Shown here one piece after another: positions 1 to 64,000 of a stretch of DNA of 64,000 bases. Every line of letters starts with the position of its first letter. The stretch's first letter is position 1. The position numbers and the translations under genes are program-made. Where the stretch lies: IMG/VR virus record IMGVR_UViG_3300023235_001725; one strand, 5' to 3'. The notes under the pieces are model-generated. The model was not told the origin of the DNA. It ran no database searches and saw nothing but the letters and a program-made list of their open reading frames with translations. The stretch is from a virus. Taxonomy: Duplodnaviria; Caudoviricetes.

Positions 1-539
1 GCGTTATGAAAAACTGTCATCGAGAGTCCATTAAGTTTTTCAGTTACGAAAAAAGTTCGCCCCTTTAAAAGCTCTATCTCCGAATCTAAGTTTTGAATTC
101 TTTCCTCTTCTGTCTTTTTAATAAACGACGGAAAAACTCCAATTGCACTTTCCATCATTTCTTTTGGAATAGGTGGGTCGTACTTGATTATCTGTAACTG
201 CTCAGTTACATCTTCTCCAATTTTAAAATCTCCTGAAGAAAGAACTGACAAAGGAAGTATGAGGCCTTGTGATATTTGACCTCGAAGTTTCATTGTTCTT
301 AATCGGAACCCCGAAACTCCATATGGCAATTCTCTAAAACAAGATTTTCGAAGAAACTCAAATTCTTCTTTCACAGGCAATAAAGAATCTATCTCACAAT
401 AAACTACCATGTCGCCAACATTGAATTCTCCTTTTTTGACCACTGACCTCCAACCACCAACTTTTGCAAGTTCGATACGGTCAGCTTTTTTAATAGGATG
501 TAGTGATTCTATTCTCCGAATGGTTGCTAGTTTTCTCAT
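1..539 (-). CDS. ATP-dependent RNA ligase (DRB0094/Rnl2-like family), N-terminal part; runs off the window start
   Basis: Manual translation from ATG at 539 gives MRKLATIRRIESLHPIKKADRIELAKVGGWRSVVKKGEFNVGDMVVYCEIDSLLP...RLRTMKLRGQISQGLILPL, the typical N-terminus of this family. Missing from the ORF track because it has no stop in the window. Confidence 0.85.
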   Translation of the reverse strand, partial: MRKLATIRRIESLHPIKKADRIELAKVGGWRSVVKKGEFNVGDMVVYCEIDSLLPVKEEFEFLRKSCFRELPYGVSGFRLRTMKLRGQISQGLILPLSVLSSGDFKIGEDVTEQLQIIKYDPPIPKEMMESAIGVFPSFIKKTEEERIQNLDSEIELLKGRTFFVTEKLNGLSMTVFHN

Positions 540-582
540 GTAAGCAAATATACGCATTCAATTGGGTTTTGTTTCAAATAAG

Positions 583-666
583 CACGCCGAGCAGAAGTCG
601 AATCTGCACATCCCTTACGGGCAAGGGTTTTGGAGACCCTCTGTCTCACCAATGAATAGCCGACGT
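583..666 (-). tRNA. tRNA-Trp(CCA) with a long variable arm (atypical)
   Basis: Acceptor ACGTCGG/TCGGCGT, G73; anticodon arm AGGGT-CTCCAAA-ACCCT; V-arm CCC-GTAA-GGG; T arm GCAGA-TTCGACT-TCTGC; weak D stem. Confidence 0.75.
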
Positions 667-693
667 GTATTAATTCTAACGTTGTAATTTTAG

Positions 694-776
694 CGCTGGT
701 CGTAGGAGTCGAACCCACAAATCCCGAAGGCGACAGGGTTGGAATCTGTCTCTCTCACCTATGAAGTAGGACCAGC
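694..776 (-). tRNA. tRNA-Trp(CCA)-like with a long variable arm (atypical)
   Basis: Acceptor GCTGGTC/GACCAGC, G73; loop TTCCAAC on a stem with an A.C mismatch; V-arm CC-TTCG-GG; T arm GTGGG-TTCGACT-CCTAC. Confidence 0.65.
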
Positions 777-830
777 GTATCGTATCTGTTTGGTCAGGTT
801 AATCCTGACCTGGTCGATACAAACCATAAG

Positions 831-904
831 TGACCCCGCCGAGATTCGAACTCGGAACCCTCAGTTTAGAAAACTGATATTCTGTCCAATTGAATTACGG
901 AGCC
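831..904 (-). tRNA. tRNA-Arg(TCT)
   Basis: Canonical cloverleaf: GGCTCCG...TCAGT-TTTCTAA-ACTGA...CCGAG-TTCGAAT-CTCGG-CGGGGTC-A. Confidence 0.92.
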
Positions 905-906
905 AT

Positions 907-1731
907 TTAATTTCTTATATATGTGTTTACAAATCTTTTAACTCCCCCAGGCTTCATATTCAAAGCTTCGCAAGCTTGTTTCACCCAACCTCTTTTATTA
1001 AAATCAATATGAGACATGAGGTTTTTTCTTTTATTAACTTCTTCCTGTGAGAGCTTAAATTTGTTTTTAAACCCATCTTTCATCTTTCTACCTTTTACCC
1101 ACCCTTGACTAAAGAAATCTTCAATAGTCTGTTTGTTAACTTTTTTAGAATCAACTCCATTATTAATCCAGCAAGTATTAAATTGAGAATTAGATTTACC
1201 AATTCCTTTTCCTTTCTTTACTATTCTCAACTTTTTAATTGTCTCAGGTGTATGCTCTTTTCCTGACCAATCATAATGGTCTTGAATGTTTGGTATTCTT
1301 CCCTCTTTGTAGGCTTTTTTTAATCCTTTTAACCTAGCTTCCTCCCATTTCTTTTTAAACTTCGGGTTTTCATCTGCTTTTTTCTTAGCTGCTTTAGCAG
1401 CACAAATAGACCTATGCCTCTGATGCTCATCACTGATAAATCCCCCTCTGCCTCCTGGCATTAGATTCATACAGTCATTCTTAGCAATTTCCTCCAATGT
1501 CACGACCTCTTTTTCCTTATCAATCAACTCCTTTCGAGAATTGCAAAACTCAAGTATCTCTCTGGAGTGACATTCAGCTCCATGCTTATTGACAGAACGT
1601 CGAAGACGCTTACCTGAACCCAGGTATCCATCTTCAACTACATCGGTGGAATGCATCCCAATATAATATCTACCCGTTAGGGTATTAGTGGTTTTGTAGA
1701 TGTAATGAAACTTCTTTTCTTTTCTAGGCAT
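907..1731 (-). CDS. Free-standing GIY-YIG homing endonuclease with NUMOD3-like DNA-binding motif
   Basis: N-terminal YIYKTTNTLTGRYYIGMH and HTPETIKKLRIVKKGK; sits between tRNA genes like T4 SegB. Confidence 0.85.
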   Translation of the reverse strand: MPRKEKKFHYIYKTTNTLTGRYYIGMHSTDVVEDGYLGSGKRLRRSVNKHGAECHSREILEFCNSRKELIDKEKEVVTLEEIAKNDCMNLMPGGRGGFISDEHQRHRSICAAKAAKKKADENPKFKKKWEEARLKGLKKAYKEGRIPNIQDHYDWSGKEHTPETIKKLRIVKKGKGIGKSNSQFNTCWINNGVDSKKVNKQTIEDFFSQGWVKGRKMKDGFKNKFKLSQEEVNKRKNLMSHIDFNKRGWVKQACEALNMKPGGVKRFVNTYIRN

Positions 1732-1782
1732 GGTGTATTATTTCTAATACATAGCTTCAAAAAGTACAAAACCGCCCAGGGG

Positions 1783-1867
1783 TGGACGAAGTGGGGTTCG
1801 AACTCTCGCACCCCGAAGGGCCTACTGCCTTTCCAAGACAGCCTCTTTACCATTTGAGTATCTATCC
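1783..1867 (-). tRNA. tRNA-Ser(GGA), T-stem mismatches
   Basis: Anticodon arm CTGTC-TTGGAAA-GGCAG, long V-arm, TTCGAAC loop; T stem GAGAG/CCCAC has two mismatches. Confidence 0.75.
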
Positions 1868-1870
1868 ATA

Positions 1871-1960
1871 TGGAGGCGAAGATGGGGGTCGAACCCACGT
1901 AACATTTTACTGCCCTACCGCTTTAGCAAAGCGGCCTCTTTACCATTTGAGTACCTCGCC
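1871..1960 (-). tRNA. tRNA-Ser(GCT)
   Basis: GGCGAGG...CCGCT-TTGCTAA-AGCGG, long V-arm, GTGGG-TTCGACC-CCCAT, encoded CCA. Confidence 0.9.
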
Positions 1961-1996
1961 ATATGGCTCTAGTTTGAGTCGAGAGTCACGACTTTG

Positions 1997-2084
1997 AGGA
2001 AGCGAAGGGAATCCAACCCTCGTCACAATTAAGTGAGCCAGTTTTCAAGACTGGTGCGACAATGACAACATTCGCGTCACTTCC
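1997..2084 (-). tRNA. tRNA-Ser(TGA), non-canonical D and T loops
   Basis: GGAAGTG...CCAGT-CTTGAAA-ACTGG, long V-arm; T loop TTGGATT; D loop lacks GG. Confidence 0.7.
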
Positions 2085-2116
2085 ATAAAAACCCAACATG
2101 TCAAAGAACTGTATTG

Positions 2117-2202
2117 AGGAAGATAGAGGGTTCGAACCCCTGCCGAGCAAACGACACCCAGGGGTTCAAGCCCTGTTCCACACCACTTGCGAGGTACCTT
2201 CC
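2117..2202 (-). tRNA. tRNA-Ser(TGA)
   Basis: GGAAGGT...CAGGG-CTTGAAC-CCCTG, long V-arm, AGGGG-TTCGAAC-CCTCT. Confidence 0.85.
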
Positions 2203-2217
2203 TTATTTTTTGGACAC

Positions 2218-2249
2218 AAAAAAAGCCCTAAGATTTCTCCTAGGGCTTT
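2218..2249 (-). terminator. Intrinsic terminator of the tRNA-operon attenuator (3:4 hairpin)
   Basis: Minus strand AAAGCCCTAGG-AGAAAT-CTTAGGGC-TTTTTTT: 8-bp GC-rich stem followed by U7, 15 nt upstream of the first tRNA. Confidence 0.88.
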
Positions 2250-2274
2250 CCTTGATATCGTTTATGAATTCACA

Positions 2275-2358
2275 TTAACGCATAACTCGGTCAGGCCCTA
2301 GGTTTTTCCTAGAACTCCATCTTGATGACGACCAATTTATGTTTGGGAGTGTTTTCAT
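2275..2358 (-). CDS. 27-aa attenuator leader peptide MKTLPNINWSSSRWSSRKNLGPDRVMR
   Basis: Manual translation. Codons 9-17 are TGG TCG TCA TCA AGA TGG AGT TCT AGG. Contains the 1:2 hairpin (TCTAGG-AAAAA-CCTAGG) and segment CCTAGGGC, complementary to the terminator 5' arm. Confidence 0.85.
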   Translation of the reverse strand: MKTLPNINWSSSRWSSRKNLGPDRVMR

Positions 2359-2461
2359 TGTTTTTGTTCTTTACCTTCAAGTTTTATTTCTCAGGGACGA
2401 GAAGGAATTAGTTGTCAATATATAGTTGGGAAAAATATTTTCTCGTTCTATAATTGAGACG

Positions 2462-2469
2462 CAAAGATA
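2462..2469 (-). promoter_or_regulatory. Bacteroidota sigma-A -7 box (TATCTTTG) for the leader/tRNA operon
   Basis: Matches TAnnTTTG about 100 nt upstream of the leader ATG. Confidence 0.55.
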
Positions 2470-2560
2470 TACAATAAGTTGCATCTATTCCAAGTTTTTA
2501 TGTAAATATTTAAAAATTATTTTACAATTTACTGATTTTTAGTGTATTGTGAAATAGTAG

Positions 2561-4704
2561 TAAATTATTCCTTTACAGGATGAGGTGATAAACAGGGGTA
2601 TGATGTCAAACCAAGAAGTGCAAAATGTTGTGATTCCCTTACAGGATGAGATGATAAACAGGGGAGGGAGCAACTTCAAATACCTACAAGCTGTTGTGAT
2701 TCCCTTGCAGAATGAGATGATAAACAGGTCTAACGATGGAATAACCACCTTAGGCGAAGTTGTGATTCCCTTGCAGAATGAGATGATAAACAGGTTTAAA
2801 AGTTGAATGCGCCCCGTGCATCCCGTTGTGATTCCCTTGCAGAATGAGATGATAAACAGGTGAGCATTATTCTCTAAACAAAATTTATCTCGAATAAATT
2901 TCAGCCTATTTCAGATTAAACAACAACAATGGAAAATGAAATCGACCGTCTAAATTATCTTTTAACAGCTGTAAACACAGAGAACACATTGAAAGGGCTT
3001 GCACTTGCTGAAATCACCAAAATCTGCTGTCAAAAGTCAAAGAATTTCAGAGATATAAAGCAAATCGAAGACATCCTTCTTAAACTAAAAAATAATCAGC
3101 AGAAATTCCGTTTTAAACAGGAGATAAAATATTTCAAACAGATGGCAGGTAGTTGTGATTCCCTTGCAGAATGAGATGATAAACAGGCGGATTACGATTA
3201 GCCACAGCACCCAACAGTTGTGATTCCCTTGCAGAATGAGATGATAAACAGGCACAGCCAAATAAAGAATTACCAAGATGGTGTTGTGATTCCCTTGCAG
3301 AATGAGATGATAAACAGGTACCAAAACAGAAACATATTTGCTTGCCATGTTGTGATTCCCTTGCAGAATGAGATGATAAACAGGAGGGAATTGATACATC
3401 AGAAAGCCTTTATGTTGTGATTCCCTTGCAGAATGAGATGATAAACAGGGGCAATCGCCTTGAATAATTTTGCTGTTCAGTTGTGATTCCCTTGCAGAAT
3501 GAGATGATAAACAGGAGACTATAATGAATACCGATTTGAGGAAGAGTTGTGATTCCCTTGCAGAATGAGATGATAAACAAGGCAAAGGTCGGGAGCTTGC
3601 AAGCAGATATAGTTGTGATTCCCTTGCAGAATGAGATGATAAACAGGACAAAGGATAAGAAGGGCGTGTAGCTATTAGTTGTGATTCCCTTGCAGAATGA
3701 GATGATAAACAGGCAAAGCAACATCGAATGGAAGCAAGAGAGTAGTTGTGATTCCCTTGCAGAATGAGATGATAAACAGGTTCACCTTCGTTTCGAGGTG
3801 GTTTTTGTCTGTTGTGATTCCCTTGCAGAATGAGATGATAAACAGGGAAGCTTTTGGAACTAATTCCGCTAATCGAGTTGTGATTCCCTTGCAGAATGAG
3901 ATGATAAACAGGGGAATCGAATTCCTTTAGTACGTTCCTTTTGTTGTGATTCCCTTGCAGAATGAGATGATAAACAGGTAGATTAAATCTTAGTCTTCAA
4001 GACCAATCGTTGTGATTCCCTTGCAGAATGAGATGATAAACAGGGACGGTATGCATTCAAAATATCATTGCGCTGTTGTGATTCCCTTGCAGAATGAGAT
4101 GATAAACAGGTAGATTAAATCTTAGTCTTCAAGACCAATCGTTGTGATTCCCTTGCAGAATGAGATGATAAACAGGGACGGTATGCATTCAAAATATCAT
4201 TACGCTGTTGTGATTCCCTTGCAGAATGAGATGATAAACAGGCTACTTCAACTTGACCCAAAAAGACATACAGTTGTGATTCCCTTGCAGAATGAGATGA
4301 TAAACAGGTGCAGTCCAATTCATGATAAACGCATTAAAGTTGTGATTCCCTTGCAGAATGAGATGATAAACAGGTCAATTTCATGTTGGGTGCTGTGACT
4401 AAAGGTTGTGATTCCCTTGCAGAATGAGATGATAAACAGGTTTATTTAAACAATGCAAAAAACAAACCAAGTTGTGATTCCCTTGCAGAATGAGATGATA
4501 AACAGGTGGACCACTCAACCCAAATAACCCGCGCATGTTGTGATTCCCTTGCAGAATGAGATGATAAACAGGTGCACAAAGCTTTAATTATCAAAGGTTC
4601 ACGTTGTGATTCCCTTGCAGAATGAGATGATAAACAGGTGTTTGAAGTTGGCGAACTTGATTCTAAGAGTTGTGATTCCCTTGCAGAATGAGATGATAAA
4701 CAGG
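2561..4704 (-). CRISPR. CRISPR array: 29 repeats of 36 nt (plus strand GTTGTGATTCCCTTGCAGAATGAGATGATAAACAGG), 27 spacers of 29-31 nt and one 291-nt interruption
   Basis: Repeats counted by hand from 2561 (degenerate) to 4669-4704. Variants at 2627 and 3546. The leftmost repeat has lost only its minus-strand 3' end, which suggests minus-strand transcription co-directional with the cas genes. Confidence 0.98.
2929..3174 (+). CDS. 81-aa ORF inside the CRISPR array, antisense to it, ending at a TGA in repeat 6
   Basis: ORF track; A-rich start context (attaaacaacaacaATG); no family recognised. Confidence 0.4.
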   Translation: MENEIDRLNYLLTAVNTENTLKGLALAEITKICCQKSKNFRDIKQIEDILLKLKNNQQKFRFKQEIKYFKQMAGSCDSLAE

Positions 4705-4790
4705 GTACCTGTGGCTAATGCGCTAATAAACAAGCAACAACCACATGTACTGGATGGAAAAAAGACGTCAAAGAGCGCTTGCACAAGGAG

Positions 4791-5507
4791 TCAGATGTAG
4801 AGTTTTGAGTTTGTAATCTCCATAACCATTCCAAACCCTATTCCTGTAGATTGTCCCAAACCATAGTCGTGAATAGCTTGAGCAATCTTTTTGTTGCAAT
4901 GTACAACAACGCTGCATACATTTGCTTTGTTCACACTGGTTTTACTTGGGGCTCCAGAAGAACTCATCAAAATATCTCTAACCTTATTGTGGTTTGATTT
5001 CTGAACTTCAATTCTAAAGCCGTCAAATTTTAAAGTGTTGTCAATGTTTGACAAACGTCTTTTTGTTTGTTCAGACAACTCCTCTTCAAACCCATCATCA
5101 TTTAGGGTGTGAAATTCATAACGGCCTCCATTTTTTTTCTTTAGCAAAATGCCAGTTTCAGTGGTTTTAAAAACAGTAAAACCATCATACAAGTCTTCTT
5201 GGATGAACTCAATGCCCGTCAGTTTCATTCCAAATCCAAAATCTTTATTTGCTCCTGCTCCTGCGAGAAGTTTATTTAAAAAGCTCTCGTCTCCAGAGGA
5301 TATAAACAAACTGCCTCCATGAGCGTACTCAATGGATGTTCCGCCTTCTGTAATCGTTCCTCCAATCATCCTAGAGATAACATAGTTAGAAGGTTGATTG
5401 TGATAGAGATTATCTTTTCCTAAGCATTTATGAATGTAACTCACAACGTGCTTAAGGTTATTTGGAACCAACTCCTTTGCGGAGCTAAATTTTAACTGTA
5501 TTCTCAT
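4791..5507 (-). CDS. cas6: CRISPR-associated endoribonuclease Cas6
   Basis: C-terminal glycine-rich loop YGLGQSTGIGFG; adjacent to the array; ATGA-coupled to the upstream gene. Confidence 0.88.
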   Translation of the reverse strand: MRIQLKFSSAKELVPNNLKHVVSYIHKCLGKDNLYHNQPSNYVISRMIGGTITEGGTSIEYAHGGSLFISSGDESFLNKLLAGAGANKDFGFGMKLTGIEFIQEDLYDGFTVFKTTETGILLKKKNGGRYEFHTLNDDGFEEELSEQTKRRLSNIDNTLKFDGFRIEVQKSNHNKVRDILMSSSGAPSKTSVNKANVCSVVVHCNKKIAQAIHDYGLGQSTGIGFGMVMEITNSKLYI

Positions 5508-6385
5508 GACTCTATTGTAAGTTTAGTGGATATATCTCCTACTCTATCATAACCCTCAATGCTTAGCCTGTTTCCCGATACCACTCTTTCAATCCAAACC
5601 AAGCCTCCATCCAATATAGTTGCCACACCAGCTGAGTTTTCAAGGACTTCTTTGTCTTCTTCATCAAGCGGCACAATAAGGGTTCCGCTCAAGCGAATCG
5701 TTTTATCTATGCCATTGGGAACAACCAGCATAAGTCCTTTTGCGATAGAGTCCTTAGCCATCTCCATAGGGTCGTTTTTATCAGTAGGAGTCTTATTTCT
5801 CAGCCAGTTAACGACACCCGTTTTTCCAACTTTACGTTCTCTAAAATGAGAGAGCAAAGCTTGTTTAGAGGCTGAGTTTAAAGATTGCTTAAAAATATCA
5901 GGCACATCTTCTACTGGAACTTTTCTAATATTTGAGTGGCCCGTTGCCTCTATGAGCATTGTGATGAAATCACCATAATGCTCTTTTAGGTAGGCTTCAA
6001 TCAAATCCCAAGTGAGGTTTGTTATTTTGGCGTTTGAGTTCCAAAAAGCTTTCCTTGTGCGGCATATCTCTTTAATTTCTCGAACATCCCCTTTTTTAGT
6101 AACCCAAGTGGGCACTTCAATCTTTAGGAAGCTGTTTTTTGCCTTCTCAATCAATCTATCCTGCTTCTGATAGACACAGGCCCCAAAAAAAGGGACTGGT
6201 CTTTCATTAAAAAGCACGTGCAAGACATTTGAAATCTGATGATGTGTTAAGTAGGACTCAAATTGAGGGAGCCCCTTTCGAATCTCACCTGCGTCTTTAT
6301 TTCCAAGAAACAATTTATCTTTCGTGTCTTTATGGTTACGAAACAAAACTGCATCTTTAAACTTCAAAACCATAAATTCTTTCAT
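5504..6385 (-). CDS. cas5: Cas5-like subunit resembling Cas5fv (type I-F2)
   Basis: Lies between cas7 and cas6. C-terminal RLSGTLIVPL...ENSAGVATILDGGLVWI resembles the Cas5fv C-terminus as I recall it. At 293 aa it is large for a Cas5. Confidence 0.65.
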   Translation of the reverse strand: MKEFMVLKFKDAVLFRNHKDTKDKLFLGNKDAGEIRKGLPQFESYLTHHQISNVLHVLFNERPVPFFGACVYQKQDRLIEKAKNSFLKIEVPTWVTKKGDVREIKEICRTRKAFWNSNAKITNLTWDLIEAYLKEHYGDFITMLIEATGHSNIRKVPVEDVPDIFKQSLNSASKQALLSHFRERKVGKTGVVNWLRNKTPTDKNDPMEMAKDSIAKGLMLVVPNGIDKTIRLSGTLIVPLDEEDKEVLENSAGVATILDGGLVWIERVVSGNRLSIEGYDRVGDISTKLTIES

Positions 6386-7464
6386 GCTGGGGTGGTTTCG
6401 GTTTTCTTTACTTTCTCTGCTTTTTGCTTTGCGGCTTTGGCTTTCTTTTCCACGCTATTCTTTTTTAAAGTTGCTCGTTCTTCTTCCGCGTACTTCTTTA
6501 ATTCTTCATGAAGTTTTTTTGCATCTCCAGTAACATCTTCCGTATATGCTTCAAACACTTCATACTGCAGAGCTTGAATATTTTCTATTGAATTGATTTC
6601 GACCCAACCCTCTTCGCTGTTAAACCTGTCAATCAAAGGATTGGAAACCAGTTTCACCATCAGCTTCTCTTTGCGTGCATAAGCACTGCTTCGACTGATG
6701 TCCAACGTAAGAAGCTTTTCTAAAAATACAGAAACTAATAAACGAACCTGGTCATCTGTGAATTTGAATCCACGCTCAGCAATGTTTACAGAACTTCCTC
6801 TCATTTGGAAAAATCCAAGCTCATTATCAAATGAGCCAAAGTGAATGTCGGCGTACTTTTTGAATAAATCAAAATGGTCGGGATTAAAACCATAACGTCC
6901 CATGATTTCGTCACAAGAGTAAAACTGAAGCTCTTTCAGGTTTATAGCACCTTGAGATGAATACTTAATCTTCCCAATTGTTTCTTTTTTGTAGATAGAA
7001 TTATCACTTTTTTCTTCGTCTGCTTCATAGCTGATTTTCTCACCAGACTTTGAATGGAATTCGAGACGCGAAAGAGCATCGCACGTTTGTTCGGCAGCTA
7101 CTAGTGTAATGGCTCCTTTTCTTTTTAACGTATCGTTTTTAATGGCATGCAAGTGCCCATTAAGAATGCTTTCTGGATGGGCAAGGTTTGCATAAAGTAA
7201 ATCTTTATTGTGTGTAAGCTTTGGTGTTTGAGACACTTTATCATACATCGCATGCTTCATGCAGGTAGGCGAAATAACTAATTTGTAACGAGGCTCTTTT
7301 CCATCGTTGTAAATGTTTCTCTTTGCATACATTACGTTGCTATGGTATGATTTTAAGAAAGGGAATTTTTCTCCAATATGGAACCGTTGCTCATTGCTAT
7401 CGTAATTAACAACGCCATTGCCTTCAATTTCAATTTTAAAAAGAATTGACTTTACTTTGCTCAT
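6382..7464 (-). CDS. cas7: Cas7 backbone subunit resembling Cas7fv (type I-F2)
   Basis: KSILFKIEIEGNGVVNY, LVISPTCMKHAMY, SIYKKETIGKIKYSSQGAINLKELQF and FTDDQVRLLV...LDISRSSAY parallel Cas7fv blocks recalled from memory. Confidence 0.8.
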   Translation of the reverse strand: MSKVKSILFKIEIEGNGVVNYDSNEQRFHIGEKFPFLKSYHSNVMYAKRNIYNDGKEPRYKLVISPTCMKHAMYDKVSQTPKLTHNKDLLYANLAHPESILNGHLHAIKNDTLKRKGAITLVAAEQTCDALSRLEFHSKSGEKISYEADEEKSDNSIYKKETIGKIKYSSQGAINLKELQFYSCDEIMGRYGFNPDHFDLFKKYADIHFGSFDNELGFFQMRGSSVNIAERGFKFTDDQVRLLVSVFLEKLLTLDISRSSAYARKEKLMVKLVSNPLIDRFNSEEGWVEINSIENIQALQYEVFEAYTEDVTGDAKKLHEELKKYAEEERATLKKNSVEKKAKAAKQKAEKVKKTETTPA

Positions 7465-7506
7465 GGTAATCTGTTTAAAGGTTAATATGTAATTTCTATG
7501 AATTGT

Positions 7507-9834
7507 TTACTCGTAAATTGGCTGGTCAAACTCTTCCAGTAAAGTTTTTTTAATATATCCGTAAATGTCATGATATTCCATATCCATCCTCGGATACGGC
7601 ATTGATTTGTATTTCGCCATTATACGCAATAATTCAAGATTTGTGCTATGCTTTGGAACTTTTAAAAATCTAGTGTAATCAAAAGCGCAATCTGGCTCAT
7701 CGTTAAGATGTTTAATTATCTTAAATACTTTTGCTAGTGCGTTGGAGTCTTCATGGAAGTCTTCGGGTATAGAATCATAAATAGGAGTTGATTTAGGCTG
7801 TGTCCATTCTTTTTTTGCCCATTTTTTAGCAGTAAAAAAGATTTCATTTCCTTTGCTTCTATAGCTAGTTTCTTGTATTTTATGGACTTCCGAGTTTTCA
7901 CTTTTAATCGTTAACCTATTAGGATAAATTTTCTCATGTAAATCCATGCGGCTTTGTCGATATTTTGTGTTTAACCAGATTCTTCTTAAGGCTTCATTTT
8001 CTTTACAATGTTTATTATACAAAGAATATAGGTTATCTAAAGTTGTTTCCCCTTGACTTTGTGTTAGAAAATTAAACCATAAGTCAGACAGTTCTCGTGA
8101 GTACATTGTTTCGCGGGCTCTATTCTCACTTCGTCCAGAATTATCTGAAGGGATTCGATATGTTAGAATTTCAGACTGGTCATCATAATCTCCCCACCTG
8201 TCGACACGGCCTACTCTTTGAAGAGTAGCTTCTGGAGACAGGCAACTTTCAATCAAATGCCTAAAAGAAACATCTAAAGATGCCTGTGCTATTGGGCTCG
8301 CTATTACGTGTTCTTTTTCAATATTTCTGTCGGATTGCTTTCCATAGTTTTGAAGAATAACGCTTAATCGCGCTTGATTGTCGTCGTCCTCAAATTTTCC
8401 ATGAAACAAAATAGTATCTTCATTGTGTTTGTGCTTATTTCTTTGACACTCAACTATAGAATTAGAGATAAAAAGAACAGGGCTTTTTTTACTTTCAGAT
8501 ATTCTAGAACGCCCCTCTTTTGTAGTGAGTTTGTATGATTTATTGTGGACAGCAGGAGCATGTTCAAATTTTCCAGGCAAATGGGCTGTTGAGTTGTCAA
8601 ATGAATCCCAATAAACTGATAAATCAAGTGGGGTTGCGGACAGCAGTAAAGAGCGTCCGTTTGTCATCTGATGTCTTACCTTCATTAGATTTATAAAACC
8701 AGCCAGTAAAGCCCCGTCCGACACTAGCTCATGATACTCATCAAATACAACATCTGCATCGGATACCATTAATAAATCAATATCGTTACAATGCTCTTTT
8801 GTCGGACGTAAAAAGTTATCTACGTTGGTTACAATGATATCGCTTGAAAACTTTATTCCTAAATCTGAATTTGAGGCCTGTTGTTTTCCAGCGTAATATA
8901 ATTCTACTGAAGTTTCAATTCCTGCATTTTTAAGCTCTCTTAAGATGTTGTGGTACACTGATTGTGCCACAGCATTTCTTGGACACACCCAAATAAGCCG
9001 TTTATTGTTGACAGTGCTCCAAAGTAAACCTAGAAGTGTTTTTCCGTATCCAGCAGGGGCGTTGATTTGAACAGTCTTAAACGAGGTCGTCCTAGATGCT
9101 AAAGCAACTTGTTGTGTCCATCTTTTTTCATGTCCAGGATATGGGCATTTAGTAAAAGCGTAACGGTGTTGTTGAATCAGTCGTTCATTTATAGTTTTTT
9201 TAATTTCATCAACTGTAAAATCTCCTAATTCACTAACTAAGTGGTCAGCTCTTACCACGCACATGCGAATAATCGTGTTGTCAACGTTGAGGTCGCTCGT
9301 CTCGTTAAAATCTCTAATATAGTAATGAGGGCTTGATGTTTCAGCTATTCTTGGCCTATCAAGGACTTGGCCAGGAAATAATTCTTCGACGAATTCAATC
9401 ATTCTATCGATAGAATTATCTTTCTTCTTCCGAACCCACTCAAGAATAGACGCATCTGTGTGCTTGCCCATTACATTGTTAATGCCGTGATGCCAGTATA
9501 CTGCTTCAGCAACTTGTCTTAGCTCCTCTGAGTCAAAGCTGATGTACATTCTTACAAATGCCCATCCCACTTCATTGTGCGAAAAAATAATGTCTTTTTT
9601 CTTTGTTTTAGTGGATTTACCATTTAAAGAGTTTCGGAGTAAAGTTTGAAACTCGGTTTCGGCTTTTCCAATATCATGAAGAAGCGCCGCTTTGCGGATA
9701 ACTGATATAAAATGTTTTTTTTCTGTATCTGAGGTAACTATAACTGAGTCGGCAATATATTCCGCAACCTCAGCAACCTTTCGACTGTGCTCAATCAGGG
9801 TTTCGCCAGTACTTTTTGCTAATAACTCATCCAT
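7507..9834 (-). CDS. cas3: Cas3 HD nuclease-helicase, stand-alone (no Cas2 fusion)
   Basis: HD domain (LIEH, LHDIGK, WHHG, ADH) plus SF2 motifs APAGYGKT, DEYH, SATP and QRVGRVDR. Confidence 0.93.
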   Translation of the reverse strand: MDELLAKSTGETLIEHSRKVAEVAEYIADSVIVTSDTEKKHFISVIRKAALLHDIGKAETEFQTLLRNSLNGKSTKTKKKDIIFSHNEVGWAFVRMYISFDSEELRQVAEAVYWHHGINNVMGKHTDASILEWVRKKKDNSIDRMIEFVEELFPGQVLDRPRIAETSSPHYYIRDFNETSDLNVDNTIIRMCVVRADHLVSELGDFTVDEIKKTINERLIQQHRYAFTKCPYPGHEKRWTQQVALASRTTSFKTVQINAPAGYGKTLLGLLWSTVNNKRLIWVCPRNAVAQSVYHNILRELKNAGIETSVELYYAGKQQASNSDLGIKFSSDIIVTNVDNFLRPTKEHCNDIDLLMVSDADVVFDEYHELVSDGALLAGFINLMKVRHQMTNGRSLLLSATPLDLSVYWDSFDNSTAHLPGKFEHAPAVHNKSYKLTTKEGRSRISESKKSPVLFISNSIVECQRNKHKHNEDTILFHGKFEDDDNQARLSVILQNYGKQSDRNIEKEHVIASPIAQASLDVSFRHLIESCLSPEATLQRVGRVDRWGDYDDQSEILTYRIPSDNSGRSENRARETMYSRELSDLWFNFLTQSQGETTLDNLYSLYNKHCKENEALRRIWLNTKYRQSRMDLHEKIYPNRLTIKSENSEVHKIQETSYRSKGNEIFFTAKKWAKKEWTQPKSTPIYDSIPEDFHEDSNALAKVFKIIKHLNDEPDCAFDYTRFLKVPKHSTNLELLRIMAKYKSMPYPRMDMEYHDIYGYIKKTLLEEFDQPIYE

Positions 9835-9870
9835 AAATAAAAAGACTTTTTCATTAGCCTTGGTTTAATA

Positions 9871-9896
9871 TACGATGAATTAATAAAAAAGTTTCA
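9871..9896 (-). promoter_or_regulatory. ECF-type promoter TGAAAC-N16-CGTA upstream of cas3
   Basis: Exact 16-nt spacing; motif shared with eight other intergenic sites. Confidence 0.75.
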
Positions 9897-9907
9897 ACTA
9901 ACGTTGT

Positions 9908-10513
9908 TTACCACTCTACTATGGATAATTGTTTTGGGTCCCGACCTATCTCTTTAATCTCCGCCAAACATTCCTTCATGGTTATTCCCACTTGGTCCTT
10001 CGAAGATTGAATCACACCATCTGGGTTTACGCAGCACTCGACCGCATTCTTGAATCCAAACTGGGGCTCATCCCACCTTAAAGTGCGCTCCACTTTTGGG
10101 TTGTACTTCCCTGCTACTTTATAATGCATAATGCAATCTAATGAACAAAAGAAACCATGCGCAAATCCTTTGGGGATGTACAGCTGTTTCTTATTGTCTC
10201 CAGACAATTCGAACTCTGCGTGCTGAGTAAATGTTTTTGAGTATGGGCGCAAGTCTACGATAAAATCCGTGACGCTACCCTGTATTACACTAACAAGCTT
10301 TGCTTGGGCATGTGGTGGGAGCTGGTAATGAAGCCCTCTTAGAGTGCCTCTGGTGGAGTGAGATATGTTATCTTGGATAAACACTGGGGCTGCTCCAGTA
10401 GCTAATGCAAACTTCTCGTGATTGAATGATTCAAAAAATGAGCCTCGTATATCTTTAAAAACTTTAGGTGTTATAATGTATACTCCTTCAAACTTTGTAT
10501 TCTCTATCTCCAT
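9908..10513 (-). CDS. rmlC: dTDP-4-dehydrorhamnose 3,5-epimerase
   Basis: DIRGSFFE, QDNISHS..GTLRGLHYQ, QAKLV and IPKGFAHGF motifs. Confidence 0.93.
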   Translation of the reverse strand: MEIENTKFEGVYIITPKVFKDIRGSFFESFNHEKFALATGAAPVFIQDNISHSTRGTLRGLHYQLPPHAQAKLVSVIQGSVTDFIVDLRPYSKTFTQHAEFELSGDNKKQLYIPKGFAHGFFCSLDCIMHYKVAGKYNPKVERTLRWDEPQFGFKNAVECCVNPDGVIQSSKDQVGITMKECLAEIKEIGRDPKQLSIVEW

Positions 10514-10517
10514 GTGT

Positions 10518-10775
10518 TCATTCTATGAGTTGCCATCCAAAATCTAGATAATCTTTTCTAGATATAATTAAGCGTTTTCTTGGGTGCTTGTCAAAAAACT
10601 TCTTGAGGGCGCCACACTTTTCATACTCTTCACCGTTCTCAAAAAAGAAAATGGATTCATTTATTAGAAAAGTGGGAATCAGTTTTCCAAGTGTTCCTGG
10701 ATGTGCACTTACTGCTTCAAAAAGTAAGTTGTACATTTTAATATCTACGCTGGTTATGTTTGTTCGACCTTTCAT
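10518..10775 (-). CDS. Hypothetical protein
   Basis: ORF in a co-directional gene run. Confidence 0.6.
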   Translation of the reverse strand: MKGRTNITSVDIKMYNLLFEAVSAHPGTLGKLIPTFLINESIFFFENGEEYEKCGALKKFFDKHPRKRLIISRKDYLDFGWQLIE

Positions 10776-10871
10776 TGTATTAATAAATACAGGTCTAAAA
10801 TCAAAAACTAGCCATATTGAAACCAGCTGTTTTTTGCCGTATTACTGGCTATTTAATGCTTTCTGTTAAAG

Positions 10872-11306
10872 CTACATACTGATGCCTCCGCTAATTGTCT
10901 TAGCATCAATGTCTCCACTTTTAGTTGATACCAAACCAGCAATGTCTCCTTTTACATCAACATCTCCAGAAGCTGTTTTAACGCTGCCTTCAATGTTTCC
11001 TCCGACTTCGATATCACCAGAAGCGCTTTGAACGTCTCCGCGAATATCTCCTCCTACTTCAATGTCTCCGCTTGCTGAGGTTATTCGCCCTGAGTTACCT
11101 GTGACGTTTAAATTTCCAAAGGCTCCTTGGACCAGCTCTACATCGCCTTCAACAGTAATATTCACGACCCGCTTGCTATCTCCAACATGAACTTGTTCTC
11201 CATCGATGTAAATTTCTCCGTCTCCACTAATATTAACAACTTTACCTTCGTACTTATTTGAATCAATTCTAAAAATTGCCATAAATAATTTAATTAATTT
11301 GTTCAT
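10872..11306 (-). CDS. Repeat protein (DUF4097-like beta-solenoid)
   Basis: Tandem (S/T)ASGD(I/V)xVxG(D/N)I repeats. Confidence 0.65.
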   Translation of the reverse strand: MNKLIKLFMAIFRIDSNKYEGKVVNISGDGEIYIDGEQVHVGDSKRVVNITVEGDVELVQGAFGNLNVTGNSGRITSASGDIEVGGDIRGDVQSASGDIEVGGNIEGSVKTASGDVDVKGDIAGLVSTKSGDIDAKTISGGISM

Positions 11307-11360
11307 TTAAAAAAAGTATAGTGATTCTCTTTTTTTTTAGATATAAGCCTTATGTGGGTT

Positions 11361-11795
11361 TCAAGAAAACTCTGTTGAGGTTGAAAACCTCAACCCAAAC
11401 CACTTGTTATCAGTCTTTGTGCCATCCACCATATAATAAGGTTTTGAGATTTCTGGATGCATTTCTTCCCACTGGTCTGCATATTTATCACCAGTAAGGC
11501 CTCCTCGTTTCGCTTTAACCTGCTTCCAAAAATCATCTGCAGTAATGGGTGTATCGTACTCGTCTAAAATTTGATGATTCAACAGAAACTTTGTCAGAGA
11601 CTCTAATGAATCATAGTGCATCCAATTATTGTGGTTGAAACAAAACTCCCAACCATGAGAAGACTTTCCAATGTGGATTATCGTATCAAAAAAAGCTTTT
11701 TTTAGCTCTTTTAAGCGTTCTTGGTCCACAAGAGATTTGAGCACCTCTTTTTCATCATTGCTCACGATTCTGATTGCGTAGTAGTTTGTTCCCAT
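11361..11795 (-). CDS. Hypothetical phage protein (MGTNYY-type N-terminus)
   Basis: ORF; promoter motif directly upstream. Confidence 0.7.
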   Translation of the reverse strand: MGTNYYAIRIVSNDEKEVLKSLVDQERLKELKKAFFDTIIHIGKSSHGWEFCFNHNNWMHYDSLESLTKFLLNHQILDEYDTPITADDFWKQVKAKRGGLTGDKYADQWEEMHPEISKPYYMVDGTKTDNKWFGLRFSTSTEFS

Positions 11796-11805
11796 TTTTT
11801 GAATA

Positions 11806-11831
11806 TACGAAGAAATTAAGAAAAAGTTTCT
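11806..11831 (-). promoter_or_regulatory. ECF-type promoter AGAAAC-N16-CGTA
   Basis: Exact spacing; 10 nt upstream of the ATG at 11795. Confidence 0.65.
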
Positions 11832-12268
11832 TATTGGTTGAATTGCTTTTTGAGCATCTCTCGGATTGCGGAGGTATCTCTTGTTCCCTCAACGACTCCT
11901 TTTCCTATGTTCTCCAGGTTAGCCTTGTTGTCAATTGCTTTAGACAACCACTCTAAAGGCTCTTCTTGAATTACCAGCTGCTGAAGCATTTTTTTCCAAG
12001 TTGGAAGTGGCAGGAAATCAAAATCAATTTCTGTTCCTGCTGTTTCTGCGTTCTGTGTTTCCACTTCCAATAATCTATCATAATGTTCTCCGTTACCAAA
12101 AATAGCTTCGGCGAACTCATGCTTAAAGATTAAGCTGTTATAGCCTCCGTTAGTAGTCATCTGACCCCAGTGTATTTTTGTTCTGTCTATTTTGTGTCCA
12201 CCTTTCTCAGCTTCATCAATGGCTTTGTTAATTATATCTGTCCAAGTCATGCTTTTTGTGTTTTGCAA
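11831..12268 (-). CDS. Hypothetical protein
   Basis: ORF; TATCTTTG box upstream at about 12332. Confidence 0.65.
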   Translation of the reverse strand: MQNTKSMTWTDIINKAIDEAEKGGHKIDRTKIHWGQMTTNGGYNSLIFKHEFAEAIFGNGEHYDRLLEVETQNAETAGTEIDFDFLPLPTWKKMLQQLVIQEEPLEWLSKAIDNKANLENIGKGVVEGTRDTSAIREMLKKQFNQ

Positions 12269-12451
12269 AAAATACTTATTAAGCGTTAAATTTTAAAGTC
12301 TATGCTTTTCGTGATTCCCATGTTTAGCTACCAAAGATACAGAAAAAAGCATTTTACTTTGCGTTTGTTTTTTATTATGTTAAATTTGTGTTTCCAATGT
12401 TAAGTTAATGTTATGAACTATTTATTGGAGTAATCGCACAAAACATACATT

Positions 12452-12808
12452 ATGAAAAAGATATTAATTTTACTTATTATACTATGTACTCTCACCACTA
12501 CAGCTCAAGGGGAGTTGGAATGTGACTCACTTTTTAGCTGTTTCAGTTATTATGAAAGTGGTGAAGTCAAATTTAAAGGAACAGCTGATTGTCAAGAAAG
12601 AGCTCACGGAAAGTTTGTTGAGTTCCGAAAAAGCGGAGAAATACTTGGAGTTGGAGAATTCTCGCACGGAGTTCGAGTAGGAGTTTGGATTACATATTCA
12701 ACACTTGAGAAGTCTTCCTATGTTATATACTTCGATAAACACGGAAACAAGATAAGGGCTGAAAAGCTTGTTGGGGATTTAATTGTCGAAGCAAAGGAGT
12801 ACAAATAG
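12452..12808 (+). CDS. Secreted MORN-variant/YwqK-like repeat protein
   Basis: Signal-peptide-like N-terminus; YYESGEVKFKG and HGKFVEFRKSG repeats. Confidence 0.6.
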   Translation: MKKILILLIILCTLTTTAQGELECDSLFSCFSYYESGEVKFKGTADCQERAHGKFVEFRKSGEILGVGEFSHGVRVGVWITYSTLEKSSYVIYFDKHGNKIRAEKLVGDLIVEAKEYK

Positions 12809-12820
12809 CAGGTGTATTCT

Positions 12821-13234
12821 CTATGCAAGGAAGCTTTGCAAAGGCTTCATCGCGTATATTCCATGTGTTCGTATTGTCACCATTGGACTTGAGCCAACCT
12901 CTTCACCTTCAATGATAAAACCTTTTTCTGAAAAAGAGTCGTAAACTAGAGGGTATAAGATTAAAACCTCTTCCTGAACGTGGCGCCCAATCTTTCCTCG
13001 TATAAAGGCGTGCACATTTTTAATTTTAGACGTTATAGCTTTTTTCTTTCCTGCTGGATTTACAATAAAGTTAACGTTTTTCATCTCTAGCTCAGTCGCA
13101 TGGGCCACAACCAGGCTTTTCTGTTTAATGCTAAAAACTGTGCCTTTTCTATTTAAACATCGATATACGTCGACTGACTGAGAGTAATTGAGTTCTCTCT
13201 CTTTAAAAGGTGTTATGCTACTATTTGACATCAT
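12821..13234 (-). CDS. Hypothetical phage protein
   Basis: VDVYRCLNRKGTVFSI...KNVHAFIRG; ORF. Confidence 0.65.
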   Translation of the reverse strand: MMSNSSITPFKERELNYSQSVDVYRCLNRKGTVFSIKQKSLVVAHATELEMKNVNFIVNPAGKKKAITSKIKNVHAFIRGKIGRHVQEEVLILYPLVYDSFSEKGFIIEGEEVGSSPMVTIRTHGIYAMKPLQSFLA

Positions 13235-13252
13235 GCTGTAAATACAATGTTT

Positions 13253-14869
13253 TTACTTAACTAAGAAACCAACTTCATAAGTCATCCATCTGAGTTTTTC
13301 TTCAAGGATTTTATAGGCTACCGTTAGTTTTTTAAATAAATCTGGCTTGTCTTTTTTCCAATGCTCCTTTAGTTGAGAATAACCCGCATCCCACCTGTCC
13401 AAATGGAGTTCTGGGTGAGCTTTGGCATAAACCATTCGTTCTGGGCCGCTCCAATATAGCATTTTATTAGCTATCTCCAACACATCTACTGCATCTTGAG
13501 ACATGTGTTTCACATTGCTCTGAATCATACTGTTCATTATCGTGGCTGACCTGTCTTGTTTATGTTCAATGTCTATTAGACATGGGTCGCCCCAGAAAAA
13601 GCTGTTTCTTACATCATATTCCTGCTTTTTAAAAACAATTCCGCCTATCGAACTTTGATGTGACGCTGAATGGAACAAAGAGTAAACTAAAGAGTCTGCA
13701 GCGTATTGATTCCATAGTTCAGCAGAGGTGTTTGGGGCCATGTATTCGTCTTTTTGGTTAATCCAGGTGGAATACGGTCCCACGTGAGTCTTTCGTGCCG
13801 CAAACAAGCTACAAACCTTCTTTAGATTATCTGGTATAATAGAGAACCCGTTTCCTTTTGACGCAGCCCAGCTATATAGCGCTACTTGTTGTGGGTTTTC
13901 ATAAATATTGTTTGATGCATTCAGAAAATATCCAATCGCTCCATCAACAAGGCTTCCTCGCATTGTTTTGCCTTCCACTTTCCATTTTAATGCACTTGTG
14001 AACTGAGGAATGTTTTTATTTGACCTTAATCCTTTTGTCTCTTCCCTTGCCCAGATAGATGCTGCTTCTCTTTGGTCTGTGTTGTATAATTCTTTACGTT
14101 TTGGAAGAACTCCTTTGATGCGAGGGTCTGCAATCACTTCATAACTCCAAGATGTTCGTTCATCTAATCCTGGGGTCATCAAAGTGAAGGTTATTCCCCA
14201 GTCTGACTTTACCTCCATGAATTCTGATGCTGGAAACAAAAAACCGTCTTGGACCCTAAAATTCTTAAACATCCTTTCTCTAAAAGTTTTAAAACTTGAC
14301 CCAGTTAAAAAAAGAGGTGGTGAAAACACGGCAATTACAACATTGGAAATACCATATGCTTCTTTTATCGCATTGATGCGATAAAGAAACTGAGCGTAGA
14401 GCTGTTGAGATGACTTTCCCCAACCGTTTTCTCGCATTTCATTATTAATCCAAGTCTTGGCTGTTCCTGATTTATGGCTTGAGGTTGCTCCTTTATTGTT
14501 AGCGGTTGCGTATGGAGGATTTATTAAAAAGACGATTGGTTTGTCATCTTTTATTGCTTGTTTTAAAGCTGGCGACTGAGTCGTTAGCTTTTCAGAGTCA
14601 TCATTAAGGAAGTCAAACTGAAAAGCTTGCTGATTTGAAACTGTTTCACACTTATCAATATCAGCTTTATGAAGAGTTGAACTATACAATTCTTTAAATT
14701 CATATCCTTGGGTAAGGTTCATAAAGCCCGAAGCACAGTCCCACACCACATACTCTTGTTTCCAGTTTTTTCCCAAGTTGTCCTGAATCAGCCTATGTGC
14801 TTCGTCCACCCATATTTGAGGTGTATAAAATTCGCCTTCTCTTTTCTTTTTATCCAATGTGATAGTCAT
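13253..14869 (-). CDS. Large N6-adenine DNA methyltransferase-like protein (MTase plus probable specificity region)
   Basis: GEFYTP, VVWDCASG and FLINPPYA motifs. Start moved to MTITL (14869) because the longer ORF reads through an attC-like site. Confidence 0.75.
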   Translation of the reverse strand: MTITLDKKKREGEFYTPQIWVDEAHRLIQDNLGKNWKQEYVVWDCASGFMNLTQGYEFKELYSSTLHKADIDKCETVSNQQAFQFDFLNDDSEKLTTQSPALKQAIKDDKPIVFLINPPYATANNKGATSSHKSGTAKTWINNEMRENGWGKSSQQLYAQFLYRINAIKEAYGISNVVIAVFSPPLFLTGSSFKTFRERMFKNFRVQDGFLFPASEFMEVKSDWGITFTLMTPGLDERTSWSYEVIADPRIKGVLPKRKELYNTDQREAASIWAREETKGLRSNKNIPQFTSALKWKVEGKTMRGSLVDGAIGYFLNASNNIYENPQQVALYSWAASKGNGFSIIPDNLKKVCSLFAARKTHVGPYSTWINQKDEYMAPNTSAELWNQYAADSLVYSLFHSASHQSSIGGIVFKKQEYDVRNSFFWGDPCLIDIEHKQDRSATIMNSMIQSNVKHMSQDAVDVLEIANKMLYWSGPERMVYAKAHPELHLDRWDAGYSQLKEHWKKDKPDLFKKLTVAYKILEEKLRWMTYEVGFLVK

Positions 14870-15069
14870 GCTTTTAATATGAGCATGAGCGTAAAAAAAA
14901 GAAAGGAACAAATAATAAAACGGTGCATACGCACAATGCTGATAGCAAACTTTATTATACACCTTGTTAGTTATACACAGTACGGTTATTTAAGGTAGAA
15001 TTTTGATACGAAGAAAGAATAAACTTTTTAAAAATGTGCGGTGAAAATTTTAATTCTGAATATTTATAT

Positions 15070-15327
15070 GTGAACTACCCATCTACAGCAAGCTGATGGA
15101 AGGGCTTCTAAAAAAATATAAATGCAAAGAGCAGATACATATTCAGAATTTACAGCGTTTCGTAGACTTGCCCATTGGCAACGCCTCACCGCCTTTTTAT
15201 TTATCCTGCGAAGTTGGCCCCAACCCACAGCTTAATATTTTGTTTCGCTTATGATTTTATGCAAACAACGAAAAAGAACTTATTTGTAAATATATAAAAA
15301 ACGCTTACATCTCACCCACGCTAAATC
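15070..15327. mobile_element. Non-autonomous IS200/IS605-like remnant (PATE/MITE-like)
   Basis: Left end GTGAACTACCCATC...GATGGAAGGGCTTC hairpin and right end CGCTTACATCTCACCCACGCTAAA (half hairpin) resemble IS200/IS605 ends; no ORF between them. Confidence 0.5.
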
Positions 15328-15329
15328 AT

Positions 15330-15647
15330 ATGGAACAAGAAAAAAAATTAAAGAACTTCATTAAAACTACAATCATAGAGTTTTTTAATGAACAATATGA
15401 AAATATTCAACATTATGATTTATTTGAATATTATGAAAAACAACCAAAAGAATTAAAGGTAATTGTAGATAAATATTTGAATTTATTAGATAAACGTAAA
15501 GGTTATGATGTGATTAAGAAATTTCACGATGCAGTTTATAAAATAGGTTATACGTTTGATAGTGGATTAGATGCTGAACCACACGGTTTAAGACCCATAG
15601 GGGTTAAATTAAATCAGTTGGTAGGTTGGGAAGATATAGATAATTAA
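15330..15647 (+). CDS. Hypothetical cassette protein with an N-terminal FIKTTIIEFFNE motif
   Basis: ORF; motif shared with neighbouring cassette genes. Confidence 0.65.
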   Translation: MEQEKKLKNFIKTTIIEFFNEQYENIQHYDLFEYYEKQPKELKVIVDKYLNLLDKRKGYDVIKKFHDAVYKIGYTFDSGLDAEPHGLRPIGVKLNQLVGWEDIDN

Positions 15648-15903
15648 AACACGAATGTAGTATTGTGTATAACGCCACTTTTCATTTGTGAAAATTTTAT
15701 CACCAATATTCTCATTTACAAACTGCTTAAAGTTCTTAACTTTATCAATCATTTCTCTCATATCTTTACTCACTGGTCTGTTCATTTTCTTGGTTGTTTG
15801 TTAGTGTATGCCGTACACTGTATTGAATTTATTCGCTTGTTATGTGTAAGTGTTACATTCATCGTTCTAATCAACATTTAGGTTAAAAAATTTAAAAGAC
15901 AAT

Positions 15904-16299
15904 TTACCCCAATATTTTTTGAACCCAATCAGGTAATTTACTAAATTTAATTAATTTACATTTTACTGTTGGTAAATTATTTCTAATTGATTTTTGAATC
16001 CTGTGATTTCCATCAAGAATATATTTAATAGATTTATCATCATTCATCAAAATCAATACTGGGTATTGTATGTCGGATTTTTCTATTTTATCAATTTCTT
16101 CTGTGTTTCCGTCCCAAGTTAATACAATATTTTTTAGTTTATTGGTATCCATTTCTTGAACTTTAATGTTTTTTGTAAGGTCTAATATCTGAACTAACGT
16201 AACTGTTTGGTTGTCATTATTTGTCCAAGATGTATCTTCTAAACCTTCATTCAAAAATTCTCTTATAGTTGTTTTAATAAATCCTCTCAAATCTTTCAT
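15904..16299 (-). CDS. ParB/sulfiredoxin-like domain protein with an N-terminal FIKTTIREFLNE motif
   Basis: YPVLIL...ILDGNHRIQK motif. Confidence 0.7.
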   Translation of the reverse strand: MKDLRGFIKTTIREFLNEGLEDTSWTNNDNQTVTLVQILDLTKNIKVQEMDTNKLKNIVLTWDGNTEEIDKIEKSDIQYPVLILMNDDKSIKYILDGNHRIQKSIRNNLPTVKCKLIKFSKLPDWVQKILG

Positions 16300-16502
16300 T
16301 GTTTTCTTTTATATATAAATACTTAGAATTTAAATTTTTGTTTATTTCTTCGTATCAACATTTTACCTTAATTAACCACACCCACACATAACAACGTGTA
16401 TAATAAAGTTTGCTATCAAGTTCAGTGGTAATTTAAAAGTTCATCTAAGCAAACCTTCTCATACACCCATTCGTTACCCACAATGTAAAAAGCCGCCAAG
16501 CT

Positions 16503-17021
16503 TTACGGCTGTATGTTTAGCAACTCTTTTTCTCTTTTTCTAATACTTCTATAATCTATAAAGTTATGTGTTCCTTTATTCGCTTTTTCGCCAAATATTA
16601 TAATACTCATTCCCATCCATAAACCTCGTGGTTCATCATTAAAATTTACTTCACCGTTTATAAAACGTATTTCTGCATCAATCATAGTTTCTGCCCACCA
16701 TTTTGTATTACTTCTTACTGGTATTAAGCAAACTTTTGTGCCACCATTTATTAACGCTTCGTTATGTGCTTTTTTAACCCATTTACTTAAATTTCTATCA
16801 AATGGAGGGTTCATCCAACAATTACCAATCCAATCTTTATTTAAAGAATTATCTTCTTTAGTCCAGTATTTTGGTAATTTATGATTTAATGAACTTGCAC
16901 AAACATCAGTAGTTATTGCAAACTCTTTTATTAAAGGTTGTACAATCGTTTTAGGTGTACTATACTCAATGCTTTTACTCTCAAAAGAGTTGTTTTTATT
17001 TCCAATTTTATCTATTCCCAT
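16503..17021 (-). CDS. Phage N6-adenine DNA methyltransferase (PF05869-like)
   Basis: YSTP, DVCAS and CWMNPPF motifs. Confidence 0.85.
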   Translation of the reverse strand: MGIDKIGNKNNSFESKSIEYSTPKTIVQPLIKEFAITTDVCASSLNHKLPKYWTKEDNSLNKDWIGNCWMNPPFDRNLSKWVKKAHNEALINGGTKVCLIPVRSNTKWWAETMIDAEIRFINGEVNFNDEPRGLWMGMSIIIFGEKANKGTHNFIDYRSIRKREKELLNIQP

Positions 17022-17207
17022 TCTGTATGTATTTGCCCTCGTACCTCACGCACGGCTTTTTAAAAAGTGGGTAACACCGTATAAAAAACATTGCTAAATT
17101 GTGCAATATCAAAGGTCTGTTAATATTAATTTACTTTATTTCTAATCGTTAATTCTGTGCTTTCTAAACGCAACATTTCTTATACATGTACGTTAGCAGA
17201 AATAAAA

Positions 17208-17414
17208 TTATCCAGCCACCACACCATCAATAACCTTTCGTAGTTCAACATTTATTTCATCTCGCAAGTCCAACAATTCATCCATTGTTAAGTAACTTAA
17301 ACTATCTTCATTCAGCCATAGTTCAAATGACCTTCTACCAGTTGAATGATAGATACGAATTGTTTCAATCTTCGTTTTCAGTGTTTCCGTTTGTCCCCCG
17401 TCTTTGATTTTCAT
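17208..17414 (-). CDS. Hypothetical cassette protein
   Basis: ORF filling one cassette. Confidence 0.6.
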   Translation of the reverse strand: MKIKDGGQTETLKTKIETIRIYHSTGRRSFELWLNEDSLSYLTMDELLDLRDEINVELRKVIDGVVAG

Positions 17415-17523
17415 TTTTGTTTCAATTTATATTTACGAGCATCCCACGCTCAAAAGGGATAATTTTACATCTGCTAATGCTAACAACGTATAAAGTGCAT
17501 TAAAACGCCACTTATACTAAGCA

Positions 17524-17724
17524 TTAGCAAACATTAAAATCCACCTCTCTACCTTCTCCGCAAATATGGTAAAAGTCTTCTTTGTGGGCTTGCTCTCCTT
17601 TTTTCCAAACCCTTATATAAACATTTCTCGTAATTTTATTTCTCCTTGCTTTTATACCGTTTAGCTCTCCGTACTCAAACGGTTTGCTAACAAAGTATAA
17701 ATAACATTGCTTAATTAGGTTCAT
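17524..17724 (-). CDS. Hypothetical cassette protein whose start (MNLIKQCYLYFVS) lies inside the attC-like site
   Basis: ATG at 17724 is within site 17682-17779; the stop TAA lies in the core of the next site. Confidence 0.55.
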   Translation of the reverse strand: MNLIKQCYLYFVSKPFEYGELNGIKARRNKITRNVYIRVWKKGEQAHKEDFYHICGEGREVDFNVC

Positions 17725-17783
17725 AGTTTTAAATTTAGTGCTGCAAGTCGCAACGTTTCTTATACTAGTCATTAGCACCAATA

Positions 17784-18359
17784 CTACGAAAGTACTTCGA
17801 TTGAAAGTATTTTAATTTTAGTTTCATCGAATATCAATAAATTTAATTCTTTTGTTTCGATGATATATGTTCCGTCATAACCATTAAGTTTCAACCAATC
17901 ATATACCCAAGTTTGCTCAATTGATGAATAATCACCATCCAATAAATTATTATACTTTCTATCAATGTCATCATCAGGAAATTTATCCTCGATATATTCT
18001 AAAAGATTTTTACCAATTACATAATATTCTACGCCAATTTTATCATTTACTTTACTTTTTTCATAATACATTAATAAATCATAGGTTGATGGTAACTTTC
18101 TAAAATCTATAATATTATTAGTTAAAACTTGAATTTTGTAAATATGTGGTGAATAATTACCAGCATAGTATTTAGCAAATTCAATATTTGATGTTAAAAA
18201 TATTGGTGATTTGTAATTTATATCAAATAAAGTTCCGTTTTTTATCTTGAATTTATCGAATTTTTCTTTAGAACCGTGATACCAAGTATTATCATTTACT
18301 ATAAGTTGCTCATTAAGATATTCTCTAATCGTTGTCACTATAAACTTTCTCAATTCCAT
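17784..18359 (-). CDS. ADP-ribosyltransferase-like protein with an N-terminal FIVTTIREYLNE motif
   Basis: WYHGS...IFLTSNIEFAKYYA...YII-E pattern; start moved to MELRK. Confidence 0.5.
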   Translation of the reverse strand: MELRKFIVTTIREYLNEQLIVNDNTWYHGSKEKFDKFKIKNGTLFDINYKSPIFLTSNIEFAKYYAGNYSPHIYKIQVLTNNIIDFRKLPSTYDLLMYYEKSKVNDKIGVEYYVIGKNLLEYIEDKFPDDDIDRKYNNLLDGDYSSIEQTWVYDWLKLNGYDGTYIIETKELNLLIFDETKIKILSIEVLS

Positions 18360-18416
18360 TCTTTTATATATAGATATTCCAAAATTAAATTTCTGACAAA
18401 CAAACCGTACTGGTGC

Positions 18417-19200
18417 TAACGCTATGTATATTCCAGTTTTGTGAAAAACAAAACCGATAACATACATTTAACGTTATGCTCCATGCCTTAGTTCAGTTCT
18501 TCAATTTAACATTTGTGATAAAAAACAAAAAGAATTTTGCCAACGCACCTTATTTTTCAAGACTATCTCTGTTTATTAATTTCTTTCATCACTTCACTAT
18601 AATTCATATTAGGTTCGACATCGTAATAATTAATTACATCCTTAAAAACATCTTCACCATCAAATCCATCTCCAAGTATAAAATTTGAACTTTTAAACAC
18701 TACAAGTTCTTGTTGTAGACTATCTTTATGATGCCAAGAAATATCTTCAATTTCTTCAATAGCCTTATTGAACGATTTTTCATCATCAAATCCATATCCT
18801 GATAAACCCCATTCGGGTTCACTATTCCACATACCATTTGTAACATCTTTTCTTGGTGGATATGGTACATATTTACCGTCCCCAACTCTCTCGTTGTAAT
18901 CATCCATAGCATCTTTCTCCGTTTCAAACCATGCTTGCATATTTCCACTAAAATTACGTCTAGTATCATCATCTGCATCGCTTGTCCATCTTAGAAAATA
19001 TTTGGAATTATTAAGATTTTCATTTACAAATTCCTTAAAGTTCTTAACTTTATCAATCATTTTTCTCACATCTTCGCTCATAGTATCTTTATATAAAAAT
19101 AGTTTCAAATAAACATCATCCTTTAATAATTCAACACGTAGCATAACGCTATGTATATTCCAGTTTTGTGAAAAACAAAACCGATAACATACATTTAACG
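18417..19200. repeat. 57-bp identical direct repeat (18417-18473 and 19144-19200): two copies of one attC-like site
   Basis: TAACGCTATGTATATTCCAGTTTTGTGAAAAACAAAACCGATAACATACATTTAACG occurs twice. Confidence 0.95.
18563..19081 (-). CDS. Hypothetical acidic cassette protein with a KNFKEFVNE motif
   Basis: ORF; start moved to MSEDV. Confidence 0.65.
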   Translation of the reverse strand: MSEDVRKMIDKVKNFKEFVNENLNNSKYFLRWTSDADDDTRRNFSGNMQAWFETEKDAMDDYNERVGDGKYVPYPPRKDVTNGMWNSEPEWGLSGYGFDDEKSFNKAIEEIEDISWHHKDSLQQELVVFKSSNFILGDGFDGEDVFKDVINYYDVEPNMNYSEVMKEINKQR

Positions 19201-19212
19201 CTGTGTGTAATG

Positions 19213-19395
19213 CTACACTTTTGTACGTCTTGGCGGTGGCTTAGATTTTTTGGTTCTGATTTCTTGGAAGTCACACTCTTTGTCGTAAAATTTACTACAA
19301 CATCTTGCGCCTATTCCAAACAATGAGCGTTTAATATTTTCATTGGTACACCAAGCACCTTTGTTATTATATTTACAATTTATCTTTCTTTCCAT
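19213..19395 (-). CDS. Small Cys-rich hypothetical cassette protein
   Basis: ORF filling one cassette. Confidence 0.55.
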   Translation of the reverse strand: MERKINCKYNNKGAWCTNENIKRSLFGIGARCCSKFYDKECDFQEIRTKKSKPPPRRTKV

Positions 19396-19460
19396 TTCAA
19401 TATTATTTAATTAATAATCCGCACTACACACAGCACTTTGTATAGTGCATAGTTCGTTCC

Positions 19461-19706
19461 TCACAACGCCACCATACAAGGGGCGTTGCCATTAGAGTTT
19501 AACCAAACATAAGCTGTCGGGTCATACTTTTTTGGCTTTCCTAAATATTGGCTTTTATCGCAAACCTTACACTCTCGTCTAAATCCTTGTTCGTATATCT
19601 GTTTACATTTTTTATCTTTAAATCTAGTCCATTTGCTTATCTCCCAAAAGTGTAAGGAAAAACGGCAACTAACATTGTATAAAAAACATTGCTTAATTCT
19701 ATTCAT
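19461..19706 (-). CDS. Hypothetical cassette protein starting inside an attC-like site (MNRIKQCFLYNVS)
   Basis: N-terminus paralogous to that of 17524-17724. Confidence 0.55.
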   Translation of the reverse strand: MNRIKQCFLYNVSCRFSLHFWEISKWTRFKDKKCKQIYEQGFRRECKVCDKSQYLGKPKKYDPTAYVWLNSNGNAPCMVAL

Positions 19707-19761
19707 AATTTTAAATTTAGTGCTGCAAGAACAGGTCTTTGAACTTGGGTCAAATCGTCCA

Positions 19762-20451
19762 TTAAAAAACTCTCTGTGTTAGTCTCTCAAATCCGTCCTT
19801 CCATGTTTCGTGTTTATCAAATCTTTCACCACAACCAGTGGTTCCACCTTTCCAGCTTCCTCTTCTCTTTCCTACTTCTGAAGAGAATTCAACGTCAATT
19901 GTACGACTCACTTGGCTGAACATAGTTGTTCGTTTGAACCATCTCATTCTCCATTCTCTCTCCGAGATGGATATATCGGCATTAACCACGTTCAGTTCTC
20001 CATTTGGAGTGTGCTTATCAACATACGGCATATTAGTTCTCCACATTTTCTCTTTCCATTCGTCTTTATAAAAGTCTTGTTTGTCGCCTTTTATTGAATG
20101 AACCCATGTTCCATCCTTCAGTTTAATGCTGTGGCGAACGTGGTCGAGATTCCAGGGCATATTAATGTATTTAGATTTCTTTCCGTAACGAATAACAAAG
20201 CTCTGACTCTGCCAACCATCCTGATACCAATAACAGCCGTACTGTTCTGAGTCGCCGTAATCCTTTCTCTTGTGTGACCAGGGCATACTCCAAAACAGGC
20301 TCCAGAATAGGAATGCTATATGGATTTGGGGTCTCTCATCATCAGAATACCCGTGGCACTCGTAAGTTAAGTGAAAAGCAACTGGTTTTCCCCAGCTGTA
20401 TCTATAAAATGATATATTATCGTTTTCAAACTTCTTTGTGGGGTTTCGCAT
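19762..20451 (-). CDS. Hypothetical phage protein
   Basis: 229-aa ORF. Confidence 0.7.
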   Translation of the reverse strand: MRNPTKKFENDNISFYRYSWGKPVAFHLTYECHGYSDDERPQIHIAFLFWSLFWSMPWSHKRKDYGDSEQYGCYWYQDGWQSQSFVIRYGKKSKYINMPWNLDHVRHSIKLKDGTWVHSIKGDKQDFYKDEWKEKMWRTNMPYVDKHTPNGELNVVNADISISEREWRMRWFKRTTMFSQVSRTIDVEFSSEVGKRRGSWKGGTTGCGERFDKHETWKDGFERLTQRVF

Positions 20452-20523
20452 TCTACAAATGTAATCAATTTTACAAATATAAAAACTGTTCGAAGGGCGG
20501 CCTTTTTCTATCTGTAATTCAAG

Positions 20524-20595
20524 AGGGGCGTAGGGGGTTCGAACCCCTGACGTACAGGGTTAAAGCCTGATGTTCTACCTCTGAACTAACGCCCC
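20524..20595 (-). tRNA. tRNA with anticodon TTA (ochre-suppressor-like)
   Basis: GGGGCGT-TA-GTTC-AGAGGTA-GAAC-A-TCAGG-CTTTAAC-CCTGT-ACGTC-AGGGG-TTCGAAC-CCCCT-ACGCCCC-T; 7-nt loop with U33 and A37. Confidence 0.85.
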
Positions 20596-20789
20596 TTGTG
20601 GTAATGTGCTATCCGATACAGCCAGTCTCCACAATACGGTGAAGATAGAATATCTTTCTTAGCCTGCATAACTCTTCGTAACGAGGAATATGGACCAGAG
20701 TATTTGGTCCAAGCCACCCTGGGGCGATGCTTAGCTGTATAGTTTGAAGTCCATTCTATATAATATCTCGTGTTATCTACAGTAGCCAT
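20586..20789 (-). CDS. Hypothetical protein; its TAG stop lies inside the suppressor-like tRNA
   Basis: ORF track. Confidence 0.5.
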   Translation of the reverse strand: MATVDNTRYYIEWTSNYTAKHRPRVAWTKYSGPYSSLRRVMQAKKDILSSPYCGDWLYRIAHYHKGR

Positions 20790-20808
20790 AGCATTAAAAT
20801 AGTGGTTA

Positions 20809-21567
20809 CTAACTAGGTTTTGAAGTTATCAACCATTCTTTTAATGTCATGAATTCTTTCACCTTACCTGGGACAGAATTTTCTAGTTTGGCTAACTTTA
20901 TGTTGATTTTATCTTTGTTTTTTCTATCATAGATGTAGTCTATTATGCCTGGATTCTCTTTAAAGTACCATATCGCATATTCTAGTGTTCTCTCTATTTC
21001 TTCATCAATGGTTTTTGATTCATCAATATGCGTCAATACAATGGTTGGAAAATAAGAGCAGCATGGAATGGCGTCATTGCAGTTTGTTGACATATGTATA
21101 CCATACTTTGATTTCTCTGGACTTTCTAACTCGAATATTTCCACGGACAAAGATTCTCCGATACTGTACAAGGATTTCATCCACGAAGGATTTCTTTCTG
21201 GATTAAACTCTGTGTCTTTTACAATGTAAGTCTGTTTTGATATTTTGCTTGCCATTTCTTGCGCTGATTCTTCTTTAGCATTTAATTGGTCTATTTTTTT
21301 AAACACATCTCCATACTCAGAGAAGATTAAATCTGTTTTTTCACAAAACTCATCTATTATATCAAAGAAGTTTGATGCCATTGGGCTCATGTAGTACATC
21401 AGTACAAAGTTGTAAGACATTCTGTCTCCATTCCAGTATTGGACTTCAAAACTAATTTCACCACCCAACTCGGTGCCAAAATTAATATCCACACACTCAA
21501 ACTTGTCATTATAATCCATTACTTTTTTAAACCAATCCATTATTTTTTTTGTTTTTAATCCTCGCAA
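20809..21567 (-). CDS. Hypothetical protein
   Basis: 252-aa ORF. Confidence 0.7.
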   Translation of the reverse strand: MRGLKTKKIMDWFKKVMDYNDKFECVDINFGTELGGEISFEVQYWNGDRMSYNFVLMYYMSPMASNFFDIIDEFCEKTDLIFSEYGDVFKKIDQLNAKEESAQEMASKISKQTYIVKDTEFNPERNPSWMKSLYSIGESLSVEIFELESPEKSKYGIHMSTNCNDAIPCCSYFPTIVLTHIDESKTIDEEIERTLEYAIWYFKENPGIIDYIYDRKNKDKINIKLAKLENSVPGKVKEFMTLKEWLITSKPS

Positions 21568-21971
21568 GGCAAGTGACCATATTTATGAAAATACTTTAAT
21601 GGACGTTTCAATTTTCCATTAATCCAAAAACCCCATTTTCGTCGTGGCTTAAACGCTAATACAAATGTCCAGCAAGACACATCTTTAGGAAGCACTACAT
21701 TATGTATATGTTCTGCTTTTCTAAAGCGAATGCTTCCTTGTCTTAACTTATCGATTCCATTTGGGCTTATGTCTAAATAGCCTCCTTTCAGTATGAAAGT
21801 GATAAAATCCCAAGCATGGTCATGCTGGTGCGCGATTGGTTCACTTCTTATGAAGTTGTGAACTCGGAACGAAAATAAGTAGAAATTGAACACCCATCTG
21901 TAAGCATACGGGCAACTTTTTTCACCTAAAGCTTCGTTCCATCTGAACTGAATTGGTCTGAACTTTTTCAT
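21555..21971 (-). CDS. Cupin-like phage protein
   Basis: HQHDHAWDFITFILKGGY...RFRKAEHIHNV motif. Confidence 0.7.
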   Translation of the reverse strand: MKKFRPIQFRWNEALGEKSCPYAYRWVFNFYLFSFRVHNFIRSEPIAHQHDHAWDFITFILKGGYLDISPNGIDKLRQGSIRFRKAEHIHNVVLPKDVSCWTFVLAFKPRRKWGFWINGKLKRPLKYFHKYGHLPCED

Positions 21972-22480
21972 TTCTTGATTCGGATTATAGCTGAGGGTAC
22001 AGTTTTGTAATCCTCAACAAATGAATAATCTGGGACCATTGTCACGGAGTAGTTCTTATCTTGAAGCCACTCACGGAATTCTTTGTGCAGTTAAGTCTCT
22101 CCAACCATCCAAAAAGGAGATGTTAAGCTTGAGATTGTTCCGCCTGGTGCAAGTTGGTCATACATGTGCATGATGTGTTTGCAATCGACATTGTCTCGAA
22201 AGTTAGGACAGGCAATGACGTAATCATATGGTGTCTGGGCTTCGAATCGGAAGAAGTCTGAGCCAACCAACTCATATTCTTTTTCTTTCAGTGTGACTCG
22301 GCATTCTTGATTAAGTTCTACACAGTCAATTTTACACTGTTGGAATTTTTCTTGAACCCCGTCCGCCAATACTCCTGTGCCTGCAGATGGTTCTAGTATT
22401 CTCGCTCCAGGCTTCGGGTTTAATCTCTCACATAAAGCATCAATCACCACTTGGGGTGTAATTCTGTTTGTCTCTACCAT
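21968..22480 (-). CDS. Small DNA methyltransferase-like protein interrupted by an in-frame TAA at 22091-22093 (read-through or pseudogene)
   Basis: ILEPSAGTG motif; NPPF degenerated to CPNF. After the TAA the frame continues LHKEFREWLQDKNYSVTMVPDYSFVEDYKTVPSAIIRIKK and ends in an ATGA overlap with the next gene. Confidence 0.7.
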
Positions 22481-22502
22481 AGCTTTCGTTTTTTTTATTG
22501 TT

Positions 22503-22593
22503 TGGTGAACGGAATAGGAATCGAACCTACAACTTTTCTTATGGCCGCTAAGCCATCTAGTTTTGCGCCTTCCATCCTTTTAAGTACTCGTTC
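22503..22593 (-). ncRNA. tRNA-like RNA with an aberrant anticodon region; encoded CCA
   Basis: Acceptor GAACGAG/TCCGTTC-ACCA and T arm GTAGG-TTCGATT-CCTAT. The middle (ATGGC-TTAGCG-GCCAT plus extra nt) does not fold as a canonical anticodon arm. Confidence 0.55.
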
Positions 22594-22634
22594 GAACATT
22601 TCCTTAAAAATCTTGGTGCAATCCGCCCATGTTG

Positions 22635-22686
22635 TGGCGTGGGGAGAAACGAATCTCACGCGAATCTTCTTTCAGATTCTCACGCC
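22635..22686 (-). ncRNA. Mini tRNA-mimic, family 1, copy a
   Basis: GGCGTG-A-GAATCT/AGATTC-GC-GTGAGA-TTCGTT-TCTCCC-CACGCC-A. Confidence 0.7.
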
Positions 22687-22746
22687 ATGTGGGGGAAGTT
22701 GTTTATGAGAACAGCGCCTCCCCAAGCATCTCACTGCTCATTATAA

Positions 22747-22913
22747 TGGTCCCGCGAGAGGGTTCTGCCCCCCATCATTTCTTCAACATCAACTACTAAC
22801 TCACTCTTGTGGCCACGCAAGTGAGTTTTTGTGTTTGCATCCCGAACTGAGTCCTTTCGGTTCGTCTTCCACATTATCAGTGTGGTGCTTTAACATATCT
22901 AAGCTATCGCAGG
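22747..22913 (-). tRNA. tRNA-Ile(GAT)-like with a ~90-nt insertion between the variable loop and T arm
   Basis: Acceptor CCTGCGA/TCGCGGG-ACCA; CCACA-CTGATAA-TGTGG; insert at about 22774-22863; non-canonical T loop GCAGAA. Confidence 0.6.
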
Positions 22914-22919
22914 AAATTG

Positions 22920-23062
22920 TCCTGGAGGAAGGGCTCGAACCCCCGACCCCCACCGTTCGATTCCAATTCTCTACTTCACAACCCTTGTGGCCACGCAGGT
23001 TGCGTTTCAATCCTTTTCCTCATTTATCAGGGTGGTGCTCTAACCAACTGAGCTACTCCAGG
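22920..23062 (-). tRNA. tRNA-Ile(GAT) with a 69-nt insertion in the anticodon loop
   Basis: CCTGGAG-TA-GCTC-AGTTGGTTA-GAGC-A-CCACC-CTGATAA-[22955-23023]-GGTGG-GGGTC-GGGGG-TTCGAGC-CCTTC-CTCCAGG-A. Confidence 0.8.
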
Positions 23063-23065
23063 AAG

Positions 23066-23111
23066 TGCCGCTAACAGGAATCTCACCTATTCTAGTGCTA
23101 ATGCAAGCGGC
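23066..23111 (-). ncRNA. Mini tRNA-mimic, family 2, copy a
   Basis: GCCGCT-TGCATTAGCACTAG-AATAGG-TGAGATT-CCTGTT-AGCGGC-A. Confidence 0.7.
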
Positions 23112-23112
23112 G

Positions 23113-23192
23113 TGGTGGTGAGGGAAGGACTTGAACCTTCGACCTCCAGGGTTTTAAAGCCTGGTGCTCTGAACCAACTGAGCTACCTCACC
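23113..23192 (-). tRNA. Short-V-loop tRNA with a 9-nt anticodon loop CTTTAAAAC (central TAA); encoded CCA
   Basis: GGTGAGG...CCAGG-CTTTAAAAC-CCTGG-AGGTC-GAAGG-TTCAAGT-CCTTC-CCTCACC-ACCA. Confidence 0.8.
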
Positions 23193-23195
23193 AAG

Positions 23196-23241
23196 AGGCC
23201 CCAGGAAGACTTTCTCTTCCTCTAGTGCTAATGCAGGGGCC
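23196..23241 (-). ncRNA. Mini tRNA-mimic, family 2, copy b
   Basis: GGCCCC-TGCATTAGCACTAG-AGGAAG-AGAAAGT-CTTCCT-GGGGCC-T. Confidence 0.7.
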
Positions 23242-23242
23242 G

Positions 23243-23296
23243 TGGTGGCGTGGGAAGAAACGAATCTCCCGCGAATCCCTAATGGACTCTCACGCC
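23243..23296 (-). ncRNA. Mini tRNA-mimic, family 1, copy b; encoded CCA
   Basis: GGCGTG-A-GAGTCC/GGATTC-GC-GGGAGA-TTCGTT-TCTTCC-CACGCC-ACCA. Confidence 0.72.
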
Positions 23297-23332
23297 TTTT
23301 TTAAATTCCAACACGTCAATGAACTTTTGTTG

Positions 23333-23406
23333 TGACAGGAGAAAGATTCGAACTCTCGTCCCCAGGTTTTTAAGGCCTGGTGCTCTAACCGCTGAGCTAT
23401 CCCGTC
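23333..23406 (-). tRNA. Short-V-loop tRNA with a 9-nt anticodon loop CCTTAAAAA (central TAA)
   Basis: GACGGGA...CCAGG-CCTTAAAAA-CCTGG-GGAC-GAGAG-TTCGAAT-CTTTC-TCCTGTC-A. Confidence 0.8.
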
Positions 23407-23455
23407 TGGTGGCGGATTCAGGACTTTAACCTGAACTGGTGCTTATGCATCCGCC
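23407..23455 (-). ncRNA. Mini tRNA-mimic, family 2, copy c; encoded CCA
   Basis: GGCGGA-TGCATAAGCACCAG-TTCAGG-TTAAAGT-CCTGAA-TCCGCC-ACCA. Confidence 0.72.
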
Positions 23456-23459
23456 GTAG

Positions 23460-23506
23460 TGGTGCGGGGACAATCGAATGTCCCATGAGCCAAAAGCTCT
23501 CGCACC
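23460..23506 (-). ncRNA. Mini tRNA-mimic, family 1, copy c
   Basis: GGTGCG-A-GAGC/GCTC-AT-GGGACA-TTCGAT-TGTCCC-CGCACC-A. Confidence 0.68.
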
Positions 23507-23527
23507 GTGATATGGAAACCTGCATCA

Positions 23528-23947
23528 TCATGCGGCTTCTTTACAATTACAACTCTTGAGAGTTGGTTGATTCGTAAATTCTTTGAAAGCAAGTGGTAGA
23601 CTAGATAACCAACGGGCAGATTCTTTCCCTGGTTCTACGGTAATAGACGTGAACTGGTTGTCGAGGTCAGGCTCCTGGAAGGAACTGAAATTAATACCTT
23701 TTTGCGTGAGTTTGTCTCGGAGCTCGATGAGTTCTTGCTCGTCTTTGACTGATAAGAATCCTAAATATGGATTCGATAACCATTTTTCATAAATGGCTGT
23801 GTATTCTTGATTGAATACGTGGAATGAATGCATTCCTTGAGTTGCCTGCGCTCCAGGAGCGAGGTCTCGTCTTACGACGATGTAAAGCTTTAAGTTTTTC
23901 TTCTCTGTAGAAGGGTGTACTTACTGGTTGTCTAATGCTTTTTTCAT
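23528..23947 (-). CDS. PTH2-like peptidyl-tRNA hydrolase with an in-frame TAA at codon 9 (23921-23923)
   Basis: Frame from ATG 23947: MKKALDNQ*VHPSTEKKNLKLYIVVRRDLAPGAQATQGMHS...FQEPDLDNQFTSITVEP. The conserved KLYIVVRxDL..G..A.Q..H block lies upstream of the ORF-track Met. Confidence 0.75.
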
Positions 23948-24051
23948 GACTCTTATTTTTTGTTTGTTTCTGAACCTACTTCTTCAACTTCCGTGCCATC
24001 TGATATTAGATGTCATTTTGTCAGGCTGTAGAGTTGGCTCTCAATACAATC

Positions 24052-24077
24052 TACGACAAAGATATAAAAAAGTTTCA
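24052..24077 (-). promoter_or_regulatory. ECF-type promoter TGAAAC-N16-CGTA with an embedded sigma-A -7 box (TATCTTTG)
   Basis: Exact spacing; upstream of the PTH2/tRNA-mimic cluster. Confidence 0.7.
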
Positions 24078-24083
24078 CTTATT

Positions 24084-24317
24084 TCAATCTTTTTTTGAAA
24101 ATAAATCATCCGACAGCCCTGAGAAGTCCATTCCCTTTGTGTTTTCAGAGATTTCATCATTACTCTCAAATTCTGTATTTATTGCAACTCCTCTTCTTTT
24201 TTTATACTCGGAACGGACTCTTTTCGTCAGTGTTGTCTGCTCCTAGTCCGCTAACAAGTACCTGACAAAGGAAGCTGCAATACTGGCAGCAATGCGTCTT
24301 TGTTTTTTACCAATCAT
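24084..24317 (-). CDS. Possible 77-codon ORF interrupted by an in-frame TAG at 24243-24245
   Basis: Manual translation MIGKKQRRIAASIAASFVRYLLAD*EQTTLTKRVRSEYKKRRG...LFSKKD; fills an otherwise empty gap; no homology support. Confidence 0.35.
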
Positions 24318-24600
24318 AATTGCTTACCCCGTGAAGGAGTAGGAAGAATAACAACCATCCACCACCACTCTTATCTAGGGAGTATAGAGCGACTGCTCCT
24401 GCAATCAACCCCAAAGGAACTATGTTTTTCTTTAACACTTCCGCGAAAGATTTGTCGTTTTTCGCGCTTGCTTCTGCTTCATCTAGTGCCGCAGCGGTTT
24501 TTTTCCTCAAATCAACAACCGTAGTTGCCTCCGTTTTGAGATTTAATTCATTCAACGCTGATTCCAGCTCTTTGAATTTAGGTCTATTCTTTGCGCTCAT
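24307..24600 (-). CDS. Hypothetical protein with a hydrophobic C-terminus
   Basis: ORF coupled to its neighbours. Confidence 0.55.
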   Translation of the reverse strand: MSAKNRPKFKELESALNELNLKTEATTVVDLRKKTAAALDEAEASAKNDKSFAEVLKKNIVPLGLIAGAVALYSLDKSGGGWLLFFLLLHGVSNYDW

Positions 24601-25054
24601 TTGCTTTTTGTAGTAGGTGTAATGTTATGTCACTCCAGTTTGTAAATCTTTCATCGTGGCCATAATGGATGTGTTCACCACCGTAATCTGGCTGACCGTG
24701 TTCGTTTCCATCATCAACAAGCGCTGCTCCAGAGAGTCTTCCTTTGTAGGATGTAATCGTAAGTTCTTTTAGAAATGATTCCCCAAAGTGTTTTTGGACC
24801 CACATTGCTTTTCCTGTCCAACAGGCATTGTTTCGAATTGAAGGAGCTGTCAGAAATTTAATGTCGTAGTGGTCTTTAAGTTTTTCGTAAGCCTCCATAA
24901 ATCCAAACATAGGGTCAAGATTAATCCAGAAATCCAAATGTGAATGTGGGAACTGTTCATCAGGATGTCTTTTTCGCCACTCTGATGTACCTTTCGCAAA
25001 ATCAACTGCACAATGGTCCATGTCTATGTCTATGATTGGTCTTAAGTTTTTCAT
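24584..25054 (-). CDS. 5'(3')-deoxyribonucleotidase (NT5C-type HAD)
   Basis: IDIDMDHCAVDF, FLTAP, K..WVQKHFG and LVDD motifs. Confidence 0.85.
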   Translation of the reverse strand: MKNLRPIIDIDMDHCAVDFAKGTSEWRKRHPDEQFPHSHLDFWINLDPMFGFMEAYEKLKDHYDIKFLTAPSIRNNACWTGKAMWVQKHFGESFLKELTITSYKGRLSGAALVDDGNEHGQPDYGGEHIHYGHDERFTNWSDITLHLLQKANERKE

Positions 25055-25242
25055 ATAATTTTATTCACATTGCCAGGGTTTGAGCTCCTGGTAGATAGCG
25101 TTTGTTGGTAATTTTACTCTTCCTTCAAGGCTTCGTCTATTCTTTTTATTAATCTTTCAGCCTCATTGCCTCCATCATCCCAAGGCTGTATGAAGTTTGC
25201 ACAATCAATTAATAATTGTTTAATTTTATTGGTCATGCAGCG

Positions 25243-25452
25243 TTAGGTATCGATTCTCATTTTAGATAAAGACCTTGTTAAGTCTAAAGACGCTCTTTTT
25301 AAGGCTCCAGAAGTTTTGTCTCCTCTAATCCAGGAATGTTTGGGGTTTTTTTCAAAAAGGTGTTTATTTGAATCACTTTTTTTGAATTCTTTCAATCTTT
25401 TTAGAAATCTTTCTATTTCCGATTCAACTTCTTTTATATTTTCTATTCTCAT
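25243..25452 (-). CDS. Hypothetical protein
   Basis: ORF. Confidence 0.6.
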   Translation of the reverse strand: MRIENIKEVESEIERFLKRLKEFKKSDSNKHLFEKNPKHSWIRGDKTSGALKRASLDLTRSLSKMRIDT

Positions 25453-25506
25453 AATGAGGAAAAGTTTTTAGCTGATTGCAGCTTTAAAATAAATGCTAAG
25501 ATACAG

Positions 25507-25728
25507 TTAAGATTTTGTTTTTTCGTCACAGTCTGAGTGGTACTGTTGCTCGTCTTTCGGAGAAGTTTCTATTTGATATCTTAATAGTTTTTCCGCAACT
25601 GTTTTTAGATATTCAATTTCTTCTTCTCCCATTGCACAGCTTGCTTTCGTTTCTTGTAAGTGAGATTTAAGTCGTCTTGCAAATGTTTTGTCGTTTATTA
25701 TTCTGTTTTCTTTAATTGGATTTTCCAT
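25507..25728 (-). CDS. Hypothetical protein
   Basis: ORF; promoter motif upstream. Confidence 0.6.
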   Translation of the reverse strand: MENPIKENRIINDKTFARRLKSHLQETKASCAMGEEEIEYLKTVAEKLLRYQIETSPKDEQQYHSDCDEKTKS

Positions 25729-25743
25729 TTTGATTTTTATATA

Positions 25744-25769
25744 TACGGTAATATATAAAAAAAGTTACA
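25744..25769 (-). promoter_or_regulatory. ECF-type promoter TGTAAC-N16-CGTA
   Basis: Exact spacing. Confidence 0.7.
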
Positions 25770-25828
25770 TAAATCAATAGTTTGGAAACCACTATTTCTT
25801 TACAGGCTATTTATTAAAAACGAAATAC

Positions 25829-26098
25829 ATGAAAGCTTTTAAACAATTCTGGCGAGACCTTTTTACAAAAGATTTCTGGGACTTCACACTCTTGAGCAAG
25901 TCTAAAAAATGGAGACTTGTTCTTGTTACAGCACTTGTGACTTATGCCATTTTCTCATGCATTAAAGATTTTCCAAGTGTTGGTTGGAAAATAGGCGGCT
26001 CAGCAATAGCTGTTGGTTGGTGGTTTTTAAATGCTGCTCAGCTATACAGCACATATTACAAGGTTACATACAAGCTTAAAACGCAAGATAAAAAATGA
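25829..26098 (+). CDS. Two-TM membrane protein
   Basis: Two hydrophobic segments; ATGA-coupled to the next gene. Confidence 0.65.
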   Translation: MKAFKQFWRDLFTKDFWDFTLLSKSKKWRLVLVTALVTYAIFSCIKDFPSVGWKIGGSAIAVGWWFLNAAQLYSTYYKVTYKLKTQDKK

Positions 26099-26547
26099 GC
26101 AGAATCCTAAAGGACATGCTTACTGAGACCAGTAAAGGGCGGACAAAGTACAGCCAGGGTCGTATCTACTTGTTCGTTTCCTTTGGTGTTTTTTTTCTCT
26201 TGAATGTCATTTTAGCATTTTGTGCTATTACGAATTATACTCTAGAGGATAAAGACACACTTCTTGTGGTGTCTGAGAACTTGAGATGGGCTTTAGGTAC
26301 GTTTGGACTCTATGTTCTTGGCGGTAAAGGCATTGGTGCTTTTAGGGATAAACAAACTGGAATATCAAATGACTACCAGCACGAAGCTCAATACCCTAGC
26401 GGAGGTTATTATCCGCCATATGGAGGCCACTCGCACCCTGGGGGAGGGAAGCCGACCTTTGATGATGCTGACACATATCACGATGATTATTCAGACTCTC
26501 CTAATGAGGACGAGTATTATGCGCAGGACGATGAAGAGGTGGATTAA
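26095..26547 (+). CDS. Two-TM membrane protein with an acidic tail (holin-like topology)
   Basis: GRTKYSQGRIYL followed by two hydrophobic segments. Confidence 0.6.
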   Translation: MSRILKDMLTETSKGRTKYSQGRIYLFVSFGVFFLLNVILAFCAITNYTLEDKDTLLVVSENLRWALGTFGLYVLGGKGIGAFRDKQTGISNDYQHEAQYPSGGYYPPYGGHSHPGGGKPTFDDADTYHDDYSDSPNEDEYYAQDDEEVD

Positions 26548-26891
26548 ATTTTTCTACTAAGCGTTTTTTCCCAATCCGACTGGGCTTTTTTACGCTCCAC
26601 TAAGAAGTTGGCGCTAACTTCTTTTTCTTTACATTCAGTTAAAAAAGCATCCTCTATTGAAAGGTCAAACCTAAACCATTCTCTCCAATGATGATTGGCG
26701 GTTTTTGAAATATGCATCAACTGCTCAACCTCTTTGTAATTACAAGTGCTATAGTAGTTTATTAGATGAAGTTGGGTTGGGTTTCCAGTTTGAAGTTCTC
26801 CTAGCCTGGCTTTAGGGTGGTTAGATGTGTGTCCTATTTTATATAGGTCCGTATCTCCTTGTCGCACTAGATAAACATATCCTTTTCTCAT
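26544..26891 (-). CDS. T5orf172/GIY-YIG-domain protein
   Basis: GYVYLV...YKIGHTS...RLGELQTGNP motif. Confidence 0.8.
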   Translation of the reverse strand: MRKGYVYLVRQGDTDLYKIGHTSNHPKARLGELQTGNPTQLHLINYYSTCNYKEVEQLMHISKTANHHWREWFRFDLSIEDAFLTECKEKEVSANFLVERKKAQSDWEKTLSRKI

Positions 26892-26925
26892 AAAGAAGAA
26901 TACTCTACATCGATGTAAAAGTAAA

Positions 26926-26959
26926 GAAAACCCTGCCAAAATTAATCGACAGGGTTTTC
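26926..26959. terminator. Intrinsic terminator hairpin downstream of the TROVE locus
   Basis: GAAAACCCTG-N14-CAGGGTTTTC. Confidence 0.7.
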
Positions 26960-26974
26960 TAAAAGCTTTTAATC

Positions 26975-27050
26975 CTTGTGTGACCTAAGTGATTGGCATC
27001 CACCCGTAGGTGAACCGATGTGTTTTTCGGGGATACACGTTTGCCACAAG
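26975..27050 (-). ncRNA. Candidate structured RNA downstream of TROVE (possible Y-like RNA)
   Basis: End-pairing CTTGTG/CACAAG; inner GTATCC/GGATGC stem enclosing CCGA/TCGG and CACC-TACG-GGTG hairpins. Confidence 0.4.
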
Positions 27051-27062
27051 TACTATTATCCC

Positions 27063-28583
27063 TTATTCCTTAGTTGCAAGCTCAGCAAAATCAACATAAT
27101 TGTTGATAGTGTTGATAAGCGCTCTTTTGTCGACTTCTAGATTGTCAATGACATCAAAAATCTTTTCAGAGAATCCTCTTAGCGCGAATACGTTCTTCTC
27201 TGGGAACTGCATGCTTCCGCTTGCAGCCAAGTTGAACTCGTAAACTTTACAGTCCTGAGCACCGTACTTCTTCTTGTACGCTGCAAACTGAGTTTTTGGA
27301 GTATTGTACTCCATCCACGCTTGCATGTCCGAGAAGATGAATACACGGTCGTATTTCGCCTTCATCTTAACGAAGATGTCTTGGAAGTTCGTTCCGTGAC
27401 CAACCCTGTACTTGCCAACGTTGCCGTAGCCTTGGTTTGTATCAACAATCCAGTTTGCCATACCCATTACTGAGTCATTCACGTTAACTGGAAGGTACAT
27501 TGCGTGTGTTCCAAACGACATTACATCAGCATCACTAGCCTTGGCCATCATGGCTCCAAATAGAGCTGCCACTTTATTCCTGTAAGTTTTACCTCCAGCA
27601 ATTGGGCAATCCATAGAACCTGACAGGTCAATTACGACTGCAGTGTTTCCATCAAACTTTGGAATGTTAGAACAAGCTAGGTCTACGGCGGTGTTAAGCG
27701 CTCTTTGAACTTTCTTAGACTTTGTTCCAGTCAACACTGTAATCTCGTCGAGTGCAGTGATGTATCTGAATGGAAGAATCAGTGACTTCTTAATTCTTGC
27801 CTCTGTAGTCAACAGCTCGCATGCCTTGTTAAGAACCTCGTCAGAAGCATCTTGGATGATGTTTCTAAGGTTTCTTAGAAGAGCAAACTGTCCAATCTTA
27901 CCTGACATAACCAAGTCAGACCAAGCCTCAGCTTTGTTTGCGGCTTTCTCCTCAGAGGTCTTCGCTCCCTGGCCAGCTGCGGACAGCTTAGACTCGAAAG
28001 TGTTTTCACTCTTTAGGGTTCCAGCAACAAGCTCGGCAAGTGCCTTCTCGTTTCTAGCCGTTCCTTTTGGACGAACCAAGTTTACAACGTCAACAAGCGA
28101 TACTTCATTCTTGTCTCCTCTGTACTTGGCAAGCTGGTATGCATCGAACTTTCCGAAAGCTTTCTTGAAACCTTTCTTTAGCGCGTTTGGCAAAGATGCT
28201 TTCTTACCCTCTCTACCGAAGTAGTAGGACATAATCTCAGTCATGTCGTCTGGACGACGTACAATAGCTGCGTAAAACTCTTTAGCCCAGGCCTTACCTG
28301 AGGCGTGCTTAGCGATTTCACCCGCAAGTACGTGGGTGATAGAACGCATTCCAAACTCGTTACGGGCATAGACAGCCGCCTTTGCTGCGAACTCTGGGTC
28401 CACTTTGCTAAGAACGGATGTCAACTCCTTTATTTGGTCTCCTGCCTTCGAATAGAAGTCATCAGACACAAACGAGTTCAACAGAATCGTCACAAGCTCT
28501 AACTCTGGAGTCGACTTATAAGCCTCTCCTCCCGCTTTGTTGGTAGTCATTTCTACCTTTGATTTTTCGTTAAATTTTGACAT
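27063..28583 (-). CDS. Ro60-related TROVE-domain RNA-binding protein with C-terminal vWA domain
   Basis: NKAGGEAY, AKAAVYARNEFGMRS, ALLRNLRN, LPFRY and VVIDLSGSM motifs; start moved to MSKFN. Confidence 0.92.
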   Translation of the reverse strand: MSKFNEKSKVEMTTNKAGGEAYKSTPELELVTILLNSFVSDDFYSKAGDQIKELTSVLSKVDPEFAAKAAVYARNEFGMRSITHVLAGEIAKHASGKAWAKEFYAAIVRRPDDMTEIMSYYFGREGKKASLPNALKKGFKKAFGKFDAYQLAKYRGDKNEVSLVDVVNLVRPKGTARNEKALAELVAGTLKSENTFESKLSAAGQGAKTSEEKAANKAEAWSDLVMSGKIGQFALLRNLRNIIQDASDEVLNKACELLTTEARIKKSLILPFRYITALDEITVLTGTKSKKVQRALNTAVDLACSNIPKFDGNTAVVIDLSGSMDCPIAGGKTYRNKVAALFGAMMAKASDADVMSFGTHAMYLPVNVNDSVMGMANWIVDTNQGYGNVGKYRVGHGTNFQDIFVKMKAKYDRVFIFSDMQAWMEYNTPKTQFAAYKKKYGAQDCKVYEFNLAASGSMQFPEKNVFALRGFSEKIFDVIDNLEVDKRALINTINNYVDFAELATKE

Positions 28584-28686
28584 CTCGTCGTTGTTTATAA
28601 TTGTTGTTATTCTATTAATTCTTTGTTTTTGGCGCATAAAAAAAAAGCACCACATCTTTGCAGAGGGTGCTTTTTCGAAAAATATA

Positions 28687-29125
28687 ATGCCTTGGTCGGG
28701 TAATCCTGGAGAGAGTGGTTTTTCTATTTGTAGTTGAAGTAACTCATCTCCTTAACACCGTAAGGCAAATAACTGTTCGAGGTAAAATAGAGGGGGGTGA
28801 TAAGGTTGAAAGTTCTTTCTCTTTCGGTCATACGGTCTACCGTAATCGTGATTGTACTGTTCCAATCCGTCACCAGCTCATTAATGGCTGAAAATCCAAG
28901 TCTATCCTTGGTGTCTGGGTTTCTGTTTATGGTCTTTTCGAAACGGTCTTTCGACTATTCCAAAAAAGCCTGTTTGCTTGTTTGTTTATAGTTGAAGTAA
29001 CCCCTAGGAAACGTCAAAAACGTTCACACCTCTCAACACTCTGAAAGTCGTAAACTCTTGGTATATTTTGGAAAAAAATTGTTAAATGTGGAAATGAAGT
29101 AACTCTCTTTACCATTCTTACCTTA
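28687..29125 (-). ncRNA. Three candidate structured RNAs sharing GTTACTTCA in the TROVE leader
   Basis: Plus-strand TGAAGTAAC at about 28735, 28993 and 29095, each in a putative bulged stem; sigma-A -7 box TATATTTG at 29222-29229. Confidence 0.45.
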
Positions 29126-29380
29126 AGTTGTATTTCAATATGGCAATCGGAACCGTTGTTCCTACCAGTGAAATTAAATAGGGACAAATTTTAGAAACTC
29201 GTCTCTCGTTCAATCGCTCTGCAAATATAATTATGTTTTTGGAAACCACAAGCATAATTGCAAAAAAAATATACTTTTCTTATAACTATCTGACTATTAG
29301 GGTTAAAAGATTACAGCGGTGGAATAATTTATGAGTCTTTAGATATTATCGTTATAGATTCATATTTATAGAAAAGAAAA

Positions 29381-29656
29381 GTGATGAGCGAGAAGCAAGA
29401 ACAACCAGATAGCGCACCTGATGCGCCACAAACTCCGCAGACTACGGAATTTCAAATAGAAGAATCGGGAGAAGTAAGCATGCTTGAAATGGCTTGCCTT
29501 ATCAACAGTATTTTAGATTATTATACAGACGAGTCTGAAATTGATGGCGATGATTGGAAAAAGAAGACAGGCGTTGTCAAGGGGTTTGTTCCAGAAAGCG
29601 TTGATAAAGAAGTTGAAAAAGCTTTTGTGGCTCAGTTGAGAAAGTTTCAAGACTGA
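29381..29656 (+). CDS. Acidic hypothetical protein
   Basis: ORF. Confidence 0.65.
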   Translation: MMSEKQEQPDSAPDAPQTPQTTEFQIEESGEVSMLEMACLINSILDYYTDESEIDGDDWKKKTGVVKGFVPESVDKEVEKAFVAQLRKFQD

Positions 29657-29659
29657 TGT

Positions 29660-30520
29660 ATGTTCGAAGATACTAATCTACACTTGTTTTTAGCAGCAAC
29701 TGTCCCAGCGTTAAGTTATTTGGGTTTTATCTACTTTTTTGGTCGAAAACTAATCAACTGGAAATCATCTATCATATATCTCCTTTTCGGATTTGTGTCC
29801 ATTTTTTTTGTAGAAATGATTCAGTTTATTTTCCCACATATTCAAGACTTAATGTTCGTGAATAAAGATTTGGTGGAGATTGATTTTAATACAATGCAAG
29901 TAAACTACTCTCCTACCGTGTGGAGTTGGGTGTGTTTAGCTTTCATTCAAATTGCTTTGCTAGAAGAAATTATTAAGGGGGCAGCTTTTAAACTTACTTC
30001 ACTGCCTAGACGTCACAAGCTACGGAAAGAGAAGGACTCTTTGTTCGCAATCATGTTTTATAGTTGTTGCGTGGCTGTGGGGTTTGCAATTTTTGAAAAT
30101 GTTACCTATGCCATGAGATTCCTTCCTGCTCAAGGAGATGTTGCTACTCAATATTTAATGTCTCAACGTAGTATTTTTTCAGTCACCTCACACATGATAG
30201 CAGGATTAATTATGGGCTATGGTTTTGCTGTAGGTAGCATTAAGTCTGGGTTTAGGAAGATTCTCTATCCCTTAATTGGTTTTTTTGGAGGAATGATGTA
30301 TCACGGGACTTTTGACTACTTACTAATAACTGCCGATAGCCACGAGTCGTTTGAACTGTTTAAAGGATACTTTATCCATCTGCCAACAACAATGTTGATG
30401 GTTATGAGTCTGGTGTTTACATTTCTATTGGGGTCGCATCTTCGCTCTTACTCGTTGCGGTATAATAGAGTTCATCGAAAACGAAAACTATCAACTCTAA
30501 AAATGAAAAGCTCTGATTAA
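29660..30520 (+). CDS. prsW: PrsW-family intramembrane metalloprotease
   Basis: Multi-TM; ALLEEIIKG, GFAIFEN, SHMIAG and HGTFD motifs. Confidence 0.85.
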   Translation: MFEDTNLHLFLAATVPALSYLGFIYFFGRKLINWKSSIIYLLFGFVSIFFVEMIQFIFPHIQDLMFVNKDLVEIDFNTMQVNYSPTVWSWVCLAFIQIALLEEIIKGAAFKLTSLPRRHKLRKEKDSLFAIMFYSCCVAVGFAIFENVTYAMRFLPAQGDVATQYLMSQRSIFSVTSHMIAGLIMGYGFAVGSIKSGFRKILYPLIGFFGGMMYHGTFDYLLITADSHESFELFKGYFIHLPTTMLMVMSLVFTFLLGSHLRSYSLRYNRVHRKRKLSTLKMKSSD

Positions 30521-30956
30521 GGTCTGAAAGAATAATGACACCGTCGTGGTTCTTTATAGAAAAGCGCGTGTTTATATCTAAGGTTAAGTCTCGAAACATC
30601 TTTCTAGGCTCTTCTCCTTCTTTGAGGGTGAAGTCTGCAAAAAAAGGATTTATTACTTCATTTTCGTGAGATACAACTATTTCTCTCCTGACTGTGATAT
30701 TAGAAACATCTTGAAAAAAAGACATATCCATAGCGGAGTAAACGGTGTTCACCACATAGTAATCCTCGCAAGTATAATTTTCAATAAAGTCCTTTATGTG
30801 AAACATTAAGTTCATTATCTCCGCTACAGTCACTCCTGGGTCGATAAATGTTTTCTCTGATAGATTTGCCAGTAAAAAGCTGGGTAGCTCATCGCCACCC
30901 AGCTTTACTGTCTGCCCGTCAAACTCTAGTACGTTATTCGGCTTTATTTTTAGCAT
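30417..30956 (-). CDS. Hypothetical protein; 104-bp convergent overlap with prsW
   Basis: ORF coupled to the Clp ATPase gene. Confidence 0.6.
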   Translation of the reverse strand: MLKIKPNNVLEFDGQTVKLGGDELPSFLLANLSEKTFIDPGVTVAEIMNLMFHIKDFIENYTCEDYYVVNTVYSAMDMSFFQDVSNITVRREIVVSHENEVINPFFADFTLKEGEEPRKMFRDLTLDINTRFSIKNHDGVIILSDLNQSFSFLELIVFVFDELYYTATSKSEDATPIEM

Positions 30957-32979
30957 TCGTATTTCTTTTTTGGATAAACACCTTTTTATCTTTCTCTCTA
31001 TAAGAGAAGGTTATTGAGGCTCCTTCTTTTATTTCGCCCTTGAGGACAGCTTGCGCAAAAGTGTTCTCCAAATGTGATGTTATAGCTCTTTTAAGGGGTC
31101 TTGCTCCAAACTTCTTATCATAACCTACGTCTGCTATGAAATCTTTCACACTGTCTGACACTTTAACCTTATAACCTCTTTGTTCAATTCTGCTTATAAC
31201 AACTTGTAGTTCCAAGCTAACAATGTCCATTATCTCGTCCTTTGTAAGTGGCATGAAGATTATTTTCTCGTCAATGCGGTTGATTAGCTCTGGTCTGAAA
31301 AAATTTCCAAGCTCTCCCATGATAAGTTTCTCAATATCTTCTTGCTCTGTTTCTTTTGCAGCAAATCCAAGTGATTTATTCTTAAACAGCTTATCAGTTC
31401 CAATATTTGATGTCATAATGATGACAGTGTTTTTAAAGTTAATCTCTTGCCCATGATTATCCGTCAGTTTGCCTTCGTCAAAAATTTGAAGCATAATATT
31501 GAATACGTCTGGATGCGCTTTCTCTATTTCATCAAACAATAGTATGGAGTAAGGTTGGTTCTTAATTTTTTCAGTCAACAAACCCTTGTCTTCATGGCCA
31601 ATGTAACCAGGGGGAGACCCAATCAACTTAGCGACCGATATCTTCTCCATGTATTCACTCATATCAAACCTAATGAAAGACTCTGGGAGGTCAAACATGT
31701 ACTCAGCTAGCATTTTGCTTAAGTATGTCTTACCTACTCCTGTTGAACCTAAAAACAATAAAGATGCAATTGGTTTGTTTGGGTCCTGTATGCCTACGCG
31801 AGACCTTTGGACTGCCTCACAAATTTTTTCAATAGCTACTTTCTGTCCGATGACTCTATCTGAAAGGTATGTTTGCATTTTCAAGAGCTTATTGCTTTCA
31901 TTATCTGTAAGCTTAGACACAGGTATACCTGTGTGGGATGCGATGATTGCTGCTACGTCTTTTTTTGTGATAGGTTGTTTGTCATCTTTTAAGGACTGCT
32001 TCCATTTTTCAGTCATATTCTGGATGTTCTGCTTAGTGCTTCGCTCTTTATCGCGAAGTTTTGCTGCGACTTCATATTGCTGCTTCGCTACGGCTTTTTT
32101 CTTATCTTGTTCAATCTCTTGAAGACCTTCTTCGGCATCTTTTAGGTCTTTAGGTATTTCTCTAAATCCAAGCTTTGCTTTTGAGCCGACTTCATCTAAG
32201 ACATCTATTGCTTTATCTGGGAAATTCCTGTAGTTAATATATCTATCTGACAGCTCAACTATAAATTCTAATGTTTCGTCTGAAAATGATACGCCGTGAT
32301 AATCTTCATAGCGTTCCTTTATTTGTTTTAGAATTTCAACCGTCTGCTTCGCAGTTGGAACCGACAGCATGACTTTCTGAAATCTTCTATCAAGCGCTGA
32401 GTCATTAGCAATTGTTTTTTTGTGTTCCTCTAAAGTTGTTGCTCCAATAACACGCATTGTACCACGAGCTAGCTCTGGTTTAATGATTTGAGATGCATCC
32501 ATTGAACCAGATGCACCACCAGCTCCCATGAGATTGTGAATTTCATCAATAAATATGATAACATCGTCATTTTTTACTGCTTCGTCAATAATAGCCTTCA
32601 TTCGCTCTTCGAACTGGCCACGGTACTTTGTTCCTCCGACCAAGGAGGACAAATTTAATTCAATAATTCTTTTATTGAGTAACCATCTATCAGTTTTGCG
32701 ATTTACGATTCGCAAAGCCAGCCCTTCGACTAATGCTGTTTTTCCTGTTCCAGCCTCTCCTACGATTATGGGGTTATTCTTCTTTCTTTTGTTGAGAATT
32801 TGGACCATCATGTCGATTTCTTCTTCTCGCCCTATTACAGGGTCGAGTTCTCCTTTTGCTGCTAGCAGCGTTAGGTCTCTACCAAAATGTTCTAATACCT
32901 GCGTGGAACCCTCTGTGAAAGAAGGGCCCATCCCTTTTTCATCGTCATCAGGGTCTTGAGAAAATGCTCGTCCTGCCAT
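30934..32979 (-). CDS. clpC: ClpC/ClpB-family AAA+ chaperone lacking the N-terminal Clp-repeat domain
   Basis: LDPVIGR, GEAGTGKT, KYRGQFEER, DEIH, UVR coil, GSTGVGKT, DEIEKAHPDV and GARPLKR. Confidence 0.9.
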   Translation of the reverse strand: MAGRAFSQDPDDDEKGMGPSFTEGSTQVLEHFGRDLTLLAAKGELDPVIGREEEIDMMVQILNKRKKNNPIIVGEAGTGKTALVEGLALRIVNRKTDRWLLNKRIIELNLSSLVGGTKYRGQFEERMKAIIDEAVKNDDVIIFIDEIHNLMGAGGASGSMDASQIIKPELARGTMRVIGATTLEEHKKTIANDSALDRRFQKVMLSVPTAKQTVEILKQIKERYEDYHGVSFSDETLEFIVELSDRYINYRNFPDKAIDVLDEVGSKAKLGFREIPKDLKDAEEGLQEIEQDKKKAVAKQQYEVAAKLRDKERSTKQNIQNMTEKWKQSLKDDKQPITKKDVAAIIASHTGIPVSKLTDNESNKLLKMQTYLSDRVIGQKVAIEKICEAVQRSRVGIQDPNKPIASLLFLGSTGVGKTYLSKMLAEYMFDLPESFIRFDMSEYMEKISVAKLIGSPPGYIGHEDKGLLTEKIKNQPYSILLFDEIEKAHPDVFNIMLQIFDEGKLTDNHGQEINFKNTVIIMTSNIGTDKLFKNKSLGFAAKETEQEDIEKLIMGELGNFFRPELINRIDEKIIFMPLTKDEIMDIVSLELQVVISRIEQRGYKVKVSDSVKDFIADVGYDKKFGARPLKRAITSHLENTFAQAVLKGEIKEGASITFSYREKDKKVFIQKRNTNAKNKAE

Positions 32980-33087
32980 TTTTTTATGTCTATTGTTATA
33001 TTGTAGTACAACAATAGACATAAAATGGGACAAATTCAAATTTATTCATGATGCCCACAAATCGTTTTTACGTTTGTGGGTAGTTCA

Positions 33088-33303
33088 CTATACCACCAGT
33101 GACGGCTTTAATTCAAAATAAATGCTGTCTTCTTCTTCAATTGTATGAAGGTCAAATTTTTTTTCAGGATAGTTCTTTCGAATTTCATCCCACAAAGAAT
33201 CGAAACCTCTTCTTCTTAGCTCGTCTGCAGTTGCTTCAAAAACAATCTTCTTTACACTACGTGTTATAATTTTCATAACCACCTTTTTAAAAGTTATCAC
33301 CAC
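33088..33303 (-). CDS. Hypothetical protein
   Basis: ORF. Confidence 0.55.
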   Translation of the reverse strand: MVITFKKVVMKIITRSVKKIVFEATADELRRRGFDSLWDEIRKNYPEKKFDLHTIEEEDSIYFELKPSLVV

Positions 33304-33698
33304 TGAACTGGCTTTGTGCCAAAGCGGTATTTCTCCCTTAATTCAGAATAGAATTGAGGGTTGCCTTTCAGTTGTGAAATCACCTTGTCGGCCACTTCTA
33401 AGATGTTAAATTCTGGGTTTCTCTGTTTTTCGATTTTCAATCCGAGATTGAATTCCGTTGTTGGAAATTCATAAATCTCTTTATTGTCAGCTAGTTGAGC
33501 ATAGTCCCACAGATAATCTGCTACGGGGTCTACGTCTTGAGGAACCTGTGTCGCCTCCCTTCCTTCATAAGGAAACTTACCCTTGTCGTTTGTCGCATAC
33601 ACATGGGCTTGCCCATCATTTTCATGAATTGCGTATTTCTCAAAAAGAGCACTTCTTACTATGGAACGGATTAATTTCACGCCTATTTGGTTTCCCAT
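33297..33698 (-). CDS. Hypothetical protein
   Basis: ORF. Confidence 0.65.
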   Translation of the reverse strand: MGNQIGVKLIRSIVRSALFEKYAIHENDGQAHVYATNDKGKFPYEGREATQVPQDVDPVADYLWDYAQLADNKEIYEFPTTEFNLGLKIEKQRNPEFNILEVADKVISQLKGNPQFYSELREKYRFGTKPVQW

Positions 33699-33761
33699 AA
33701 ATAGGCACGAAAACCTATTTAGTCGCCTCTATTTAGTCGCCTCTAGCCTGTCTATTTCAGC

Positions 33762-34388
33762 TTAGATAAAGTCAATCTTGTTTTGAGTAGTCTGCCCTTT
33801 ATATCCAACGTCTTTCAACATTTCCAAGAGTTTGACTCTAATTAGCTGCTCCCCGATGTTTTCAATCTTCATTTGGAGTGAGTTATACTCACCAATCTCA
33901 AATTGGTCCTTAGCTTCCTTTTTGTCATTGACAGATTTAATTAGGACGTTGATGGCGTCTCTCATTAAATCACGAAAACCTTCTGGTGGAGCAAACTCTT
34001 TGTTTCGGAGAATGTCATACTGAATAGTGTGGATGTTGGCCATCATTGTCTTACAAGGGCAATCGTGAAGCTCCCCTTTGTAGTCCATGACTCTCACACA
34101 GCCGTCAATCATATCTAAGATAATCGACTGTTCCTTAGTGAACACGATTGTTTCCTCTTGAGTATCTTGAGCCACAATCATAGATACAAATCCTCTGATT
34201 TGTTCCATATTCATTTCTCTCTCTGGAAATAAGAATGTCGTCTTGGTGATGGGAATCATCTTCTCTAGGTCGTTGTAAGAAGAGTATGGGACGATGATGA
34301 ATTTGATTATTTTACCATTGTAAAACATCTTTGACATTGATTCTTGCTCTGGTGTGAGGTCGAATATTCCTTTTTTAAACTGACTCAT
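33762..34388 (-). CDS. Hypothetical protein
   Basis: ORF. Confidence 0.7.
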   Translation of the reverse strand: MSQFKKGIFDLTPEQESMSKMFYNGKIIKFIIVPYSSYNDLEKMIPITKTTFLFPEREMNMEQIRGFVSMIVAQDTQEETIVFTKEQSIILDMIDGCVRVMDYKGELHDCPCKTMMANIHTIQYDILRNKEFAPPEGFRDLMRDAINVLIKSVNDKKEAKDQFEIGEYNSLQMKIENIGEQLIRVKLLEMLKDVGYKGQTTQNKIDFI

Positions 34389-34399
34389 GTTCGCTTATG

Positions 34400-35014
34400 T
34401 TAGTTGTCAAACCAGAAAACAATTCGGTACTCCAAATCTTTTTTTTCATTTGACCTATTATCGTATCTAAAAACTTCTTCTTTTCTTTGCTCCATCGCCT
34501 CAATCAGGCCTTTGAGAGTATCTCTTTGAGATTCCCACTTTCTAAAAATTTGGCTTGGTGCGTTTCCACCGTGCCACCAAAATTTAGGCATTTCTCCCGC
34601 ATCTACTCGTGCTGCATCGTCTGGCGACATAAACCCAGAGTATTTAGTCTCTTTCTGGTTTTTTCTGTATTCTTTTAGCTCTGCCAAAGTTAACCAGGAA
34701 TGCGAATGACCATCACCGCCCCAATACTCTTGTTGTTCCATGATGTACGCACAACAATCGCTAGGAATGCCTTTGGGTTCGCATATAAAATTATTATCCC
34801 TTTCGTTTCTGACGTTGGCCAAGACTCCGAACAAATCGTAATTCCTTCCTCCGCAGACCTCGACAACATTAAACTGGCTTTCACCTTCTTCGTTATCTCT
34901 CTCGAAGTATTTATTCATCGTGAACAGGTCACAATTTTCCCAAACTTCTTTGTCTTCATCCATTGCTGGCCGTTGTGGCTTGCGCTCTGAAAACATGTGA
35001 ATATCACATCCCAT
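34400..35014 (-). CDS. Phage protein with an MGCDIH N-terminus
   Basis: MGCDIH, RNYDLFGVLANVRN, GDGHSHSWLTL and RIVFWFDN motifs. Confidence 0.8.
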   Translation of the reverse strand: MGCDIHMFSERKPQRPAMDEDKEVWENCDLFTMNKYFERDNEEGESQFNVVEVCGGRNYDLFGVLANVRNERDNNFICEPKGIPSDCCAYIMEQQEYWGGDGHSHSWLTLAELKEYRKNQKETKYSGFMSPDDAARVDAGEMPKFWWHGGNAPSQIFRKWESQRDTLKGLIEAMEQRKEEVFRYDNRSNEKKDLEYRIVFWFDN

Positions 35015-35038
35015 TGCTATTGTTTTTAATGCTCAATA

Positions 35039-35064
35039 TACGCAAGAAATTGAATTAAGTTACA
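35039..35064 (-). promoter_or_regulatory. ECF-type promoter TGTAAC-N16-CGTA
   Basis: Exact spacing. Confidence 0.7.
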
Positions 35065-36025
35065 TTCCAAAATGAGTCTCCATTGAAGATTGACAAATCA
35101 TAAGCAAACCACACTGGTATTCAACTTGGCTATCAAACCCTTCTTTCACTAGCTTGTTTTGACTAATAGTCATTTCAGCCTTGAAATCCTCGTAATTGTC
35201 ATGATTCCTCCACGCATCAATGTAGCCTTGCATTGCAGATTGAATCATATCAGCCAAAGTATATCCTCGTTTGTGCACCATCCATTCTGAGGGTGACCAA
35301 AACTGGACACCTTTTCTGTCTTCACGGAACGAGTAGTATAATCGCTTATAAACCTCTCCATCTCGGTTTTTTTGCTGGAATTCTAAGTAGCGTTCGTTTG
35401 CTTTCTTATCGAAAGTCAAGTGCAAGTGAGCATCAACCAATTGCATTGCTTCTTGAGAACCTGCAAAATCCTCTTCCTTGGTTACCATGCCAATAACGAA
35501 CACTGTTCCCCCAGTTTCTTTCGCCCATTTAAGAAGCATACGAACCGCCTCTACTTCGCGCTCTAATTTTCCGCCTGGAATATCAGATGCAGCAGTTTGA
35601 AGTGAGTCCACAATGATGAACTCTGTTTTGTTTTCTTTTGTCAATTCCAAAAAAGAGACAAGCGTAGGAATGCTTCTCTCGTCGTCCAAATGAGCATTAG
35701 CATGGAAGTCCATGTTTTGATTACGAGAGCGCACTTTACCTGCGCTAGACTCTCTTTGATATTGTGCGGACTTCATGCTTTTAAGCTCACATTGTAGTTG
35801 AGTAAATAGTGTGGTTTTGCCTGCCCCTGAGGAGCCAGTTACAAAATACACTTGCTCTTTAACGATTCCTCCATCAAACGAAAATAAATCATTAAGAAGA
35901 TTGTGTTCTGTGAGAAAAACTTGTAAAGGAATGTCTATCACTTTGGTAGACGGCGTCAACTGTGGTTTTAATTGGTCTGCTAAGTCTTGTTCTTCCATGA
36001 TTATATTTATATAGTGCTCATTCAC
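35060..36025 (-). CDS. RadA/Sms-like RecA-fold ATPase
   Basis: GSSGAGKTT, IIVDSLQT, VTKEEDFAGS and RDG motifs. Confidence 0.8.
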   Translation of the reverse strand: MNEHYINIIMEEQDLADQLKPQLTPSTKVIDIPLQVFLTEHNLLNDLFSFDGGIVKEQVYFVTGSSGAGKTTLFTQLQCELKSMKSAQYQRESSAGKVRSRNQNMDFHANAHLDDERSIPTLVSFLELTKENKTEFIIVDSLQTAASDIPGGKLEREVEAVRMLLKWAKETGGTVFVIGMVTKEEDFAGSQEAMQLVDAHLHLTFDKKANERYLEFQQKNRDGEVYKRLYYSFREDRKGVQFWSPSEWMVHKRGYTLADMIQSAMQGYIDAWRNHDNYEDFKAEMTISQNKLVKEGFDSQVEYQCGLLMICQSSMETHFGM

Positions 36026-36029
36026 AGTA

Positions 36030-36055
36030 TACGGTGAGAATTTAAAAAGGTTACA
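36030..36055 (-). promoter_or_regulatory. ECF-type promoter TGTAAC-N16-CGTA
   Basis: Exact spacing; nearly leaderless to the ATG at 36025. Confidence 0.7.
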
Positions 36056-36607
36056 TTAGGCTTCTGTGATATGCTCTGTGGTGAATAAATATCTCACTTT
36101 CTGATTTTTCCAGTAGGCTAATTTTTCATCCTGGGCCTGGCGTGTGATGTTGATTTTCGTTAGGAATCCCATGCAATCATCCTCTAAGGCAAATCCTGCA
36201 TAGATAGACTTAGGGTGTTCGGGAAGGAATATACAAAACATATCGAATTCCAAAACGTCTGAGCCGTTGGCTCCTTTGGCTTCTTGAAGTTGCTCTGCTA
36301 CAATCTTTTCTCGGTCGTAATCGTTTACGTCATTGTTAGACATGTAATTCCAAGCAGTCTTTACACCTTCTGGGAGGTCTACTACTCTCGTTCCGTCTAC
36401 TCTGTACCAGATTATTCCGTAATCCGTTAACAGTCTCAACTGGTCCTTATCGACTCTATCCACGATTAGAATCCAGGTCTTCTTAGTTTTGTTTGGCGCT
36501 CCTCTTGTTGCTCTTATAACGGAGCCATCGGAAAACAACTTGCTTCGCTCTGGGCGAACTTTCTTCAGGGCCCTATCGCGCCACCATTTTGTTGAAAATA
36601 TCCGCAT
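36056..36607 (-). CDS. Hypothetical protein
   Basis: ORF. Confidence 0.65.
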   Translation of the reverse strand: MRIFSTKWWRDRALKKVRPERSKLFSDGSVIRATRGAPNKTKKTWILIVDRVDKDQLRLLTDYGIIWYRVDGTRVVDLPEGVKTAWNYMSNNDVNDYDREKIVAEQLQEAKGANGSDVLEFDMFCIFLPEHPKSIYAGFALEDDCMGFLTKINITRQAQDEKLAYWKNQKVRYLFTTEHITEA

Positions 36608-37389
36608 TATGCTTTCTGAGGTTTAGGGAGAACAATAGTTTGAATGAATTTAAATGGGGTGTTGGTTGTCGATTCCCAAGAGATAATGTCTCCTATGTCT
36701 CTGCTTCCTTCGTAAAGTGGGTAGTCAAACGCAGCATAGTTGGTTGCATCTTTAGGCTTCACCTCTTGACCAGTGTTCCATTTGTATTTTTTGATTCCAT
36801 GCTCAATCTTGAGCGAGATGGTGTCTAGCTTAGGGAACAGCTCGTCGAACTGCTTTTTGCTCAAGAATTCCTCCTGGCCTTCAATCCTAACTCCAACTAA
36901 CCCGTTGAAGTTATCATCCCAATCTTTATCTGATTTTCTCTCAAAAACAAAGTCCACTATTGGAACTTCTTGTTGATGCAGGTCCCAGTAGAGCCTAAAG
37001 GTTTTTTGAAATGAGTCGTTTTGGTCCAAGTGAATCATTGTCCAAATTAAGCTTTCGATGTGGCCGTCAATATGCTCGTCAATGACTGCTCTTGTTCTTC
37101 CTTTCTTTTTCCCTTCCACATCTGGAACTGGAACTTCTTTAGTTCGTACAAAACAGCTAAAAATATCTCCTTGGCGCAATCCTTTGTGGAAGCCTTGAAA
37201 TGCGTCTTCTGAGTTTTCCCAGTGCCCTGGTTCTGGTTTCATGTAACAGGAGAGCATCTTATTGAAATTGGCCTCACCCATCATTTTCATGAATGTGCCC
37301 CACACACCAATTATGTCATGCGCATGCGCATCTGAATGATGGTTCATTTCATCTTCTATGCGCTTTTGAAACTTTTTGTATAAACTCAT
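36607..37389 (-). CDS. Hypothetical protein
   Basis: ORF. Confidence 0.7.
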   Translation of the reverse strand: MSLYKKFQKRIEDEMNHHSDAHAHDIIGVWGTFMKMMGEANFNKMLSCYMKPEPGHWENSEDAFQGFHKGLRQGDIFSCFVRTKEVPVPDVEGKKKGRTRAVIDEHIDGHIESLIWTMIHLDQNDSFQKTFRLYWDLHQQEVPIVDFVFERKSDKDWDDNFNGLVGVRIEGQEEFLSKKQFDELFPKLDTISLKIEHGIKKYKWNTGQEVKPKDATNYAAFDYPLYEGSRDIGDIISWESTTNTPFKFIQTIVLPKPQKA

Positions 37390-37410
37390 AAGACTGATTT
37401 ATTATCAATA

Positions 37411-37436
37411 TACGAGCCTCAGCTTAAAAAGTTTCA
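37411..37436 (-). promoter_or_regulatory. ECF-type promoter TGAAAC-N16-CGTA
   Basis: Exact spacing. Confidence 0.72.
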
Positions 37437-37742
37437 CCTTTTCTTGTTAGCGTCCATCTCTTCCCATGTTATTAGCCTTTCTGTATCTGGCTGGTCCACC
37501 ATCTCAATCATATTAAGACGTTCTGAAATTCTAATCATCTGACTCACGTGCCCTAGGTCATCGTAGAACTTTTTGCAACAAACCCCTTCTTTTCCTTCCC
37601 CTGTCATGTCTTTATGGCAAGTGAAATACGTTTGCTCTTTTACACATGTTTGAATGATTTCACTAGCTCGTTCTGGAGAGACAATTCTGTTTTTTGTGAG
37701 CAAGCAGTTTTTGCACGGACGTTTGTATACTTTGAATCCCAT
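37434..37742 (-). CDS. Cys-rich hypothetical protein
   Basis: PCKNCL, FTCHK and VCCKKF motifs. Confidence 0.65.
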   Translation of the reverse strand: MGFKVYKRPCKNCLLTKNRIVSPERASEIIQTCVKEQTYFTCHKDMTGEGKEGVCCKKFYDDLGHVSQMIRISERLNMIEMVDQPDTERLITWEEMDANKKR

Positions 37743-37746
37743 ATCC

Positions 37747-38181
37747 TTATTTTCCTTTTAGAATGGCCAATTCGTTTTCTAATTGTTTAATCCTGGATTC
37801 GTTTCGTGAAAGCTGATGCTTCTCTTCATGCAAATCTGCCGTGGCAATATCCTCTTGAGTAGATAATCGGAGCACTCCATAGTCAAACATATACCCACTG
37901 TGGTCGGAATGATGTTCAATTTTTACGTGGGTTGCTCCTTTGGATTTAAAGTCAGCAAGAAGCTTTTCTATTTGTTCAATAGAGACCCACGCCCCTCCTG
38001 CAGTTAGGTATCTATTGAGAATCTCACCATCTTTATCAAGGCGAATCTCACGCTTACAGTAAACGCAATCTGCGCCTGGCTCATTCCAGCCAGGGAGAGA
38101 CTCTCTGGTTTCGAAATCTAAGTCAGAAATCTCGGTGTCTCCGAAAATTTGAACTGTCAAACATTTTTCTATATCTCCCAT
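37747..38181 (-). CDS. Hypothetical protein
   Basis: ORF. Confidence 0.65.
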   Translation of the reverse strand: MGDIEKCLTVQIFGDTEISDLDFETRESLPGWNEPGADCVYCKREIRLDKDGEILNRYLTAGGAWVSIEQIEKLLADFKSKGATHVKIEHHSDHSGYMFDYGVLRLSTQEDIATADLHEEKHQLSRNESRIKQLENELAILKGK

Positions 38182-39263
38182 TATGACATCTTGTATTTGA
38201 AGTCGTGGCCCGCTTTCAATTGAATTAAAAACTCGTACATTGATGCGATAACACTTTTTACATCTTCTTTATGTACAGTCTCAACTGTTGTGTGCATGTA
38301 TTTTAGCGGGAAAGACATTAGAACAGATGCTGTTCCTTCACCAGCATAAGCAATTGCGTCTGTATCTGTTCCAGTGTGGTTAGAAGACGCTGCTAACTGA
38401 TACGGGATGGCGTTGCTGTCACAAACCTCTCGAACCATTTTAAGAAGATTATTTTGAACCGCTGGAGCGATAGTCAACACACCGCCTTGCCCAGCCTCAA
38501 ACAAGCCTTGTTTTGACGAGTTGTATGCTGGTGACGTGGTTTCGTGACAAACATCCACTACGAACGCCACATCGGGCTCTATTCGCTTCGCAACCATACC
38601 TGCTCCACGCAAACCAATCTCCTCTTGTACGGCGTTCACCACACAAAGCTTAAATGGTAATTCCACATTGTTCTCCTTCAAGAGTCTTGCGACTTCCGCT
38701 ATTGCAAATCCGCCAATCTTGTTGTCGAGAGCTTTTGCGGTGAAGTAATCTTTTCCGAGCCTCATGAAGTCCGCTTGGAATGTGATGATGGTTCCTACTT
38801 CGATTCCCATTTTCTCGGCATCCTTCTTATTTTTTGCTCCGATGTCCACAAAGATGCTTTCCAATGTCGATTCTTTCGCTCGCCCTTTTACATGAATTGC
38901 TGGATGACCGAACACTCCTTGAATTTTTCCTTTGGTTCCCCATACATCTACTCGCATAGATGGGGCTATTTGAGTATCGCTTCCTCCGTTGCGAATCACT
39001 TTAAGATAACCTCGGCTGTCAACTTGTTGAACATACCAAGCAATCTCGTCAGCATGGGCCTCAATCATTACTGTGTAATCGGAATCCATATCTCCCATTT
39101 CGGCTATGGCGCTTCCATATGTGTCCAGGTAAACATTATCCACGTAATCTGAAATGTGTTTTACCCACACTTGCTGTCCACCCATCTGAACTTCAAACCC
39201 ACTAGGCGAGCATGTGTTCAGGTATTCTTTTAAAAATTTCTTTTGGAGTTTTATTTTCGTCAT
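38181..39263 (-). CDS. M42-family metallo-aminopeptidase
   Basis: AHADEI, KALDNKIG, QEEIGLRGA, VDVCH, GTDTDA and KYMHT motifs. Confidence 0.92.
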   Translation of the reverse strand: MTKIKLQKKFLKEYLNTCSPSGFEVQMGGQQVWVKHISDYVDNVYLDTYGSAIAEMGDMDSDYTVMIEAHADEIAWYVQQVDSRGYLKVIRNGGSDTQIAPSMRVDVWGTKGKIQGVFGHPAIHVKGRAKESTLESIFVDIGAKNKKDAEKMGIEVGTIITFQADFMRLGKDYFTAKALDNKIGGFAIAEVARLLKENNVELPFKLCVVNAVQEEIGLRGAGMVAKRIEPDVAFVVDVCHETTSPAYNSSKQGLFEAGQGGVLTIAPAVQNNLLKMVREVCDSNAIPYQLAASSNHTGTDTDAIAYAGEGTASVLMSFPLKYMHTTVETVHKEDVKSVIASMYEFLIQLKAGHDFKYKMS

Positions 39264-39709
39264 TTAGTAAGGTTATTGTTGAGCTCCTTTAAACCATCAT
39301 CGATGGATTTGAGTAATTCTATATCTTTTGGAGTCTCCTCAGTCTTGTCGTCTGGGTCCTCTCGGCGAGCCTTATATAGGTTATATCCTTTTACTACAAA
39401 ATACATTACCAAAGCTACAATTAAAAAGTCAATTGCAACCTCTATAAACTGTCCATAATTTATCGACACCGCTTCTTTTATGACGTCTCCATTTAGTTTT
39501 GTTTCATTCCTTAATGTTAATTGCATATCAGCAAAATTTGCATAAGATGTAAACAAAGAGAAAGGAGGCATTATAATGTCTTTGACTAAAGAATTAATTA
39601 AGACACTGAATTTCATTCCGACTATGATTCCCACGACCATGTCTACGAAGTTCGCTTTGAGAGCAAACTTTTTAAATTCGGATACAAACTTTTTAACTGG
39701 GGCCATCAT
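39260..39709 (-). CDS. mscL: Large-conductance mechanosensitive channel
   Basis: EFKKFALKANFVDMVVGIIVG, SLVKDIIMPP and NYGQFI...DFLIVA motifs. Confidence 0.93.
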   Translation of the reverse strand: MMAPVKKFVSEFKKFALKANFVDMVVGIIVGMKFSVLINSLVKDIIMPPFSLFTSYANFADMQLTLRNETKLNGDVIKEAVSINYGQFIEVAIDFLIVALVMYFVVKGYNLYKARREDPDDKTEETPKDIELLKSIDDGLKELNNNLTK

Positions 39710-40053
39710 ACTGCGTATTCATCGCAGAAATCAAAAGTGAGTTCAAGCTCTGGGTCTTCCGCTGCTGCGTATTTTGCTTTGAACTGGTTTTCTTCGCAAA
39801 AATCAAGAAAGTTTTTGACCAGGTTTGCTGAATCAAACTCTTGGCCCTTGTCGAACAACCGTCGCACGATTGGGAACATCACCATTGCAGGATTAACTGT
39901 TATCGACTTCACCTGTTTAATCATTTTTTCATAGCCTGGAGATAGAAGAAAATTCTTCATCGCCTCCATCTTGCTTGTGCATGCTACTTTTTTCGAATCA
40001 TTGAGATGGTTAAGTAGTCCTGACTTCTCCCATAGCTCCATTATTTTATTCAT
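39706..40053 (-). CDS. Hypothetical protein
   Basis: ORF. Confidence 0.65.
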   Translation of the reverse strand: MNKIMELWEKSGLLNHLNDSKKVACTSKMEAMKNFLLSPGYEKMIKQVKSITVNPAMVMFPIVRRLFDKGQEFDSANLVKNFLDFCEENQFKAKYAAAEDPELELTFDFCDEYAV

Positions 40054-40483
40054 TCCAAGGTGTTTTTTTACAAATTTCTATTACCTTCTTGCATCTATTT
40101 ACAGAAAACATGCCTATGTGACACAATGCTTTGGGGATTCCCATTTTCTTTCTAAGCCAACTGTAGGCTTCTCTTCTGTTCCAGTTCTTTCTCCTCTCGT
40201 AAGCAATGGGGTCGAAAGCCGCGTGGGCTTGCTTCCTCCAGTTGCGAAGCTCTCCTTTGGCAACACTGCCTAAGCTCTCCTTTGAGGTCTTATGGTGAAC
40301 CCCAACATAAGCATCACAGGGCTCGCATAAATACATCATCCCATAACTACGACCATACACAAGGGATGAATCCACGTATTTTGTTTCGCCTTTGCAGTAA
40401 GGACACTTCTTTCCTCGAAGTATTTCAAAGTCCGCCCCCAAATGTTCGCATGCACTCTTTAATTCTGCATCATCTATTTCCAT
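40046..40483 (-). CDS. DUF3268-like zinc-finger protein
   Basis: CPYC, YLCEPCDAYVGVH, HAAFDP and CHIGMF motifs. Confidence 0.85.
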   Translation of the reverse strand: MEIDDAELKSACEHLGADFEILRGKKCPYCKGETKYVDSSLVYGRSYGMMYLCEPCDAYVGVHHKTSKESLGSVAKGELRNWRKQAHAAFDPIAYERRKNWNRREAYSWLRKKMGIPKALCHIGMFSVNRCKKVIEICKKTPWNE

Positions 40484-40500
40484 AAGTCTCTACTCTGTAT

Positions 40501-40962
40501 CTATGACGGGTCGCGCACTTCCGACCAAACTTTACTATTTAACCCTCTCTTGTATGTGGTCCCAAATCTGATTGGAGACGCCATGTTTGTTAATGCGATT
40601 TGCATCACAATCTTCGTCTCTTGAAATACTCGATACATTCGGAAATAATTCTCCTTGTACCAGGCTTTGTATTCCTCTAAATCCATTTTTGAAAACTCTT
40701 CCTGGGTCTTCTCTCCCATTTCTATTGCAATATCTTGGTCCCACGGTTTATTTCCGAACGGACGCTTATCGTCTGTACAGAATATACCTTCGTAGCAAAC
40801 GTCGTAGTCTGCTCCAAATGTGATATCTATTCTTGATGCTAATTGGATGTGGTGGGGTTCGATTCTAAACTCCTGCGCATTTTCGAGCTCTGCACTAATA
40901 GAATTCTTTTGTGCGTCTAATGTTATAAGCTCGTCTTCTTTCCAAATTTCTCTAAACCACAT
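40501..40962 (-). CDS. Hypothetical protein
   Basis: ORF. Confidence 0.65.
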   Translation of the reverse strand: MWFREIWKEDELITLDAQKNSISAELENAQEFRIEPHHIQLASRIDITFGADYDVCYEGIFCTDDKRPFGNKPWDQDIAIEMGEKTQEEFSKMDLEEYKAWYKENYFRMYRVFQETKIVMQIALTNMASPIRFGTTYKRGLNSKVWSEVRDPS

Positions 40963-40991
40963 AAGGGGACATTTTTAGTGTGCCTCCAATA

Positions 40992-41017
40992 TACGGTAGA
41001 ATTCAGAAAAGGTTTCA
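40992..41017 (-). promoter_or_regulatory. ECF-type promoter TGAAAC-N16-CGTA
   Basis: Exact spacing. Confidence 0.72.
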
Positions 41018-42400
41018 GTCTTTTAACTTGGAAATCATTTCTCGTGCATCACGGTAGTTCATAATTGCTTTTCGATTATGCTTGTCTACGTTTATAATTT
41101 TAAGCATCACGCATACTTTGAGAAAATCTTTAATTGCTTCTGTAGTCATCTCTAAGCCTATTGACTCAACAGCTATCGTAAAATCACTAAACGTGTATAA
41201 ATTCCCGCCTGGTATAACCTGTCCTTGGATGTAAAGAACACCCAAAAGTCTCATGTACATTTGAGACGTTTCGTCAAGAGAAGAAATATCAATCGCATCT
41301 ACATTATTATTTATGTTTTCTAATACAATCAAATGTGAGTCTTCTGGGATATCCGTGTATACGGGCTCTTTCTTTTCTTCAGCTATCTCTTCTATCTTTA
41401 AAACGTCCGCTTTGGGAATGAAGTCTCCTGTAACGGTTTCTTTATAAACAATCTTATTAGTTCCTAAAGCAGGTTCGGGCTCAGTTGCTGGTCCAGGTTC
41501 TAGAAAAGGTTCGGGCTCAGTTGCTGGTCCAGGTTCTAGAAAAGGTTCGGGCTCAGTTGCTGGTCCAGGTGTTGGAATCTTCTTTAAATCTTCTTCTTCT
41601 TTCCTAACGACCGTCATTTCAACGTTAAAGAAAAGTACGAGCATGATAGCAAATGGGTCAAATATTAAAACAAAAAACCCAAAAAACCCTTTTGTTGCTG
41701 TATCCATCTCCACTCCAAGCATATCCGCAATCATTTTTAACGGAGCTGCTTCACCCTGAGAGAGTTCCCCGCTCATTACAACGATGGAACTGTCGACCAC
41801 TGCGATATTTTCTATCACTAATCCAATCTCATTATTTAGTGAGTCAATGTCGAAGTTAAGTAGAGATATCTCTGTATTTGTTTCTTGTAGAAGGTTTTTT
41901 GCTTCACGTGCACTTCTCCATGCTTGTCTATTTTGAAGTGAGTCCATCCTGTCCTCCTGCTGCTTTCTGAGGCTAGAAAGTCCGTCAGCTCTATTTTCTT
42001 TTCTGTTAATCTGGTCTTCGAATCGAACAACTTTTCCTTTAAGCGATTCTTTTTCTCTTTCTTTAAGTTGAATCTCTTGATTGCCTATTTGAAATTCAGC
42101 ACTCGTCTCGGCATAGCCCCCAATTAGTTGGCCAAATATACCTATAGATGTTAAGGCCATTGCTACGATAATTCCAAATATAGCTCCTGCTCTTTGCAAG
42201 ATTCCAATTTCATTCCATCGCCTGTGAACAAAAGATGCTATAACCAATTTCCCAACCTCTAGCGCTGCTACTAAAAGTATTGCTGCCGTTCCTGCTCCAG
42301 AGGCGAGTTTTCCCACACCTGTTACAGAGAAGAACGCAGCGCATCCTGCCATAAAAAGGGCTGTCAATGCAATTAGGTATGCTCGTAATCGTCTTTTCAT
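41015..42400 (-). CDS. Membrane-anchored coiled-coil phage protein
   Basis: Three N-terminal TM segments (LEVGKLVIAS), coiled coil, IFDPFAI TM segment and a Pro/Glu repeat. Confidence 0.75.
   Translation of the reverse strand: MKRRLRAYLIALTALFMAGCAAFFSVTGVGKLASGAGTAAILLVAALEVGKLVIASFVHRRWNEIGILQRAGAIFGIIVAMALTSIGIFGQLIGGYAETSAEFQIGNQEIQLKEREKESLKGKVVRFEDQINRKENRADGLSSLRKQQEDRMDSLQNRQAWRSAREAKNLLQETNTEISLLNFDIDSLNNEIGLVIENIAVVDSSIVVMSGELSQGEAAPLKMIADMLGVEMDTATKGFFGFFVLIFDPFAIMLVLFFNVEMTVVRKEEEDLKKIPTPGPATEPEPFLEPGPATEPEPFLEPGPATEPEPALGTNKIVYKETVTGDFIPKADVLKIEEIAEEKKEPVYTDIPEDSHLIVLENINNNVDAIDISSLDETSQMYMRLLGVLYIQGQVIPGGNLYTFSDFTIAVESIGLEMTTEAIKDFLKVCVMLKIINVDKHNRKAIMNYRDAREMISKLKD
41471..41570. 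repeat. In-frame 36-bp tandem repeat, about 2.8 copies (PGPATEPEPFLE)
   Basis: AGGTTCGGGCTCAGTTGCTGGTCCAGGTTCTAGAAA repeated without spacers. Confidence 0.92.
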
Positions 42401-42446
42401 TTATTACAAAGTAACAAAATTATAGTTTAAAGCAAAGATATAATAA

Positions 42447-42881
42447 TTACTTTTCTCCTGGCTCAAGGTCAGTGTGTATGTTATCGCCAATGTTGTTTTT
42501 ATTTTTAAAGACTTTGATTTTTAAATCAATGAAATTTTTTGACTTTCCTATCGCGTGTTCATTGGGACGCAAATCTTTCAAGTGACGTCGAGTCCAGATA
42601 TTAATTTCCCCATCTGGAAGGTAATAGTCTTCATAGTTGTAGTACCACAAGCCTGTTCTACTGTCGTGAAGGTATAGAGGGTGTTGTTCTCCATAAGAAT
42701 AGGCTACATACATTTGCCCAAGCTCGCCTAAATCTTCCCCATAAGTGTGTGACCCAACAAAATTCTCTTGTCTATTTATAAAATCTGCTGCTTCTTTATT
42801 TGTAATTCTTTCTTCATCAAGCTGCTCTTCATCAATGAACTGCTGCAAGGACTCGCGTATTGTTTTCAGTAACCTTTTCAT
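42447..42881 (-). CDS. Hypothetical protein with a KTIRESLQQFIDE N-terminus
   Basis: ORF. Confidence 0.7.
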   Translation of the reverse strand: MKRLLKTIRESLQQFIDEEQLDEERITNKEAADFINRQENFVGSHTYGEDLGELGQMYVAYSYGEQHPLYLHDSRTGLWYYNYEDYYLPDGEINIWTRRHLKDLRPNEHAIGKSKNFIDLKIKVFKNKNNIGDNIHTDLEPGEK

Positions 42882-42923
42882 GAACAGTATCTTTTAGATG
42901 TAAATAGGTGATTATTTAAGAAT

Positions 42924-42949
42924 GGAAACCTTTGATTGACTCTTACGTA
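42924..42949 (+). promoter_or_regulatory. ECF-type promoter GGAAAC-N16-CGTA (plus strand)
   Basis: Exact spacing; 31 nt upstream of the ATG at 42981. Confidence 0.65.
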
Positions 42950-42980
42950 TCTTTTATAAAACTACAATAACAACACTGAC

Positions 42981-43754
42981 ATGAGGATAAAGCATTTATT
43001 CATTATTTTGACTGCCTTGTTAAGTTTTACAATTTTTGCCTTCAACAACCCTAGAGAAGTTGACGCCGATTTTTTTAAACACAGCTCAAGCGTGTCTGTT
43101 TTGGGGGCTCTAGTTCTATCAATGGAAGAAGCTAGATTTGACAAGCGAAAAGACTCTATTTACTCAAACTTGTTAGTTTACAATAAAGACGCTGTAAAGA
43201 CCACGGCAATAAACATTTTAAATGCCATCGAAGCATTCCATTTAGATGAGACTAAGCAAATGTATGAGTATTCTCTTTTTCAACTCTTATATGAATCTAG
43301 AGGAATACATATGAATGGCGGCTCTTTATTGAAATCATCCGCAGGCGCTCTGGGGATTTGTCAAATAAAATCTACTACAGCATTTCATTATTTAAAACTA
43401 GTAATGGGCGAGGATGACATGGATTTTCTAAGCAGTCTTGGTGCCACCCCTATTTCATTTACAGTAAATGATAAAGTCTCAAAAGTAGTTAATGGCGATG
43501 GTAAAGCTATTTGGATTACTCCTGTAAAAACTAAGAAAAAAGTTGCTAAATGGATGGAGAATGAAAAAAACTCTACTCTCTTGTGGGGTTTTATAATGAG
43601 GCGTAACACCGACAAATACGGTCACATAAATGCGCTCGTTATTTATAACACTGGAAAAGGTACTTGGGGTAAGCTTAGAAAGTCTGGATTCAATATGAAT
43701 TCCCATTCTTATCTTCGAGGGATTCGAAAAGTGGAAAAAGTATTAAACAACTAA
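42981..43754 (+). CDS. Lytic transglycosylase (SLT)-like protein with N-terminal signal/anchor
   Basis: YESRG...SSAGALGICQIKSTTA...ALVIYNTG motif order. Confidence 0.72.
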   Translation: MRIKHLFIILTALLSFTIFAFNNPREVDADFFKHSSSVSVLGALVLSMEEARFDKRKDSIYSNLLVYNKDAVKTTAINILNAIEAFHLDETKQMYEYSLFQLLYESRGIHMNGGSLLKSSAGALGICQIKSTTAFHYLKLVMGEDDMDFLSSLGATPISFTVNDKVSKVVNGDGKAIWITPVKTKKKVAKWMENEKNSTLLWGFIMRRNTDKYGHINALVIYNTGKGTWGKLRKSGFNMNSHSYLRGIRKVEKVLNN

Positions 43755-43819
43755 AGAATATTCAACCTTTTGTCGTGAACAACCTATCTGATGAATGGGT
43801 TTTTCGCTTGGTCATATAA

Positions 43820-43856
43820 AAAAAGCGGTTGATGAATAATTCATCAACCGCTTTTT
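43820..43856. terminator. Bidirectional intrinsic terminator between convergent genes
   Basis: Perfect 17-bp inverted repeat AAAAAGCGGTTGATGAA-TAA-TTCATCAACCGCTTTTT. Confidence 0.88.
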
Positions 43857-43883
43857 AACATGTAATTTCAGCAGAGACTTCCT

Positions 43884-44456
43884 TTAGAAAGGAAGGTCGT
43901 CACTTGATTCGTTAAAATCATTTTGAGTAAAAGACTGACCTTGTGGTTGACCTTGTGGTTGACCTTGTGGTTGACCTTGTGGTTGACCTTGTGGTTGACC
44001 TTGTGGTTGACCTTGTGGTTGACCTTGTGGCTGACCCTGTGGCTGACCTTGTCCCGCATACTCGTTTACGTTTTGCTGCGCCTGACCTTGATTGCTTGAT
44101 TGCTCACGCTGATTAGGGAGAAGCGTTAGCTTCCTAGCATGTACATAAGCTTTTTCTTTTTTCTGGCCAGATTCTTTATCTACCCAGCTGTTGTAGCGAA
44201 GTTCTCCTTCTATTAGTAAGGAGTTTCCTTTTTTTGTGAAGTTTTTCACCACATCCGCTTGAGCACCCCACACCTCTATAGTATGCCAGTGCGAATCCTG
44301 TTGCTTGTTTCCACTCGCGTCCATGTAAGTGCGGTTTGTCACCATGTTTATTAAAGCTTTTGGCGTAGTCTTGCCTGAGGCTTTTGAAGTAATCTGGCTA
44401 TACTCTGGGTCACTACCTAAAGTTCCGCAAAGAGTTACACTGTTAAATCCGTCCAT
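43884..44456 (-). CDS. ssb: Single-stranded DNA-binding protein
   Basis: NSVTLCGTLGSDPE, WHTIEVWG, KGNSLLIEGELRYNSW and C-terminal DDLPF; start moved to MDGFN. Confidence 0.92.
   Translation of the reverse strand: MDGFNSVTLCGTLGSDPEYSQITSKASGKTTPKALINMVTNRTYMDASGNKQQDSHWHTIEVWGAQADVVKNFTKKGNSLLIEGELRYNSWVDKESGQKKEKAYVHARKLTLLPNQREQSSNQGQAQQNVNEYAGQGQPQGQPQGQPQGQPQGQPQGQPQGQPQGQPQGQPQGQSFTQNDFNESSDDLPF
43936..44052. repeat. 12-bp tandem repeat encoding about nine QPQG units in the SSB linker
   Basis: TGACCTTGTGGT tandem copies. Confidence 0.92.
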
Positions 44457-44658
44457 TTTGTTGTTTTTTGTTGTGTTTTTGTGAAGCCAAACATTAGCCT
44501 CCTGTCCAATTGTAAATTTATAATTTATCTTTATAATTATAATACATTTAGCAAGTATTTTAAAGGTTTTTTTAAACATTTGTTTAACTTTTTTTATATC
44601 AGACAAGATATAGGTGAAAAAGGGCTTTTTAGGCTTATTTATGTGAAAGCATAATCAA

Positions 44659-46164
44659 ATGAGTAAGAAGAAAATCTTTAGTCTGGTCGAGAACTTTGTA
44701 AAGGCCTTTGAGAAAAAATACAGTTTGATTTCAGAAGCCGACGAAGAGGCTCCGAAATCGGCTAGCCCTGAAGCTAGAGAAATGCGCAAACAAGTTATCA
44801 ACGCCTTGATAGCTCCTCAGCCTAATAGGGAAGGGAAAGTAAAACCTCCAGCTACCGCTCAGAAGGCGGAGGAAATGGCTAAGGCAATAGTTTCTAGGGG
44901 AGCTGCTGCACGAACCATGATTAAAGGAAAGAGTAGTTACATAAATTACCAAACAACAATTGGAGATGCTAATAAAGGAGATTTAGGGGCTTCTGCAGAG
45001 TCTCAAACATTGGATTTGGTAATTGAGCTTCTAGTCCAAGCATATAATACTCCGCTAGGTGAGGAAGGGCCACTTAGCCTTTCTGCTGTGACTCCTGAGA
45101 TGAAGAGAAACATTATAGATGGACTTCGTTTTATATTTTTTCCTCTTGATGCTGCTGGGAACCCGACGCCTTTCTTTTTCTGGACATGGTATGGGCCTCA
45201 GGTTGGGATGAGTGTTCAGCTTTATAAGCCGCGAAAAGTAAATCCTGACACAGGGCAAGATTACGTAAACAAAGAGGCTATGGTCGAATATTCTCTTGAA
45301 GCTTATGATTACATTGCTTCATACACCATTCCTACGGCTTTAGCGAGAGAAGTAGCTAGTTCTGGCGAAAAGACATCGAGTTACATAATTGGCTCCACTA
45401 GAAATAGAATTAGCAAGATTATGTCTAATGATTCAAAGTTTGGTGACGTTGGTTTTGGTGGGACTAAGGGTCAGAGGCAAGATAGAAGCGGCACACCAAG
45501 AGGGCGGTCAATGAATATAAGTACTGATGTAGACAAGGATTATGAAAAACTCCAAGGAGACGATGAAGCTTATTTTGACATCTCTAAATACGGTGACTTA
45601 GGTGCGAGTGCTGCTCAAGACATAGAAGCGGCTCTTTACGCTCTAGGCGGAACAAAGCCACCAATGCACCAAAAGCAAATGTATTCAGCCGTAATCTCTA
45701 ACAATGAGAAATTTGACAGCTTGAAAAGCTTTGCTGAATGGATGGTTGATAATGTGTCTCAATATCCAGCTATCTCTGAGTACTTCGGAAACTGGCCTGG
45801 AGAAGACTCTAAGTTCTATGTGAAAAAGACAATGAACGAAATTGCATCACTGTTTAAAAGTGGTAAGTTCCTAAAAGTTCGACAAGAAGTTTTTGATGAA
45901 AAGTATGCAAAAATAATCAATAAAAACCCAGAGTTAGGGGCGAGTTTTGCTGGCGACTTCTTTGGACTCGACGCAAATGCAGACGATAGCTCTAAAACAA
46001 TGGGTGGATACGACCCTGTCTCAGGAAAAGAGTGGGGAGCAGTTGGAGACGACGGCGAACGTTATGCTCAAGTTGATGACCCAGACGCTTTCTACGCAAA
46101 TCTTGAAGAGGCTGTGAACTTTAGATTGTTTGAATTAGCTTTGAACCGCGCTCTACTAATCTAA
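44659..46164 (+). CDS. Large hypothetical protein
   Basis: 501-aa ORF; no family recognised. Confidence 0.75.
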   Translation: MSKKKIFSLVENFVKAFEKKYSLISEADEEAPKSASPEAREMRKQVINALIAPQPNREGKVKPPATAQKAEEMAKAIVSRGAAARTMIKGKSSYINYQTTIGDANKGDLGASAESQTLDLVIELLVQAYNTPLGEEGPLSLSAVTPEMKRNIIDGLRFIFFPLDAAGNPTPFFFWTWYGPQVGMSVQLYKPRKVNPDTGQDYVNKEAMVEYSLEAYDYIASYTIPTALAREVASSGEKTSSYIIGSTRNRISKIMSNDSKFGDVGFGGTKGQRQDRSGTPRGRSMNISTDVDKDYEKLQGDDEAYFDISKYGDLGASAAQDIEAALYALGGTKPPMHQKQMYSAVISNNEKFDSLKSFAEWMVDNVSQYPAISEYFGNWPGEDSKFYVKKTMNEIASLFKSGKFLKVRQEVFDEKYAKIINKNPELGASFAGDFFGLDANADDSSKTMGGYDPVSGKEWGAVGDDGERYAQVDDPDAFYANLEEAVNFRLFELALNRALLI

Positions 46165-46434
46165 TAAAATTTCTATCTCTCTCAAAAAATTCTCAAACTC
46201 GGAAGGGTTTGGGAATTTTTGCTTTAGAGAGATTGCTAATTTGCCCCAATCGTCGTCCCACATCGTTGTGTTGTTCGATTTAGTTACTCCATTTTCTCTA
46301 AGGAAAGCATTTCCCGCAGTTACTATTGAAGCAACTTCATTCGTTTTAAACCAGTTCTTAACGATTGCTCTTGTGATGTCTTCCTCTGTTATCTCAACAT
46401 CAACATTGATGCTCTTTTTTACGTACAATGCCAT
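46156..46434 (-). CDS. Hypothetical protein
   Basis: ORF. Confidence 0.55.
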   Translation of the reverse strand: MALYVKKSINVDVEITEEDITRAIVKNWFKTNEVASIVTAGNAFLRENGVTKSNNTTMWDDDWGKLAISLKQKFPNPSEFENFLREIEILLD

Positions 46435-46522
46435 TATAATTTGATTATTGTGTTATAGCAAAACTATAAAAAAAAAAGGGTTGACATCGCACCGCCAACC
46501 CTTCCTTTTCAGACTAATGCTC

Positions 46523-46780
46523 TTAAAGAGCCTTTACCACTACGGTATCAAAGTCGTTGGATTCTACTTTTACAATAGTTCCAGCGTCAGTGATTTTATA
46601 TATAAGTCCTTTTGTGTCAAAAAACAGCTTATCATAGTTCATTGTTGCAGAGTGCTCTATAACTAGACCAGTTTTTTTGTTTCTTATCATAATTCGGGGC
46701 TTGACATCTGTTGCCAAATAGGATTCAAAAATCTTATTTGCGTCCGAATGAAATGATTCATTTTGTACTTGCTCTTGCAT
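46523..46780 (-). CDS. Hypothetical protein
   Basis: ORF. Confidence 0.6.
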   Translation of the reverse strand: MQEQVQNESFHSDANKIFESYLATDVKPRIMIRNKKTGLVIEHSATMNYDKLFFDTKGLIYKITDAGTIVKVESNDFDTVVVKAL

Positions 46781-46793
46781 GGGACAAATATAA

Positions 46794-47285
46794 TCACCTA
46801 TTCTTGAAAAATCTAATTAAGTTCTCTACAATTCGGACATCGTTTTCAAAAAACTCAGCCAAATCGTCTAACATGTTTTCTGGAAGGTCGTCTAGTTTAA
46901 ACCAGCCCCAACCAGAAGCTTCTTTTTCAGTTTCGATATCTGGAATCCATTCTGCATCAAACAAACCAGCATAAATGTAATATTTAAAATGATTAGTGTT
47001 TATGATATCGATTGGTCTATTTGATATTTTATAGTCGATTTTGCATCTAGTCTCTTCCCAAAACTCTCTTTTGGCACAGTCCTTTGGAGTTTTATCTTGA
47101 CCTTCCTCGAATCCTCCTCCCCAGGTTGCCCATTCAAGCGGATTGCTTTGGTGCTCGCCACGTTTACATAGCAAGACTCGTCCTGTTGTGTAACATATAG
47201 GAAGGATTCCTGCTCCAATTAGTTTGTGCTTTAGTTCGTGCTCTTTCATTACTAATAAATAGAGTTCTTTCTTTGTTTGTTCCAT
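46794..47285 (-). CDS. NUDIX hydrolase
   Basis: Nudix box GGGFEEGQDKTPKDCAKREFWEET. Confidence 0.88.
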   Translation of the reverse strand: MEQTKKELYLLVMKEHELKHKLIGAGILPICYTTGRVLLCKRGEHQSNPLEWATWGGGFEEGQDKTPKDCAKREFWEETRCKIDYKISNRPIDIINTNHFKYYIYAGLFDAEWIPDIETEKEASGWGWFKLDDLPENMLDDLAEFFENDVRIVENLIRFFKNR

Positions 47286-47546
47286 GTCTCCATAACTAAG
47301 ATTGGAACCGCAATAAACAAGAAGAAAGCCGATGTGAATAAGAAGACGGTTGGAATTATTAAACAATAAACAACTAAGAGCGCAAAGGTGTTTCGTAACA
47401 TGAAATAGTGCTTTGTTATAGGTAGTCTGAAATATTATGACTAATGTTTATGTTGTTAGCGGTTTCTAAAAATTTGTAGTGCTTTTCTGTCAAAGACATA
47501 AAAAAATTAATGTCATGAAAACTGTGCCACGTGGTTGCTTTTTTTT

Positions 47547-49010
47547 TCACATGATTCCCCATAACATATAAAAAAGCTTGTGCTTAGCTCTTGTTACTGC
47601 GACATAATGAATATTCTGTGCCTCTCTGTCTTTGGCATCATAATTGAAACTTACTTTCTTGAGCTCTTTTTTTGGAAGGACGAAGCCATTGTCTATTAAT
47701 ATCTCTGGTGCACATGAGTTAACCACTACTACGTCTTCAAACTCTCTTCCTTTTGATTTATGAATGGTAGTAATAAATTTTTTAGAATCTTCGTTGATTT
47801 TTATGAACGCTATAAGCTCTTGTGGAGAGTCAAAGTGACTTTGCATATCTTTCACTTTTCTATCTAAAACAGGATTTGATTTGTTTTTTTTCATATCATC
47901 CAAATCTTTTTTTGTGAGATAATTTTCATACCTCATTGGGTACCTTTCCACCAGTAGCTTCTTTTCTAATTGTCGAATCACTGCGTTAGTTCGAACCAGG
48001 ACGGCGCACTCTCTTGAATTATCAAGAATTGTTATCAATTCTTGAGTGCTAGTTCTAATGATGTAATCCACTTCTCCAGGCATTGGGGAATTGGGCTGTG
48101 CTTCTAATTCTGAATACGAGTTTGAATTATTAACGATTTCAATGTCACTTCTAAAGTTAACTGTCAGCGTCATTTCTTTTGATTTGCGCCTATCTGAGAG
48201 CATTTTAATCAATCGATTCGCGTTTGCTCCAGAGTATCCGTATATTGACTGAAATATGTCTCCAATTAAGTAGTAGTATCGAGCGTTTAAAGATAAAAGA
48301 ACCCTTAACTGCAAGGCAGATGTGTCTTGGAACTCGTCCACAAAAATATAATCATACTTACCTTTGAACATTTTAAGCCATTTATCATCCTTGAAAAGTT
48401 TATCAACCTCTATCAACATGTCTGAGAAATCGCGAGCGTAAGTTTCTCTCTGAAACCTTTCGTACTCCAAGAGAAAGTTTGGAAAAGCAGACTTTTCACC
48501 TTCGGCCTGCATAAGCTTGTAGGCAGCTATTTTAGACGAAATAACATCTGCACTGGTGTACATTTCACTGATATTTGTGTAAAACTCTTCTTTCTCTTCC
48601 GACGATGCGTGTCTTGGTGGAGAAAATTGTTCTTTATACCATTTGACAAAGTCAAACCAGCTTGTTACATCTTTCCATTTGCCAGCCTTATTAAGGATAT
48701 GGAAGCAGAATGAGTGAATTGTTGTTATTTTAATTTGGTCATTTCCAATTCTCGATTTTAATTCTTCGGTCGCAGCCTTTGTAAAAGAGAAAAAGATAAT
48801 TCTAGATGGGTCAACCCCGCGTCTAATTAAATTTTTTAGTCGTTCAACACAGGAAAAAGTTTTACCGCTTCCTGCAACTGCAGATAAGACAATAGACTCT
48901 TTTCCTTTGAACTCAATAAATGTCCTTTGCTCTTCTGTAAGTTGTCTGTCGTGAATCTCGTCGAAAATGTCAATTTGGCTAAGGTCTCTTCCTTTTTGCT
49001 TTTTTGCCAT
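47547..49010 (-). CDS. UvrD/Rep-family SF1 helicase
   Basis: AVAGSGKT, VDEFQD, GDIFQSIYGY, VNFRS, TIHKSKGREF and YVAVTRA motifs. Confidence 0.93.
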   Translation of the reverse strand: MAKKQKGRDLSQIDIFDEIHDRQLTEEQRTFIEFKGKESIVLSAVAGSGKTFSCVERLKNLIRRGVDPSRIIFFSFTKAATEELKSRIGNDQIKITTIHSFCFHILNKAGKWKDVTSWFDFVKWYKEQFSPPRHASSEEKEEFYTNISEMYTSADVISSKIAAYKLMQAEGEKSAFPNFLLEYERFQRETYARDFSDMLIEVDKLFKDDKWLKMFKGKYDYIFVDEFQDTSALQLRVLLSLNARYYYLIGDIFQSIYGYSGANANRLIKMLSDRRKSKEMTLTVNFRSDIEIVNNSNSYSELEAQPNSPMPGEVDYIIRTSTQELITILDNSRECAVLVRTNAVIRQLEKKLLVERYPMRYENYLTKKDLDDMKKNKSNPVLDRKVKDMQSHFDSPQELIAFIKINEDSKKFITTIHKSKGREFEDVVVVNSCAPEILIDNGFVLPKKELKKVSFNYDAKDREAQNIHYVAVTRAKHKLFYMLWGIM

Positions 49011-49021
49011 TCTCTAGTTTG

Positions 49022-49852
49022 TTATTGAGGTTGAGGAGTGTTCATTTTTTTAATGAAACTCTCAATGATGTTTTTTGTGTCTCTAGGAGTTTTTTCTGAA
49101 TTTATCATCCACGTGATATACCCCATATCTGTTGTAACGATTTCATCCAATGGTCTTCCTTTATACTTTCCAAAGTTCAGGTTGATTTTTCCGCTGTCGT
49201 CTTTTACAAGCTGCCCTTTCATATCAACTGCGCCTTTTCCTTTTCCGAATGTCTCAGAAATAGATGATGTGTTGTTGTTGAATGACTTTTCAACTCCGTT
49301 TTTGTCTGTAATTATTTGACCTTGATGTTTATCAATCATCCCATTAAGGATTTTGACATAGTTCACGGTGTGGGCCTCGCTACCAATCGGAGCTCCTCTC
49401 ATGAAATCTTGATTCGCAAATTGCGCTGATGCCTGGATGAAGTCTCTTGGAGATATCTGGTGATACATAGACTGTAGGTCTACGATGTTTCGGTCTGAAC
49501 AAGAAAACGCAAGGCCTGCTCTTGCAAACTCTTCCATTAAAAAGTTGAGGTCGAATTCAACATTGAACCCCGCGATGTCTGCATCGCCAATAAAGCGGTG
49601 AAGATTTTGAGCTATGCTGAAAAATGTGGGTTGACTGCTCACTATATCATCGGTGATGCCGTTCCTACTTGATGCCTCCTCTGGGATGGGCATTTCGGGG
49701 TTAATTAGTCTTGTCCCTGTCTTTTGTGTGCCGTCTGGGTTGTATCGAGTGATTGTGAGTTGTACAATCCTATCCAAATTCGGCTTTAACCCTGTCGTAT
49801 GCGCCTTAATGAATACGATGGACTTTGTGAGCTGTAAATTCAATGTATCCAT
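49022..49852 (-). CDS. DnaQ/DEDDh 3'-5' exonuclease homologue, probably catalytically inactive
   Basis: Fold motifs TTG, GFNVEFDLNFL and NFGKYKG are present, but ExoI reads FIKAHTTG (D and E lost) and ExoIII HxAxxD is absent. Confidence 0.8.
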   Translation of the reverse strand: MDTLNLQLTKSIVFIKAHTTGLKPNLDRIVQLTITRYNPDGTQKTGTRLINPEMPIPEEASSRNGITDDIVSSQPTFFSIAQNLHRFIGDADIAGFNVEFDLNFLMEEFARAGLAFSCSDRNIVDLQSMYHQISPRDFIQASAQFANQDFMRGAPIGSEAHTVNYVKILNGMIDKHQGQIITDKNGVEKSFNNNTSSISETFGKGKGAVDMKGQLVKDDSGKINLNFGKYKGRPLDEIVTTDMGYITWMINSEKTPRDTKNIIESFIKKMNTPQPQ

Positions 49853-49894
49853 GATTTTTGTATTTATAATCCAAAAGTATAACTTTTTTTGGAA

Positions 49895-50170
49895 TTATAA
49901 CCATGATTCTTCAATCATTTTTCTCCTCGCTTCTAAATCAAGAGGACTCCATAATTCAACTGTTTCTTCTTGAAAATCAACCTCTTCATCCTTTGCCCAA
50001 AACCATCGAACCTGACTCACATTCTCTACAGTGTTGTATAGAAAGTGCCCGTCCTCCTCCACGGAGCTTTTAATCAAAAGCTCCCCATTAGGGATGCAAT
50101 TCCCATTTGAAAATATTTTAACCTCTTTAAGTCGATAATAAGCTACCTGTGTTTCAACACACTTACTCAC
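49895..50170 (-). CDS. Hypothetical protein
   Basis: ORF. Confidence 0.55.
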   Translation of the reverse strand: MSKCVETQVAYYRLKEVKIFSNGNCIPNGELLIKSSVEEDGHFLYNTVENVSQVRWFWAKDEEVDFQEETVELWSPLDLEARRKMIEESWL

Positions 50171-51044
50171 CGCTTCCTAGGTTTGTATTCAAAAACTCTT
50201 TTAGGGCAGAACTTTTTTCAAAAACCCTAAGCCTTCTAAGTGTGTCTTCTTTTATTTGTCTAACTCTCTCGTTGGTTAATTCTAATCTCTCAGCGATGTC
50301 GCGAAGAGTCGTAGCCTCTTCATTGTTTAATCCGAAATACATGTTTAATATAACCTTTTCTCTTTCAGTTAAATTGTCAAACAACTCGTTTAACTCATCT
50401 TTCAATGCCTGGTGATTCATATCTTGTTCAAACCGTTGATAAGAGTCTCCAATTAAAAAGTCTTTTACCTCTGTTTGTGAGTCAGATTTTATCTGGTCAT
50501 CAATAGAAACTTCGAAGTTTCCATTGATGTTAAAGCTTTTAATATCGCTTTCTGTAATTTCATCTATCTCGGCTAAGATTTCTTCATCAGAAGGCTCTCG
50601 ACCTAAACGTTGGTAAAGCTTTTCTTTTGTTTTTACAATCTTGTTGATGGAGTTGATTCGATTTACAGGGAGCCTGATGTTCCCAGAGTGGTCGTTTACC
50701 GCTTTTATAAGTGCGTGGCGAATCCACCATACGGCGTAGGAAATAAACTTAAAACCCTTTGTCTCATCAAACCTGCTAACAGCTTCCATAAGGCCGATAT
50801 TACCCTCTGAAATTAAATCCTCCAGAGGAAGTCCGCTGTATAGATATTCTTTTGCCACAGAAATAACAAATCTCAAATTAGTCTTTGTTAAGTCATGAAA
50901 TGCTTTCTCGTCTCCAGCCTTAGCCTTGACAGCCAGTTTAACTTGGTCATCCCCACTAAGGACTTCTATCTTTTTAATGTCTTTGTAATAGCTTTTTACG
51001 GAAACTGATTCCTTATAATAGCTACTTTCTCTTTCTTTTTGCAT
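50163..51044 (-). CDS. Sigma-70 family factor, Bacteroidota RpoD-like (no region 1.1)
   Basis: NLRFVISVAKEY, DLISEGNIGL, FDETKGFKFISYAVWWIR, IRLPVN and LTNERVRQI motifs. Confidence 0.93.
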   Translation of the reverse strand: MQKERESSYYKESVSVKSYYKDIKKIEVLSGDDQVKLAVKAKAGDEKAFHDLTKTNLRFVISVAKEYLYSGLPLEDLISEGNIGLMEAVSRFDETKGFKFISYAVWWIRHALIKAVNDHSGNIRLPVNRINSINKIVKTKEKLYQRLGREPSDEEILAEIDEITESDIKSFNINGNFEVSIDDQIKSDSQTEVKDFLIGDSYQRFEQDMNHQALKDELNELFDNLTEREKVILNMYFGLNNEEATTLRDIAERLELTNERVRQIKEDTLRRLRVFEKSSALKEFLNTNLGSGE

Positions 51045-51074
51045 CGCCGCGAAGTTTGGTAAACACTATAAATC

Positions 51075-51521
51075 TTAATCGTTCCAATTAAGATTCGCAA
51101 AGAACTCTTTTAACTCTTCAAAGTCTTCTTTACTTGTTACATTCATTAGGCATTCCACAGCGCCTTCCTCTTTTTTGTCCATCCTCATCCCTTTGATGCG
51201 AACATTTAAATACCTCTTTTCCAACCCTCTCTGCCTATGCGAAACCAGGTCAAACTCAAGTTCCCCATGTTTCTCAGAACTTAAACTGTAATAAGTTTCA
51301 TCATAAGGCTTTGATTCAGCGGTGTCTGGAACGCTGTTAAATTGCTCCTCTGTTACTAACGATGGCTGAGACACAGGCTGTTGCTTATCGGCGACAATTG
51401 GTTCTTGAACAACTGGTTCTTGAACAGTTTGTGATTGAATAGTTTGTGATTGAATAGTTTCTCCCAAAGAAGGTAGTTGAACCTGAGGGGGAATTCTTGG
51501 TTTAATTCTGCGAGATGGCAT
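51075..51521 (-). CDS. Hypothetical protein
   Basis: ORF; start moved to MPSRR to remove an overlap. Confidence 0.65.
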   Translation of the reverse strand: MPSRRIKPRIPPQVQLPSLGETIQSQTIQSQTVQEPVVQEPIVADKQQPVSQPSLVTEEQFNSVPDTAESKPYDETYYSLSSEKHGELEFDLVSHRQRGLEKRYLNVRIKGMRMDKKEEGAVECLMNVTSKEDFEELKEFFANLNWND

Positions 51522-51594
51522 ACCTGTACCTTTAATTTTTTGTTTCTTCTTCAAAGGTAGCACGATTATAATCAGAAAACAAATTATAATTATG

Positions 51595-52392
51595 TCAAAT
51601 AGTCCTAGAATCTCTAATGTTTGTAACATGATGTCCAAAGAAATTAACATTCGGGAAAACTTCCCTAACCTTGTCTTCAGTAGTTTTTAACCAATTGGCT
51701 TTGTCCTCATAAAAATGAACTTCGTCATATTGACCTTCTTCTATCTCTTTCAAGATGACAGTGGATTTCCACTCTGGGATTCCGATTTTTCCTGCTCCTG
51801 GAAAACAATGTAAACCTCTGTTTGGATATTCTAAATTAGCCCATCGCAGTGTAATGTCTATTGCTTTTTTTAATTTTTCATCTCGGCCCGTAACAATCAT
51901 CTTGTTTTGAGCGGCATTATAAGCAGAAATGAGTTTTTCGTTTACTTTTGACCCAATAGTTGAATCGTCCTTATGAAAGCCTTTAATTTCTTTTACGGTA
52001 AGATACCCTTGTTTTTCAGTGAAAGCCCCAGGAAAGTCTCTCATTTCACTCCGTCGGACACCGTGGCGTTGAGTAAACTCTTTCGCTGGAGTTGAATCAA
52101 CCACGTCATCTATTTTATCCTGTATAATACCCATCTGGGCGCCAGGAAGAGGGCGTCCGTTTCTAGCGTCAACGACAATAATAAAATCACCTTTCACTTG
52201 AAAAATAACATCCTTACCAAAAATCATATTGAATATATGCTTGGATTTTCGGAGTTGAGACTTATTATCAGCTCCGTCTCCAGAAACTCCAAGGTCTATG
52301 ACCCCTTTTTCGTCTGAGTCCATATACTCTGCGAATGTAGGTGTGTATGTCAGAGTGTCGTCGTAATCAAACACATCTAGTCTTTTGTTCAT
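51595..52392 (-). CDS. HAD-superfamily hydrolase-like protein
   Basis: VFDYDDTL, IVTGR and FYED motifs. Confidence 0.75.
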   Translation of the reverse strand: MNKRLDVFDYDDTLTYTPTFAEYMDSDEKGVIDLGVSGDGADNKSQLRKSKHIFNMIFGKDVIFQVKGDFIIVVDARNGRPLPGAQMGIIQDKIDDVVDSTPAKEFTQRHGVRRSEMRDFPGAFTEKQGYLTVKEIKGFHKDDSTIGSKVNEKLISAYNAAQNKMIVTGRDEKLKKAIDITLRWANLEYPNRGLHCFPGAGKIGIPEWKSTVILKEIEEGQYDEVHFYEDKANWLKTTEDKVREVFPNVNFFGHHVTNIRDSRTI

Positions 52393-52846
52393 GCGTAACT
52401 TTTTTTACTCATCTTCGTACATATATAAGATGAAGCTATTTTTAATAAAATTTAAGAGTATAGACAACGAAAAAGAGGTCTATGATAAGCTTTTTGAGCT
52501 AGCTGACGGCAGGTCTTTTATACCGTTGGACTCTACTACTTTTATATTATTGGCTAATAGAACTAAAAAAACTGTCCTTCATACCTTAAAGTTTGAATTA
52601 GAGCCAGGATTTTTATTAGTTGACATCTCCGAAAATAACATAGAAGATTTCTTTGTCGATAACAGCTTTGACCAAACTCATCTCCATAATTTCATTGAAG
52701 AGTATCATAATGAGCGTGACAAATGTAGTTCAAATTCAAGCAAGACTCTATCTGAGCTTGATATTATTTTAGATAAAATCAGTGCCCATGGAATTGACGA
52801 GCTGACATGGAGAGAGAGAAAGCGCTTAGAAGAATTGTCTAATTAA
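52385..52846 (+). CDS. Hypothetical protein
   Basis: C-terminal LDIILDKISAHGIDELT...RLEELS; true start probably near 52430. Confidence 0.65.
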   Translation: MFMRNFFYSSSYIYKMKLFLIKFKSIDNEKEVYDKLFELADGRSFIPLDSTTFILLANRTKKTVLHTLKFELEPGFLLVDISENNIEDFFVDNSFDQTHLHNFIEEYHNERDKCSSNSSKTLSELDIILDKISAHGIDELTWRERKRLEELSN

Positions 52847-53247
52847 ACCTTTAACTTCATGTCTGGGGTGTGAAAGTTTTTCTTTCGCATGATTGTTTGA
52901 TTAACTAATTCATACTGGCCCTTCCCAGTTTTGTTTAATGCGAATGGGATATTGATATTGGAATTTAAATCAATAATAACCGCTTCTGTTCCTTTTTTAA
53001 AATTTGGAATCTTCTGCCCATATTTTCTATAAGTCTTTGTGAATAAATCTACTAGCTCTTGAGATTCAATCTCTTTACCATTCCTTGGGTCGTTGAGTCT
53101 ATCAACGAAGTGGTGGGTGAACTCTATGTCTACCCCAACATCTCTGAATAAGTCATCAGCATAATCCTCTACTTGGTTTAAGTCTTTCTGAGTCATAAAC
53201 TCCATTAAGTAACCTCTAACCGTGTGTCTCAAATGTTCTAAGTCCAT
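52843..53247 (-). CDS. Hypothetical large-phage protein (FTHHFVDRLNDPRN motif)
   Basis: ORF. Confidence 0.75.
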   Translation of the reverse strand: MDLEHLRHTVRGYLMEFMTQKDLNQVEDYADDLFRDVGVDIEFTHHFVDRLNDPRNGKEIESQELVDLFTKTYRKYGQKIPNFKKGTEAVIIDLNSNINIPFALNKTGKGQYELVNQTIMRKKNFHTPDMKLKV

Positions 53248-53549
53248 TAGTAAAGTGTTTTGTATTTGAGTATCTTTTGCATCGCTACAGCGTCCAGCAC
53301 AAGGCCTTCTCCATTTTGCAGTGTAAGCGTGTATTGTTTGCTGATTGCATCCTCTAAAGTCTCAAAACTTAACCTGGTTCCATCGATGGAAAATCCTCTT
53401 TCTGAATATACCACTGCAAACGGTGATTCTGTTTGAGAATCAAACTGAACAACTGTCTCAGGTTTCCTAGCTTGCTGCTGTGGGACTTGTGGAGGCATTT
53501 GAGAAAGCGCCTCTTTCACCAACTTTAATATATGCGTTGCTTTGTCCAT
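53247..53549 (-). CDS. Hypothetical protein
   Basis: ORF. Confidence 0.7.
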   Translation of the reverse strand: MDKATHILKLVKEALSQMPPQVPQQQARKPETVVQFDSQTESPFAVVYSERGFSIDGTRLSFETLEDAISKQYTLTLQNGEGLVLDAVAMQKILKYKTLY

Positions 53550-53652
53550 TTAATAGCTTTTCAATAAATAGGTAAAGAAAAACGCCTGGCGGTAGAGCTC
53601 AGGCGTCTTCATTAATGAGAAACAAACAATAATTATGGCAACAAATATTGAT

Positions 53653-53979
53653 TTATTCTTTTTCTGGTTTATCAAAATCAGGAACAAACTCTTCTCCTCC
53701 AGTTTGCTGATTACGTGCTGATTTCATGAATTCAGAAAATTGCATGAATTCTTTCTCTTCTTTCCCTTTCTTTCTAGCAAGCTTATTAGAGTATCCAACG
53801 CTTCTTGCTTTTTGTTCAGCAACAGTTCTTTTTTTGCCAGCCTTCTTAGAGTGGTGTTTTTTGTACTTGGCTATGTTTTTCATCTTTTTCATTGCTTCAT
53901 TGTTATGGAATAATATGAGAGCACTTAAATCAAATCCAAAGCATAAACCAAAATTATCCTTAACATACGCAATCTCCAC
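53653..53979 (-). CDS. Basic hypothetical protein
   Basis: ORF; start uncertain. Confidence 0.5.
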   Translation of the reverse strand: MEIAYVKDNFGLCFGFDLSALILFHNNEAMKKMKNIAKYKKHHSKKAGKKRTVAEQKARSVGYSNKLARKKGKEEKEFMQFSEFMKSARNQQTGGEEFVPDFDKPEKE

Positions 53980-54304
53980 CGCATCCTCCGTCTCCTAAAT
54001 CGTTGTTACAGGTGGATGGCGGTGTTGGGTTGTACGGGGTGCCTGTGTTGTTTGTGATGTACGAATTAGGGATGCTAAAGATGTGGGGAAGCTCTAGGCC
54101 CAAATCTTCAAGAAGCTTTACAGATTTTTGAGCAGCTAGAGTTTCTTTTAAAACCCAATCGACTCCTATTCCTTGTTCGTCAGAATAATCTGTGTTGTCT
54201 TGGATTTTGTAGGCAAACTTTGATATTTCAATAACCTTCCATTCTTGAATATCTCCTTCCTCTTCTATCACAAGGTATCTGTGATTTAATTTTAGGTTTT
54301 TCAT
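53960..54304 (-). CDS. Hypothetical protein
   Basis: ORF. Confidence 0.6.
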   Translation of the reverse strand: MKNLKLNHRYLVIEEEGDIQEWKVIEISKFAYKIQDNTDYSDEQGIGVDWVLKETLAAQKSVKLLEDLGLELPHIFSIPNSYITNNTGTPYNPTPPSTCNNDLGDGGCGGDCVC

Positions 54305-54444
54305 GTTTTTTTACTTTTAATTATATTGATATAATATTAATTCTTCTTGCAAATAACATCAAGATGTTATTTGCAGAGCATGGAGAATTTTTTTTAATTA
54401 TAAAAAAAGACCCCCACTAAGGAAGGTCTTTTTATACATCAAAA

Positions 54445-55095
54445 TTATGCTCCACAGCCAAAGCAATCAAAATCGCTTTCTTCTGGTCTAGCAGGTAGGT
54501 CATCGTAATCAGCTGTTGGTTCGTCTAATTGTTCTTCTTGCGCTTTTTTTGTCACAGTAAACTGAATAGCATCTGCAGCAGGCTTTGTCCGTAAGTAATA
54601 CATTCCAGTCTTAAGTCCTTTGTTCCATCCATAGAAGTGCATTGAGGTTAATTTTTGAAAATCTGGTTCGTCAATAAACACATTCATAGACTGACTTTGA
54701 CAAATAAATGCACCTCTATCTGCTGCCATGTCAAGAATATTTTTCTGCTTAATCTCCCAAACAGTTTTGTAAACATCCTGGATATCTTCTGGAATCTCAT
54801 CGATTCCTTGGACAGAGCCTCTGTTAGCGATGATTTTATTTCTAAGATTAAAGTCCCAGATTTTCAATTCGATTAATCTTTCAACCAAGTGAGGGTTCAC
54901 CAATACAAAGTTTCCAGAAAGAACTTTACGCTCGTAAATGTTTGAAGTAAAAGGCTCAAAACATTCGTTGTTTCCTAGGATTTGTGCTGTGTTATGACTT
55001 ACGCATCCGTTCCCCATTATGTAATGCTCCTCTCCTGGTACCGCTAAATCCCATGTAGGCTTTACTTTGCTTGGTGTTATTTTTTTTACTTTCAT
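54445..55095 (-). CDS. nrdA: Ribonucleotide reductase alpha, C-terminal fragment, fused to a 35-aa C-intein
   Basis: [35 protein letters not shown]|[13 protein letters not shown]...CQSQSMN...GLKTGMYY...CFGCGA. Confidence 0.93.
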
Positions 55096-56360
55096 TTTAT
55101 ATTGTTTTTAAGAAGAAAGTCTTCTACTTTCTCGTTGTTTACCTCTTTAGTTGAGCTGCTCCAAAGCTCTAAATATTTATACCCTTTCTCTAAAGCTAAG
55201 TCCTTCTTTCTCTGGTCTATGTTGTGTATTTCATCTGCAGACATTTTAACTCTATTAATACCTGAGCCTTTTAATCTCCAAGATTCCCAATTTTTCCACT
55301 CCTCCTTACTTAGCCTTTCTGGGTTTGGATGATATCTTTCGCCATGATACTCAATTATGATTTTTCGCTCAGGAATAGAAAAATCATAAAACCTCATGCA
55401 AGCGGAGTATTCGTCGTAAATACCTAACTCCTTACTCTCATCTATACCCACAAGTACTTCGAGTTCGCTTGAAAACTTATCAAACAGCGGTTGAAAAAAC
55501 ACAAGACTCTCTTTAGAAGCTCTTCCGAAATGTACTTGTTTCTTTAAAAAAATCTGCTCCACTTTGTTAATCGATTCTTTCTTTGACAAGCCTTTTGATA
55601 TCCAATAATCCACTGAAGAGGTGTTTAAATTTTCTGTATGAAACTTTTTTCTCATCTCTTCCGCATCCTCCTTGCTATATCCTTTATTAATCCAGTGTTT
55701 AGAAGTGAATACGCTTGTTTCTTTTTTTGCATCAACGTACTTATCCCACATATCTTTACCTTTATCTTCTCCGTGCTGTTGAATATACTTTTCTTTCGTG
55801 TGCTTTGAAGAATCTTGAAACTCTTTAAACAAGCTCAACCCTTTCTTTTCTCCATGTCTTTCTATAAAACCTTTCTCAGACGTTGCTTTGGAAGATTTGA
55901 AATTATCAATCTCAACCAGTGCTTCTTTCTCTGAAAAGCCCTTCTCAACCCAGTACTCCACTTTATAAGGAGTAACCCTGCTGCTGTAGGCATTTTCTTT
56001 TTTAATATTACCTAGCTCTAAACCCCATTTTAAATGGTAAAACTTATCTGAGTTAGAATCTGTCTTATTGGTTAATCTATACTTTACATATTTTTTAAAC
56101 CTTTCTCCATCAAAACTCTCAGACAACTCTTTTATGTTATCCCTTACTTTATGGCCAGGCATTTCTTTGCTTTGAATTACTTCAAAAGCAGAAATAAAGT
56201 GACTCACATCTAAGGACTCATGCATTTTAATTAATGCATACCCTGCCTTGATGTTGTCAAATATTAATTTGTCCATTTCAATGTTTGAGTTTCTTCTGAA
56301 AAAATCAGATACCCCCTTTAAAGTTCTTATCTCTGTATTATTAATTTTAAACCTATCCAT
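55092..56360 (-). CDS. Vsr/DUF559-like (PD-(D/E)xK) putative homing endonuclease inside the fractured nrdA
   Basis: C-terminal FYDF...[11 protein letters not shown]; internal YW(V/I)xKGxSxxEA repeats. Confidence 0.78.
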
Positions 56361-56417
56361 TCTGTGCTATTTATTAATAAATAGCACAGAACTTTAGGCT
56401 GTCATGCCAGACGCAAC

Positions 56418-58634
56418 TTAGTTTTCAATTAGTTCTTCACATTTAATAGTTAGAATATCATCGTCTTCTTTTAACTCATTTACATAAACCCACTCATCTC
56501 CTGTAGTTCGACTCACAAGAAATCTATGATTTCCCGTAGCCTCCATTGTAGACCCATCTTCCATTTCTATATGGTAGACCTGCTTATGCCCATTGTAGTA
56601 CATCTTATCAGTTTCAACCTCTCCATTCATCGTGTCAACAATAACTGACTCTTTAAGAGTAATCCAATGTGGAGCATCAACCGACTCAATAGTTTTCCAA
56701 TCAATTCCACTTTGTTCTAAAATAGATTTGAAATTATTCACTTTTCCTTGGCTAAAGAACTCAGTGTCAATTACTTGACAACTTGCTGTAGGCATTGGAG
56801 CCAACAGCAGAGAGTTTCTAGCTCCAAACTCTTTCACTTTGTCCTTTAGACCATTCCAGTCCAAATTTAGATTCGGTGAGAGCTGAGACTCTTCCCAGTA
56901 ATCAAACTGGAAAATGCCTTTGCTTAGGTCTGAGCCTGGGAACGTTTCATATGCTCCATCTTTCATAGCTTCCTCCATAGAGGCCTCCATAGAAGCGAAG
57001 TAAATCATTTCGAAGATTTCCCTATTAAGTTGCTTTGCTACCTCCGAATCGAATGCCACGTGCATCTTAGCGAACACATCGGCTAAACCTTGAACACCAA
57101 TGCCAATTGGTCTGTGACGTAGGTTTGATTTCTTAGCCTCCACAACTGGGTAGAAATTTCGGTCGATAACCTTGTTAAGGTTTTTTGTGACCACCTTTGT
57201 AACCTCATATAGCTTATCAAAATCAAACTCGTACACTTTCTTGCTTGGGGTCTTAGCTGTGTTTGTTTGCTTCAAATACATTGGCAACGCAATAGATGCA
57301 AGATTACAAACAGCTACTTCATCTGGAGAAGTGTACTCCATAATTTCTGTACAGAGATTAGAGGACTTGATTGTTCCCAAGTGCTTTTGATTAGATTTAT
57401 GGTTAGCGGCATCCTTGTAAAGCATGTATGGAGTTCCTGTTTCAATTTGAGATTCAAGAATCTTGAACCAAATGTCTTGAGCAGGGATTGTCTCACGCCC
57501 TTTGCCTTGCCTCTCATATTTGGTGTACAACTTCTCAAAGTCATCTCCATAGCAGTCTGAAAGCCCAGGGCACTCGTTAGGGTCCATTAAAGTCCAGCTT
57601 GCGCCTTCATCAACTCGTTTCATAAACAAGTCTGGAATCCACATCGCGTAAAACAAATCTCTCGCACGCATCTCTTCTTTTCCTGTGTTCTTTTTCAAAT
57701 TAAGAAACTCGCGTATGTCTGCATGCCAAGGCTCTAAGTAGATTGCAAAAGAACCTTTTCGTTTTCCTCCACCCTGGTCAACATAACGAGCTGTGTCGTT
57801 AAAGTTTCTAAGCATTGGAACAATTCCATTAGAGGTTCCGTTGGTTCCTTTAATATAAGAGCCTTTGGCTCTTATGTTGTGAATGCTCAACCCTATCCCT
57901 CCAGCTGATTGTGAAATCAATGCACACTGCTTTAAAGTGTCATATATTCCATCAATAGAATCATCTTTCATCGTTAACAGGAAACAGGAAGACATTTGCG
58001 GTTTTGGAGTCCCTGCATTAAACAATGTAGGTGTTGCATGAGTAAAATACTTCATGGATAATAAATCATAAGTCTCTATAGCTTTGTCAATATCATCCAT
58101 GTGAATACCTACTGCAACGCGCATAAAAAGATGTTGAGGCCTTTCTGCTGGTGTTCCATGAGTCTTAAGAAGATACGAGCGTTTCATTGTCATGAATCCA
58201 AAATAGTCAAGCTGAAAATCTCGGTCTTGAATGATTGCCCCATTAAGTCTTGCACTGTTTTTTTTCACCACCGCATAGGCTTCCTCGCTAATAAGCGGTG
58301 CTGGTGCTTTTGTGATTGGGTCGACATACTCGTAGAGGTCTTTTATTGTCTGAGAAAACAATTTCTTTGTTTCCTTGTGAAGTGAAGTAATGGCTATTCT
58401 GGCTGCCAACTTTGAGTAATCTGGATGTGTTGTAACAAGAACGGCTGCCTTCTGAGCTGCTAATTCATCTAATTGCGTTGTTGATACACCGTCGAATATT
58501 CCTTGAATAACTTTTTGGGCTACTTCTGAATAATTAACTGCCTCCGATAAATCATAGCATTGCTTTTTAATTCTAGCAGCTATCTTATCAAACCTAACTT
58601 CTTCCTTAGAGCCGTTGCGTTTAGTAACTTGCAT
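56418..58634 (-). CDS. nrdA: Ribonucleotide reductase alpha (class Ia), N-terminal fragment with ATP cone, fused to a 120-aa N-intein
   Basis: VTKRNG cone, [35 protein letters not shown]|CQV...ATGNHRFL...LKEDD. Confidence 0.95.
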
Positions 58635-58718
58635 GTTTTGATTGTTATGTTGTAAAAAAAAAGAATAAGAGCCCCTATCCGATACTGCCCATATCGGTTA
58701 AGTATAGGGGCTTTTACT

Positions 58719-59708
58719 TTAAAAATCTGCGTCTTTGCTGAATGTCCTGGAGGATTTCCCACTGGCAACTCCAGGCTTTGCGTATTCACCGACTCGCCCT
58801 TCGAAGAAATTTGTTTTTGTGTCCACAGAAATCTTTTCCATGAAGTCAAACGGATTGATTGCATTATATTGTTTTGGACAGTTGAACTCGACAAGTAATC
58901 GGTCTGCCACAAACTCAATATAACTTTGCATCTGAAGAGCATTCATCCCTAAAAGACTCACTGGTAATGCATCTGTCACGAATTCTTTCTCTATATTGAC
59001 AGCATCTTTAATGATTTCAATGATTTCATCTTTAGAAATCTTGTTCACTAAGTGTTTGTTGAAAATGTGTACAGCAAAATCACAGTGCAATCCTTCATCT
59101 CTGGAAATTAGCTCGTTTGAAAAAGCTAACCCTGGCATTAATCCTCGGTCTTTTAACCAAAAAATAGAGCAAAAGCTTCCTGAAAAGAAAATGCCCTCGA
59201 CTGCTGCAAACGCAACTAATCTTTGAGCAAATGTCCCTTCATCAATCCATTTTAAAGCCCATTCAGCTTTCTTGCGAACACAGTCAAGAGTTTCTATCGC
59301 TCTAAAGAGCTTGTCTTTCTCGTTGCCGTCTTTAACGTAGGTATCGATTAATAGGGAATATGTTTCCGAGTGTACGTTCTCCATTGCTATTTGGAATCCG
59401 TAGAAGAACTTAGCCTCTGGATATTGAACCTCTGAAAGGAAGTTCTCTGCCAAATTCTCGTTTACAATTCCATCACTAGCTGCAAAAAAAGCAAGAACAT
59501 GCTTAATGAAATGACGCTCATTATCGTTTAATTTATCATTCCAATCTACAAGGTCGGCCTCTAAATCAATTTCTTCAGCCGTCCATATACACGCCTGTTG
59601 TTGTTTATAGTGTTGCCAAATATCATTGTGTTGAATCGGAAAAATCACAAAGCGGTTTGGATTTTCTTGTAAAATAGGCTCTATCCTATCAAGCGTCTTT
59701 TCACTCAT
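58719..59708 (-). CDS. nrdB: Ribonucleotide reductase beta subunit
   Basis: [44 protein letters not shown] and TNFFE motifs. Confidence 0.96.
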
Positions 59709-59876
59709 AGTAATTAAATTTTAGTCTTTAAGAATTATTAATACTCAATCCGAAAACCAGTTGAGTTTTTGGGGGGCCTTTCTAAATATGGCTTCTTTTT
59801 ACTAAGTCGGGCTTAGTTTTTTCACATCGTCATTTAGCCCTTATAAACGACAATAAAAGCAGCTAAATAAGTTTTT

Positions 59877-62012
59877 TTATTCCTCACCAAAGGAATCATA
59901 GTCTTCAAAATCTTCTGGGTCCCAGTCGTTCGTGTCCAAACCGAGCTCGCCTTCTAGTTGTTGACTTTCTTTTTCGTTTCTCGCGGTCGATTCTGAGTCA
60001 CTTCTCTCTTCTTCTTGCTGTTGAAAAGCTGACCAATCATTCTCAGAAACTTTCGTCTCAGGGTTTGACATAGACTCGTGGTGAACATACTCTTTATCGA
60101 ACGGAGTGTAAATTTCCTTTGCATCAACACTTGAGTCCTCATAACTGTGGTCTAGCTTTTCTTCATGATACCTAGCTGTTTCAATATTGTAAATCAAATT
60201 TGCCGTACCTGGGCGACCAATGAGTTTCTGCTTCTTAATTTTTTGAGACACAAACTGTACAAGCCCAGGATGTCGGAACGTGTCGAAGTGTGCTTCATTT
60301 CCTTGGGTGCGTCTAGCTCTCAGTCTTGAGAGGTAATATGGCTGATACGTTGCAAGCAAGTTATCTACTTTATTGCTCCACATTGCTCCACCAGCCAAGT
60401 TGTACTGGTCAGGAAGCTGATGGTTTCCTGCGTTCATCAAATCGTCGGTCTGATTGCGGTCAGTAACTTTCTCAATGTTTCCTTTAGGGTGACAAACGAT
60501 AATTTTGTATATGTTGTGGTCCAGAGCGAATCTTTTTTCCTTGCTCAGGTACACTCCGATATATTGGTCGTCTCTACCTCCTGCTGATGCCCAGTCATTA
60601 TCCAACTGGTTAAATGGGTCAGTCATGCACCCCTTGATGTCATGCTTGATAATTAGTTCTTCAAACCTGTCATTAATGTATCGTGGAGTCGGAGTGTCGT
60701 CCTTTGGGTACACAAAGTAAAAGTGCTCCATCATAAAATCAATTCCACGGTTGTACTCCGCAAGTGTCATTTGATTAGGGTGATAATGCTCTGTGGACTG
60801 CCCTACATACATATGTATTAAGTCTTTATAGAAGTCAATAGGAGGGTTTTGCTCTGGTGAGAAAATGCCCCATTTTGTTCCTTCTTTAAAGCTTTTAATA
60901 AGCATTAGTTGGAGCATTAGTGTGGTTTTACCGTGATTAGGTATTCCGTGCATAATGTTCACCTCTCCTAGCTTCCACCTCCAGTGTGGGTCAATAGAAT
61001 TAAAGTAAGTGGTCTCTCCTTTCGCATCTCCTTTGATGTAGGACTGAACCATCGCCTCCCTGATATCTTTCAAGTATATTACGTCACGCGCTGGCGATTC
61101 TGGGTCAAAGTCGCTCATCTCACCTTCTTGGGTGAAAAAAGAGTTTTCGTGCTGATTAGCATACGTAATATAAACCCTCTTTACAATCTCTCTAAAGTCT
61201 CTTGAGTCAACAGAAGATGCCCTGGGTTGGTAATCCTCGATTAGGTTTTCGATGACAAAATCCATCTTTAACCCAAATCTATTACAGGCTGAAGCTATGT
61301 AAACTAAAAATTTATGCTTGTTTCCGTCTCCATAATCATTTGTCCTGTCTGCCCACGCTTTTACTCGACGATAAACTTCACGTCGGTCTGAAAGTTTTGT
61401 TCCGTCTTTAGAGAACTCAGTGACCACTGGTTTCTCTTTAATCATGATATCAAACACCTTACTATCTGGATTCACAAATAGATTTGGGTCATAGCTCTCA
61501 TAGCATAACCTCGAAATATCTTTCAAATCATCCCAACCTTCAAAGTCGTCCATCTTAAAGTACATTCGAAGTGCTTCGAAATACTTACTATAGTCGCTTA
61601 TTACTGCTGGGATTTTTATCAGCACTTTGATACCATCTCCACTTGGAGAGCGGAAATAGGCGTATGTATACGAATCCTTCTCTAATGCCCCTGTCCACTT
61701 CTCGTAGTGTTCTATGTGGTCAAAATCAAGGCAAATTAATCCTGCAGATTCCTGGATTGCATCGTTCGCTCTCCATTTAAACTTTCCCGAAAAAGAGTAC
61801 GCTGGCAGATTCTTTTTAAGAGTGCTTCGCTGCTCTTTAAATTCCTCAGTGATTGGAAGCGCTCTTAGACCTTCAATCCACTCTTTTGAATGACCAGACT
61901 TTATTCTCTCCAATGCTTTCGTTACATCAATGTGATGTGGGTTTTTCGAGTCGAAAGTGTTTTTGTAAATTGTTATAGTTCTTGTCCCTACTTCATGATT
62001 CTTCTTGTCCAT
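59877..62012 (-). CDS. Primase-helicase (VirE-N/BT4734-like domain, PriCT, Twinkle/DnaB-like SF4 helicase)
   Basis: FRSPSGDGIK, DISRLCYESYDP, HGIPNHGKTT, TDPFNQL, HP and GGAMWSNKVDN; start moved to MDKKN. Confidence 0.82.
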   Translation of the reverse strand: MDKKNHEVGTRTITIYKNTFDSKNPHHIDVTKALERIKSGHSKEWIEGLRALPITEEFKEQRSTLKKNLPAYSFSGKFKWRANDAIQESAGLICLDFDHIEHYEKWTGALEKDSYTYAYFRSPSGDGIKVLIKIPAVISDYSKYFEALRMYFKMDDFEGWDDLKDISRLCYESYDPNLFVNPDSKVFDIMIKEKPVVTEFSKDGTKLSDRREVYRRVKAWADRTNDYGDGNKHKFLVYIASACNRFGLKMDFVIENLIEDYQPRASSVDSRDFREIVKRVYITYANQHENSFFTQEGEMSDFDPESPARDVIYLKDIREAMVQSYIKGDAKGETTYFNSIDPHWRWKLGEVNIMHGIPNHGKTTLMLQLMLIKSFKEGTKWGIFSPEQNPPIDFYKDLIHMYVGQSTEHYHPNQMTLAEYNRGIDFMMEHFYFVYPKDDTPTPRYINDRFEELIIKHDIKGCMTDPFNQLDNDWASAGGRDDQYIGVYLSKEKRFALDHNIYKIIVCHPKGNIEKVTDRNQTDDLMNAGNHQLPDQYNLAGGAMWSNKVDNLLATYQPYYLSRLRARRTQGNEAHFDTFRHPGLVQFVSQKIKKQKLIGRPGTANLIYNIETARYHEEKLDHSYEDSSVDAKEIYTPFDKEYVHHESMSNPETKVSENDWSAFQQQEEERSDSESTARNEKESQQLEGELGLDTNDWDPEDFEDYDSFGEE

Positions 62013-62694
62013 CTGTATCTTTTCGTTGCGTTGCTGTTCCATAATAGTTCCCGATTGTCCATTTTCGAGAACTGTGCCCATTTTGAAGCCTGTGATTTGG
62101 GTTCTGATTTAGATACTCTATAAACTTATCACCGTAAAGTGTGCGCGGTCGAATGAAGTTTGTCATCTTATCGTTGTCTTGCCACTCTAGCGTCTTTATT
62201 TCGTTTACTATTTTAAAGTCTTTTACTGTTTTCCCGTCTTTCAGCCATCTCTCTACAAACTCAAATGTCTCCAAACTGTCTGTGGGGAAGCTTCTTTTTG
62301 CAAACAAATTTAAGTGCTCTACAATTTCTTTCACCACTGGATAAGTTGGTGATTTAAGAAAGTCTGCAGACTTTATTTTGCTATTCTTGTGCTCTTGGAG
62401 CATGCGCTTGCTGAAGTAGGCTCCTGTTGATGAATCTTGAAGCAATACGCCTTTGTCAAAGAGCTCTCCAAATGCGTTGTTGAATACGTTTTCATTTGTT
62501 ACCCTCAACATTTTCTGTATATCAAACCTTGACATCACTTTGTTTCGAAAAACCATGTAACCATATGGGTCTCCTCTATGCATATGACATAGAAGGTCAA
62601 TCCACATCCCTTTCGCCGTTAAAGAGCAATGCTTTAACTTAGCATCATCCAACCAGTCTTCTGGGTAAAATGTAAATCCTTGTCTGTCTATCAT
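61993..62694 (-). CDS. Phage replication-initiator-like protein
   Basis: N-terminal FYPEDWL...KGMWIDLLCHM; C-terminal FIRPRTLYGDKFIEYLNQ (phage C-terminal domain). Confidence 0.7.
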   Translation of the reverse strand: MIDRQGFTFYPEDWLDDAKLKHCSLTAKGMWIDLLCHMHRGDPYGYMVFRNKVMSRFDIQKMLRVTNENVFNNAFGELFDKGVLLQDSSTGAYFSKRMLQEHKNSKIKSADFLKSPTYPVVKEIVEHLNLFAKRSFPTDSLETFEFVERWLKDGKTVKDFKIVNEIKTLEWQDNDKMTNFIRPRTLYGDKFIEYLNQNPNHRLQNGHSSRKWTIGNYYGTATQRKDTDGQEES

Positions 62695-63716
62695 AGTTGT
62701 ATATTGTTGTAGTTTCTTCCGTACTCTCTCTCGTTCACCATTAAGGAATAAAACACTGAAAAAAAGTCTTCTATAGTTCCACTAATGTAATCTTCGTACC
62801 CGTCTGAACGGAAATAACTGATTGTTGTTTGTATGTCTCTATCCTCGCTTAGTGGCAAATAAATAGTTTCACTAATTTGCTCGTAGTCTTCTAGTTGTAA
62901 AGAAGGGTTTTCTAAATTAAGCATACTTGCGTTTCTAATCAACAGGTCTCTTGACTCTAAGATTTGCCGATAAACAATTAAGCTTTTTTCTTCCTGGAGG
63001 ATTTCAGCTTCCTCACACATCTGTTGGTATGTATATTTCTCATCTTTAATAATTGGGAAGAATTTAATGATTTTATCTCTACTTAACCTGTCTACTCCAT
63101 CTACAAAACTGTTTCCCACGAAGCAATTAAGCATTAGTTCATTTTCAATATTGTAACCAAGCTTCTTCTGAAAATTTGCCTTGGTTATCAAATTCATTTT
63201 TGGAGTCATTACAGAAACGTTATCATCTATCAATTGATAGAATTCGTGCTCCCTAGAGAATATTATAATTCGCTCACCTTCTTTTGTTGATTGGTTAACA
63301 TATCCAGCTAGCATATCTGTGCCTTCGGTTTTTTTTGAAATCAACTGACGAACAGAGCAATTATCTAAAAGTCTCTGACATTTGTTTATTTGTCTCAATA
63401 TTGCCAAGTCATGTTCTTCACGTTCAGTTTCCACACCAAAATCCGTTTCAATATAGAGTCGCTTTCTCTTTTCCCATTCTTTTTGCTTTTCAAGATGATA
63501 GGGAGGGTAGTTTTTGTACTTTGTATCCCCAGCCTCCATACCATCCCATGCCACCACAACCCTTGACGGTCGAACGTGGTGAAGAAGGTAATTGAGTGCC
63601 TCGAAGAACCCAACAATTCCTCCACACTTTAACCTCTGCTCTTTGTTCTCATACTTCAAACGCTTAAAATGTTGGCGCTTAACCAACCAGTCTCCGTACA
63701 AGATTAAAGTCTGCAT
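62691..63716 (-). CDS. 5'-3' exonuclease/FEN-like homologue, probably catalytically inactive
   Basis: Fold recognisable (VVVAWDG, YPPYH), but acidic motifs are altered: LILYG, EGTD, SREHEFYQL, and no GD.SDN. Confidence 0.72.
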   Translation of the reverse strand: MQTLILYGDWLVKRQHFKRLKYENKEQRLKCGGIVGFFEALNYLLHHVRPSRVVVAWDGMEAGDTKYKNYPPYHLEKQKEWEKRKRLYIETDFGVETEREEHDLAILRQINKCQRLLDNCSVRQLISKKTEGTDMLAGYVNQSTKEGERIIIFSREHEFYQLIDDNVSVMTPKMNLITKANFQKKLGYNIENELMLNCFVGNSFVDGVDRLSRDKIIKFFPIIKDEKYTYQQMCEEAEILQEEKSLIVYRQILESRDLLIRNASMLNLENPSLQLEDYEQISETIYLPLSEDRDIQTTISYFRSDGYEDYISGTIEDFFSVFYSLMVNEREYGRNYNNIQL

Positions 63717-63771
63717 GCTGAAATTATAATTTATTCTACAAATATAAAAAATATCTGTTACCATCAAAGCA

Positions 63772-63816
63772 GAAAACGCCTGAAACTCATGTCAACTCAT
63801 GAGTTTAGGCGTTTTC
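63772..63816. terminator. Intrinsic terminator-like hairpin
   Basis: GAAAACGCCTGAAACTCATG...CATGAGTTTAGGCGTTTTC. Confidence 0.65.
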
Positions 63817-63860
63817 GCTATTCTAAGAACTTATGTTTTCAGAGGTATTAGCAAAGAGTT

Positions 63861-64000
63861 CTAGTCCAAGCTAACATGGTCCCAATCGTTATCATATTCA
63901 AGACTCCACCCGTCTTTTGTCGACGCTTTGTAATCGTCAATTGCTTTCTTTTCGTCCATAATGAAGCCGTGGTCTGTGCAGAGAATTTTTCCCCTAGCAG
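63861..64000 (-). CDS. C-terminal end of a gene running off the window (possibly RecA/UvsX-like)
   Basis: ...ARGKILCTDHGFIMDEKKAIDDYKASTKDGWSLEYDNDWDHVSLD*; family guess from memory only. Confidence 0.4.
   Translation of the reverse strand, partial: ARGKILCTDHGFIMDEKKAIDDYKASTKDGWSLEYDNDWDHVSLD

What the first reader, a model, noticed from the sequence alone, without database searches (positions are those of the whole stretch)
22747..23062. Two adjacent tRNA-Ile(GAU) genes carry insertions at different positions that share a covarying hairpin
One has 69 nt in the anticodon loop (22955-23023); the other has about 90 nt between V loop and T arm. Both inserts contain the invariant 14-mer TGCGTGGCCACAAG, closed by compensatory stems (CACT/AGTG vs AACC/GGTT). 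The loop holds the palindrome GTGGCCAC, a possible kissing-loop or protein site. The same changes are synonymous in a T-C-V-A-T-R-V frame, so a tmRNA-like coded peptide cannot be excluded. The inserts are far too short for group I or II introns. Options: a new mini-intron removed by a nuclease plus the phage RNA ligase, tRNA-scaffolded aptamers or decoys, or a tiny tRNA-targeting mobile element.
Basis: partly seen in the sequence, partly recalled or inferred. Interest (0 to 1): 0.75.

Follow-up and report, generated by a model that had tools for sequence, protein, structure and literature searches.

The report
Hairpin-carrying tRNA-Ile look-alikes in phage
A giant salt-lake phage and at least seven relatives carry two neighbouring tRNA-Ile-like genes that each hold the same conserved folded RNA arm; they most likely work as stable adaptor or decoy RNAs and not as decoders, though a new kind of tRNA splicing is not excluded.

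Summary
Gene 1 (22920-23062, minus strand) is a canonical tRNA-Ile(GAU) body with a 69-nt insert between the anticodon loop and the 3' strand of the anticodon stem. Gene 2 (22747-22913, minus strand) has an intact anticodon arm and a roughly 90-nt variable arm.

Both carry one homologous module: a covarying 6-7-bp helix under a loop tipped by GUGGCCAC. I found the gene pair in seven other distinct phage lineages, always syntenic and exactly two module copies per locus. Covariation supports every helix. C32-U36 (CUGAU) and the GGCC tip never change, while positions 37/38 of gene 2 do.

The insert core is as conserved as the universal tRNA loops. I found no bulge-helix-bulge splice motif, no ribozyme match, no extra copies and no protein-like pattern of change. 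No match appeared in Rfam, in the phage record collection, in the viral and metagenome contig collections, or in the bacterial and archaeal species genomes.

My reading (about 0.45): stable tRNA-scaffolded adaptor or decoy RNAs. A spliced mini-intron remains possible (about 0.2). The mobile-element and coded-peptide readings are not supported. The same stretch was also noted in an overlapping window of this scan and in two other genome records that hold the identical sequence.

The parts
22920..23062 (-). Gene 1: tRNA-Ile(GAU)-like RNA of 143 nt. It has canonical acceptor, D and T arms, discriminator A, and no encoded CCA.
   Evidence: Rfam tRNA model 49.9 bits. ARAGORN -i calls tRNA-Ile(gat) with a 69-nt insert. 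Over 8 orthologs, 95.7% of cells are paired and 21 of 38 pairs show compensatory change.
23024..23035 (-). Gene 1: 5' strand of the anticodon stem (23031-23035) and the loop CUGAUAA (23024-23030).
   Evidence: The stem pairs with 22950-22954 across the insert. It is 100% paired in 8 orthologs, and 4 of 5 pairs are compensatory. CUGAU is invariant.
22955..23023 (-). Gene 1: the 69-nt insert. It forms a long irregular arm that continues the anticodon stem. A 4-bp helix (23019-23022 with 22958-22961) and a 2-bp helix are followed by the module.
   Evidence: The proximal helices are 81-88% paired, with compensatory changes.
22970..23010 (-). The module in gene 1. It consists of a short basal helix, an asymmetric purine-rich internal loop (GAAAC opposite GAAGUA; the first residue of the 3' side varies, and AGUA is kept in most copies), a 7-bp helix (22997-23003 with 22978-22984), and the tip GUGGCCAC (22987-22994).
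   Evidence: Over 17 copies the helix is 100% paired, with 5 of 6 pairs compensatory, and the covariation score is 0.753 against 0.275 for shuffles (0 of 500 reach it). The covariance model scores it 67.8 bits.
22747..22913 (-). Gene 2: tRNA-Ile(GAU)-like RNA of 167 nt. It has an intact anticodon arm (22869-22885), a D loop without GG, a non-canonical T loop, a giant variable arm, and encoded ACCA (22747-22750).
   Evidence: Single-sequence fold. Alignment folds of 5 and 6 orthologs show 5 of 7 acceptor pairs compensatory, and the basal helix of the variable arm covaries.
22853..22860 (-). Gene 2: an invariant CC-GAAA-GG mini-hairpin (a GNRA tetraloop) at the start of the variable region.
   Evidence: Invariant in 6 of 6 orthologs of this subtype.
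22781..22842 (-). The module in gene 2: helix 22820-22826 with 22799-22805, and the tip GUGGCCAC at 22809-22816.
   Evidence: Covariance model 66.3 bits; pair counts.
22692..22733 (-). A conserved H-type pseudoknot directly 3' of gene 2, preceded by the invariant UUAUAAU. It may belong to the maturation of gene 2 or to the next transcript.
   Evidence: Over 6 orthologs, 100% of cells are paired and 9 of 12 pairs are compensatory.

Best explanation
The two genes encode stable tRNA-scaffolded RNAs that are not ordinary decoders.

Inferred route: they are transcribed as part of the dense run of aberrant tRNA-like genes that follows the Pth2-like gene. The host tRNA-end enzymes then release them, because each keeps a covarying 7-bp acceptor stem and a tRNA-like body.

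Each RNA then shows two recognition surfaces. One is the invariant C32-U36 stretch (CUGAU, the Ile anticodon with U33). The other is a rigid arm tipped by a GGCC tetraloop on a 2-bp stem, sitting above a purine-rich internal loop. So the RNA would act as a two-sided adaptor or decoy. It looks like tRNA-Ile to some tRNA-Ile-specific factor (a synthetase, a toxin or a nuclease), while the arm binds a second partner or keeps the RNA off the ribosome.

Shown here: the fold, its conservation, and the restriction to two copies per locus. Inferred: processing, stability, lack of decoding, and the identity of both partners.
For: (1) The pair is conserved and syntenic in 8 distinct lineages whose flanking proteins are only 65-86% identical.

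(2) Every helix covaries, including the long-range anticodon stem of gene 1.

(3) The unpaired core of the insert is 0.90 identical among 7 orthologs. That matches the universal tRNA loops (0.89) and exceeds the tRNA stems (0.72). The insert sequence itself is therefore under selection.

(4) The same module sits in two geometries, coaxial with the anticodon stem in gene 1 and as a variable arm in gene 2. This fits a module that works independently of the tRNA body.

(5) In gene 2, positions 37/38 vary (AA, AC, GU, UU, UA) and include U37, while C32-U36 never change. Gene 2 of this window, L125, L127 and L145 lacks the D-loop GG and the T-loop UU. These are not the constraints on a decoding tRNA-Ile.

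(6) In L122 and L124, gene 2 carries an extra hairpin of about 20 nt in its anticodon loop. Disrupting the loop is therefore tolerated.

(7) All copies begin C1-G72, C2-G71, which from my own knowledge is unusual for bacterial elongator tRNAs.

(8) The neighbouring genes are also non-decoding tRNA look-alikes, next to a Pth2-like gene, a methyltransferase and Ro60.
Against: Gene 1 without its insert is a flawless tRNA-Ile(GAU), and the insert lies at the classical intron site. That is exactly what an intron-bearing functional gene looks like.

No binding partner is identified. No RNA data could be obtained, so accumulation of the full-length RNAs is not shown.

In L148 the insert of gene 1 has diverged in sequence except for the GGCC-tipped hairpin. 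The strict sequence constraint is therefore not universal.
Confidence: 0.45

Rival explanations
1. Spliced mini-intron. The 69-nt arm of gene 1, and the small anticodon-loop hairpin of gene 2 in L122 and L124, would be cut out by a phage or host nuclease. The halves would then be joined by the phage RNA-repair ligase to give a working tRNA-Ile(GAU). The module would be an intron-borne RNA in gene 1 and a permanent variable-arm tag in gene 2.
For: The body of gene 1 is fully canonical and scores 49.9 bits despite the insert. The insert sits at position 37/38-38/39, the canonical intron site. The anticodon GAU is invariant in all 16 full-length genes. A second, unrelated insert lies at the same site in gene 2 of L122 and L124.
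Against: There is no bulge-helix-bulge motif. The 4-bp helix next to the anticodon stem is flanked by 8 nt on one side and 2-3 nt on the other, and cutting there would not restore a 7-nt loop.

Rfam gives no group I, group II or small-ribozyme match at E up to 10. The ORFs I scanned in this 64-kb window, most of those of 170 aa or more plus the smaller genes beside the array, gave no splicing endonuclease or RNA ligase. From my own knowledge, protein-dependent tRNA splicing is unknown in Bacteria.

The insert core is as conserved as the tRNA loops. Gene 2 keeps the same module where it could not be spliced out without destroying the tRNA.
Confidence: 0.2
2. Partners of the phage Ro60. The two RNAs would be Y-RNA-like tethers, circularly permuted relative to YrlA, and their arm would bind the Ro60 protein encoded 4 kb away.
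For: Ro60 (TROVE plus vWA domains) lies at 27063-28655(-), and L122 has the same synteny. Y RNAs are modular tRNA mimics encoded near Ro60 (PMC4201824). Near-matches to the GNCGAAN0-1G motif lie on the 3' strand of the gene 1 arm (AUCGAACG, GUCGACUG).
Against: The Rfam YrlA model gives no hit on either gene. The near-motif is not conserved in L125, L147 or L148.

The leader upstream of Ro60 holds three GTTACTTCA elements. The same GUUACUUC motif opens a canonical permuted YrlA-like RNA next to a distant phage Ro60 in L116. Those are better Ro60 partners.

The covariance model of the module finds nothing near the Ro60 genes of L115 and L116.
Confidence: 0.1
3. Tiny mobile element that targets tRNA genes and inserted independently into two of them.
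For: The same module is found at two structural positions in two genes.
Against: Each of the 8 lineages has exactly two copies, always in the same two syntenic genes. With filters off, the covariance model finds nothing else in the 64-kb window above 15.3 bits, and nothing else in about 83 kb of related loci.

Pattern scans of the viral contigs, the metagenome contigs and the species genomes returned only chance or coding hits. I saw no terminal inverted repeats or target duplications.

The two genes align along their whole length, which fits a tandem duplication of a gene that already carried the insert.
Confidence: 0.03
4. tmRNA-like RNA that encodes a short peptide across the hairpin (frame T-C-V-A-T-R-V).
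For: Between the two copies in this window, the stem changes are synonymous in that frame.
Against: In relatives the flanking codons change non-conservatively. Upstream they read N-A-T, K-L-T, K-H-T, K-C-I and K-L-A, with C changing to G. Downstream R changes to K, and V-V-K, V-S, V-C and V-H all occur. Meanwhile GUGGCCACA shows no synonymous change in 16 of 17 copies.

The changes are the compensatory pairs of a helix, including G-U. ARAGORN finds no tmRNA. There is no G3-U70 pair, and the open frame has 11 codons with no start.
Confidence: 0.01

Closest known systems
Bacterial and phage Y RNAs of the YrlA type (Chen et al. 2014, PMC4201824; Rfam RF02553)
   Same: Both are modular non-coding RNAs that combine a tRNA-like body (T arm, D arm, acceptor stem) with a second protein-binding helix in place of, or beyond, the anticodon loop. 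Both are encoded within a few kb of a Ro60 gene, and both occur in phages.
   Different: The topology is the reverse. Here the RNA ends are at the acceptor stem and the arm is closed by a loop. In YrlA the ends form the Ro60-binding stem and the acceptor stem is closed by a loop. The anticodon loop sequence is kept here. The Rfam model does not match, and the GNCGAAN0-1G motif is not conserved.
Archaeal and eukaryal tRNA introns at position 37/38 (bulge-helix-bulge substrates), including introns that carry a functional small RNA (own knowledge)
   Same: The insert lies at the canonical site of an otherwise perfect tRNA. It pairs into a long helix that extends the anticodon stem, and its sequence is conserved.
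   Different: There is no bulge-helix-bulge geometry. No splicing endonuclease was found in the window. The same module also occurs in a variable arm.
Engineered tRNA scaffolds and aptamer-tagged tRNAs (PMC3753655, PMC7590224)
   Same: The design principle is the same. A foreign hairpin is grafted into the anticodon arm or the variable arm of a tRNA, so that the cell processes and stabilises it like a tRNA.
   Different: Those are laboratory constructs. This would be a natural, evolutionarily conserved counterpart with a cargo hairpin of unknown function.
Class II tRNAs with long variable arms and allo-tRNAs (PMC5389517)
   Same: In gene 2 the extra helix emerges between the anticodon arm and the T arm.
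   Different: The arm is about 90 nt long instead of up to about 25 nt. The body is Ile-like. Several lineages have non-canonical D and T loops and variable positions 37/38.

Membership tests
YrlA / bacterial Y RNA (RF02553) | A match to the family covariance model at its gathering score | tested here: not met
   No YrlA hit overlaps either gene at gathering score or at E up to 10. The weak hits of 22-30 bits span junctions between tandem tRNAs.
YrlA / bacterial Y RNA (RF02553) | Permuted order (5' Ro60 motif, V, T arm, closed acceptor stem-loop, D arm, 3' end) | tested here: not met
   Both genes have the normal tRNA order with open acceptor ends. L116 shows the permuted form for comparison.
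YrlA / bacterial Y RNA (RF02553) | A conserved GNCGAAN0-1G motif thought to bind Ro60 | tested here: not met
   Only near-matches exist, and they are not conserved across the orthologs.
YrlA / bacterial Y RNA (RF02553) | Encoded next to a Ro60 (TROVE) gene | tested here: met
   Ro60 lies at 27063-28655(-), 4 kb away, and L122 shows the same arrangement.
tRNA intron of the bulge-helix-bulge type | Two 3-nt bulges on opposite strands separated by a 4-bp helix, placed so that cutting restores a 7-nt anticodon loop | tested here: not met
   The consensus fold has 8 nt and 2-3 nt flanking the 4-bp helix, followed by a 3x3 internal loop.
Group I or group II intron, or a small self-cleaving ribozyme | A match to the conserved core, and sufficient size | tested here: not met
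   The insert is 69 nt, and no Rfam ribozyme or intron family matches at E up to 10. CUGAUAA lacks the G8 of the hammerhead core (read from the sequence).
Functional (decoding) tRNA-Ile(GAU) | A 7-nt anticodon loop with GAU and a purine, normally A, at position 37 | tested here: not met
   In gene 1 the loop is interrupted in all 8 orthologs. Gene 2 has U37 or G37 in L145-L148 and an interrupted loop in L122 and L124. The feature is met only by gene 2 of this window, L125 and L127.
Functional (decoding) tRNA-Ile(GAU) | Aminoacylation by IleRS and use on the ribosome | not testable with these tools
   This needs a charging assay or tRNA sequencing.
tmRNA | A tRNA-Ala-like domain with G3-U70, a tag reading frame, and pseudoknots | tested here: not met
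   ARAGORN finds no tmRNA. Pair 3-70 is U-G, A-U or G-C, and the frame is not conserved as protein.
Miniature mobile element | Multiple dispersed copies, terminal repeats or target duplications, and presence/absence polymorphism | tested here: not met
   There are two copies per locus in all lineages and none elsewhere. The rest of the 447-kb genome was not available to me.

The most novel reading that the evidence does not exclude
A bacteriophage runs a protein-dependent tRNA splicing pathway that is neither self-splicing nor of the bulge-helix-bulge type. A structured insert of about 69 nt at the canonical intron site of tRNA-Ile(GAU) would be recognised through its GGCC-tipped arm and cut out, and the halves would be joined by the phage's RNA-repair ligase. 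The phage would thereby hold back a cleavage-proof 'pro-tRNA' until it is needed.
Probability: 0.12. Interest if true: 0.9.

Novelty: new variant of a known kind. Interest (0 to 1): 0.62.

Why it matters
If these are stable adaptors, they are a natural version of the laboratory tRNA scaffold. They would also be a new branch of tRNA-mimic RNAs beside Y RNAs. They come with a small, very well defined hairpin whose partner could be fished out directly.

The context suggests a testable anti-defence role. The anticodon nucleotides of tRNA-Ile are invariant, and the genes sit in an operon headed by a peptidyl-tRNA-hydrolase-like gene. One candidate target is a toxin that acts on Ile-tRNA, such as the acetyltransferase ItaT (PMC6125619).

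If instead the insert is spliced, it would be the first enzyme-dependent tRNA intron in the bacterial world.

Tried and rejected
- **Collection scans with the 14-mer or stricter patterns.** Scans of the viral contigs returned only coding or chance hits, or nothing. The single metagenome scan returned 5 chance hits. The single scan of the species genomes returned 7 chance hits, none of which matches the model.
- **Sequence and family searches.** blastn and megablast against the phage record collection found only generic tRNA similarity or nothing. No Rfam family covers the module.
- **Other comparisons.** The module does not resemble the phage's own CRISPR repeat. The relatives found through Ro60 (L115, L116) lack the module. 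L096, the one 14-mer hit with a closing stem, lies in a stretch that reads like coding sequence.
- **Hammerhead reading of CUGAUAA...GAAAC.** Rejected, because G8 and the A15.1-U16.1 pair are absent.
- **Loop-E (bulged-G) reading of GAA/AGUA.** Attractive, because AGUA is kept in 14 of 17 copies. But it reads AUUA in L145 and in gene 2 of L148, and it is absent from gene 1 of L148. I keep it only as an inference.
- **'Length covariation' of the loop.** Withdrawn, because the 17 copies align essentially without gaps (a single one-base gap, in L146 gene 1).
- **RNA ligase or splicing nuclease in the window.** None found among the ORFs scanned.

Full report
**Context.** The window has a low G+C content of about 38% and is phage-like. 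Its Pth2-like protein is also recorded on a contig of 446,956 bp, so this is a very large uncultured phage. Earlier notes of this scan place it in salt lakes and suggest a Bacteroidota host.

The finding lies in a G+C-rich (0.456), gene-dense run of tRNA-like RNAs at about 22500-23460 on the minus strand. This run sits between a Pth2-like gene (23528-23833) and a small methyltransferase gene (22091-22480). It is 4 kb from a Ro60 gene with TROVE and vWA domains (27063-28655).

**The observation.**
- Gene 1 (22920-23062) matches the Rfam tRNA model end to end at 49.9 bits, with one 70-nt gap in the anticodon loop.
- Gene 2 (22747-22913) is missed by default tools. It folds with a 7-bp acceptor stem, a D arm, an intact anticodon arm with loop CUGAUAA, about 90 nt before a poor T arm, and encoded ACCA.
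- The 14-mer occurs twice in the window and nowhere else, even with 2 mismatches allowed.
- A pairwise alignment shows the two genes are homologous along their whole length, and the homologous part of the inserts is about 60 nt, not 14.

**Relatives.** DNA pattern scans of the public collections gave only chance hits. Homologs of the two flanking proteins, at 65-98% identity, led to contigs from other metagenomes.

Seven further distinct lineages carry both genes in the same order and place: L122 (identical to L123), L124, L125 (identical to L126, L142 and L143; L144 holds only the 3' part of gene 2), L127, L146, L147 and L148. L145 is cut off inside gene 2. L149 is a more distant relative in which the PTH2 and methyltransferase genes are adjacent. 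There only a degenerate Ile-like remnant is left, without the hairpin.

**Structure of the module.** Seventeen module copies align with a single one-base gap, in gene 1 of L146.
- The 6-bp core of the main helix is paired in 100% of cells, and 5 of 6 pairs change on both sides.
- The covariation score is 0.753, against 0.275 for shuffles (0 of 500 reach it) and at most 0.20 for slid registers.
- The tip is GUGGCCAC in 16 copies and AUGGCCAU in gene 1 of L148. That is a compensatory G-C to A-U change, so the tip is a 2-bp stem closing a GGCC tetraloop. GGCC and the following AA never vary.
- Between the helix and the tip lies a purine-rich internal loop (G/A, C/A).
- Below the helix is an asymmetric loop, GAAAC or AAAAC opposite NNAGUA. 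It resembles a bulged-G motif but is not universal.

**Structure of gene 1.** Over 8 orthologs, 95.7% of cells are paired and 21 of 38 pairs are compensatory. The anticodon stem that closes across the insert is 100% paired, with 4 of 5 pairs compensatory: CCACC/GGUGG, CUACU/GGUAG, CCACU/AGUGG, GCAUC/GAUGU and CCAUU/AAUGG. The insert therefore truly lies inside the anticodon loop and continues the stem as a long irregular arm.

**Structure of gene 2.** The acceptor stem covaries at 5 of 7 pairs. The anticodon arm is local, an invariant CC-GAAA-GG mini-hairpin follows, and the module sits on a covarying basal helix as a giant variable arm.

**What is and is not conserved.**
- C32-U36 (CUGAU) is invariant in all copies. 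Positions 37/38 of gene 2 read AA, AC, GU, UU or UA.
- In this window, L125, L127 and L145, gene 2 has lost the D-loop GG and the T-loop UU together. In L122 and L124 it has canonical loops but an additional hairpin of about 20 nt after A37.
- All copies begin with C1-G72 and C2-G71.
- Among 7 orthologs of gene 1, the unpaired core of the insert is 0.90 identical. The universal loops of the tRNA body score 0.89 and the tRNA stems 0.72.

**Testing the readings.**
- *Peptide.* In relatives the flanking codons change non-conservatively, while the core shows no synonymous change. The changes are helix-compensatory. Rejected.
- *Mobile element.* A covariance model of the module, run with filters off, finds the two known copies at 66-68 bits and nothing else above 15.3 bits in 64 kb. 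In about 83 kb of related and Ro60-bearing loci it finds exactly two copies per locus. Not supported.
- *Intron.* There is no bulge-helix-bulge geometry and no ribozyme or intron family match. The ORFs scanned in this window gave no ligase or splicing nuclease. However, gene 1 is a perfect tRNA-Ile once the insert is removed, and the site is the classical one.
- *Ro60 partner.* The leader of the Ro60 gene holds three GTTACTTCA elements. The same GUUACUUC motif opens a canonical permuted YrlA-like RNA beside the Ro60 gene of a distant phage (L116). Those are better candidates, and the module does not occur near the Ro60 genes of L115 and L116.

**Best reading.** These are stable tRNA-scaffolded adaptor or decoy RNAs that show both the Ile anticodon stretch and a GGCC-tipped arm.

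One concrete and testable version is a decoy or sponge for factors that act on tRNA-Ile or Ile-tRNA. It would work together with the peptidyl-tRNA-hydrolase-like gene that heads the operon. An Ile-tRNA-specific acetylating toxin is known (PMC6125619), and from my own knowledge peptidyl-tRNA hydrolase reverses such damage. This link is inference only.

I found no published description of these RNAs.

Noticed in passing
window 22692-22733 (-), with the invariant UUAUAAU at 22740-22746: A conserved H-type pseudoknot directly 3' of gene 2, with stems of 5 and 7 bp. In 6 relatives 100% of cells are paired and 9 of 12 pairs are compensatory. The invariant UUAUAAU before it reads like a -10 box. Its role is unknown; it could be a 3' trailer, a block to exonucleases, or the start of a new transcript.
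   Followed up: partly
window 1-64000: GATC occurs 0 times (218 expected) and CCGG 0 times (84 expected) in 64 kb, while GGCC, GCGC and AGCT are near expectation. Two restriction-type sites are completely avoided.
   Followed up: no
window 28680-29230 (-); L116 about 9790-9900 (+): Three GTTACTTCA elements lie in the 550-nt leader of the Ro60 gene. The last sits in a bulged stem just before the start codon. A distant Ro60 phage (L116) has a canonical permuted YrlA-like RNA that begins GGGTTACTTCGAATG right upstream of its Ro60 gene. GUUACUUC may therefore be the Ro60-binding motif of this phage group.
   Followed up: partly
window 23113-23192 (-) and 23332-23406 (-): Two tRNA genes that ARAGORN calls Leu(UAA) have 9-nt anticodon loops (CUUUAAAAC and CCUUAAAAA).
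   Followed up: no
window 22506-22593 (-): This is the last RNA of the array. It has a tRNA-like acceptor and T arm (Rfam 23.3 bits). About 32 nt replace the anticodon region, including a hairpin whose stem covaries between this window and L122, with loop UUAGCG.
   Followed up: no
L124 2071-2138 (+): A weak match to an HDV-like ribozyme (29 bits against a gathering score of 44, E 0.086) begins right at the 3' end of gene 2 in this relative, where the rest of the array is missing. HDV-like theta ribozymes are known to trim phage tRNA 3' ends (PMC10879173).
   Followed up: no
L148 2439-2460 (+): In this relative the arm of gene 1 is a perfect 22-nt palindrome, GUUUUUUAU-GGCC-AUAAAAAAC. The rest of the insert is unrelated in sequence to the other orthologs.
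   Followed up: partly
L149 1048-1200 (+): In this distant relative a Pfam-positive PTH2 gene and the methyltransferase gene are adjacent. Between them lies only a 150-nt spacer holding a degenerate tRNA-Ile-like 5' half and a T arm. Its outer pairing would overlap the ribosome-binding site of the methyltransferase gene.
   Followed up: no

Follow-up and report, generated by a model that had tools for sequence, protein, structure and literature searches.

The tRNA-like domain of tmRNA consists of an acceptor stem, a T arm, and a reduced D region, and lacks an anticodon arm; it carries the G3·U70 alanine identity and a canonical T loop, and it is part of a 350-nt RNA that also holds an mRNA-like module. 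The eukaryotic mascRNA and menRNA (RF01684) are non-decoding tRNA-like small RNAs of about 60 nt, which RNase P and RNase Z release from a longer transcript and which form a full cloverleaf with an anticodon-like arm. In plant mitochondria, t-elements are located at the ends of mRNAs and keep the GGTTCRANYCC motif of the T arm; they are expected to be cut by RNase P and RNase Z, and non-encoded C or A may be present at the resulting 3′-ends (PMC1920247). Bacterial Y RNAs contain tRNA-like modules and, as a rule of thumb, are encoded within about 4 kb of the Ro60 gene on the same strand, and the Ro60-binding motif of YrlA, GNCGAA(N)G, lies in a terminal stem (PMC4201824). A phage Ro60 binds locally encoded Y-like RNAs, with Yrl1 and Yrl2 of phage phiLo as examples (PMC12135203). 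Finally, in tRNAs of the 8/4 or 9/3 type, the 12-bp branch formed by the acceptor and T stems is kept while the split between the two stems varies (PMC5389517).

The window analyzed here, i.e., the whole stretch of 64,000 nt, belongs to a giant uncultured salt-lake phage; the longest recorded contig bearing its Pth2-like gene is 446,956 bp. On the minus strand, from the Pth2-like gene to a small methyltransferase gene (22480-22091), extends an array of about 13 RNA units with no ORF of note between them (Table 1). The spacers are mostly 0-8 nt, the exceptions being one conserved spacer of 35 nt and one structured stretch of 68 nt. The first half of the array comprises, in order, F1-a, copy C, tRNA X1, the 35-nt spacer, F1-b, copy B, and tRNA X2, and the second half comprises copy A, an insert-bearing tRNA-Ile, a second insert-bearing tRNA-Ile-like gene, a structured element, F1-c, and a 126-nt tRNA-ended RNA. 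Copies A, B, and C, here designated F2, are each flanked by other RNA units, and none abuts an ORF. The operon is otherwise translation-related, containing the Pth2-like gene, an ochre suppressor tRNA, the odd tRNAs, and Ro60. Judged from the sequence, the three F2 elements form a set of paralogous genes, and their RNAs, of about 46 nt, are tRNA descendants minus the anticodon arm.

Table 1. Features of the RNA array and related loci (positions refer to the window unless a contig is named).
Feature	Position	Strand	Remarks
F2 copy A	23111->23066	minus	discriminator A at 23066, followed by CUUCC and then tRNA-Ile
F2 copy A, stems	P1 23111-23106 x 23072-23067; P3 23091-23086 x 23078-23073	minus	
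F2 copy A, other parts	P2 hairpin 23105-23096; junction CUAG 23095-23092; 7-nt loop 23085-23079	minus	
F2 copy B	23241->23196	minus	layout as in copy A; discriminator U, followed by CUU and then tRNA X2
F2 copy C	23455->23410, plus encoded CCA 23409-23407	minus	tRNA X1 begins at the next base
F1-a sister mini-tRNA	23461..23506	minus	directly upstream of copy C; 6-bp acceptor stem, variable hairpin, 6-bp T-like hairpin
tRNA X1	23332..23406	minus	9-nt anticodon loop; directly downstream of copy C
F1-b mini-tRNA	23246..23296	minus	directly upstream of copy B
tRNA X2	23116..23192	minus	9-nt anticodon loop, encoded CCA; between copies B and A
tRNA-Ile(GAU) with insert of about 70 nt	22920..23062	minus	directly downstream of copy A
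Pth2-like gene	23528..23833	minus	heads the array; its relatives were used to find orthologous and distant arrays
Ro60-like gene (TROVE + vWA_Ro60)	27063..28655	minus	3.6 kb upstream of copy C
Amber-suppressor-type tRNAs near distant Pth2-like genes	L079 3834-3907, L081 3505-3578, L084 3577-3648		

An initial annotation had proposed three 46-nt elements of one geometry at this locus, and all three were found on the minus strand, each with segments of 6+14+6+7+6+6+1 nt. Both stems pair fully as it had stated, the single U·G pair being located in copy A, and the 7-nt loops, which were said to keep the equivalents of A58 and U60, have an invariant A, A, and U at positions 3, 5, and 7. The encoded ACCA that had been ascribed to one copy belongs to copy C, which is the only one of the three with an encoded CCA; the start of 23407 given for this copy in the initial annotation is explained by the CCA triplet at its end. 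The ACCA of copy C and the G that follows it are kept in six of six relatives, and an encoded CCA is absent from most tRNAs of the window.

The F2 fold is a three-way junction, which single-sequence folding yields for copies B and C. The acceptor-like P1 has 6 bp, and P3, which has 6 bp and the 7-nt loop, is fused directly to the 3′-strand of P1. P2 is a 3-bp UGC/GCA helix with the loop AUUA or AUAA (AUNA), and a 4-nt junction, CUAG or CCAG (CNAG), stands where the variable region of a tRNA would be. The near-invariant 14-nt linker described in the initial annotation is therefore present but is not single-stranded, being a shrunken D-arm-like hairpin followed by a junction; its core, TGCATWAGCACYAG, is found at exactly three places in the window, although beyond the closest relatives the stem part varies in a covarying manner. 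Fold energies are better for the minus strand than for the plus strand, and the G·U pairs of F2 would become C·A mismatches on the opposite strand. Within a 451-nt stretch of the presumed precursor, the RNA units fold as separate domains. It may be speculated from the modeled fold that a miniature elbow forms, in which the U of the small loop would pair with the A at position 3 of the P3 loop and the A of the small loop would stack before the A at position 5.

Other interpretations of this fold were considered and rejected. A hammerhead or other small ribozyme was ruled out because the junction strands are 0, 4, and 0 nt and a catalytic core is absent. P3 was rejected as an anticodon arm: most copies lack U at position 33, and the “anticodon” triplet switches between AAA and AGA in close orthologs. 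Pairing of the core with another RNA was also rejected, because the window has no good complement and the core stem covaries instead of staying fixed.

Via the Pth2-like protein, orthologous arrays were reached in another five distinct contigs, where this protein is 65-82% identical. All five contain copy C, and copies B and A occur together in L050, L051/L052, and L054/L055. The block consisting of copy B, tRNA X2, and copy A is missing from L048/L049, and in L053 the block of copy B and tRNA X2 is missing and copy A gives way to a plain hairpin, so that some relatives can dispense with copies B and A. Across the 13 distinct copies from the six contigs, 99.5% of the pair cells are paired and both sides change in 11 of the 15 pairs, and the covariation score is 0.681, with shuffles giving 0.195 and slid controls no more than 0.19. 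P2 itself changes in L054, where UGC/GCA has become CGC/GCG in copy B and CAC/GUG in copy C, and because these substitutions compensate for each other, the “linker” must hold a real helix. The positions that do not change are the opening G1-C pair of P1, three positions of the small loop (A, U, and the last A), the C that follows P2, the G that precedes P3, and positions 3, 5, and 7 of the P3 loop. The paralogs have no stem sequence in common, and the core is nonetheless kept. The covariation among paralogs and among orthologs from five other contigs is strong, which bears out the earlier proposal of selection on RNA structure.

The degree of sequence conservation points in the same direction. 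Copy C has 93-98% nucleotide identity in four relatives, compared with 79-86% for the adjacent coding sequence, and 85% in L054, compared with 73% for coding sequence; the corresponding values for copy B are 96-98% and 82%. The F2 copies are also more conserved at the nucleotide level than the tRNAs that flank them. These comparisons indicate that the F2 copies are under purifying selection.

The three copies stand far above what chance would produce. A structural descriptor was defined by stems of 6/6 or 7/5 bp, a linker of 8-18 nt, and a 7-nt loop; in its strict form, it matched the three copies alone in the 64-kb window (128 kb on both strands), and its output for 3.0 Mb of unrelated phage DNA was 12 hit lines, from 11 distinct places. 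With a covariance model built from the three window copies, the copies score 64.6-65.5 bits, and the runner-up in the window, a reverse-strand echo, scores 14 bits. No Rfam family covers the F2 copies, which gave no match to RF00005 at the gathering threshold or at E<=5, and ARAGORN did not call them; the full-size tRNAs alone were called by ARAGORN and Rfam. Exact scans for the core retrieved 47 stretches in IMG/VR, none with the stems, and 55 chance matches in 185,579 prokaryote species genomes, none of them structured. The Pth2-like and methyltransferase genes have no close relatives in IMG/VR, where patterns for the two cousin families described below gave chance matches or none, and the array matches known phages in its ordinary tRNAs and in nothing else. 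Literature searches turned up no account of phage tRNA arrays that include anticodon-less mini-tRNAs, so that the initial statement that the family is uncatalogued holds for both Rfam and the literature searched. F2 is a real family of non-decoding tRNA derivatives with strong comparative support, for which no published description was found.

The core 14-mer also occurs in L002, L003, L005, L007, and about 20 more IMG/VR loci, many of which are unrelated viral contigs. At those loci it lies within a highly conserved string composed of RTTCGG, the 14-mer, and AGCGTGAAACAAT, without the F2 stems.

More distant lineages were reached by a profile search with the Pth2-like protein. In L076/L077, three elements of 45-46 nt with the F2 geometry are located directly after the Pth2-like gene, all with an encoded ACCA; their shared linker differs from that of F2 and consists of UUUUAAUA flanked by a swapping G-C/C-G pair, then UG. 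L078 and L210 contain one and two copies, respectively, of a 45-nt element with the 6/6 stack and an encoded ACCA, in which the linker has UAAGCAYCA in common with the F2 core, the T loop is a canonical UUCAAUU, and P3 has undergone compensatory changes. The Pth2-like loci of L074 and L079-L085 contain tRNA arrays, often with an amber-suppressor tRNA, and no mini-tRNAs; the association is therefore with certain phage tRNA arrays and not strictly with one protein. The amber-suppressor-type tRNAs (CUA) of these IMG/VR phages lie a few hundred bases downstream of the distant Pth2-like genes (Table 1), a pairing that echoes that of the Pth2-like gene and the ochre suppressor in the window. A Macro-domain gene adjoins the Pth2-like gene and an insert-bearing tRNA array in L078 (3242-3796), L210 (1269-1823), and L208 (1792-2346), and ClpB- and PrsW-like genes of this cousin lineage are syntenic with 30934-33039 and 29660-30520 of the window.

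The mini tRNA mimics of the initial annotation are well accounted for by an origin from tRNA, in view of the 12-bp acceptor/T stack and the tRNA array that surrounds them. P1 and P3 together make 12 bp in every copy, which is the length of the acceptor/T helix of tRNA, with a split of 6/6 and not 7/5, and the T stem is joined to the 3′-strand of the acceptor stem by a 0-nt junction in 14 of 14 copies. The 8/4 and 9/3 tRNAs, by comparison, are full decoding tRNAs with D and anticodon arms (PMC5389517). The core string AGCACCAG is identical to the 3′-strand of the D stem, position 26, and the start of the 5′-strand of the anticodon stem of tRNAs X1 and X2. Sister genes in the relatives have lost the same arm. 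In L050 (1430-1479) and L053 (about 1488-1537), tRNA X1 is replaced by a 50-nt version without the anticodon arm, in which the acceptor stem and the T arm are retained along with a GG-looped D arm of 4 bp, and in which the D stem covaries (UGCU/AGCA in L050 and UGUU/AACA in L053); in L054 (4080-4125), tRNA X2 is replaced by a 46-nt mini form with a canonical T loop. The 12-bp stack and the loss of the anticodon arm from these sister genes identify the F2 elements as tRNA derivatives, and comparison of the arrays indicates that tRNA genes in this phage group are repeatedly cut down to anticodon-less forms and then maintained. That the replacements of X1 and X2 lack an anticodon and still covary suggests that the full-size odd tRNAs may also act via their top half.

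The departure from tRNA is nevertheless considerable. The anticodon arm and its 7-nt loop are absent, and only 14 nt separate the acceptor and T-like stems. The P3 loops (NNARAKU) keep A58 and U60 and have A in place of C56, and the small loop AUNA is without G18 and G19; a true tRNA elbow is therefore not assured, and recognition by RNase P could be weak. At 46 nt, without an anticodon arm and encoded by a phage, F2 also differs from mascRNA and menRNA.

Several neighbors of the F2 copies are unusual in their own right. The F1 elements (F1-a, F1-b, and a third at 22636-22686, minus strand) follow the same 6/6 three-way-junction plan as F2 with a mirror-image pattern of conservation, the first hairpin being long and variable and the T-like loop AUUCGWUU conserved. 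The 126-nt RNA at the end of the array (22503-22628, minus strand) combines an acceptor stem of the tRNA type with a canonical T arm and an encoded ACCA. In its long interior lies GUUCGAACG, a near match to the GNCGAA Ro60-binding motif. L048 and L053 conserve this RNA, and L076 contains a counterpart. A conserved element at 22688-22755 (minus strand), apparently a further structured RNA, starts with CAUUAUAAUGAGCAGUGAGAUGCUUG and forms a long helix, which in L048 is built from two strands that differ wholly from those of the window and are still complementary. Two genes of the tRNA-Ile(GAU) type in the stretch 22747-23062 (minus strand) carry inserts, and a hairpin capped by UGCGUGGCCACAAG is common to both inserts. 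These are located at the anticodon loop in one gene and in the variable/T region in the other, and in L048 both kinds are present in one gene.

Without an anticodon, the F2 RNAs cannot decode, and a route for their production can be proposed from the layout of the array. A single long minus-strand precursor would run from the Pth2-like gene through the 13 RNA units to the methyltransferase gene, with transcription beginning in a promoter region upstream of the Pth2-like gene. The promoter is placed there because sigma-70 candidates were found only upstream of that gene and none inside the array, and because no minus-strand terminator was found inside the array. The units would probably be released by ordinary tRNA end-processing, in which RNase P would cut at the invariant G+1 and the 3′-end would be made either by the RNase P cut of the next unit or by RNase Z and CCA addition. 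In the case of copy C, an RNase P cut before tRNA X1 would leave a ready CCA end. We consider it fairly likely, from these sequence features, that the F2 RNAs are transcribed, processed, and stable.

The string GTTCWTTGACRT is found at 23313-23324 of the window (minus strand), at 4009-4020 in L054, at 4449-4460 in L078, and at 3044-3055 and 3386-3397 in L210, in each case 3-23 nt upstream of a mini-tRNA, in three phage lineages. Because the distance varies, it is not well explained as a -35 box of a sigma-70 promoter; it may serve as a promoter specific to the phage, or as a site of cleavage or binding.

The reading that we favor, although still tentatively, is that the F2 RNAs may persist as stable, non-decoding tRNA-mimic products. 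A first alternative, which seems unlikely, is that they are cis-acting processing elements, providing RNase P or RNase Z sites or acting as folding insulators, with the excised pieces being waste. Such a role would resemble that of plant-mitochondrial t-elements, which are the nearest described concept to F2, being likewise short tRNA-like, non-decoding folds around an acceptor stem and a T arm, and which plant mitochondria use as cutting signals (PMC1920247). It would fit with the location of every F2 copy 0-5 nt upstream of another tRNA-type gene and with the loss of copies B and A along with tRNA X2 in L048. However, the flanking tRNAs are already RNase P substrates, so that extra sites would be unneeded; moreover, shape alone suffices for cutting, yet AUNA, CNAG, and positions 3, 5, and 7 of the loop are held across paralogs with divergent stems, and the F2 copies are more conserved than the tRNAs they flank. 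The two classes also differ in that t-elements lie at mRNA ends and keep their T-arm motif (PMC1920247), whereas F2 lies inside an RNA-only array and has a degenerate T loop with A for C56, a family-specific hairpin and junction, and three paralogs.

It is also conceivable, though distinctly less probable, that the F2 RNAs are Y-RNA-like partners of the Ro60-like ring or of the Pth2-like protein, with the conserved hairpin serving as a protein handle. The Ro60-like gene (TROVE 1.1e-25, vWA_Ro60 5.2e-08) is on the same strand and ends at 27063, the F2 copies lying 3.6-3.95 kb downstream, and a phage Ro60 is known to bind local Y-like RNAs (PMC12135203). F2 thus shares with YrlA (RF02553) and with Yrl1 and Yrl2 of phiLo both non-decoding tRNA mimicry and a same-strand position within about 4 kb of a Ro60-type gene, and some RNAs of the YrlA/Yrl type are substrates of RNase P and of the CCA-adding enzyme. 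A weak YrlA match, the one non-tRNA hint from Rfam, spans copy C and half of tRNA X1, with a score of 22.3 bits (E 0.44) that is far under the threshold of 69. By contrast with YrlA, which is about 100 nt or longer, with complete D and T arms and a stem that binds Ro60 through GNCGAA, F2 has no second module; neither a conserved CGAA or GNCGAA motif nor a bulged terminal stem is present in its 14 copies. The cousin loci L076, L078, and L210 are without a Ro60 gene in the sequence covered, two phages with a 44-48% identical Ro60 are without such an element, and, with regard to a Pth2 partner, several Pth2-like loci have tRNA arrays without mini-tRNAs. The 126-nt RNA at 22503-22628 fits better and is, on its sequence features, a candidate Y RNA for the Ro60-like gene in preference to the 46-mers.

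A third and improbable reading is that the F2 RNAs are mini-tRNAs chargeable via acceptor-stem identity, which would serve outside normal decoding, e.g., by donating amino acids or by working with the Pth2-like hydrolase to rescue stalled ribosomes. Several synthetases are able to charge minihelices, the encoded CCA of copy C is conserved, the three distinct acceptor stems are each kept among orthologs, and the operon is otherwise translational (the Pth2-like gene, the ochre suppressor, and the odd tRNAs). However, the stems carry no known acceptor-only identity set and no G-1, and position 3:70 is C-G (U-A in one ortholog) and not the G3·U70 of tmRNA; ARAGORN found no tmRNA in the window. Furthermore, copy C alone of the three has an encoded CCA, and a dedicated synthetase or transferase was not seen among the ORFs scanned. 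The least probable reading, that of decaying tRNA pseudogenes or DNA-level hairpins (e.g., recombination sites) with no RNA function, draws on the fast rearrangement of phage tRNA arrays and on the hairpin-based cassette sites elsewhere in this genome, and is disfavored by conservation above that of the neighboring coding sequence, by compensatory changes in 11 of 15 pairs within a geometry fixed at 46 nt, and by G·U pairs that work on the minus-strand RNA only, the reverse strand scoring 10-16 bits as opposed to 43-65 bits.

The inability of the F2 RNAs to decode, the presence of several copies per transcript, and the conservation of single-stranded positions while the stems are free to vary all point to end products with a sequence-specific interaction and not to simple cutting signals; the AUNA hairpin and the CNAG junction would form a putative recognition handle. 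The close packing of 13 RNA units between two ORFs and the lack of a minus-strand terminator within them likewise favor products over punctuation of mRNA. From the context and the exclusion of decoding, our preference, a tentative one, is that these RNAs may serve as a decoy or sponge for a protein that recognizes the tRNA acceptor, T arm, or CCA end during infection. A more doubtful extension of this idea is that the three F2 RNAs, the three sister F1 RNAs, and the shrunken odd tRNAs of the relatives make up a battery of trans-acting decoys against host factors that attack or sense the acceptor/CCA end. Such a battery, if real, would be an RNA-based counter-defense beside the phage-encoded replacement tRNAs, with the AUNA hairpin as a bait-specific handle.

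The usual explanation of phage tRNA arrays is that they assist codon usage or supply substitutes for tRNAs that host defenses have cut, yet the most conserved members of this array cannot decode. In addition, the relatives trim full-size tRNAs to anticodon-less forms that are kept under selection, so that something during infection appears to require the top half of a tRNA alone. If the F2 elements prove to be processing aids only, they would be a modest addition to what is known of tRNA-like punctuation. If they are stable products, they would lengthen the short list of non-decoding tRNA mimics by a new family, and each would offer a compact, mutable 46-nt handle for finding the host or phage protein that it engages.

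Follow-up and report, generated by a model that had tools for sequence, protein, structure and literature searches.

The window analyzed here, a stretch of 64,000 nucleotides of phage DNA, carries on its minus strand a PTH2-like gene that stands at the head of a run of tRNA and tRNA-like genes (Table 1); the preliminary description of this DNA had placed it likewise, heading a cluster of tRNA mimics. The reading frame opens at an ATG (23947-23945), continues for seven further codons and meets a TAA at codon 9. Beyond this stop, the same frame (GTA CAC CCT TCT ACA GAG AAG AAA AAC TTA AAG CTT TAC ATC) runs into the conserved strand KLYIVVRRDL and closes at a TGA (23530-23528). In the window, there is no in-frame ATG, GTG or TTG between the TAA and the conserved strand, and no further one between the previous in-frame stop and ATG 23947. 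The start, the position of the stop and the absence of a start codon before the conserved block, as first described, are thus all confirmed by reading the sequence. Since no start codon lies between the TAA and the conserved strand, gene callers begin the PTH2-like protein at an internal methionine and report only 101 aa. The same protein is encoded on a contig of 446,956 bp.

Table 1. Features of the PTH2-like locus and of its surroundings in the window
Feature	Coordinates	Strand	Details
530-aa ORF	27063-28655	-	A few kb upstream; by offset from L008 5251-6771, corresponds to the TROVE/Ro60 + vWA gene of orthologous loci
Conserved upstream block, candidate promoter	24036-24061	-	Kept in L001, L003, L004, L006 and L013
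Eight-codon leader MKKALDNQ	23924-23947	-	ATG AAA AAA GCA TTA GAC AAC CAG
In-frame TAA, codon 9	23921-23923	-	Context always CAG TAA GTA
Ten-codon linker VHPSTEKKNL	23891-23920	-	Without canonical start codon
PTH2-like domain KLYIVVRRDL...KEAA and its TGA	23528-23890	-	Pfam PF01981
Weak YrlA (Y RNA-like) match	23353-23457	-	22 bits; overlaps one of the tRNAs with a 9-nt loop
Two tRNAs with 9-nt anticodon loops, CUUUAAAAC and CCUUAAAAA	23113-23192, 23332-23406	-	ARAGORN, Rfam
tRNA match with enlarged anticodon loop	22920-23062	-	50 bits; insertion of ~70 nt in the anticodon loop
Methyltransferase with internal TAA	21971-22480	-	129 codons, TAA (22093-22091), 40 more codons
tRNA, anticodon UUA (ochre suppressor type)	20524-20595	-	ARAGORN; Rfam tRNA, 66 bits

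The part of the frame that follows the TAA matches the PTH2 family of Pfam with 29.4 bits (gathering score: 23), and the family profile matches solved Pth2 structures with E-values from 9e-11 (2zv3) to 2e-5. An AlphaFold2 model was obtained with a pLDDT of 87, and a Foldseek search of the PDB with it gave Pth2 structures in each of the first 14 places (TM-scores by target of 0.69-0.75 for most of them and of up to 0.75). According to this model, the protein has the alpha/beta fold of Pth2. The catalytic residues of Pth2 are the lysine of a G-K motif and the aspartate of a D-A-G motif. In the profile alignment, the canonical lysine corresponds to an alanine, and the acidic position to an invariant glutamate, E83, with D85 close by. 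Furthermore, the scores are far below the cut-offs of the NCBIfam equivalogs (18.5 bits for a cut-off of 82 with TIGR00283 and 17.2 for 126 with NF003314), and the best match of this divergent branch is phrog_1866, a family without known function. The original designation as a peptidyl-tRNA hydrolase is therefore retained for the fold but not for an active enzyme: because of these low scores and of the replacement of the G-K lysine by alanine, we call the protein PTH2-like and consider its activity as putative. In a comparative study of jumbo phages, PTH2 is presented as a likely ribosome-rescue factor, with no mention of an early stop (PMC7824862).

Upstream of the gene, the conserved block contains GTATATTTG in the orthologues, which we take to fit the Bacteroidota-type -7 motif TAnnTTTG. 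A promoter had been located near 24052; what stands of this proposal is the conservation of the block (24061-24036) in orthologues, whereas a sigma-70 scan gave sites that are no more numerous than in shuffled sequences.

Conservation of the leader and of its stop codon

The DNA of orthologues from the clade of the window was compared for L001, L003, L004, L006, L011 and L013 (62-85% protein identity); L008 and L009 are independent assemblies of the phage from which the window derives. The same TAA is found at the same codon in the window, L001-L006, L008, L009, L011 and L013, and seven distinct lineages spanning this range of identities keep it. The preliminary description took the early stop to be a genuine feature of the gene, and the alignment agrees with this, the TAA being present in all of the orthologues. 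Every sequence compared shows the leader pattern M-K-K-x-L-D-N/H-Q followed by the TAA and then by GTA. Over the seven lineages, the leader codons have a pS of 0.71, a pN of 0.10 and a dN/dS of about 0.05 (0.18 for the PTH2-like body), and the leucine of the leader is spelled with four different codons (TTA, CTA, CTC and CTT). This very low dN/dS, associated with nearly saturated synonymous change, argues that the leader is translated in the frame of ATG 23947 and that the peptide itself is under selection.

None of the seven lineages of this clade has an ATG, GTG or TTG between the TAA and the conserved strand, and initiation after the stop, which would have contradicted the initial proposal, thus has no plausible site there. 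Distant cellular relatives (P0009-P0017) open with M-E/D/Q-K-L-Y-I-V-V; the usual start is therefore two codons before the strand, a position at which the clade of the window has AAC TTA.

In L011 and L013, the linker that follows the TAA is divergent. Synonymous sites at 23885-23930 on the minus strand are unusually conserved among the five closest orthologues (pS of 0.13, compared to 0.41 for the body at 23606-23890 on the same strand); more distant lineages carry a different linker. A hairpin including the TAA is predicted (-5.5 kcal/mol, z of -1.9, no covariation). It was rejected as a stimulator of read-through, since it is weak and its sequence is lost in L011 and L013, where only weak, non-significant hairpins are predicted; no comparable hairpin is found 3′ of the methyltransferase TAA. 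Two other ways of passing the stop were discarded: a frameshift at the A-run that follows the ATG, because the frame of the ATG is already that of PTH2, and ribosome hopping from the CAG, because the sole CAG further down lies in another frame, which a stop soon closes. The search of viral contigs for further orthologues returned none, and the metagenome scan returned one distant partial match (L007), which was left unused. One public gene call, P0004 (112 aa; L004 510-848 and L005 492-830), can be translated only if TGA encodes tryptophan; this call, made with code 4, overran the true TGA stop.

A second internal TAA and the UUA tRNA

The gene run headed by the PTH2-like gene also includes the methyltransferase gene, whose 129-codon part (22480-22094, minus strand) is followed, beyond its TAA, by an in-frame continuation closing at a TGA that overlaps the ATG of the next gene (ATGA). 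Eight lineages keep this TAA, which interrupts the domain in its middle. The gene calls of seven clusters of orthologues are 129 aa long (146 aa for P0023, which has a longer N-terminus), all of them stopping at the TAA. The dN/dS of the 40-codon extension is 0.07 in frame, compared to 1.7 and 2.5 off frame. Furthermore, uninterrupted homologues (43-49% identity) align through the extension, including the motif SFVEDxKTVP. Since the TAA is conserved and the extension is both under selection and covered by uninterrupted homologues, UAA is most probably decoded as sense in this operon. The inserted residue could not be deduced from the uninterrupted homologues, which have T, D, P, P or E at the position of the stop.

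A tRNA with a UUA anticodon, carried by a 7-nt loop (CUUUAAC), is encoded about 3 kb from the PTH2-like gene. The four lineages for which the flanking DNA is long enough (the window, L001, L011 and L012) all contain it; in the last of them, it is located directly 3′ of the PTH2 gene. Comparison of these four copies revealed that 10 of the 21 stem pairs have changed on both sides while 98.8% of the cells remain paired, values that none of 500 shuffles reached, and that the anticodon loop is invariant.

The two tRNAs with 9-nt anticodon loops are directly downstream of the PTH2-like gene. They carry UUA within their enlarged loops, are conserved in orthologous loci and have an anticodon stem in common, which is also nearly that of the UUA suppressor. 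They are possible alternative readers of UAA, and suppressors may travel with such enlarged-loop companions. Elsewhere in the locus, the YrlA match and the TROVE/Ro60 ORF (Table 1) suggest that the phage carries a module of Ro60 and Y RNA.

TAG-type relatives in distant phages

PTH2-like genes were searched for by tblastn in 50,697 phage records and identified in huge uncultured phages, in the cultured Tenacibaculum phage pT24 and in mycobacteriophages. Six distant lineages possess an in-frame leader of two to five codons that ends with TAG instead of TAA: LR756501 (M-S-TAG-IYKLIVV), LR756500 (M-K-TAG-INNHKLIII), pT24 (M-K-TAG-ITKNSN...FRIITRSDL), LR756504 (M-T-TAG-ITKQP...RLVVITR), LR745206 (M-N-N-TAG-INETKLIVITR) and the metagenomic relative L014 (MKKNM-TAG-ISKINDHSK-M-TVVVRRDL). 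In DNA sampled from the five TAG-type phages other than L014, ordinary long ORFs end with TAA in 56 cases, with TAG in four and with TGA in four, TAG thus amounting to ~6%. CUA tRNAs are located 0.8-2.6 kb from the gene in pT24, LR756501 (two copies) and LR756500. Only four tRNA genes are present in pT24, all beside the PTH2-like gene, and the depositors labelled one of them tRNA-Sup; the annotated CDS BPT24_235 of this phage begins 81 nt inside the PTH2 match. Because CUA tRNAs adjoin TAG leaders, the leader stop appears to follow the anticodon of the suppressor (TAA with UUA, TAG with CUA). The nearest cultured relative of the module infects Tenacibaculum. Beside its tRNA-Sup, pT24 also encodes two tRNAs of ~80 nt, of "undetermined" type and with enlarged loops (L019 2013-2092 and 2380-2459).

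The gene of the 735-kb phage LR756501 (L015 3986-4370) is interrupted in frame by TAG at codon 3 and again at codon 37, each time with ATT TAY following, the second TAG lying in the middle of the PTH2 domain. Since the same context occurs in mid-domain, TAG ATT TAY would mark read-through and not a start. If TAG is considered as sense in LR756501, the fraction of the local sequence covered by long open frames increases only from 0.82 to 0.87.

Some of these distant loci count against read-through. In LR756504, a canonical CUA tRNA is absent among the 30 of 45 tRNA matches listed, which include an odd tRNA with CUA in an 8-nt loop. In L014, the gene has its own ATG nine codons after the leader TAG. 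The mycobacteriophages Phabba (L053 371-379) and Grungle (L054 371-379) show GTG-TAG-GTG and ATG-TAG-GTG, respectively. The GTG that follows the TAG is the annotated start of their "peptidyl tRNA hydrolase", and the Shine-Dalgarno spacing favors this annotated GTG. Because of the ATG of L014 and of the GTG of mycobacteriophages, a leader associated with a downstream start is a possible design in some lineages. The arrangement of the mycobacteriophages may derive from the same gate, as a relic or a variant, or may be due to chance. In both phages, a tRNA read as CUA by ARAGORN lies 130-300 nt downstream; the loop of the "tRNA-Pyl" of Grungle seems to be of 9 nt, with CUA inside it.

Probable read-through, its alternatives and known systems

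On the basis of these sequence comparisons, we consider it likely that the PTH2-like enzyme is made by read-through of the UAA depending on a suppressor tRNA. Translation would start at ATG 23947 and meet the UAA at codon 9, where termination would be the usual outcome and would release an octapeptide. With the phage tRNA(UUA) charged, some ribosomes would insert an amino acid at this codon and complete the PTH2-like protein, so that the amount of enzyme would be tied to the activity of the phage suppressor tRNA. The methyltransferase of the same run would be gated likewise. In addition, the leader peptide, which is conserved, may make termination at the codon-9 UAA less efficient. The purpose that we favor is that an enzyme recycling peptidyl-tRNA would be made in proportion to the read-through load caused by the suppressor.

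The different parts of this scheme, some of which were already put forward in the preliminary description, do not have the same strength. The claim that the full-length enzyme needs decoding of the UAA is supported by the conserved TAA, the selected leader and the absence of any other start in the clade. From the co-conservation of the UUA tRNA, the compensatory changes of its stems and the pairing of distant TAG leaders with CUA tRNAs, we infer that the tRNA at 20524-20595 is the decoder; its role and its efficiency, as well as the coupling of the enzyme level to suppression, belong to this inferred part of the scheme. A point against read-through is that, to our knowledge, UAA followed by G is not a leaky context.

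Alternatively, the short ORF could be a separate regulatory leader, the PTH2 body being produced by a restart at the codon next to the stop, i.e. GUA in the window, AUU, AUA or AUC in the TAG-type phages and GUG in the mycobacteriophages. This codon is indeed a canonical start in the mycobacteriophages and, in the TAG-type phages, a near-cognate one; in L014, a true ATG is available nine codons past the leader stop, and strong selection acts on the leader peptide itself. However, GUA departs from AUG at two of its three positions, and we do not know of it as a start codon. Furthermore, a restart gives no reason for the association of the rare TAG with a CUA tRNA and of TAA with a UUA tRNA. At the mid-domain TAG ATT TAY of LR756501, it could not yield a working protein, and the TAA of the methyltransferase is also in mid-domain. 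We therefore regard a restart as improbable.

The UAA could also be read without the canonical suppressor, either by the tRNAs with 9-nt loops or by near-cognate tRNAs of the host under limiting release factors, the latter being the trigger, with the stop acting as a sensor of impaired termination, that the preliminary description put forward beside a suppressor tRNA. The odd tRNAs do carry UUA in their enlarged loops, are adjacent to the gene and kept in orthologous loci, and pT24 possesses two comparable tRNAs beside its tRNA-Sup. Nevertheless, the canonical tRNA(UUA) shows clear structural selection and is sufficient in principle, which makes decoding by these other readers an unlikely explanation.

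Since a tRNA able to read UAA is encoded, an alternative code assigning a sense meaning to TAA throughout the genome should also be considered. However, frames of at least 100 codons in the standard code cover 86% of the window, and TAA terminates 36 of its 60 long ORFs. A codon-usage scan for internal stops with coding-like flanks retained the PTH2-like gene and one other in the 64 kb, and an internal TAA is convincing in two genes only. On the basis of the window, genome-wide recoding of TAA, which still acts as a terminator, was thus rejected as very unlikely. As for a pseudogene with a nonsense mutation or an assembly error, which the shortening of the protein to 101 aa from an internal methionine by gene callers might evoke, it is barely tenable, the stop being identical in independent assemblies and in seven lineages and the frame being intact throughout, with a low dN/dS for both the body and the leader.

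Going beyond suppressor-dependent read-through at this locus, we tentatively suggest that the PTH2-like enzyme and the suppressor tRNA might constitute, in large phages, a conserved and self-regulating "read-through governor", although we regard this as less likely than not. Since the beginning of its mRNA would bear the one stop codon that is read by the suppressor of the phage, the output of enzyme would report the strength of suppression, and the enzyme would act on its consequences, the stop having been switched (TAG to TAA) with the anticodon. Its substrates would be peptidyl-tRNA from ribosomes that have passed normal stops, or charged suppressor or mini-tRNAs. If true, such a governor would be a natural, evolvable and gene-specific extension of the genetic code, UAA included.

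Programmed read-through is used by Qbeta for A1 and by retroviruses for gag-pol; it adds a C-terminal extension, relies on near-cognate tRNAs of the host and provides two useful proteins. The PTH2-like gene resembles these cases by a conserved in-frame stop that would be decoded at some frequency and by selection on the downstream frame. It differs from them in that the stop comes as early as codon 9 (most TAG-type relatives have it at codon 3 or 4), which leaves only a tiny peptide, and in that the phage itself supplies a cognate suppressor. The prfB gene, which encodes release factor 2, has an early in-frame UGA passed by a +1 frameshift and thereby senses RF2. As in prfB, a gene related to the quality of translation has an early in-frame stop and its synthesis would hinge on the handling of this stop; unlike in prfB, no change of frame is needed, and the feedback role is a hypothesis. 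We know of no earlier supported case of a phage that gives a sense meaning to UAA, the commonest terminator, at selected positions, and found no published description of a stop-gated PTH2 gene.

In crAss-like, Lak and other gut phages, TAG or TGA is recoded with suppressor tRNAs (10.1101/2021.08.26.457843). The likeness lies in a phage-encoded suppressor tRNA that makes in-frame stops readable, and recoding has been proposed to time the translation of certain genes. In these phages, recoding concerns only TAG or TGA and affects many genes, mostly late ones, with many stops, whereas the window uses the standard code and has single stops, in the form of TAA, its commonest terminator, in two genes of a tRNA operon. 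No recoding of TAA was found when 10,754 jumbo phage genomes were surveyed (PMC13037316). The Xanthomonas phage XacN1 is a jumbo phage with a standard code that also has suppressor tRNA genes and a peptidyl-tRNA hydrolase; its authors read through all of its 18 amber stops and found no target (PMC5852040), whereas two target genes are identified in the window.

Suppressor tRNAs recur in phages that use the standard code, without an explained role, and this locus offers two concrete targets for them. It also provides a rule that can be tested across phages, namely that the stop codon of the PTH2-like leader matches the anticodon of the phage suppressor. This rule would be useful for annotation, since gene callers truncate such genes, as illustrated by the CDS of pT24. 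Furthermore, since both pT24 and the Tenacibaculum that it infects are available in culture, a direct test of the mechanism is possible. In a synthetic circuit, the combination of an in-frame stop and a suppressor tRNA was used as an AND gate that removes leaky expression (PMC7969014). That gate was engineered, and the locus described here would be its natural counterpart.
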